Assembly (NCBI GenBank): GCA_964553395.1
Contig: CAZKMH010000003.1
Coordinates: 1-28,960, forward strand
Direction of reading: 5' to 3'
From: an uncultured Rikenellaceae bacterium
GTDB lineage: Bacteria; Bacteroidota; Bacteroidia; Bacteroidales; VadinHA17
DNA length: 28,960 bases
Below, in pieces: positions 1 through 28,960 of this stretch; the stretch's first letter is position 1, and each line of letters begins with the position of its first letter. The notes beneath the pieces are model-generated. The model ran no database searches and was not told the DNA's origin. It worked only from the letters and a program-made list of their open reading frames with translations. A program made the position numbers and the translations under genes.

Positions 1-2
1 GC

Positions 3-320
3 CGGAATAACAGTACATTAATCCAGATCCAGTCAGAAAAGCTTGATACACACATCGCACCTGCACTGAAATCTGAACTTGTGCTGGTATCAGGCAAGGG
101 CGAGAAGAATATCATCCTTGACCTTGAAAAATGTCAATACTGCGACTCCTCAGGTCTGAGTGCTATCCTGGTAGCCAACAGGTTATGTAAAAATGCCGGT
201 GGTATCTTTGTTCTCTGCGGACTCAACGAAGCAGTTGAAAGACTTATCACTATTTCTCAGCTTGATACCGTTCTTACGATTACCAGCACGGTTGCTGACG
301 CTGAAAAAGTGATTTCCTGA
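3..320 (+). CDS. STAS-domain anti-sigma factor antagonist (5'-truncated by the window edge)
   Basis: The frame is open from base 3 (RNNSTLIQIQSEKLDTHIAPALKSELVLV...), so the GTG at 81 is internal. STAS pattern IILDLEKCQYCDSSGLSAIL contains the phosphorylatable DSSG serine. Confidence 0.88.
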   Translation, partial: RNNSTLIQIQSEKLDTHIAPALKSELVLVSGKGEKNIILDLEKCQYCDSSGLSAILVANRLCKNAGGIFVLCGLNEAVERLITISQLDTVLTITSTVADAEKVIS

Positions 321-344
321 GGCTGCCAGCAGTGCAGATTGCCG

Positions 345-1268
345 ATGAAATTGACAATACTTGGCAGTAGTTCTGCATTGCCAACGTCAGAAAGATATCC
401 TTCCGCTCATGTGCTCAATGTACATGAGCGGTTGTATTTAATTGACTGCGGTGAAGGAACCCAGATGCAACTCCGCAGGAATAAAATTCATTTCGGCAAA
501 ATAAATCACATCTTCATAAGCCATATTCACGGCGATCATGTCTTCGGATTGTATGGACTGCTGTCTACATTCAGCCTGATGGGCCGGACCACTCCTGTGC
601 ATCTTTATGCACCTGCGAAATACCAGGGAATTCTATTATCACATCTGAGTGATTTTGATATCCACCTGAGCTATGAAATTAATTTTGTTCCTCTCAATGG
701 GAAGAATCCGGTAGAAATACTTGATGATAAGTATTTAACAGTCAGTGCATTTCCTCTGGAACATCGGGTTCAGACCTTCGGATTCCTTTTCAGGGAAAAA
801 CCCCGTGAACGCAACATAATTAAGGAATCGATAGAAAAGTATAATATCCCCGGCATCAGGATTCCGGCAATCAAAAAAGGAGAAGACTTTATCACTCAGG
901 CTGGTGAAATAATTAAAAATGAAGAAATAACCATTCCTCCTCCTGAACCGCTTTCTTATGGTTACTGCAGCGATACAGGTTACTTCAGCCGGCTTGCTTC
1001 ATTTATCCGGGGTGTCACCCTGCTCTATCACGAGGCTACTTTCGGCGAAAGCCTGAATGATCTGGCAAAAATTACAGGCCATTCAACAACTTCAGATGCC
1101 GCCAGGACAGCAGTGGAAGCAGGGGCAGGAACGCTTATAATAGGTCATTTTTCCGCACGATATAAGGATCTCACTCCACTTGTGGATGAGGCGAGATCTA
1201 TATTTCCGCGCACTATTCCTGCCATTGACGGCATGAGCTACGATGTTGGAAATATTAATATTCCCTGA
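345..1268 (+). CDS. rnz: Ribonuclease Z
   Basis: MKLTILGSSSALP start (ATG 345 preferred over TTG 339). Motifs: LIDCGEGTQ, metallo-beta-lactamase HIHGDH, exosite insertion, SDT, HEATF, GHST, GHFSARY. Confidence 0.93.
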   Translation: MKLTILGSSSALPTSERYPSAHVLNVHERLYLIDCGEGTQMQLRRNKIHFGKINHIFISHIHGDHVFGLYGLLSTFSLMGRTTPVHLYAPAKYQGILLSHLSDFDIHLSYEINFVPLNGKNPVEILDDKYLTVSAFPLEHRVQTFGFLFREKPRERNIIKESIEKYNIPGIRIPAIKKGEDFITQAGEIIKNEEITIPPPEPLSYGYCSDTGYFSRLASFIRGVTLLYHEATFGESLNDLAKITGHSTTSDAARTAVEAGAGTLIIGHFSARYKDLTPLVDEARSIFPRTIPAIDGMSYDVGNINIP

Positions 1269-1281
1269 TGAAAAGAATTTC

Positions 1282-1289
1282 TATCTTTG
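1282..1289 (+). promoter_or_regulatory. Bacteroidota primary-sigma -7 box upstream of guaA
   Basis: TATCTTTG matches TAnnTTTG, about 20 nt before the start codon. Confidence 0.6.
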
Positions 1290-1309
1290 TGCTCATTCCG
1301 GAGTAAAAA

Positions 1310-2848
1310 TTGAACAAAATACAGGAGAAAATATTAATACTTGATTTCGGATCTCAGTATACTCAGCTTATTGCCAGGAGGATAAGGGAATTAAATGTAT
1401 ATTGCGAAATACACCCGTTTAATGGCTTTCCCGAGCCTGACAATAGTGTTAAAGGTGTGATATTGTCCGGAAGCCCTTTTTCAGTGGGTGACAAAAATGC
1501 CCCGGTCCCGGATCTGAAAAGAATAAAGGGGATTATTCCGTTGCTTGGTGTCTGTTATGGAGCACAATACCTGGTTCATGGTTTCGGAGGCGAAGTTCTG
1601 CCTTCCATCAACCGTGAATATGGAAGAGCTCAACTGGTCCATTCAGTGTCTGATGATCCTCTCTTTAAAGATGTTCCTGCCGAAACGCAGGTCTGGATGT
1701 CGCACGGTGATACTATTTCGAAGATGCCGGAATACTATATAATTACCGGATCAACCAGTGATGTGAAAGCAGGAGCGTTCAGGATCAAGGGGGAAAAGAC
1801 ATGGGGGATCCAGTTCCATCCTGAAGTGTATCACACAACAGAGGGGAACCGTATTTTGCGAAACTTTGTTACTGATATTTGCGGTTGTTCCGGATCATGG
1901 ACCCCCGTTTCCTTTGCAGAATCGACAATTGACCTGCTTAAAAGGCAGCTCAGGAACGACAGGATCATACTCGGATTGTCAGGCGGAGTTGATTCTTCCG
2001 TTACCGCCTCTCTTCTCAACAAAGCAGTTGGACAGAATCTTACATGCCTGTTTGTCGATAACGGCCTTTTGAGGAAAAATGAGTTTCAGCATGTAATGGA
2101 ATCATACCTCGGACTGGGATTGAATGTCATCGGCGTTGATGCTGTTGACAGGTTCCTGAACGAACTGGAAGGAATCAATGATCCGGAGCAGAAGAGAAAA
2201 ATCGTTGGTAAAATATTTATTGAAGTGTTTGAAGAAGAGGCACATAAGGTGAAAGATGTAAAATGGCTTGCCCAGGGGACCATTTACCCAGATGTAATAG
2301 AATCAGTATCAGTCAAAGGACCATCCGCAACCATAAAATCACACCATAATGTTGGCGGGCTTCCGGAAAAAATGCATCTTAAAGTAGTCGAACCTTTACG
2401 TCTTCTTTTTAAGGATGAAGTCAGGAAGGTAGGGCATGCTCTGGGATTACCGGATTTTATAATAAAACGTCACCCGTTCCCCGGTCCGGGACTGGCAATA
2501 CGTATCCTTGGCGAAGTGACGCGGAGAAAGCTTGATATTCTTAAGGAAGCCGATGAGATTTTCATTGAAGGCCTGCGCAGGAACGCTCTGTATGATTCTG
2601 TATGGCAGGCAGGAGCAATGCTTCTCCCTGTGCAATCGGTCGGGGTGATGGGAGATGAAAGAACATATGAGAACACTATCGTACTCAGGGCAGTTAATTC
2701 CACCGACGGAATGACTGCAGACTGGTCGCATTTGCCATATGAATTTCTGGCAACTGTTTCAAATGAAATAATTAACAGGGTAAAGGGTATAAACAGGGTG
2801 GTTTACGATATCAGTTCCAAACCACCTTCGACCATCGAATGGGAATAA
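1310..2848 (+). CDS. guaA: GMP synthase (glutamine-hydrolysing)
   Basis: [17 protein letters not shown], glutamine amidotransferase GVCYG and QFHPE, ATP pyrophosphatase SGGVDS, C-terminal KPPSTIEWE. Start is TTG; the exact start is slightly uncertain. Confidence 0.97.
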
Positions 2849-2939
2849 TAGTAGAAACGCCCGATTAGGGCAGTAAAAAAAACAAACGGGCACATAAATT
2901 GTTGGTGAATTAATATAGGATCATAATTTCTGAATAAAA

Positions 2940-4532
2940 ATGGATAGAAAAAGATTAGTATTTTTTGCAGCGTTAGTTCTGATTGCTCAACAGGTTTCAT
3001 CACAGGTACTGACTGAGGAAACTTTCAAATTAGGAAAGACACTTAATCTCATTGATAATTACTATGTGGATTCCACAAATCTGACAAAGCTTGCTGAAGA
3101 CATGATTGTAGCAACATTGAAGGAACTTGATCCACATTCAACTTATATTTCCGCCAAGGATGTCAGGGATATGAATGAACCCCTCCTGGGAAATTTCGAG
3201 GGAATCGGGATCCAGTTCAACATCCTTCATGATTCAGTTATAGTGGTTGAACCAATTTCCGGCGGACCTTCTGAAAAGGTAGGTCTGAGGGCAGGGGACA
3301 GGATTGTAAAGATTGATAACGAAAAGGTTACAGGTATTGGAATATCCACCAATGGCGTCCGGAGCAGGCTTCTGGGAGCAAAGGGAACGAAAGTAAATGT
3401 AAGTATTTTCAGAAAAGGCAGGAAAGATCTGCTTGATTTTACAATTACAAGGGACAAGATCCCCATCAACAGTCTGGATGCAGCCTACATGCTTGATAAA
3501 GAGACAGGTTATTTCAGATTCAATAAATTTGCTGCGACAACTGATAAAGAGTTTGAAGGTGCTCTGGAAAAACTGAGAAAAAACAACATGAAGAACCTGA
3601 TCATCGACCTGAGGGGTAACGGTGGGGGATATATGGTTGCTTCGACCGAACTGGCAAACCATTTTTTCATAGATCAGAAACTTCTGGTATATCTTATCGG
3701 AAGAAAAACTCCAAGACAGGAATACAAATCGTCAGGGTATGGTAACCTTGCTTCTGCACGGGTTGTTATTCTCACTGATGACGGATCTGCTTCGGCAAGC
3801 GAAATTGTAGCGGGGGCGCTTCAGGATTGGGACAGAGGCATAATAATTGGCCGCCGCACATTCGGAAAAGGTCTGGTTCAGAATGCCTTCTATCTTCCCG
3901 ATCATTCAATGATAAGATTATCGGTAGCCCGTTACTATACTCCTGCTGGTCGTTCAATACAGAGTTCATACAATGGTGGTTATGAGAATTACATAGCGAA
4001 TTTCGCCAGAAGATACACAAATGGGGAAATGATGTCAGCTGACAGTGTTCATTTCCCTGATTCACTGATGTTTAAAACACTGGTAAACCAAAGGACGGTA
4101 TATGGTGGCGGAGGTATTATGCCTGATGTTTTCGTGGCTGTTGATACTTCAAAATACTCTGATTACTACAGGACTCTGGTCAGAAGAGGGATTTTCAATT
4201 CTTATATACTGGAATACGGCGATGCAAAAAGGACTGAAATCAACTCACAATACAGGACATTCGACGACTTTAAGAAGAGGTTTGAGCTTCCGGAAACTGA
4301 TATTCAGGCGTTTATCAAAAAAGGAGAAGACGCAGGCGTGAAATATGATGAAGCCCAGTACAGGAAATCTGAAAGCGAGATACTCCTGGTGCTTAAAGCA
4401 CTGCTGGCGAATAATATCTGGAATACAAACGAATATTTCAGGATTATCAACGAGAAAGATAATGTGATTGCTGAAGCGCTGAAAGTAATTAGTGACCGCG
4501 ACAGGTATAATAAGATACTTGGCTACAATTAA
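2940..4532 (+). CDS. S41 family carboxy-terminal processing protease (CtpA/Prc-like)
   Basis: Signal peptide, PDZ GIGI motif, IIDLRGNGGG, catalytic ASASEIV serine and FGKG lysine. Confidence 0.93.
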   Translation: MDRKRLVFFAALVLIAQQVSSQVLTEETFKLGKTLNLIDNYYVDSTNLTKLAEDMIVATLKELDPHSTYISAKDVRDMNEPLLGNFEGIGIQFNILHDSVIVVEPISGGPSEKVGLRAGDRIVKIDNEKVTGIGISTNGVRSRLLGAKGTKVNVSIFRKGRKDLLDFTITRDKIPINSLDAAYMLDKETGYFRFNKFAATTDKEFEGALEKLRKNNMKNLIIDLRGNGGGYMVASTELANHFFIDQKLLVYLIGRKTPRQEYKSSGYGNLASARVVILTDDGSASASEIVAGALQDWDRGIIIGRRTFGKGLVQNAFYLPDHSMIRLSVARYYTPAGRSIQSSYNGGYENYIANFARRYTNGEMMSADSVHFPDSLMFKTLVNQRTVYGGGGIMPDVFVAVDTSKYSDYYRTLVRRGIFNSYILEYGDAKRTEINSQYRTFDDFKKRFELPETDIQAFIKKGEDAGVKYDEAQYRKSESEILLVLKALLANNIWNTNEYFRIINEKDNVIAEALKVISDRDRYNKILGYN

Positions 4533-4584
4533 CCCACGTACTCATCATCTTTTATCATGTGAATACCCGGGAAGGTTAATTCCG

Positions 4585-5010
4585 TTAATTGACCTTTTTA
4601 GCTGTAAATAAGATCTCTATTGTATTTGCAGGATTCTGATCATCAGGTACTTTATTTGCCATGGTCAGTGTTCCGCCATCAAGCCTGGCATCCACCACAA
4701 GGTCTTCGGTATACAGGTTGGTGATTGTTAATTTGGAACCGGCGAGGGTCCATGAGAACAGGTGATCCACTTCATCTTCATTATAAATTCCTGACCCGCC
4801 TTCAACAAACTGGTATCCCATTTCACCTGATTCAAGGAAGACAGTAAACTCTGATTTTTTTACATCATTGGTGTAGGTGATCTGCGTAATGGAACTAACT
4901 TCCCATTTTCCGATAATTGCTTCTTCCAGCGGCTTCTCTTTTTCACACGATGCAAGAACTAACAACAGAGATGATGTCAATATGTATGATGCGGCTTTCT
5001 GATACTTCAT
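4585..5010 (-). CDS. Lipocalin-like lipoprotein
   Basis: Lipobox LVLASC followed by IIGKW, then a beta-rich body, typical of Bacteroidota lipocalin-like lipoproteins. Confidence 0.65.
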   Translation of the reverse strand: MKYQKAASYILTSSLLLVLASCEKEKPLEEAIIGKWEVSSITQITYTNDVKKSEFTVFLESGEMGYQFVEGGSGIYNEDEVDHLFSWTLAGSKLTITNLYTEDLVVDARLDGGTLTMANKVPDDQNPANTIEILFTAKKVN

Positions 5011-5133
5011 TGCGTTTTAATTTAATTTTAATAAGATTAACTATCTGGTATGTAAAGGAACAATAAAATTAGCATTCTCTTTCATACTGTTATAAAAGAA
5101 TATGTGAATATCCATAAAAAGGAGGTAAATAAG

Positions 5134-5141
5134 TACTTTTG
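5134..5141 (+). promoter_or_regulatory. -7 box upstream of the THUMP methyltransferase
   Basis: TACTTTTG matches TAnnTTTG, 28 nt before the ATG at 5170. Confidence 0.55.
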
Positions 5142-5169
5142 ACGGACCTGATCTGTTAAGAATATAAAA

Positions 5170-6324
5170 ATGAAACTTACAGCTAAAACCCTTTACGGAC
5201 TTGAAAAAGTACTGGCAAGGGAACTGGAAATATTGGGTGCGACAAATGTAGTAATTGCAAACCGTGCAGTTATGTTCAATGGCGATATGGAACTTATGTA
5301 TAAGGTTAATTACTGTTCGAGAACTGCCTTATCGGTGCTGAAACAGATTGCTGATTTCCGGATCAGGTCCGTTGAAGATCTTTACAGGAATGCTTCAAAA
5401 GTAAGCTGGTCGGAATTTATGGATGCCGACAACACTTTTTCAGTAGTTCCGGTTGTCAGTTCGAAGATATTTGGACATACAGGGTATCCCGGACTTGTTG
5501 TCAAGGATGCGGTTGCCGATTACTTCCGTAAATTAACCGGCAGGAGACCCTCAGTTGATGCTGTAGATCCGATGGTTGTCATAAACCTTCATATTAGCAA
5601 CGACCAGGTTAATATTTCACTTGATTCCTCAGTTATACCTTTATTCAGGCGTGGTTACAGGACAGAGCAGGGTATAGCCCCGCTTAATGAGGTTCTTGCT
5701 GCAGGGATATTGCTTATTGCAGGATGGGATCTGTCAACCCCCCTTCTCGATCCTATGTGCGGCTCAGGAACATTTTCGATTGAAGCCGGACTAATGGCGA
5801 ACCGGATACCACCGGGTAAATTCAGAAGTTTCTTCGGATTCACAAAGTGGAAGGATTTTGATAAGAGTTTATTAAACAAAGTAAAACTTGAATCAGACAA
5901 TCAGCTAATAAAATCAACTGTAAAAATCCTTGCTTCTGACATTTCAGAATTGGCCACCGGACAGGCCAGGATAAACATAGCAAACGCAGGTCTTTCTGAA
6001 TTAATTTCGGTGGAAGTGTCAGATTTTAATAATATTAAACCGATAGATACCGGCGGGTACATTTTTATGAATCCACCATATGGCAAAAGGTTAAGACCTG
6101 AGGAGATGGACAATCTTTACAGTATGATAGGGTCCACTTTGAAGCATAGTTTTCCGGGTCACAAGGCATGGATAATTACTGTGGGTAACGAATATCTTAA
6201 GTACATAGGATTAAAACCGAAAGTCAGGTATACCCTTTTTAATGGTGCCATCGAATGTATACTTGCAGGATACGAATTATATGAGGGTACAAGGAAGCGG
6301 GGTAAAGATCTAAAATCCTTATAA
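5170..6324 (+). CDS. THUMP-domain class I SAM-dependent RNA methyltransferase (RlmL-like)
   Basis: KTLYGLEKVLAREL THUMP start, HRRGYR-like FRRGYR, APLNEVLAAG, SAM-binding DPMCGSGT, catalytic NPPY. Confidence 0.9.
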   Translation: MKLTAKTLYGLEKVLARELEILGATNVVIANRAVMFNGDMELMYKVNYCSRTALSVLKQIADFRIRSVEDLYRNASKVSWSEFMDADNTFSVVPVVSSKIFGHTGYPGLVVKDAVADYFRKLTGRRPSVDAVDPMVVINLHISNDQVNISLDSSVIPLFRRGYRTEQGIAPLNEVLAAGILLIAGWDLSTPLLDPMCGSGTFSIEAGLMANRIPPGKFRSFFGFTKWKDFDKSLLNKVKLESDNQLIKSTVKILASDISELATGQARINIANAGLSELISVEVSDFNNIKPIDTGGYIFMNPPYGKRLRPEEMDNLYSMIGSTLKHSFPGHKAWIITVGNEYLKYIGLKPKVRYTLFNGAIECILAGYELYEGTRKRGKDLKSL

Positions 6325-6407
6325 AATGGATGTTGACCATTTGGCCCCGGTGCATTTATCAAAAATTTCCCAATAATTTAAAAATCCGCAATGGAGGCGT
6401 GTTAAAA

Positions 6408-6437
6408 TTTGGTACCTTCATATTTTTATTATATTTG
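6408..6437 (+). promoter_or_regulatory. Bacteroidota -33/-7 promoter of siaBC
   Basis: TTTG at 6408-6411 and TATATTTG at 6430-6437, 18 nt apart. Confidence 0.6.
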
Positions 6438-6475
6438 CATCGGAAAAACGAGACCTTATTCAAAAAGAAGCTTAG

Positions 6476-7033
6476 ATGAGCTTTGATATTGAAAACTACC
6501 TGAAAGACCAGACGAATAGTAATGTTATCCTTTTTTATAAAGGAAATGTTGATTCAGATGTAATTAATCATGTTCTTGATACTGTTGAGGACAAGCTGGT
6601 TGAAGTAAATGAGCAATCAAAACTCAGGAAAAAGGTCTATAATGTCCTTGTAGAGAGCCTTCAGAATTTATATCATCATGTAGATAAAGTACCGGAAGAC
6701 TTTGAGGATCAGGTATCTGAGAAATTTGGAATGCTGGTTGTCAAGAAGGTCAATAATGGATACAAAATAATTACCGGCAACTTTGTTCGTACCCACAATG
6801 TTGAAAAGCTTGAAGAGAAAATTAAAAGGATTAACAGATCGAGTCACGATGAGATTAAGGAACTCTATAAATTCATCCTTAATCATCAGAGAATTTCGGC
6901 AAAGGGAGGCGGTGGACTTGGTCTGGTGGATATTGCAAGAAAAACAGGTAATAAACTTGAATATACATTTAAAGAATATAATGATAAATACTCATTTTTC
7001 TATCTTGATATTTTAGTAAACGAAGAAAATTAG
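6476..7033 (+). CDS. siaB: SiaB-family protein kinase (DUF6272-like, GHKL fold)
   Basis: N-box-like VESLQNLYHH and G-box GGGGLGLVDIARKTG; lies directly upstream of a SiaC homologue. Confidence 0.85.
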   Translation: MSFDIENYLKDQTNSNVILFYKGNVDSDVINHVLDTVEDKLVEVNEQSKLRKKVYNVLVESLQNLYHHVDKVPEDFEDQVSEKFGMLVVKKVNNGYKIITGNFVRTHNVEKLEEKIKRINRSSHDEIKELYKFILNHQRISAKGGGGLGLVDIARKTGNKLEYTFKEYNDKYSFFYLDILVNEEN

Positions 7034-7081
7034 TGTGCTAACAAGCAATTAAAAAAACAAATAAAATTAAAATCTTATAAA

Positions 7082-7462
7082 ATGGAACCGATTATTATCG
7101 AAGGAACACCGAAAACACCGACTGTAAAATTTGATGCGACCCAGGGTGTGTTTGAAATCAAGGGACGTTCAATTCCTGAAAACTCGGTAGAATTCTATAA
7201 ACCCCTTGTTGACTGGCTCGATAACTACAAAGAATCTCCGCTTACGAAGACAGTTGTAAATATCCGTCTGGAATATTTTAACACCAGTTCCTCTAAATGC
7301 ATCCTTGATGTATTTAAAAAGCTTGAGGCAATACATAAAGCTAAAAACGAGGTCGAAGTTAACTGGTATTATGAGGAGGATGACGAAGATATGCTCGAAG
7401 CAGGTGAGGATTATGAATCCATTATCAGGGTGCCTTTTAAGATGATCGAAATTGCAGAGTGA
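7082..7462 (+). CDS. siaC: SiaC-family regulatory phosphoprotein (DUF1987)
   Basis: TPKTP..F...G.FEIKGRSIPEN, YFNTSSSK with Thr at position 68, acidic WYYEEDDEDMLEAGEDY. Confidence 0.9.
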   Translation: MEPIIIEGTPKTPTVKFDATQGVFEIKGRSIPENSVEFYKPLVDWLDNYKESPLTKTVVNIRLEYFNTSSSKCILDVFKKLEAIHKAKNEVEVNWYYEEDDEDMLEAGEDYESIIRVPFKMIEIAE

Positions 7463-7502
7463 ATTATGAAAATTAGTTGATCTAATAGGAATCGGTTATC
7501 CA

Positions 7503-7544
7503 AAAAACAAAGGGCTGTTTGAATAGAAACAGCCCTTTGTTTTT
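7503..7544. terminator. Bidirectional intrinsic terminator between siaC and the ABC transporter
   Basis: Perfect 18-bp inverted repeat aaaaacaaagggctgttt / aaacagccctttgttttt with a 6-nt loop and a T-tract on each strand. Overlaps the ABC gene stop codon. Confidence 0.88.
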
Positions 7545-10500
7545 ATTCAGGACCCTTGTATTTCTTCCCCATAACGGCTTCGCCGGAATCGAGTAGCTTT
7601 TTAAGCAACCTGAAATAGAGCACAAAATAGAACGCGAATGTCATTAACCACAATACAATGACATTAACCCAGTATGTACCCATATCATAACCGAAGATAC
7701 GTTTCGTTGGTGAGTAGAAATGAGCTTTTATGAAATTGTGCTCAGGATCCATATAAATAGGATCAAGTTTTTGCTTTATTTCTCCCCTGTATTCAATCAC
7801 TTTATCCGGTTCATTTTTGTTGATAACAAATTCTTCCAGTGACTCATTTGCATTGTCATCCCTCAGCTTCAGAAATGCTTTGTTGTCTGATGATTGCAGC
7901 TTTGATATCAGTGCATCTTTCCTGTTCTTTGCTTCATTCGAATACTTAACATAAAACCTTCTTATAGCCTCCAGGTTTTTCAGTGCTGCTGCGACAATAG
8001 GACCTGTAACACTATCAGGTTTAAGGTATTCGATCCTGTCAAATTTATATTCCGGAGTAAGCAGAGCTTCTTTATTCAATTCAGTGTAAACCACCTTCAG
8101 CTTTTTCAGGGATTCCTCACTTACAGTTCCTCTTTTTAGATCAGATGCAACACTTTCCAGCCTTCCCTTGATTTCGGCATGCCAGTAATCTTTTTTAAAT
8201 TTAGCCTTACTCAGCGCTTTGTCAAATACGTAAAACTGCTTCTCATAATCATTGTCCTTAAATTGTTTTACGGCAAGCGCTTCATATCCCCACCGGGCGG
8301 TGATCAGTTCACCATAGATCGGTATTGAAACCGGGGATGATACCTTCGGGTTCAGCTTTTCGAACCTGACCATTATTCCGCTGAGGATTATCTGAGGGAT
8401 AACGAGGAACGGAATTAATATGTAAATAGTTACCACAGACTTGAAACTGTCGGAGATGACCAGGCCAAGCATATTGGCACCGGCCCAGCATGAGAACAGA
8501 ACAAGCCAGTATTCAAACAGCATACCTTTGATTCCGGTTATTGTGTTACCGATCAGAACGAAGGTGAGAGCCTGGATAGCTGATATCCCAAGCTGGACAA
8601 ATACTTTGGACAGCAGATAGCTGTTCCAGCTCAGGTTGAGAAAGGCTTCCCTCTTAAGGATCTTCCTGTCCTTGATGATCTCCTCGGCGCTCACTGTCAA
8701 TCCCATAAAGATGGCAACGATCACCGACATGAAAATAAAGACCGGGAGATTTGTATTTTCAAAGAGCGTATATTTCGGATCGGCTGCACTCTCATCAAAA
8801 TATCTTATGAGTAAGGAGAGGAAAAGGGCAAGAATCGGGGCCTCAAGAAGCGTAATTATCAGATATTGCGTGTCTGCAAACTTCGATAACAGATCACGCT
8901 TTATAAATACTATGAGCTGATTGAGTTTGTTGGGTGTCTTGAAATTGATTTCCGGAATTGAAACTCCCGGTTCAATGAGATCTTCTTTCTTTTCAGCTTT
9001 GTAATGATTGCTCCAGTCTGCCGGTGAAATCCGCCGTATATCCGTCGGCTGTCCGCTTTCCGTGAAAACCCTGGTTTCCACAATATTGAAGATCTGTTCG
9101 GGATTTACATTTCCGCAAACATAACATTCACTCTCATTGTAGTTTGCCTGTTCTATCTTTCTTTTAAAATACTCGATCGATTCGATCGGATTGCCATTGT
9201 AGATCAGGTATCCTCCGGTATCAAGAATGATAAGTTTATCGAACATCTTGAAAATATCAGAGGAGGGTTGATGGATAACAATGAACAGGAGCTTACCTTT
9301 GCGGGTCAGATCTTTGAGCAGGTCGAGGATGTTTTCAGAATCACGTGAAGAGAGTCCTGAGGTCGGTTCGTCGAGAAACATGATCGAGGGCTCGCGGATT
9401 AACTCAAGAGAGATGTTGAGTCGCTTTCTTTGTCCGCCACTGATCTTTTTGTTTAGCGGAGTGCCAACTTTCATGTCCCTGATCTCATACAAACCGAGAT
9501 TCTTCAGAACATTATCAACTTTTTCTGTAACCTCATTATCAGTCAGGTTATCAAAACAGAGTTTCGCATTATAATAAAGGTTCTCGAAGACAGTCAGTTC
9601 CTCAATCAGAAGATCATCCTGGGAAACATAGCCTATGAGTCCCTTGATCTTTTCTTTGTCTTCATAGATGTTAATGCTGTTTATAAGAACGTCACCATCA
9701 GCAGGAGCATTTGTGCCATTCAGAACGCTCAGCAGGGTTGATTTGCCTGCCCCGCTGGCTCCCATTATCCCCACCATTCTGCCTGATTCCTCCCTGAAAC
9801 TCATATGATGGATACCAACCTGCCCGGTTTTGAACCTGTATTCGACATTGTTAACTTCATAAACCACTCTTGACGCCTGGAAATCCTCCTTCAGGAACTG
9901 CATTGTGACATCCCAGTAATAGAGCGGTTTGATTTTATATCCTTTGATTGATGACCCTTCGCCGAAAGGATAGACCTTGTCCTCCATGAGAAGTTGTCCG
10001 TTCATTGAAAGCTCACCCGACTCTGTGAATCTGACAAAATATAGTTTTACCGAAGGCACAAAAAGAAGCCATAACTGCCCCCTGAGAAGTTCTTTATATA
10101 AATGTTTGGCTTCCTTCAGACCACTCTTATGATTCCCATTTATCAACAGAATATTCTGCAAATCAGGGATATGGTCAAATGAGTTAAGGACAAAACTTTC
10201 GATATCGGAGTACTCTTCCCCTGTTATATTCAATCCTTCAGCCAGGGTGCTGATAAATCCCAGTTCAAGCGAATTGACCTCCTTGCCACCCGATTTGCAG
10301 AATTCGAGCGCCTTAATAACAACAAAGATCCTCTGTTCCTGATCGAGCTGACCTTGTTCATTTATCTCCTTGCAGAGTTTCCTTATCCTGATAGCTATTG
10401 CGCCTTCACGACGTTCCTCACTGCTCTTCTGCAGCTTTTTCTTGGCTTCATTGTATGCCAGATCATATTTGGACAGATATTCCTTGACAAGCTCCTGGTT

Positions 10501-10614
10501 AAGGAGCCGGTTCAGGAAAGCCTCAACAACCGCCCGCCTTTCCAAATCATTGGTTTGTGGTTTGCCAATGATAGCGAAGAGCTGCATAAGGGTTTCAAGG
10601 ATCTTTTCACTCAT
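7543..10614 (-). CDS. ABCG-type fused ABC transporter (N-terminal extension + ATPase + permease)
   Basis: Walker A GASGAGKS (aa 285-292), signature ISGGQ, Walker B MFLDE, H-loop VIHQ. C-terminal multi-pass membrane domain with ARWGYEAL. About 250 extra residues at the N-terminus. Confidence 0.88.
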   Translation of the reverse strand: MSEKILETLMQLFAIIGKPQTNDLERRAVVEAFLNRLLNQELVKEYLSKYDLAYNEAKKKLQKSSEERREGAIAIRIRKLCKEINEQGQLDQEQRIFVVIKALEFCKSGGKEVNSLELGFISTLAEGLNITGEEYSDIESFVLNSFDHIPDLQNILLINGNHKSGLKEAKHLYKELLRGQLWLLFVPSVKLYFVRFTESGELSMNGQLLMEDKVYPFGEGSSIKGYKIKPLYYWDVTMQFLKEDFQASRVVYEVNNVEYRFKTGQVGIHHMSFREESGRMVGIMGASGAGKSTLLSVLNGTNAPADGDVLINSINIYEDKEKIKGLIGYVSQDDLLIEELTVFENLYYNAKLCFDNLTDNEVTEKVDNVLKNLGLYEIRDMKVGTPLNKKISGGQRKRLNISLELIREPSIMFLDEPTSGLSSRDSENILDLLKDLTRKGKLLFIVIHQPSSDIFKMFDKLIILDTGGYLIYNGNPIESIEYFKRKIEQANYNESECYVCGNVNPEQIFNIVETRVFTESGQPTDIRRISPADWSNHYKAEKKEDLIEPGVSIPEINFKTPNKLNQLIVFIKRDLLSKFADTQYLIITLLEAPILALFLSLLIRYFDESAADPKYTLFENTNLPVFIFMSVIVAIFMGLTVSAEEIIKDRKILKREAFLNLSWNSYLLSKVFVQLGISAIQALTFVLIGNTITGIKGMLFEYWLVLFSCWAGANMLGLVISDSFKSVVTIYILIPFLVIPQIILSGIMVRFEKLNPKVSSPVSIPIYGELITARWGYEALAVKQFKDNDYEKQFYVFDKALSKAKFKKDYWHAEIKGRLESVASDLKRGTVSEESLKKLKVVYTELNKEALLTPEYKFDRIEYLKPDSVTGPIVAAALKNLEAIRRFYVKYSNEAKNRKDALISKLQSSDNKAFLKLRDDNANESLEEFVINKNEPDKVIEYRGEIKQKLDPIYMDPEHNFIKAHFYSPTKRIFGYDMGTYWVNVIVLWLMTFAFYFVLYFRLLKKLLDSGEAVMGKKYKGPE

Positions 10615-10855
10615 GGAAGGTCAGGCAATATTGATTTCAGACTATAAAATTAGTTTTTTGGTTGATATATTGGCTTATTAAGATCGAAGCCTGGTAACTT
10701 TTTTCCGGATCACACCCTTTATACGAATGAATAAAGAAAGGGTTGCACATTAATCCAGCGTCAGAATGGCATGAATTCCTTTTGCATTTAATGCCAAAAA
10801 GTCCCCGTTTGAGAACTGGCAGATTATTTGAAACTCCTGCCTAAAAGCTGTTAAT

Positions 10856-13447
10856 ATGAATTTAAACAATTTTACTCTAAAAGCTCAGGAGGCTGTTCAG
10901 AAAGCACTCAATATCGCTGCAGGAAAGGGACAACAGGCTGTTGAATGCTCCCATCTGCTCAAGGGGATTATGAGTGAGGCTGAGAGCATTGCCGGATTTC
11001 TTTTTGGTAAAATGGGTGTCGATTCAGGTCTGGTGACCCGTGATATCGACAGGCTGATCGATTCTTATCCCAAAGTATCTGGCGCTGAAGCATATCTCAC
11101 CACAGCCGTTTCAGAAGCTATGAGAAAAGCCAATGACCGCGCATCGGCCATGAAAGATAAATTCGTTACTCCGGAGCATCTCCTGATGGGTATTCTGGAT
11201 ACAAGTGACGAAGCGTCAGGAATATTGAAAGATCACGGGGTTACGATGAAAGGACTGAAATCGGCTGTTGACGAATTAAGAAAAGGAGCAAAAGTCGACA
11301 GTCAGACATCAGATGATACTTTCAATTCACTCAACAGATATGCTGTAAATCTGAATGAAAGAGCAAGATCAGGAAAACTTGATCCTGTGGTCGGACGAGA
11401 TGATGAAATACGGAGGATACTTCAGATACTGGAACGGCGCACCAAGAATAATCCGCTTATGATTGGAGAACCTGGTGTTGGGAAAACAGCAATTGCTGAG
11501 GGGATTGCACACCGGATCGTAAGGGGTGATGTGCCTGAAGACCTTAAATCCAAGACTATTTATTCACTCGATATGGGCGCCCTCATAGCAGGTGCAAAAT
11601 ATAAGGGTGAATTTGAAGAACGGCTGAAATCGGTTGTGAATGAGGTCATTGGCTCAAGCGGAGAGATTGTTCTTTTTATAGATGAGATTCATACACTGGT
11701 CGGAGCAGGCAAATCGGAAGGAGCAATGGATGCAGCCAATATACTTAAGCCTGCTCTGGCACGAGGCGAACTGAGGGCAATCGGAGCTACTACCCTCAAT
11801 GAGTACCAGAAATATTTCGAGAAGGACAAAGCCCTGGAAAGAAGGTTCCAGGTTGTAATGGTAGATGAACCCGGCAGGGATGAAACTGTTTCCATCCTTC
11901 GGGGAATCCGGGAGAAATATGAAGCACACCATAAAGTCATTATAAGGGATGAAGCCATAATTGCAGCAGTTGACCTCTCAACCCGTTACATTACCGACAG
12001 GTTCCTGCCCGATAAGGCAATTGACCTTATTGATGAAGCTGCCGCGAAACTCAGGCTGGAGATGAATTCAGTTCCGGAAGAGATAGATCTGGCTGACAGG
12101 ACCATAACCAGACTCGAAATTGAGAAGGAAGCTGTAAGGAGAGATGGCGATAAAGAAAAGGAAGAACATTTAGCCCAGGAACTTGCTGAACTTCAGTCAC
12201 ATAGAAATACACTGAGAGCTGCATGGAATTCGGAAAAAGATATGATCGGGAAAGCCCAGGAAAGAAAGGAAGCTGTCGATGCGCTGCGGTTCGAGGCTGA
12301 AAAGGCCGAAAGAGCAGGTGATTACGAAAAAGTGGCTGAAATACGATATGGAAAAATAACACAGCTTGAAAAAGAGATAGCAGCACTCAAGGATCAGATT
12401 GAAAAGAAGAGGAAAAAGGGATCACTCGTGCAGGAGGAAGTTCGATCAGAAGATATTGCGGAGATAGTTTCCAAGTGGACCGGGATTCCTGTTACCAGGA
12501 TGCTGGAAAGTGAAAAGGAAAAGCTCCTGAGGCTTGAAGTTGAACTGCATAAGAGAGTAGTAGGACAGGATGAAGCCATCATGGTAGTTGCCGACGCCGT
12601 CCGGAGATCACGAGCCGGATTGCAGGATCAGAAAAGACCGGTGGGATCATTTATCTTTCTCGGAACTACCGGTGTCGGGAAAACCGAGCTTGCAAGGGCG
12701 CTCGCTGAATTTCTCTTCAACGATGAAAACCTGATTACAAGGATCGATATGTCGGAATACCAGGAAAGACATTCGGTGTCGAGACTTATTGGCGCACCCC
12801 CCGGATATATAGGATACGAAGAGGGTGGACAACTTACAGAAGCAGTAAGGCATAAACCCTACTCAGTGGTGCTTCTTGACGAGATCGAGAAGGCACATCC
12901 CGATCTGTTTAACCTTCTGCTTCAGGTGCTCGACGATGGACGTCTGACCGATAATAAAGGCCGGACAGTGAATTTCAGGAACGTTATAATCATTATGACA
13001 TCCAATATCGGATCGGATGTCATCCGGGACAGGATGGAAAAATGGAATAATAAAATGCCGGAGAAAGAGGAGGAACTGCTGAGCAAAGAAATTTTCACAC
13101 TACTTAAAAAGGTTCTCCGTCCCGAATTTCTGAACCGTGTTGATGAGATAGTCCTTTTCAGACCCTTGAATCAGGAACAGATAAGGGAAATTGTAAAGCT
13201 TCAGCTTGGTAATTTAAGAAAGCTCCTTGAAAAAAGTAATATGGAGCTCGAAATGTCCGAAGAAGCAATCGATTGGCTCGCGGAGCACGGCTTTGACCCC
13301 CAGTCAGGCGCCAGACCGGTTAAACGACTTATACAGAAGGTGATAGTTAATGAATTGTCGAAGGAAATTATTTCAGGCAGAATATTAAGAGACTCGAAAG
13401 TAAAGATTTCAGTAGATAAGGACAAGCTTAAATTTAGTTTAGCCTGA
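10856..13447 (+). CDS. clpB: ATP-dependent chaperone ClpB
   Basis: Two AAA+ modules ([16 protein letters not shown]), [13 protein letters not shown], coiled-coil middle domain, [16 protein letters not shown]. Confidence 0.97.
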
Positions 13448-13453
13448 TCCGGG

Positions 13454-13789
13454 TTATCTCATCGACATCAAACATTCATCGACAGTTTCATAAATCTCAA
13501 ATACCGTGTGCAGGTTAAGGGTTTTGAAAACCCTGAGTACATCAGATTCAGGCCCGGCAAACTTCAGTATCCCATAATTATTTCTTGCTGATCTCATTAC
13601 TGAAAGGAAACACCCGTAACCGGTGCTGTCGATATAGTGTATACCCTTCAGATCTATTATCACCTTCGCATTGGCATTATCGAATACCTTGCTTATTTCA
13701 TCCTTCAGATCATCTGCAATAAGGGCATTGATCCTGTCTACAGAAAATGTAATTATATCAATTTTACCACGCTTTTCAATGTTGATCAT
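13454..13789 (-). CDS. STAS-domain anti-sigma factor antagonist
   Basis: VIIDLKGIHYIDSTGYG (DS(T)G phospho-serine motif) and typical STAS length (111 aa). Confidence 0.88.
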   Translation of the reverse strand: MINIEKRGKIDIITFSVDRINALIADDLKDEISKVFDNANAKVIIDLKGIHYIDSTGYGCFLSVMRSARNNYGILKFAGPESDVLRVFKTLNLHTVFEIYETVDECLMSMR

Positions 13790-14152
13790 TCATTTCTGTT
13801 TTAGCCTGTTATTTACCAAGTCATCCAGCTCATTAACAGCTTCAGAGGTATCATTGGCAAACCTTGTAATATATGATTCATATTTATCGGTTTCTATGCC
13901 CTCTTTGGCCTGCAGCTCAAGTGTCTTGAGCATGGAACCAAGATCATTCATACCCATAATCAAAACAGACGACTTCGCCTTATGAGCAAGGAGCCCGAGG
14001 GAATTATAATCCTTTTCCGAAAAAAGCTTTTTCATCTGGATATGAGTTTCTGCGACCTGATCACGGAACAAATTGACTAATTCACGAATTATTTCAGTGT
14101 CCCCGTCTGAAACCGAATCAAGATAATCAGTATTAATAAACTTATAATCCAT
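13790..14152 (-). CDS. Stand-alone Hpt (histidine phosphotransfer) protein
   Basis: All-helical, LGLLAHKAKSS with the phospho-accepting His, then G...L...LE. Its TGA directly abuts the STAS ATG (TGAATG). Confidence 0.85.
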   Translation of the reverse strand: MDYKFINTDYLDSVSDGDTEIIRELVNLFRDQVAETHIQMKKLFSEKDYNSLGLLAHKAKSSVLIMGMNDLGSMLKTLELQAKEGIETDKYESYITRFANDTSEAVNELDDLVNNRLKQK

Positions 14153-14204
14153 AACTGCAGGAAGTACTAATCAGGTTTATAGTTATTAAATGCATAGAAG
14201 ATAA

Positions 14205-14212
14205 CAAATATA
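14205..14212 (-). promoter_or_regulatory. -7 box of the Hpt-STAS operon
   Basis: CAAATATA on + reads TATATTTG on -, 52 nt before the Hpt ATG. Confidence 0.55.
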
Positions 14213-14313
14213 AAACTATTTATTCCGAACTAAAAATTTGAAACAGTGAGAATAGCGGATTTTTTGAAAACGTCAAATTAATACTACTTTTATAGTGTAA
14301 AAAACCGGATCCT

Positions 14314-16398
14314 ATGAAACATTTGTTTCCTTCCACGATTTTAGTATTAACTTTTCTGAATTCCTCATATCTGGGGGCGCAGACAGATATCAAAATCCGA
14401 AAGGATGAATTTAAAAACGACAAGCCCGGTTTCGAAGAAGCATGGAGTCATGTTAAAACCGGAGATGTTTTTTTTGCGGAAAGGGCAATATGGTATGGGA
14501 GCGCTTATGATGAATACAGGAAAGCCATCGTTTATAACAGCCTTAGCCCTGAATTAAATTACAAAACAGGTGCTGCAGCTCTGTTGTCAGATAACAAGGA
14601 TATGGCTGCGCAATATCTGACAAAGGCACTGGAACAGGACAGTGCACTGACAGACGATATTCTCCTCCTCACCGGCAGGGCTCTTCAATACTCCGGCAGA
14701 TACAATGAAGCGATCACTTGTCTGAATGGCTACCTCAATTCCGGTGTCAGTAAGACCAGACAAATGCTGGCCGATGCCACAAAATATCTTGAAGAATGCA
14801 ATTCGGCACTTGAAATTACAAAAGATACACTGAGGATCGAAATAAATAATATCGGTCCGAATATTAATTCCGGCGCTGATGACTATGCGGGAGTTTTTTC
14901 AGATGATAACAGTATCCTGTTTTTCGCCACACGTCGCGAAACTTCAAAATCCAGCATTTCCCTCGAAGATGCCAAATTTGATGAAAATATATTTTTCACC
15001 ACCTGGATTAATGATAGCTGGAGTCCATCGGCTTCAGCAGGAAATGACCTGAACACAGTCTACTGTGAAACGCCTCTGTATCTCAGTCAGACCGGCGATG
15101 AATTATTTGTTTATGCAGGGTATGAGAATGGAGGAGATATTAAACGATCCGTAAAAAAGAAAGGCACCTGGAGAACTCCGGAAACTGTTCCATTTAGAAT
15201 TAACACAGGCGGCTCCGAAACATCATTTACAATATCACCCTCAGGTAATGAAATATGGTATGTATCCGATAACAGGAAGGAGGGATTGGGTGGTAAAGAC
15301 ATTTATTTCGTTAAAAAGACAGGTGAAAATAAATGGTCCAGACCTGAGAATGCAGGTCCGGTCATAAATACTGTTTTTGATGAAGAATCCGTAAGGTTTT
15401 CGGAACTGGGCGACACATTGTGGTTTGGTTCCAGAGGCCATAACGCAATTGGAGGATTTGATATTTTCTATAGTGTAATGGATACAATGGGCATGTGGAC
15501 AAAAGCAACTAATTGCGGGTATCCGGTTAACACTCCCTGGGATGAACTGTTTTATATTCCCGCAAAAAGCAATAACAGGTCTTTTTACCTGGTTTCTAAC
15601 CGTACCGGAAGCATGGGCGGTCTCGATATTTTTCAGGGTATAATTGTGCCTCCGGAACCGGTAGCTGTTGTAATACCTCCGCCTCTTCCTGATACGATTA
15701 TTATAAGAGATACAGTATTGGTAATCAGGGAGGTAGTTCATACTCCGGTTGTGGTGCCCGAAAAGCCTGCGGAGATGGTTTTGTTCCTTACCGGGAATGT
15801 AAAAGATTCTGAGAATGGAGACCCCATAATGGCCAAGATTGACGTGATCGACCTTTCAACCGACCAGGTAATTGCAACTACTGCCAGCTCGGATGTCGAT
15901 GGAAGCTACAGGGTAAGACTTCCTGCAAAGAAATCATATATGGTCGATTTCAGGGGAGCCGGATATCTCTCAGATATGAAAAGGGTCGTTGTCCCGGAGA
16001 CTTATGCGGAAGAGTTTTTTAAACTGGATATGTCACTTATCAAAGTAAAGGTTGGAAAAAAGGTGGTTTTGAACAATATACTGTTTCAGACAGGAAAATC
16101 CATCCTTACAGCAGGTTCATATACCGAACTGGACCGCCTTCTCGGGATCCTCAGCGAAAATGCACTTATGAAAATAGAGATTTCGGGGCATACCGACAAC
16201 ACCGGAAGCCTGGCTCTTAATAACAAACTTTCTGAAGACAGGGCAAAAGCAGTTGTGGAGTACCTGATACAAAAAGGGATCGACAGCTCCCGTCTGGAAT
16301 TTAAAGGCTATGGCCCTCAGCAGCCAATTGCAGACAATTCAACATCCGCAGGCAGAACACAAAACAGGCGGGTTGAGTTTAAAATTCTTGAATTCTGA
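14314..16398 (+). CDS. OmpA-family envelope protein with TPR, PD40 beta-propeller and carboxypeptidase-regulatory-like domains (PorE-like architecture)
   Basis: Signal peptide, TPR-like helices, repeated GP.INT...E...F/S..G..L.F PD40 units, GGLDI motifs, C-terminal OmpA domain (GHTDNTG, LSEDRA, NRRVEF). Confidence 0.88.
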
Positions 16399-16403
16399 CC
16401 AAT

Positions 16404-17507
16404 ATGAAGAATACACCCTTCACCACCCTTCACCATACGTTGGGTGCAAGGATAATCCCGTTTGCCGGTTATAATATGCCAGTTGAATATACGGGTATAT
16501 ATGATGAACATATAACTGTAAGAGAGAAAGCAGGCGTTTTTGATGTCTCACACATGGGCGAATTCTATGTCACCGGTCCTTCATCTCTCGATTTTCTTCA
16601 GTACATAACTGCGAACGATGTGGCTGCCCTGTTTGACGGTAAGGTCCAGTATACATGCTTTCCGAACGGAAAAGGCGGGATAGTTGACGACCTTCTTGTT
16701 TACAGGTTTAATCCTGAGAAATACCTTCTTGTTGTGAATGCGGCAAATATTGAGAAAGACTGGAACTGGTGTGTGCAGAATGCAAGGAAATTCGGGATCA
16801 GGATTGGCAGGGATCTGATAAATGCTTCGGATGAAATCGCCCAGCTTGCAGTGCAGGGACCCCTTGCGTTGCAGATTGTACAAAAGCTTACAGATACAAC
16901 TGTTACCGGGATGCTGTATTATACTTTCACTGAATTTGAATTTGCAGGGATAAAGAATGTTTTATTCTCCATAACCGGTTATACGGGTGAAGGAGGATGT
17001 GAAATCTATGTGAGAAATGCTGATGGGCCGGCGCTCTGGAAGGCGATTTTTGATGCAGGAAGAGAATCCGGAATCAAACCTGCAGGGCTTGGTGCCCGCG
17101 ATACGCTAAGACTTGAAATGGGGTATTGCCTTTATGGAAATGATATAAATGATCAAACCTCACCGATCGAAGCAGGTTTGGGCTGGATCACCAAATTTAC
17201 TGATTCAAAGAACTTTATCGATAAGGAACTTTTATTGAAACAGAAAAATGAAGGTGTTGAAAAGCGGCTGAAGGGATTTGTTATGATCGAAAGGGGAATT
17301 CCCCGCCAGCATTATGAAGTTTTTGATTCTGCAGGTACCAGGATAGGAGAAGTTACTTCCGGAACAATGTCTCCCATGCTGAAACAGGGAATCGGAATGG
17401 GATATCTTGCAAAGGGATTCTGGAAACCCGGAACTGAAATATTTATTCGCATCAGAAACAAGGATCTGAAAGCGATTGTGACGGATCTTCCGTTTTACAA
17501 AAAATAA
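16404..17507 (+). CDS. gcvT: Glycine cleavage system aminomethyltransferase T
   Basis: [43 protein letters not shown]. Confidence 0.96.
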
Positions 17508-17512
17508 AGGCT

Positions 17513-17583
17513 TTAATGCCTTAACGCCCTGAACCCCTTACGCCCTACGCCCTGACGCCTTAACGCCTTAACACCTTAACGTC
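17513..17583. repeat. Degenerate 8-bp tandem repeat, 9 units, consensus TTAACGCC
   Basis: ttaatgcc ttaacgcc ctgaaccc cttacgcc ctacgcc ctgacgcc ttaacgcc ttaacacc ttaacgtc. Confidence 0.9.
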
Positions 17584-17600
17584 TTGATTAATTGACCCTG

Positions 17601-18317
17601 ATGAGTAAGAGAAAACTTGAAACCTGTTTATCACCGGCACTCTATGAACCTGAGCTTCACAATGGATCAATAGTCGTTATTATTGACGTTCTTCGTGCCA
17701 CATCAGCAATATGTACAGCTTTTGCAAACGGAGCATTTTCAATAATACCTGTTGCAGGTGTAGAGGAAGCCAGAGATTACAAGAACCGCGGATATCTTGT
17801 GGCGGCAGAACGTGATGGATTTGTTCTTGATTTCGCTGACTTTGGAAATTCACCTTTTAATTTCACCAGGGAAAAGATCGAAGGAAAGACTATAGTTTAC
17901 AGTACCACCAATGGAACCGGAATAATAAAACTGGCTTCAAAGGCAGATAAAATCGTTATTGGTTCTTATCTGAATATCACTGCGCTTACAGAATGGATAA
18001 TCAGATACGACAATGAGGTTGTTTTGTTCTGTGCCGGCTGGAAAAACAGATTTAATCTCGAAGATACAATGTGTGCCGGAGCAATTGGTGAAAGGCTTAT
18101 GGGGAGCTCCCTTTATTCAACAATCTGTGATTCGACCCATGCAGCTATTGATCTTTGGTCGCTCGCAAAAAACGATCCTCGCGGGTATATTGAGAAAACG
18201 GCACAACGTTCACGGCTGAGGGATAAGGGATTGGACGACTGTATTGATTTCTGTCTCACACCCGACTTTACGGAAAAGATACCTGTAATTAATAATGGGA
18301 TTCTTGTTAATTATTAG
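17601..18317 (+). CDS. comB: 2-phosphosulfolactate phosphatase family protein (ComB-like)
   Basis: IIDVLRATSAI, STTNGT, CAGW, LEDTMCAG. ATG at 17601 preferred over TTG at 17592. True substrate unknown. Confidence 0.88.
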   Translation: MSKRKLETCLSPALYEPELHNGSIVVIIDVLRATSAICTAFANGAFSIIPVAGVEEARDYKNRGYLVAAERDGFVLDFADFGNSPFNFTREKIEGKTIVYSTTNGTGIIKLASKADKIVIGSYLNITALTEWIIRYDNEVVLFCAGWKNRFNLEDTMCAGAIGERLMGSSLYSTICDSTHAAIDLWSLAKNDPRGYIEKTAQRSRLRDKGLDDCIDFCLTPDFTEKIPVINNGILVNY

Positions 18318-18371
18318 TTATAAAATAGGAGGTTTACTTTTAATCAGCAAGAGCAGCAACTCTTTTTTGTT

Positions 18372-18379
18372 TTATTTTT
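18372..18379 (+). promoter_or_regulatory. -7 box upstream of serC
   Basis: TATTTTTG matches TAnnTTTG, 44 nt before the ATG at 18424. Confidence 0.5.
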
Positions 18380-18423
18380 GCGATTATTTCTGAGCAACAT
18401 AACTTTTAAATTAATTACATATC

Positions 18424-19494
18424 ATGAAAAAACACAATTTTTATGCAGGCCCTTCAATTCTTCCTCAATACACAATTGACAGGACCATCGAAGGAATCAA
18501 GGATTTTGCCGGGTCTGGCTTATCAGTTCTCGAGATCTCTCACCGGAGCAAGGAATTCATTGCATGTATGAATGACGCGATTTCACTTGTAAGAGAGCTT
18601 CTGGATGTACCTTCCGGCTACCAGGTCATATTCATGGGTGGGGGTGCAAGCCTTCAGTTTGCAATGGTACCTTTGAACCTTATGAATAAGAAATCGGCAT
18701 ATCTGGTTACAGGCGAGTGGGCAACCAAAGCCTTCAAGGAAGGAAAGCTGTATGGTGAAGCGGTTGAAGTTGCTTCCTCAAAAGACAGGAACTTCAGCTA
18801 TCTCCCGAAGAATTATGTTGTGCCTTCAGATGCGGACTATTTTCATATTACCAGCAATAATACGATATTCGGAACAGAAATAAAGAAGGATCCGGATGTC
18901 AAAATTCCTCTGGTTGCCGATATGTCATCCGATATTTTCAGCCGTCCTGTGGATGTTTCAAAGTACTCTCTTATATATGCAGGAGCACAGAAAAACCTGG
19001 CCCCGGCCGGGGTTACATTGATCATAGTTAAAGAGGAAGTGCTCGGAAAAGTAACACGTCCGATCCCCACGATTCTCGACTACAGAACACATATAAAAGC
19101 AGAATCGATGTTCAATACACCACCGGTATTTGCCGTTTTCGCTGCACAACAAACCCTGAAGTGGCTGAAAGATCTTGGAGGTGTGAAAGTTATGCAGAAG
19201 AAGAATATCGAAAAGGCTCAGTTGCTATATGACGAGATCGACAGGAATAAATTATTCGTACCTACAATCAAGGATCCGGAGGATCGTTCAGTTATGAATA
19301 TTTGCTTTGTGATGGCTGATGAGTATAAGGCACTTGAACAACCATTTGCCGATTTTGCAAAATCCAGGGGAATGGTGGGAATCGCCGGACATCGTTCAGT
19401 AGGAGGTTTCAGAGCTTCAACGTATAATGCCCTCCCTCGTGAAAGTGTACAAGCCCTGGTTGATGCAATGAAAGAATTTGAAAAAAATAATTAG
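18424..19494 (+). CDS. serC: Phosphoserine aminotransferase
   Basis: [29 protein letters not shown] lysine in [24 protein letters not shown]. Confidence 0.96.
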
Positions 19495-19506
19495 AATTCC
19501 CTGTAT

Positions 19507-20427
19507 ATGATAATTCTTGTTGCAGCAGAAAAACCATTTGCACCGGTAGCCATCACACGGATTCGTGAAGTAGTAAATGCTGCAGGCCATGATCTGGTAT
19601 TGCTTGAAAATTATAAAGATGCATCGGAGTTGCTAAAAGCTGTCGCCGGGGCTGATGCACTGATAGTGCGGAGCGACCTTGTTACCGCCCGGGTCCTCGA
19701 TGCAGCTAAAAAGCTGAGAATAGTGGTCCGTGCCGGAGCAGGCTACGACAATCTTGATCTGGCGGCGTGTACGGCTCACAAGGTTGTGGCTATGAATACA
19801 CCCGGACAAAATTCGAATGCGGTTGCAGAGCTTGCATTCGAAATGATGCTTTACATTGCCCGGGGCGGATTCACCGGAAAATCGGGTACTGAGCTCAGAG
19901 GTAAAACGATCGGACTGCATGCTTTCGGAAATGTCGGAAAATACATGGCTGAAATAGCCAAAGGATTCGGAATGGATATTTACGCCTTCGATCCGTTCGT
20001 GAGTGAGCAGGAAATGAAAAATGCCGGTGTGAAAATCTGCAAAAATACAGAGGAACTTTATTCAAAATGCCAGTATGTTTCCCTGCATATGCCTGCCAAC
20101 GACAATACCAAAAAATCGATCGGCTATGAACTTTTGAAAAAAATGCCGGTAAATGCTGTACTGGTCAATACTGCACGAAAAGAAGTTATTGATGAGGAAG
20201 GCCTTCTGAAGATATTCGCAGAAAGACCCGATTTCAAATATGTTTCAGATGTTGAACCGGTTTCCAAAGCTCAGTTTGAGGAGAAATACAAAGGCAGATT
20301 CCTTTTTACCATGAAGAAAATGGGAGCCCAGACCGCGGAAGCCAATATAAATGCAGGTGTCGCAGCCGCAAAACAGATAGTCGATTTCTTTAAAACCGGC
20401 AACGAAAAATTCAGGTTAAATAAGTAG
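19507..20427 (+). CDS. serA: Short D-3-phosphoglycerate dehydrogenase (no ACT domain, type IIIK-like)
   Basis: VVRAGAGYDNLD, MNTPGQNSNAVAE, Rossmann HAFGNVG, NTARKEVIDE, KKMGAQT in place of PHLGAST; follows serC. Confidence 0.85.
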   Translation: MIILVAAEKPFAPVAITRIREVVNAAGHDLVLLENYKDASELLKAVAGADALIVRSDLVTARVLDAAKKLRIVVRAGAGYDNLDLAACTAHKVVAMNTPGQNSNAVAELAFEMMLYIARGGFTGKSGTELRGKTIGLHAFGNVGKYMAEIAKGFGMDIYAFDPFVSEQEMKNAGVKICKNTEELYSKCQYVSLHMPANDNTKKSIGYELLKKMPVNAVLVNTARKEVIDEEGLLKIFAERPDFKYVSDVEPVSKAQFEEKYKGRFLFTMKKMGAQTAEANINAGVAAAKQIVDFFKTGNEKFRLNK

Positions 20428-20444
20428 AATTAAAAGGGTACTTC

Positions 20445-21695
20445 ATGGCAATTGTTAAACTTTTCAGAGGATTGAGACCTCCCCGTGAAATAGCAAAAGA
20501 TCTGGCCTGCCTGCCCTATGATGTGATGAGTGTTGAAGAGGCATCCGGGATGGCCCTGGGAAAAGAAAATTCACTCCTTCATATAACAAGAGCTGAAATT
20601 GATCTACCTCAAAACATTGACACTCATTCAGAAGAAGTATACAGGAAATCGGTCAGTAATTTCGATCTGTGGCGTAAAAAAGGATGGCTTATTCAGGATG
20701 AAGAGCCTGCCTATTATATCTATGCACAAACCATGGCAGGCCGGACACAATATGGAATTGTCGGCTGTGCTTCGATTGATGATTATATGAACGGACTGAT
20801 TAAGAAACATGAGCTTACCAGACCCGACAAGGAGCAGGACAGAATGGTGCATATCCGTACAAACAATGCCAACATTGAACCGGTCTTCCTTACATACCCT
20901 CCTGTAAAAGACCTGGACGCAATTGTTAAGAAGATTATTGACAAGCAGGAACCCGAGTATGATTTTGTGGCTGAGGACGGATTCGGACATCATTTCTGGG
21001 TAATCCGTGATCGTAAGACTACAGACCTGATTCAAAAACTGTTTGCCGAAAAAGTACCGTACACCTATGTAGCCGACGGACACCATAGAACAGCAGCAGC
21101 TGCTCTTGTGGGAAAGGAGAAACGGGAGAGCAATCCGGATCATAATGGAACTGAAGAGTATAATTATTTCATGGCTGTTCATTTTCCGGCCGATCAGTTG
21201 AGAATTATCGACTATAACAGAACCGTTAAAGACCTTAACGGACTGACAACAAAAGAATTCATAACAAAACTCGAAACAGGTTTCAAGATCAGTGAAAAGG
21301 GATCGAAGATTTACAAGCCGCGCAGGCTTCATAACTTCTCGATGTACCTGGATGGAGTGTGGTACAGCCTGACAGCAAAGAAAGACACTTTTGACGACAA
21401 CGATCCGATAGGCATTCTTGATGTGACGATCCTCACTAACCAGGTGCTGGCACCGATACTTGACATTCAGGACCTCCGCAGATCGAAACGGATTGATTTC
21501 GTTGGCGGGATCCGTGGCCTGGGTGAGCTGAAGAAAAGAGTCGACAGCGGGGATATGAAGGTTGCCTTTGCACTCTATCCGGTATCCATGAAACAACTTA
21601 TTGCAATTGCTGACTCAGGCAATATTATGCCACCAAAAACAACCTGGTTCGAACCTAAACTTCGCAGCGGCCTTGTGATACACCTTCTGGAATAA
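20445..21695 (+). CDS. DUF1015 family protein
   Basis: LPYDV, HELTRPDKE, ADGHHR, C-terminal MPPKTTWFEPKLRSGL; usual third gene of serC-serA-DUF1015. Confidence 0.92.
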   Translation: MAIVKLFRGLRPPREIAKDLACLPYDVMSVEEASGMALGKENSLLHITRAEIDLPQNIDTHSEEVYRKSVSNFDLWRKKGWLIQDEEPAYYIYAQTMAGRTQYGIVGCASIDDYMNGLIKKHELTRPDKEQDRMVHIRTNNANIEPVFLTYPPVKDLDAIVKKIIDKQEPEYDFVAEDGFGHHFWVIRDRKTTDLIQKLFAEKVPYTYVADGHHRTAAAALVGKEKRESNPDHNGTEEYNYFMAVHFPADQLRIIDYNRTVKDLNGLTTKEFITKLETGFKISEKGSKIYKPRRLHNFSMYLDGVWYSLTAKKDTFDDNDPIGILDVTILTNQVLAPILDIQDLRRSKRIDFVGGIRGLGELKKRVDSGDMKVAFALYPVSMKQLIAIADSGNIMPPKTTWFEPKLRSGLVIHLLE

Positions 21696-21706
21696 ATATT
21701 TTGTTT

Positions 21707-21852
21707 CACGTACTCATCCCCCCTGACCCCCTTCTCTGCTGTCGCAAAGAAGGGGGGGTGGAGGAAACATTGTTATTCAATAAGTTCCCCCTCTTTGCGT
21801 AAGCAGAGAGGGGGAAAACCTGAACGAAGTGAAGGAAGGGGGTGAGTACGTG
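21707..21852. mobile_element. 146-bp non-coding palindromic element (REPIN/MITE-like)
   Basis: 15-bp terminal inverted repeats with 1 mismatch (cacgtactcatcccc / gggggtgagtacgtg) enclosing two GC-rich hairpins (21727-21756, 21785-21816) that are near reverse complements of each other. Confidence 0.75.
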
Positions 21853-21866
21853 TAAGCCGTATTTAT

Positions 21867-21874
21867 TATTTTTG
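21867..21874 (+). promoter_or_regulatory. -7 box upstream of yggS
   Basis: TATTTTTG, 18 nt before the ATG at 21893. Confidence 0.5.
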
Positions 21875-21892
21875 TTATACCTGTAAATAACT

Positions 21893-22561
21893 ATGCCGGA
21901 TATCGCCTCCAATATTATCTCCCTGAAACGACAGATCCCGCCATCTGTAAAAATTGTTACAGTATCCAAGACAAGACCGGTAAGCGATATCCTTGAAGCA
22001 TATAATACCGGCCACAAAATTTTTGGGGAGAACCGGGTTCAGGAACTCCTTTCAAAGAAGGACCAATTGCCGGGCGACATTGAATGGCATCTTATCGGAC
22101 ATCTCCAGAGCAACAAGGTAAAATACATAATTCCGTTTATCAGTATGATTGAATCGGTCGATTCCTTCAGGCTTCTGGAGATCATAAATGCTGAAGGAAT
22201 GAAAATCAACAGGGTAGTCGACTGCCTTTTGCAATTCCACATTGCAAGAGAAGAGACAAAATACGGATTCAGCAGGAACGAAGTTATTGAAATGATACAG
22301 TCTGAAGATTATAAGAGACTAAAATCCATAAAGATCTGTGGTGTGATGGGAATGGCCACATTCACCGATAATGAAAAGCAGGTCAGGGAAGAGTTCAGAT
22401 ATCTGGCCGGATGTTTTTTTGAATTAAAAAATAGTTGCTTTTCCGGCGATACATCTTTCAGGGAAATTTCGATGGGAATGTCGGGTGATTATAAGATCGC
22501 CATTGAAGAGGGGAGCACACTTATAAGGATTGGAAGTATTATCTTTGGGGAACGAAACTAG
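21893..22561 (+). CDS. yggS: PLP homeostasis protein (YggS/PLPBP)
   Basis: VSKT PLP lysine, FGENRVQE, WHLIGHLQSNK, SMGMSGDY, IRIGSIIFG. Confidence 0.95.
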   Translation: MPDIASNIISLKRQIPPSVKIVTVSKTRPVSDILEAYNTGHKIFGENRVQELLSKKDQLPGDIEWHLIGHLQSNKVKYIIPFISMIESVDSFRLLEIINAEGMKINRVVDCLLQFHIAREETKYGFSRNEVIEMIQSEDYKRLKSIKICGVMGMATFTDNEKQVREEFRYLAGCFFELKNSCFSGDTSFREISMGMSGDYKIAIEEGSTLIRIGSIIFGERN

Positions 22562-22581
22562 CCGGTTCTAAAACAATAGTA

Positions 22582-23559
22582 ATGGAAAAACTATCTGTAA
22601 AATATCTTGGCTTCGACCTTAGGAGCCCGCTGATCGTCAGCAGCAGCAGGTTGACATCAACTATCGAACATCTGAAGGCAGCTGAGGAAAATGGGGCAGG
22701 GGCGGTAGTCCTGAAATCTCTTTTCGAAGAACAGATAAATCATTATATCAGCGCCATGCCAGCCGCTTACGGGTATCCTGAAGCTGACGATTATCTGGCG
22801 AATTATATGAGATCAAATACGGTAGATGAATATCTTGACCTGATAAGGAAAGCTAAAGAGAGCCTTTCAATTCCTGTAATACCCAGCATAAATTGTTATT
22901 CATCCGGTGGTTGGACAGGATTTGCCAGAAATATCGCCGAAGCCGGAGCAGATGCACTTGAAATAAATGTATTTTTTCTTCCTGTTGACAGGAAGAAATC
23001 TGCAGCTGAATCGGAAAAAATTTACCTCGATCTTATCGAGAAACTAAAGAAAACCATCAGAATACCGCTTTCGGTAAAGATCGGATTCAGATTCTCGAAT
23101 ATCCTTAATCTCATCGACCAGTTTTATTTAAGGGGAGTTGCCGGAGTTGTAATGTTCAACAGGTTTTATGAACCTGATATTGATCTGAATAAGATCAACA
23201 TAATTGCGGCACCTGTCTTCAGTTCAGATATTGAACAGCGTTACGTTTTAAGATGGATCGGTATGGCTAGCGGCCAGGATATCAAAATTGATATTTCTGC
23301 ATCCACCGGGGTTCACAGCGGAAATGATGCCCTGAAGTATCTCCTGGCAGGAGCTGATTCAGTCCAGGTTTGTTCGGTTTTGTATAAGAACGGACTCGGC
23401 TATCTTAAGATCATGAACCGGCAGATTGAGGAGTGGATGGATTCAAAGGGATTCAGGTCGGTAAGTGATTTCAGGGGAAAGCTTAATTACCGGAACTATG
23501 AAAAACCGGTAGCTTATGAAAGAACCCAGTTCATTAAATACTTTTCATCGGAAGATTGA
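22582..23559 (+). CDS. Dihydroorotate dehydrogenase-like flavoprotein
   Basis: YLGFDLRSPLIVSS, GAGAVVLKSLFEEQ, VMFNRFYEPDID, SASTGVHSG, LAGADSVQVCS. The catalytic SCPN loop is absent. Confidence 0.85.
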   Translation: MEKLSVKYLGFDLRSPLIVSSSRLTSTIEHLKAAEENGAGAVVLKSLFEEQINHYISAMPAAYGYPEADDYLANYMRSNTVDEYLDLIRKAKESLSIPVIPSINCYSSGGWTGFARNIAEAGADALEINVFFLPVDRKKSAAESEKIYLDLIEKLKKTIRIPLSVKIGFRFSNILNLIDQFYLRGVAGVVMFNRFYEPDIDLNKINIIAAPVFSSDIEQRYVLRWIGMASGQDIKIDISASTGVHSGNDALKYLLAGADSVQVCSVLYKNGLGYLKIMNRQIEEWMDSKGFRSVSDFRGKLNYRNYEKPVAYERTQFIKYFSSED

Positions 23560-23563
23560 TTTT

Positions 23564-24079
23564 CTATCTTTTAAGGATGGAAATCAGTTCCCGGGTAAGG
23601 CTAACTTTTTCACTGGTATTTGCCTGATCGCTTTCTTCAACCATCTTTATTACTTCATCTTTCGTTTTCCTGGAGCTGTTCTTAACCGATTCTTCAATTA
23701 CAGTCATACACTCAATGGCTGTTGCATAATCTCCCTCAAGAAAAATCTTTGCCATATAGGTTATATAATCGGAGTAATCAAGGCCCGATTGCCAGCACGA
23801 AGATACCAGCATGCAGATTGTACTTGCTTTCAACGGTTTCATAAGTTCTGCCATCACCTCGGGTCTCGCCGAATGGTCCTTTATATCGTTCAGGAACTCC
23901 TCAATTATCCTGAGTCCGGAAACGTCGATAGCATTATTGTAATATGTTACCAGCAACCCTATAGCTCCTTCAAAGGGCTCGTCTTCTCTCAATAATTTAA
24001 TCGCTTCAATGATAAATAAGCTGTTTCCATTTTTGAGAATCTCAGCAAGTTCCCTGAGCTTTTTTTCGGATTTGATCAC
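23564..24079 (-). CDS. Hypothetical alpha-helical (HEAT-like) protein
   Basis: 171-aa ORF with GTG start, amphipathic helical pattern and its own upstream -7 box. Fills the gap between neighbouring genes. Confidence 0.7.
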   Translation of the reverse strand: MIKSEKKLRELAEILKNGNSLFIIEAIKLLREDEPFEGAIGLLVTYYNNAIDVSGLRIIEEFLNDIKDHSARPEVMAELMKPLKASTICMLVSSCWQSGLDYSDYITYMAKIFLEGDYATAIECMTVIEESVKNSSRKTKDEVIKMVEESDQANTSEKVSLTRELISILKR

Positions 24080-24096
24080 CCTTTATAAGTTTTTTT

Positions 24097-24104
24097 CAAA
24101 GTTA
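24097..24104 (-). promoter_or_regulatory. -7 box for the 171-aa hypothetical gene
   Basis: CAAAGTTA on + reads TAACTTTG on -, 17 nt before the GTG. Confidence 0.6.
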
Positions 24105-24198
24105 GAAATAGACTCAATAACATAATACTGTTTTTGCTAAATAAAAATAAAATACTAATTTAGTCGGGAATTACGTGTGATAATTAAAAAATCAGATT

Positions 24199-25110
24199 AT
24201 GAATAAAAGGTTCAGCATTGGGTCACTTTCATTAGCATTAATTCTGGTTATCAGTTTGTTTACAGGTTGTAAGGGCGGCAAAAAAGCACAACAGGACGAT
24301 ATCACTGTAGATATAAAGGATAAGGATGAAATATTGCAGGATATTAAACAGGCTGAAAAAATATTCCAGGCTTTGCCATCTCCTCTCGAATCGGCAATGC
24401 TTATTAAATCGGCAGGGGCCAGGTTCGAAGATAAACTTCTGAATCCTGTTTCAAATGTCAATAATTACGTCACTAATAAAGCAATGGCGATTAACCTGGG
24501 TATTTATACGTGCGACCTGAGCTTTGCCAGTCTTTATGAACAAACCCAGCTGCTGATCGATTATATGAATGCTGCCAAAAAGATGGCTGACGGACTTGGA
24601 ATCCTTAAAGCTATTGAACAATCAGACATTGACAGACTCGAGGAAAATATCAACAACAGCGATGTAATAATGGATATAGTATCGCAGACTTTCATGAATT
24701 CAAACTCATATTTAGAGGATAACGGACAACCGGCAACAGCCGCAATGGTTCTCGTGGGAGGATGGATAGAAGGTCTCTATATTTCCACACAACTTGTTGA
24801 TATGAAAGATTTTAATGGGAACAAACTGGTTGCAAGGATCATTGACCAGAAGCTTTCTATTGACATACTTCTGAACCTTCTTTCGGGTAGTAAAGGTAAT
24901 CCGGCTGTTGATGCACTTATGGTCCAGGTAGGTAAACTAAAAGCTGTTTTTGACAAGATCAGAATAGATACAAGCCCCATAAGCACTGAGTTTGATCAGA
25001 CTTCAAAAACCACAATGCTTAAATCGGAAATTAAAACAGATATGACTCCGGAAGTATTCCTGGAGCTGTCAAAAACAGTTATGGAAATCAGAAATTCATT
25101 TGTAATATAG
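24199..25110 (+). CDS. Uncharacterised helical lipoprotein
   Basis: Basic N-terminus, hydrophobic stretch, lipobox LFTGC, then a mainly helical body (LPSPLE, NLGIYTCDL, GGWIEGLY). Confidence 0.8.
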   Translation: MNKRFSIGSLSLALILVISLFTGCKGGKKAQQDDITVDIKDKDEILQDIKQAEKIFQALPSPLESAMLIKSAGARFEDKLLNPVSNVNNYVTNKAMAINLGIYTCDLSFASLYEQTQLLIDYMNAAKKMADGLGILKAIEQSDIDRLEENINNSDVIMDIVSQTFMNSNSYLEDNGQPATAAMVLVGGWIEGLYISTQLVDMKDFNGNKLVARIIDQKLSIDILLNLLSGSKGNPAVDALMVQVGKLKAVFDKIRIDTSPISTEFDQTSKTTMLKSEIKTDMTPEVFLELSKTVMEIRNSFVI

Positions 25111-25116
25111 TAACCT

Positions 25117-25560
25117 ATGAGACCGGTAAGAACCTTAGTGTTAGTTGCAATCTTTGTTATTGCCCAGAATGGAAATGTGAATGCGCAATGCAAGGCTTTT
25201 GCAAAGAGAGATTGTCTTCCTGAATTAGCCTCCTATACACATGACGGGAATTACCATGCAGCCGTTCTGGTTGAAGGTGAAGAGGCCGAACTTTATAAAA
25301 CATTCTATTCCGACATGGATTACAGGGTGGCAATAGTTGGTGATGAAAAACTGCCAGCCATTGAGTACAGAATCCTCGATGCCAATAAAAATGTCCTCTA
25401 TTCAAATAAGGAAAACAACTTCGCCAAAACATGGGATTTTAAGCTGCAGTCAAGTCAGCAGCTAAAACTGGTGGTCAAAGTCTCATCGTTCAATAAACCC
25501 GGTGAAATGCCGGCAAGCGGATGCGTTGCAATAATGTTCGGATTTCAACTTAAAAAATAG
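25117..25560 (+). CDS. Uncharacterised secreted beta-sandwich protein with three Cys
   Basis: Signal peptide ending VNA-QC, Cys residues in QCKAFAKRDC and SGCV, alternating beta-strand pattern; starts 6 nt after the lipoprotein stop. Confidence 0.78.
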   Translation: MRPVRTLVLVAIFVIAQNGNVNAQCKAFAKRDCLPELASYTHDGNYHAAVLVEGEEAELYKTFYSDMDYRVAIVGDEKLPAIEYRILDANKNVLYSNKENNFAKTWDFKLQSSQQLKLVVKVSSFNKPGEMPASGCVAIMFGFQLKK

Positions 25561-25585
25561 AAAATATCCTGTTAGTCAATAAGGT

Positions 25586-25620
25586 GTAGGGGTGTTGTTT
25601 GCAACACCCTACTTGTTTTT
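25586..25620 (+). terminator. Intrinsic terminator after the lipoprotein operon
   Basis: gtag-gggtgttg / caacaccc-tac stem (one bulge), tttg loop, followed by ttgttttt. Overlaps the uvrA stop codon. Confidence 0.7.
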
Positions 25621-28401
25621 ATGCAGTTTTCTCGCCAGATATCTGCCTGTATATGAACCTTCACATTTTGCAAGATCCTCCGGCTTACCCTCAAAAACCA
25701 GATAACCTCCCTCTTCACCACCCTCCGGCCCGAGATCAATAACCCAGTCACAACTCTTGATAACCTCCTGATTGTGCTCAATGACAATGGCTGAATGTCC
25801 ATGATCGATAAGGGCATTTATCGATTTGAGAAGTTTGTTTATATCATGAAAATGAAGTCCGGTTGTCGGTTCATCGAAAATGAACAATATATGACCAGTC
25901 TCTCTCTCCTGGCTGAGAAAGTATGCCAGTTTTACCCGCTGGCTTTCTCCGCCCGACAATGTGTTTGAGGATTGTCCCATTTTAATATATCCGAGACCTA
26001 CATCCGATAATGGCTTGAGTTTGTCAACAATTCTTTTTTCACCTCTGCCCGGATGACTGTTGAAAAACTCAATTGCTTCATCAATGGTCATTTCAAGCAT
26101 ATCATAAATATTCTTTCCATGGTATCTCACCTCAAGAATATCCCTCCTGAATCTCATCCCTTTGCAGGCTTCACATGTCAGTTCCACAGGGGCCATGAAC
26201 TGCATTTCAACCCTTATGATTCCTTCCCCCTGGCACTCCTCGCATCTTCCACCTTCTATATTAAATGAGAAATGTGAGGCCTTAAAATTGCCTTGTACGG
26301 AGGCCTGCTGCTCGGAGTAAAGTTTCCTGATCTCATCGTAAGCTTTAAGATAAGTCACCGGATTTGACCTGCTCGATTTCCCTATCGGATTTTGATCAAC
26401 TAGCTCAATCCCTGTAAGACCCCGAACATCACCGGCAATCTCCCTGAACTGACCAGGCTTAAGGTTGTTTCCATTGATTTGGTTCGAAAGATATTTATAC
26501 AGTATTTCCGACACCAGACTCGATTTACCTGATCCGCTCACTCCGGTTACTGCCGTGATTGTATGAAGCGGGAATTTAACATTGATCCCTTTCAGATTAT
26601 TTTCCCTTGCACCCCTTACTTCAATAAAACTGTTCCACTTTCTCCTTAGCCGGGGAACAGGAACAGAGAGTCTGCCGCTTAAATATGCCGCAGTAAGAGA
26701 TTGATTCTCAGCTTTAAGATCAAGGCTGCCCTGAAAAACAATTTCACCTCCCAGTCTTCCGGCCTCAGGTCCCAGATCGATTAATTCATCTGCAGCTTTT
26801 ATGATCTCCTCTTCATGTTCGACAACAATCACCGTATTGCCCATGTCCCTGAGCTCCTTCAGTACCTTTATAAGAAGATTTGTGTCGCGGGGGTGTAATC
26901 CGATGCTGGGTTCATCGAGGATGTACATCGATCCTACAAGGTTACTGCCAAGGGAAGCAGAGAGGTTTATTCTCTGAGATTCCCCTCCGGACAGGGTTGA
27001 AGAGAGTCTGTCGAGAGTAAGGTATGACAATCCGACATCAGTAAGTAACCGAAGCCTTATTGTGATTTCTTTCAGGAGCCTTTCAGCAATTGTGGCGTCA
27101 GCAGGTGGCAGCGAGATATTTAAAAAGTAATCGTAGAGGCTGCTCACCGGTATTGTGACAAGTTCCTGTATTGCCTTGCCTGCTACCTTCACGTACCGGG
27201 CTTCTTTTTTTAATCTTGATCCGTTGCAACCGGGGCAGATTGTCTTTCCACGGTAACGGCTGAGCAACACCCTGTACTGGATCTTGTATTTTTTTTCTTC
27301 AAGATGTTGAAAAAACCTGTTTAATCCATAGAAATACCTGTTACCTTTCCATAACAGCTCTTTCTGTGAATCAGTCAGCTGGAAATAAGCTTTATGCACC
27401 GGAAAATCAAACTGCCCCGCATTTGCAATAAGCCTTTCCTTCCATTGCTTCATTGTTTCACCTTTCCAGCAAACTATGGCATCTTCGTAAACCGACAGGT
27501 TCTGGTCGGGTATGACAAGGTTCTCATCTATGCCGATTATTTTACCATAACCCTCACAGACAGGGCAGGCGCCAATGGGATTATTGAAGCTGAAAAAATG
27601 CTCGGAAGGTTCTTCGAATAATATTCCATCAGATTCGAATTTATTCGAGAAACTCTCCCTTTTTATATTGTCACCATTCAGAACGATAACTTCGCAATAG
27701 CCCTGTCCGGTTTGAAATGCTGTCTGGGCTGAGTCGGCTGCCCTGCTGAAACTATCTGATGCATGGTCTGTTACGATCCTGTCAATCACAATATTGATCC
27801 TTTGCCCGGGATTGTAACTATCAAAATCCCGGATCTCGTCGATCTTAATGATTGCACCATTAGATTCGATACGGTTGTATCCCTGTTTTTCGAGAAATGA
27901 GAAATACTCGGTGATCTTAATACTTTCAGGTATCTGTATGGAGGATGCTATTATCGCTTTTGTGCCTTCGGGCAGAGATGCAAGGAAATCAACAATATCA
28001 TCAACGCTGTGTTTTTTAACTTCTTTACCCGAAACCGGTGAATAGGTGCGGCCTATCCGGGCATAAAGAAGTCTTAAATAATCGTAAATCTCAGTGGAAG
28101 TGCCTACAGTCGACCTTGGATTGCGTGAATTTACTTTTTGTTCGATAGCTATGGCAGGTGGGATCCCGTTTATGAAATCGACCTCAGGTTTGTTCATTCT
28201 GCCAAGAAACTGACGGGCATAAGAGGAGAGACTTTCAACATACCTTCTCTGCCCTTCTGCATAGACTGTGTCAAAAGCAAGGGAAGATTTCCCGGATCCT
28301 GATACGCCGGTAATGACAACCAGTTTGTCCCTGGGTATTTTTAAGCTTACATTTTTCAGATTATGTACTCTTGCCCCTCGAATTTCAATGCATCCGCTCA
28401 T
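25609..28401 (-). CDS. uvrA: Excinuclease ABC subunit A
   Basis: GARVHNLKN, two GVSGSGKS Walker A motifs, two LSGGE signatures, Zn-finger CxxC motifs (CPVCEG, CPGCNG, CEECQG, CEACKG). Confidence 0.96.
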   Translation of the reverse strand: MSGCIEIRGARVHNLKNVSLKIPRDKLVVITGVSGSGKSSLAFDTVYAEGQRRYVESLSSYARQFLGRMNKPEVDFINGIPPAIAIEQKVNSRNPRSTVGTSTEIYDYLRLLYARIGRTYSPVSGKEVKKHSVDDIVDFLASLPEGTKAIIASSIQIPESIKITEYFSFLEKQGYNRIESNGAIIKIDEIRDFDSYNPGQRINIVIDRIVTDHASDSFSRAADSAQTAFQTGQGYCEVIVLNGDNIKRESFSNKFESDGILFEEPSEHFFSFNNPIGACPVCEGYGKIIGIDENLVIPDQNLSVYEDAIVCWKGETMKQWKERLIANAGQFDFPVHKAYFQLTDSQKELLWKGNRYFYGLNRFFQHLEEKKYKIQYRVLLSRYRGKTICPGCNGSRLKKEARYVKVAGKAIQELVTIPVSSLYDYFLNISLPPADATIAERLLKEITIRLRLLTDVGLSYLTLDRLSSTLSGGESQRINLSASLGSNLVGSMYILDEPSIGLHPRDTNLLIKVLKELRDMGNTVIVVEHEEEIIKAADELIDLGPEAGRLGGEIVFQGSLDLKAENQSLTAAYLSGRLSVPVPRLRRKWNSFIEVRGARENNLKGINVKFPLHTITAVTGVSGSGKSSLVSEILYKYLSNQINGNNLKPGQFREIAGDVRGLTGIELVDQNPIGKSSRSNPVTYLKAYDEIRKLYSEQQASVQGNFKASHFSFNIEGGRCEECQGEGIIRVEMQFMAPVELTCEACKGMRFRRDILEVRYHGKNIYDMLEMTIDEAIEFFNSHPGRGEKRIVDKLKPLSDVGLGYIKMGQSSNTLSGGESQRVKLAYFLSQERETGHILFIFDEPTTGLHFHDINKLLKSINALIDHGHSAIVIEHNQEVIKSCDWVIDLGPEGGEEGGYLVFEGKPEDLAKCEGSYTGRYLARKLHKNK

Positions 28402-28441
28402 CCCTTAATGTCAACAATTTGACGAAATTTTTGTTATAATT

Positions 28442-28449
28442 CAAAAGTA
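28442..28449 (-). promoter_or_regulatory. -7 box upstream of uvrA
   Basis: CAAAAGTA on + reads TACTTTTG on -, 40 nt before the uvrA ATG. Confidence 0.55.
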
Positions 28450-28557
28450 ATACTTTCAAATTAGAAAAATATTGCTTTCTTTGTATTTGAATTAACGTCT
28501 TAATCAAGGAGGACTGCCTATTTAACAACTCTACTCTTAGTCTTTAAAACGAGAGCA

Positions 28558-28960
28558 ATGAGTAAAACGATTTCCGATTATGAACTCATTCAGAGATTCA
28601 TAAAAGGTGAGCAGACCTGCTTTGAGCAGATAATCCACCGTCATAAAAATAAAGTTTTTGCGTATATAAGTTTATATATACGCGATCAGGCACTTGCTGA
28701 AGACCTGTTTCAGGATACCTTCATGAAAGTGATCCAGTCCGTTAAAACCGGCAAGTACCAGGATAACGGAAAGTTCATTTCATGGGTAATGCGTATAGCC
28801 CATAACCTTATAATCGACCATTTCAGGCGGATCAATGATTCCTACGGGTATCCCCGGGGGGACATTGTGCTCCGCGCAGTCGCTGAGCTATTTCAGCAGG
28901 TCATCAGGAAACCTGATACGGCAGTCAGGTACGGCGGGGAGGAGTTTGCCGTGATTGTCC
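28558..28960 (+). CDS. ECF sigma-70 factor N-terminal part (region 2) joined in frame to a GGDEF-domain fragment; runs off the window end
   Basis: My translation: MSKTISDYELIQRFIKGEQTCFEQIIHRHKNKVFAYISLYIRDQALAEDLFQDTFMKVIQSVKTGKYQDNGKFISWVMRIAHNLIIDHFRRINDSYGYPRGDIVLRAVAELFQQVIRKPDTAVRYGGEEFAVIV. AEDLFQDTF and SWVMRIAHNLIIDHFR are ECF region 2 motifs; NDSYG..GD and RYGGEEF are GGDEF motifs. Missing from the ORF track because it has no stop codon. Confidence 0.85.
   Translation, partial: MSKTISDYELIQRFIKGEQTCFEQIIHRHKNKVFAYISLYIRDQALAEDLFQDTFMKVIQSVKTGKYQDNGKFISWVMRIAHNLIIDHFRRINDSYGYPRGDIVLRAVAELFQQVIRKPDTAVRYGGEEFAVIV

Follow-up and report, generated by a model that had tools for sequence, protein, structure and literature searches.

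A SiaB–SiaC-type kinase and phosphoprotein pair without a linked phosphatase or diguanylate cyclase in an uncultured Rikenellaceae bacterium

Bacteroidales dominate gut and sediment communities. What is known of their signalling comes largely from hybrid two-component systems and from pairs of ECF sigma and anti-sigma factors. The window that we analysed, a stretch of 28,960 nucleotides from an uncultured Rikenellaceae bacterium, contains two adjacent genes resembling siaB and siaC. In Pseudomonas aeruginosa SiaB phosphorylates SiaC at T68 and SiaA removes the phosphate, and this type of kinase/phosphoprotein switch controls biofilm formation in Pseudomonas (PMC7647112, PMC8457831). The original prediction described the pair of the window as a self-contained operon with no siaA phosphatase and no siaD diguanylate cyclase. 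The locus raises the question of whether the pair is a genuine Sia-type module and, if so, what could reset it and what it could act on. The features of the operon are the following.

6408–6437, plus strand: promoter of the Bacteroidota type, with the −33 element TTTG (6408–6411), an 18-nt spacer and the −7 element TATATTTG (6430–6437)
6476–7033, plus strand: siaB, a SiaB-family GHKL Ser/Thr protein kinase (DUF6272) of 185 aa (NF038262, PF19788, PDB 6KKO_A)
7082–7462, plus strand: siaC, a SiaC-family (DUF1987) phospho-acceptor of 126 aa with Thr68 in LEYFNTSSSK (PF09345, PDB 6KKO_C)
7503–7544, acting in both directions: intrinsic terminator hairpin with an 18-bp stem, common to siaC and the convergent ABC gene

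Both reading frames were those called in the original prediction. The NCBIfam model for the 'SiaB family protein kinase', NF038262, gave SiaB 149.6 bits, where 85 is the cut-off, and Pfam PF19788 (DUF6272; cut-off 26.6) gave it 132.6 bits; the protein also matched P. aeruginosa SiaB (PDB 6KKO chain A) with E 2e-10. Its ATP-binding boxes, predicted to be retained, are indeed present: the patterns E..QN..HH, T.NF and KG.GGLG..D...K.G are all kept, the boxes VESLQNLYHH (N-box) and GGGGLGLVDIARKTG (G-box) align with those of P. aeruginosa SiaB, and both are invariant in 91 orthologues. SiaC reached 159.9 bits against Pfam PF09345 (gathering cut-off 24.5) over model positions 1–119 of 120 and aligned with PDB 6KKO_C / 6K4F at E 4e-18. 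Since this alignment is free of gaps, Thr68 of the window protein (LEYFNTSSSK) lies opposite the phospho-acceptor T68 of P. aeruginosa (LLYLNTSSIK), which agrees with the position proposed for the Thr of YFNTSSSK. Residues N67, T68 and S69 of SiaC were invariant in alignment A2, and Y65, N67 and S70 were at least 90% conserved in alignment A1. Both proteins remained below the cut-offs of the NCBIfam equivalog models (SiaB, 69 bits where NF038264, biofilm regulation kinase SiaB, requires 225; SiaC, 101.3 bits where NF038265 requires 150) and are therefore members of the two families without being orthologues of SiaB and SiaC of Pseudomonas. The family HMMs detected no second copy of SiaB or SiaC in the window. 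These matches identify the two genes as a genuine module of the SiaB/SiaC type, here without a linked phosphatase or cyclase.

The gene siaB was found immediately 5′ of siaC in all 79 related loci with room upstream. The median identity over 83 loci was 89.7% for SiaC (minimum 79%), 80.6% for ClpB, 74.7% for GuaA, 69.8% for SiaB and 55% for RlmL, and the corresponding ranges in related loci were 79–97% for SiaC, 64–85% for ClpB, 67–81% for GuaA and 50–89% for SiaB. In SiaC 74 of the 126 positions were at least 97% invariant (97 loci), and in SiaB 37 of the 185 positions were invariant. The lineage carries siaB–siaC as one of its core features; the pair is not a local oddity.

The sequence TTTG-N18-TATATTTG is the sole full match to TTTG-N17-21-TAnnTTTG on both strands of the window. 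Among 149 related loci, 76 have the full promoter motif 5′ of siaB (0.4% in shuffles) and 136 of the 149 have the −7 box there (16.5% in shuffles). The hairpin at 7503–7544 was missed by a simple terminator scan. Its 18-bp stem is perfect, with −26.6 kcal/mol (z = −7.9), a stability equalled by none of 200 shuffles, and A and T runs lie on either side of it. The conservation of the motif 5′ of siaB and the z-score of the hairpin bear out the expectation that the pair has a promoter of its own and a strong terminator. Metatranscriptome matches for the operon amounted to three short contigs, too few for the mapping of transcript ends; one contig of 151 nt was identical to siaC at 7254–7404, DNA carry-over being possible.

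As had been predicted, neither siaA nor siaD adjoins the pair, be it in the window or, within about 10 kb, in the 97 loci that share its type. No SpoIIE/PP2C domain was found in the window, and no SpoIIE gene within about 10 kb in the 97 loci. The GG[DE]EF motif was absent from 2,006 ORFs of 165 SiaC loci (2.1 Mb), phosphatase–kinase–SiaC operons included. The sole GGDEF match of the window was a fragment of 49 residues at its last bases. In four independent contigs from this organism the site is occupied by an ordinary ECF sigma gene of 195 aa; the fragment is therefore an assembly chimera, and it was rejected as a candidate SiaD.

A different arrangement was found in a sister clade, whose SiaC proteins are 65–74% identical to that of the window (loci L110–L134 and L187–L189). 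Alignment A2 had found only those relatives that are at least 79% identical; the sister clade was reached by using alignment A4, led by a distant member, against metagenomes. Its operon consists, in order, of a Reg_prop/Y_Y_Y/SpoIIE sensor phosphatase (~1100 aa), a conserved lipoprotein of ~275 aa, SiaB and SiaC. Of the 17 loci with a SpoIIE gene, 15 have the Reg_prop/Y_Y_Y/SpoIIE gene directly 5′ of SiaB–SiaC, in most cases separated from the pair by the lipoprotein gene, and when the phosphatase P0378 was taken as the starting point its neighbourhood was the same phosphatase–SiaB–SiaC operon. Since the Sia pair shares an operon with a sensor phosphatase in the sister clade, the switch has a cognate type of phosphatase. 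The description of the window operon as self-contained is thus correct for its own promoter and terminator and for the lack of a phosphatase or cyclase beside it, but it is probably overstated, since the sister-clade operon implies a dedicated phosphatase. In the comparison of siaBC neighbourhoods, which the original prediction had proposed across Bacteroidota, loci of the same type lacked phosphatase and cyclase, and the sister clade had a linked SpoIIE phosphatase.

The residues with which SiaC of P. aeruginosa contacts the SiaD stalk, D79, R103, E110, D114, L107, M75, Q10, D29 and Y31, correspond to K79, D103, D110, I114, A107, L75, P10, R29 and I31 in the window protein, and E110D and M75L are the only conservative changes among them. 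In D79K, R103D, D114I, D29R, Y31I and Q10P the replacement residues are themselves invariant, and the phospho-loop Y65/N67/T68/S69 is kept. The exchange of SiaD-specificity residues for other invariant ones speaks for a partner that is not a SiaD-type cyclase. Taking together the identity of the genes, their catalytic and acceptor motifs, the operon signals, the conservation, the local absence of phosphatase and cyclase and the remodelled SiaD contacts, all of them observed here, we consider that the whole is best explained if the two genes encode the core, kinase and substrate, of a partner-switching module of the SiaABC type whose linkage to input and output was lost, and we give this reading a probability of about 0.7. 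By homology with the Pseudomonas proteins, SiaB, a small GHKL kinase, would phosphorylate SiaC on Thr68; unphosphorylated SiaC would bind and regulate a target protein through its α2/α3 face, and phosphorylation of SiaC would block this binding. The sister clade suggests that SiaC would be reset by a membrane sensor phosphatase of the PP2C/SpoIIE kind, most likely of the propeller/Y_Y_Y type, and by analogy the gene for this cognate phosphatase would most likely be located elsewhere in the genome in the lineage of the window. Sequence and context point to a target that is probably a highly conserved protein or set of proteins and not a SiaD-type diguanylate cyclase. With one or more highly conserved targets, it would be understandable that SiaC is more strongly conserved than housekeeping enzymes.

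The pair could instead belong to an ordinary Sia system that has merely been split, with a SiaD-type cyclase and SiaA encoded elsewhere in the genome and SiaC controlling c-di-GMP as in Pseudomonas. Our evidence on cyclases covers the window and the related loci, which gives such a reading some room, and the GGDEF fragment at the end of the window would have favoured it, had the fragment not been chimeric. The absence of GG[DE]EF from the 165 SiaC loci, even those with full phosphatase–kinase–SiaC operons, speaks against it, as does the replacement of D79, R103, D114, D29, Y31 and Q10 together, two of them by charge reversal. The first sequenced Bacteroidetes genomes, moreover, encode no diguanylate cyclases (PMC1183210), and we regard a split system as highly improbable. 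Decidedly improbable, if not to that degree, is an output through the kinase, as in RsbW/SpoIIAB, where SiaB would sequester a transcription factor, a sigma factor or an enzyme and unphosphorylated SiaC would be the releasing antagonist only. Such a role would suit SiaB, being a GHKL protein of the kind found among anti-sigma kinases, and other components of partner switches occur in the window and its relatives, namely two STAS genes, one Hpt gene and one ECF sigma gene. SiaABC has also been described as a partner-switching system, with a SiaC structure closest to that of an anti-sigma-factor antagonist (PMC7647112). However, SiaB evolves much faster than SiaC (50–89% against 79–97% identity), a pattern which fits SiaC as a hub with several partners, and the output of the P. 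aeruginosa system passes through SiaC (PMC8457831). Large phages carry orphan copies of SiaC without SiaB, which is easier to explain if SiaC itself acts on a target, although titration of SiaB is possible; no SiaC match was obtained in the GenBank phage genomes of INPHARED.

The convergent neighbour of siaC is a more specific candidate for the target within the preferred reading of the pair as a kinase/substrate core. Its features are as follows.

7543–10614, minus strand: ABCG-type exporter of 1023 aa (PF00005, PF01061, TIGR00955-like), a conserved neighbour in convergent orientation that is a candidate for the target and not an established part of the module
10186–10614, minus strand: seven-helix N-terminal domain of the exporter, residues 1–143 (model pLDDT 89.3)
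9919–10152, minus strand: FHA-like beta domain of the exporter, residues 155–232 (AlphaFold model, mean pLDDT 86.6)

The exporter contains, in this order, the helical domain, the FHA-like domain, an ABC ATPase, an ABC-2 permease and a C-terminal extension with the last TM helix. SiaC in one phospho-state might dock on the N-terminal helical and FHA-like module and gate export, by analogy with the control of the mycobacterial exporter Rv1747 through Ser/Thr phosphorylation and FHA domains. The exporter was present and convergent in 73 of the 78 loci with room, and it still adjoined the pair where both flanks differed: at least eight gene families occurred beyond it, and it was retained in loci L121, L127, L145, L162 and L163, where RlmL upstream was replaced. 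It is the one neighbour kept across changing contexts. FHA domains are readers of phosphothreonine, and the chemistry of SiaB and SiaC is threonine phosphorylation. About 70 of 97 loci also have an Hpt–STAS pair, either directly 5′ of the exporter or just past clpB. When residues 155–232 were searched with Foldseek, the top 50 PDB hits were all FHA domains, the best being MEK1 (5yyz; prob 1.0, TM (target) about 0.5) with a weak E of 0.013, and in agreement with this the FHA domain of MEK1 was the sole match of a sequence profile (E 0.16). Pfam PF00498 (FHA), on the other hand, did not match these residues even at E up to 10, and the canonical phosphothreonine-binding residues G-R, S-x-x-H and S-x-N-G are absent. 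The S-x-N-G site reads x-G-E-L with an invariant Glu, so that the Asn-Gly of S-L-N-G in MEK1 faces Gly-Glu201. A canonical FHA assignment was rejected for the lack of the Pfam match and of the signature residues. We also rejected the label 'TerB-like' for the seven-helix domain, which had no Pfam match and no significant fold match in the PDB (best prob 0.21, E above 2.7). The exporter is not co-transcribed with siaBC because its orientation is convergent, and its adjacency may be historical, as synteny across the whole region is broad in Bacteroidales. No such exporter was found near the SpoIIE-operon loci (SiaC 65–74% identical) or near the 54% homologue L090. We consider the exporter a weak candidate and its gating by SiaC unlikely. 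Still more doubtful is a broader combination of these observations, in which SiaC would be a near-invariant hub of Bacteroidales whose Thr68 phospho-state gates the ABCG-type exporter through the helical and FHA-like module, independently of c-di-GMP, with many unlinked sensor phosphatases feeding in and large Bacteroidota phages seizing this control point with kinase-less SiaC during infection.

A partner switch based on threonine phosphorylation is among the most conserved genes of this region in hundreds of Bacteroidales species; in relatives it is wired to phosphatases of a glycan-sensor type, and it has been copied by phages. Its target, once found, would define a use of the Sia switch that is independent of c-di-GMP and would probably reveal a new layer in the regulation of Bacteroidota physiology. 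The locus offers T68, the remodelled α2/α3 face and the candidate exporter with its FHA-like domain as handles.

Among known systems, Rv1747 of Mycobacterium tuberculosis is an ABC exporter that has an FHA domain and is under the control of the Ser/Thr kinase PknF. The comparison is limited to the neighbouring exporter gene, which shares with Rv1747 an ABC-2/ABCG-like architecture, an N-terminal FHA-type domain and a place next to a Ser/Thr phosphorylation system. The window exporter differs in having one degenerate FHA-like domain behind a seven-helix domain, with phosphothreonine-binding residues that are not recognisable, and the kinase of the window is of the GHKL type, whereas that of the Rv1747 system is of the Hanks type. 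The RsbW–RsbV and SpoIIAB–SpoIIAA systems share the logic of a GHKL kinase, a small phospho-acceptor of STAS-like fold and a PP2C phosphatase, but they belong to sequence families separate from DUF1987 and DUF6272; the acceptor of the Sia pair is Thr and not Ser, and no sigma factor is known or apparent as its target. The closest described system is SiaABCD of P. aeruginosa (PA0172–PA0169; 6KKO, 6KKP, 6K4F, 7E6G), and we found no literature on DUF1987/DUF6272 outside Pseudomonas. It likewise combines a SiaB-type GHKL kinase with a DUF1987 SiaC, in the order kinase then SiaC, and has the acceptor Thr68 in an N-T-S-S loop at the start of helix α2, the hydrophobic pocket W95 and the N- and G-boxes of the kinase. 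The window locus differs in that siaA and siaD are missing from the operon and from about 10 kb around it, and its SiaC is about 30% identical to that of P. aeruginosa. Where the phosphatase is linked, in the Bacteroidota relatives, its periplasmic sensor is of the propeller/Y_Y_Y type, whereas Pseudomonas SiaA has a sensor–HAMP module, and a lipoprotein gene is added to the operon. In this four-gene operon the phosphatase and lipoprotein genes are co-transcribed with the pair and the ABCG exporter is not adjacent, whereas the window locus has RlmL upstream, the exporter downstream and a phosphatase that is presumably unlinked. Like the window locus, the four-gene operon contains no cyclase, and its SiaB and SiaC are of the same subfamily, with 63 SiaC positions invariant in both groups.

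With a probability of about 0.7, siaB and siaC encode the kinase and substrate at the core of a Sia-type partner switch. SiaB would phosphorylate SiaC at Thr68, unphosphorylated SiaC would bind a conserved non-cyclase target via a remodelled alpha2/alpha3 face, and unlinked sensor PP2C phosphatases would reset SiaC. The source is an uncultured wetland-sediment Bacteroidales organism, represented by independent assemblies from several JGI samples. As the original prediction had claimed, the pair has its own promoter and a strong terminator.

Features of the siaB-siaC unit and its convergent neighbour
6408–6437 (+): Bacteroidota promoter, TTTG-N18-TATATTTG; sole full consensus match in the window, both strands
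6476–7033 (+): siaB, 185 codons; SiaB family protein kinase, DUF6272
7082–7462 (+): siaC, 126 codons, 48 bases after siaB; SiaC/DUF1987
7503–7544: 18-bp terminator hairpin (−26.6 kcal/mol, z −7.9), common to siaC and the convergent ABC gene
7543–10614 (−): ABCG-type exporter, 1023 aa; converges on siaC

Of 149 related loci, 76 had the full promoter motif in front of siaB, as against 0.4% in shuffles, and 136 did so when only the −7 box was required (16.5% in shuffles). Expression of siaC had slight support from a single 151-nt metatranscriptome contig identical to the gene.

The siaB product scored 149.6 bits with the NCBIfam model 'SiaB family protein kinase' (cut-off 85), also passed Pfam DUF6272 and aligned to P. 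aeruginosa SiaB (PDB 6KKO chain A, E 2e-10). The GHKL ATP-binding boxes said to be kept were present, both the N-box VESLQNLYHH and the G-box GGGGLGLVDIARK. The siaC product matches the Pfam SiaC/DUF1987 domain over its full length (159.9 bits), and its alignment with P. aeruginosa SiaC (6KKO_C, 6K4F; E 4e-18) is ungapped, so that Thr68 of LEYFNTSSSK falls on Thr68 of LLYLNTSSIK, in agreement with the predicted YFNTSSSK motif. In P. aeruginosa, mass spectrometry identified SiaC Thr68 as the target of SiaB and SiaA (PMC7647112). Equivalog cut-offs were reached by neither protein of the window; the two belong to the families but are not orthologous to their Pseudomonas counterparts.

No SpoIIE/PP2C gene was found within the window, and none of 97 loci of the same type had one within ~10 kb of the pair, which upholds the claim that no siaA phosphatase lies by the pair. 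Scanning metagenomes with an alignment headed by a more distant SiaC brought up a sister clade whose SiaC proteins are 65–74% identical to that of the window. There a ~1100-aa protein, composed of ~14 Reg_prop blades, Y_Y_Y and a C-terminal SpoIIE phosphatase, adjoins siaB-siaC directly upstream on the same strand, usually with the gene of a conserved ~275-aa lipoprotein between phosphatase and siaB.

Sister-clade operon
L110–L134 and L187–L189 (e.g. L114 3126–8375; L188 10001–15101): Reg_prop/Y_Y_Y/SpoIIE phosphatase, lipoprotein, SiaB, SiaC

The lipoprotein belongs to no Pfam family and is 26–51% identical between loci; neither the window nor loci of the window's type encode a homologue. A search seeded with the phosphatase returned hundreds of similar proteins from MAGs of Bacteroidia, and the neighbourhood of one of the most distant (P0378, 61% identical) was the same four-gene operon. 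Another homologue, P0138, is encoded directly behind a TPR-PAS-SpoIIE gene. Together with the sister-clade operon, this indicates that the Bacteroidota SiaB/SiaC family has cognate sensor phosphatases. Gene order suggests that the linkage is broken in the window's lineage, where RlmL is now upstream.

With each GTDB species represented by one genome, a scan confirmed more than 590 SiaC relatives, the best 80 of which were all from Bacteroidales MAGs. Among 83 related loci SiaC identity was 79–97% (median 89.7%), with medians of 80.6% for ClpB, 74.7% for GuaA, 69.8% for SiaB, 67.9% for the exporter and 55% for RlmL. When the 97 loci that share the window's type were compared, SiaC had 74 of 126 positions at least 97% invariant, and SiaB 37 of 185 by the same criterion; siaB stood directly 5' of siaC in all 79 loci with room. 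An output via the kinase SiaB, in the manner of RsbW, is unlikely; the much stronger constraint on SiaC than on SiaB speaks less for it. Nor did the claim that no siaD accompanies the pair meet a counterexample: GG[DE]EF motifs were absent from ORFs of at least 100 codons throughout the 165 loci compared (2.1 Mb), a survey that took in complete phosphatase-lipoprotein-kinase-SiaC operons. The genes downstream of the full sister-clade operons vary (M23 peptidase, DeoC, acyltransferase). Within the window GGDEF was matched only at the extreme end, by 49 residues joined to ECF sigma region 2 (28558–28959). This fragment was rejected as chimeric assembly, since the organism's four other, independent contigs (L102–L105) have a normal 192–195-aa ECF sigma gene at that position. 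The SiaC residues gripping the SiaD stalk are listed from the SiaC-SiaD crystal structure (PMC8457831); the window's SiaC retains Y65, N67, T68 and S69 and carries D79K, R103D, D114I, D29R, Y31I and Q10P relative to P. aeruginosa, the replacements at SiaD-contact positions being invariant or nearly so within the lineage. When a 2005 census covered the four Bacteroidetes genomes of that time, it counted zero diguanylate cyclases (PMC1183210). Given the lack of GG[DE]EF in these loci, the chimeric fragment, the replaced grip residues and the census, SiaC probably has a target other than a cyclase; an ordinary SiaD system that is merely split across the genome is very unlikely.

The best positional candidate for that target is the convergent exporter, though we regard it as unlikely. 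Of the 78 loci with room, 73 have it, and it stays next to siaBC across changing flanks, both where at least eight gene families alternate beyond it (including clpB, the Hpt-STAS pair and two small-exported-protein pairs) and where the upstream RlmL is replaced. FHA domains are phosphothreonine readers, which makes the adjacency suggestive. A confident AlphaFold model of the first 265 residues (pLDDT 86.6) has seven helices and, after them, a beta domain (155–232); the 50 best PDB matches of the model were all FHA, headed by the MEK1 FHA domain (prob 1.0, weak E 0.013), which was also the sole match of the beta-domain sequence profile (E 0.16). As a whole, however, the evidence is weak: the Pfam FHA model did not match the beta domain, whose S-x-N-G signature is replaced by x-G-E-L, exporter and siaBC converge, synteny extends over the wider region regardless, and no exporter lies nearby in the sister clade or near a 54% homologue (siaB-siaC-coaE).

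The seven-helix domain of the exporter matched nothing in Pfam or the PDB, and a 'TerB-like' label for it was dropped. The protein also has a C-terminal extension of ~265 aa ending in an extra TM helix. In some relatives its gene closes an operon that also encodes a PepSY-TM-like protein and a small lipoprotein (L126, L077), or else two other exported proteins (L127, L145). Three further genes all lie within the same syntenic block.

STAS and Hpt genes of the window
3–320: STAS1, conserved like SiaC (median 92% identity)
13454–13789: STAS2, paired with Hpt
13790–14152: Hpt, paired with STAS2

The window holds no kinase or phosphatase for them. In ~70 of 97 loci the Hpt-STAS2 pair immediately precedes the exporter, on the exporter's strand, or comes just past clpB. 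STAS1 is directly followed by a metallo-beta-lactamase-fold gene (339–1268) with RNase Z-like and anti-Pycsar Apyc1-like Pfam matches, a pairing kept across loci.

SiaC homologues were also found on large phage-like contigs. P0122, 69% identical to the window's SiaC, has nearly all lineage-invariant residues including Thr68, and its contigs (135–167 kb) encode a head-maturation protease along with further phage families. Five more IMG/VR contigs (45–367 kb) carry homologues of 37–56% identity.

Orphan SiaC genes on phage-like contigs of 45–367 kb (IMG/VR, ENA)
L093 8001–8372
L096 10001–10372; head-maturation protease and other PHROG families also encoded
L097/L098 10001–10381
L099 9452–9820 (−) and 9977–10342 (+)
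L100/L101 10001–10360

These copies retain Thr68 and are at most 69% identical to the window's SiaC, and no SiaB gene lay within 10 kb of them. An orphan phage SiaC fits action of its own on a target, or titration of the host kinase, and may represent mimicry of the host switch protein.

The SiaC family is large, with 5,180 representatives after clustering at 50%. Putative single-chain SiaB-SiaC (DUF6272-SiaC) fusions (P0132, P0151, P0215, P0241), a putative TIR-SiaC fusion (P0139), a HEAT-repeat protein with two SiaC domains (P0142, a putative fusion) and many putative tandem-SiaC proteins (P0123–P0128) were observed. Among the papers searched, only those on Pseudomonas treat DUF1987 or DUF6272. 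SiaC is among the order's most conserved small proteins, and its target is a question worth an experiment; the components themselves are annotated families, and the logic is already known.
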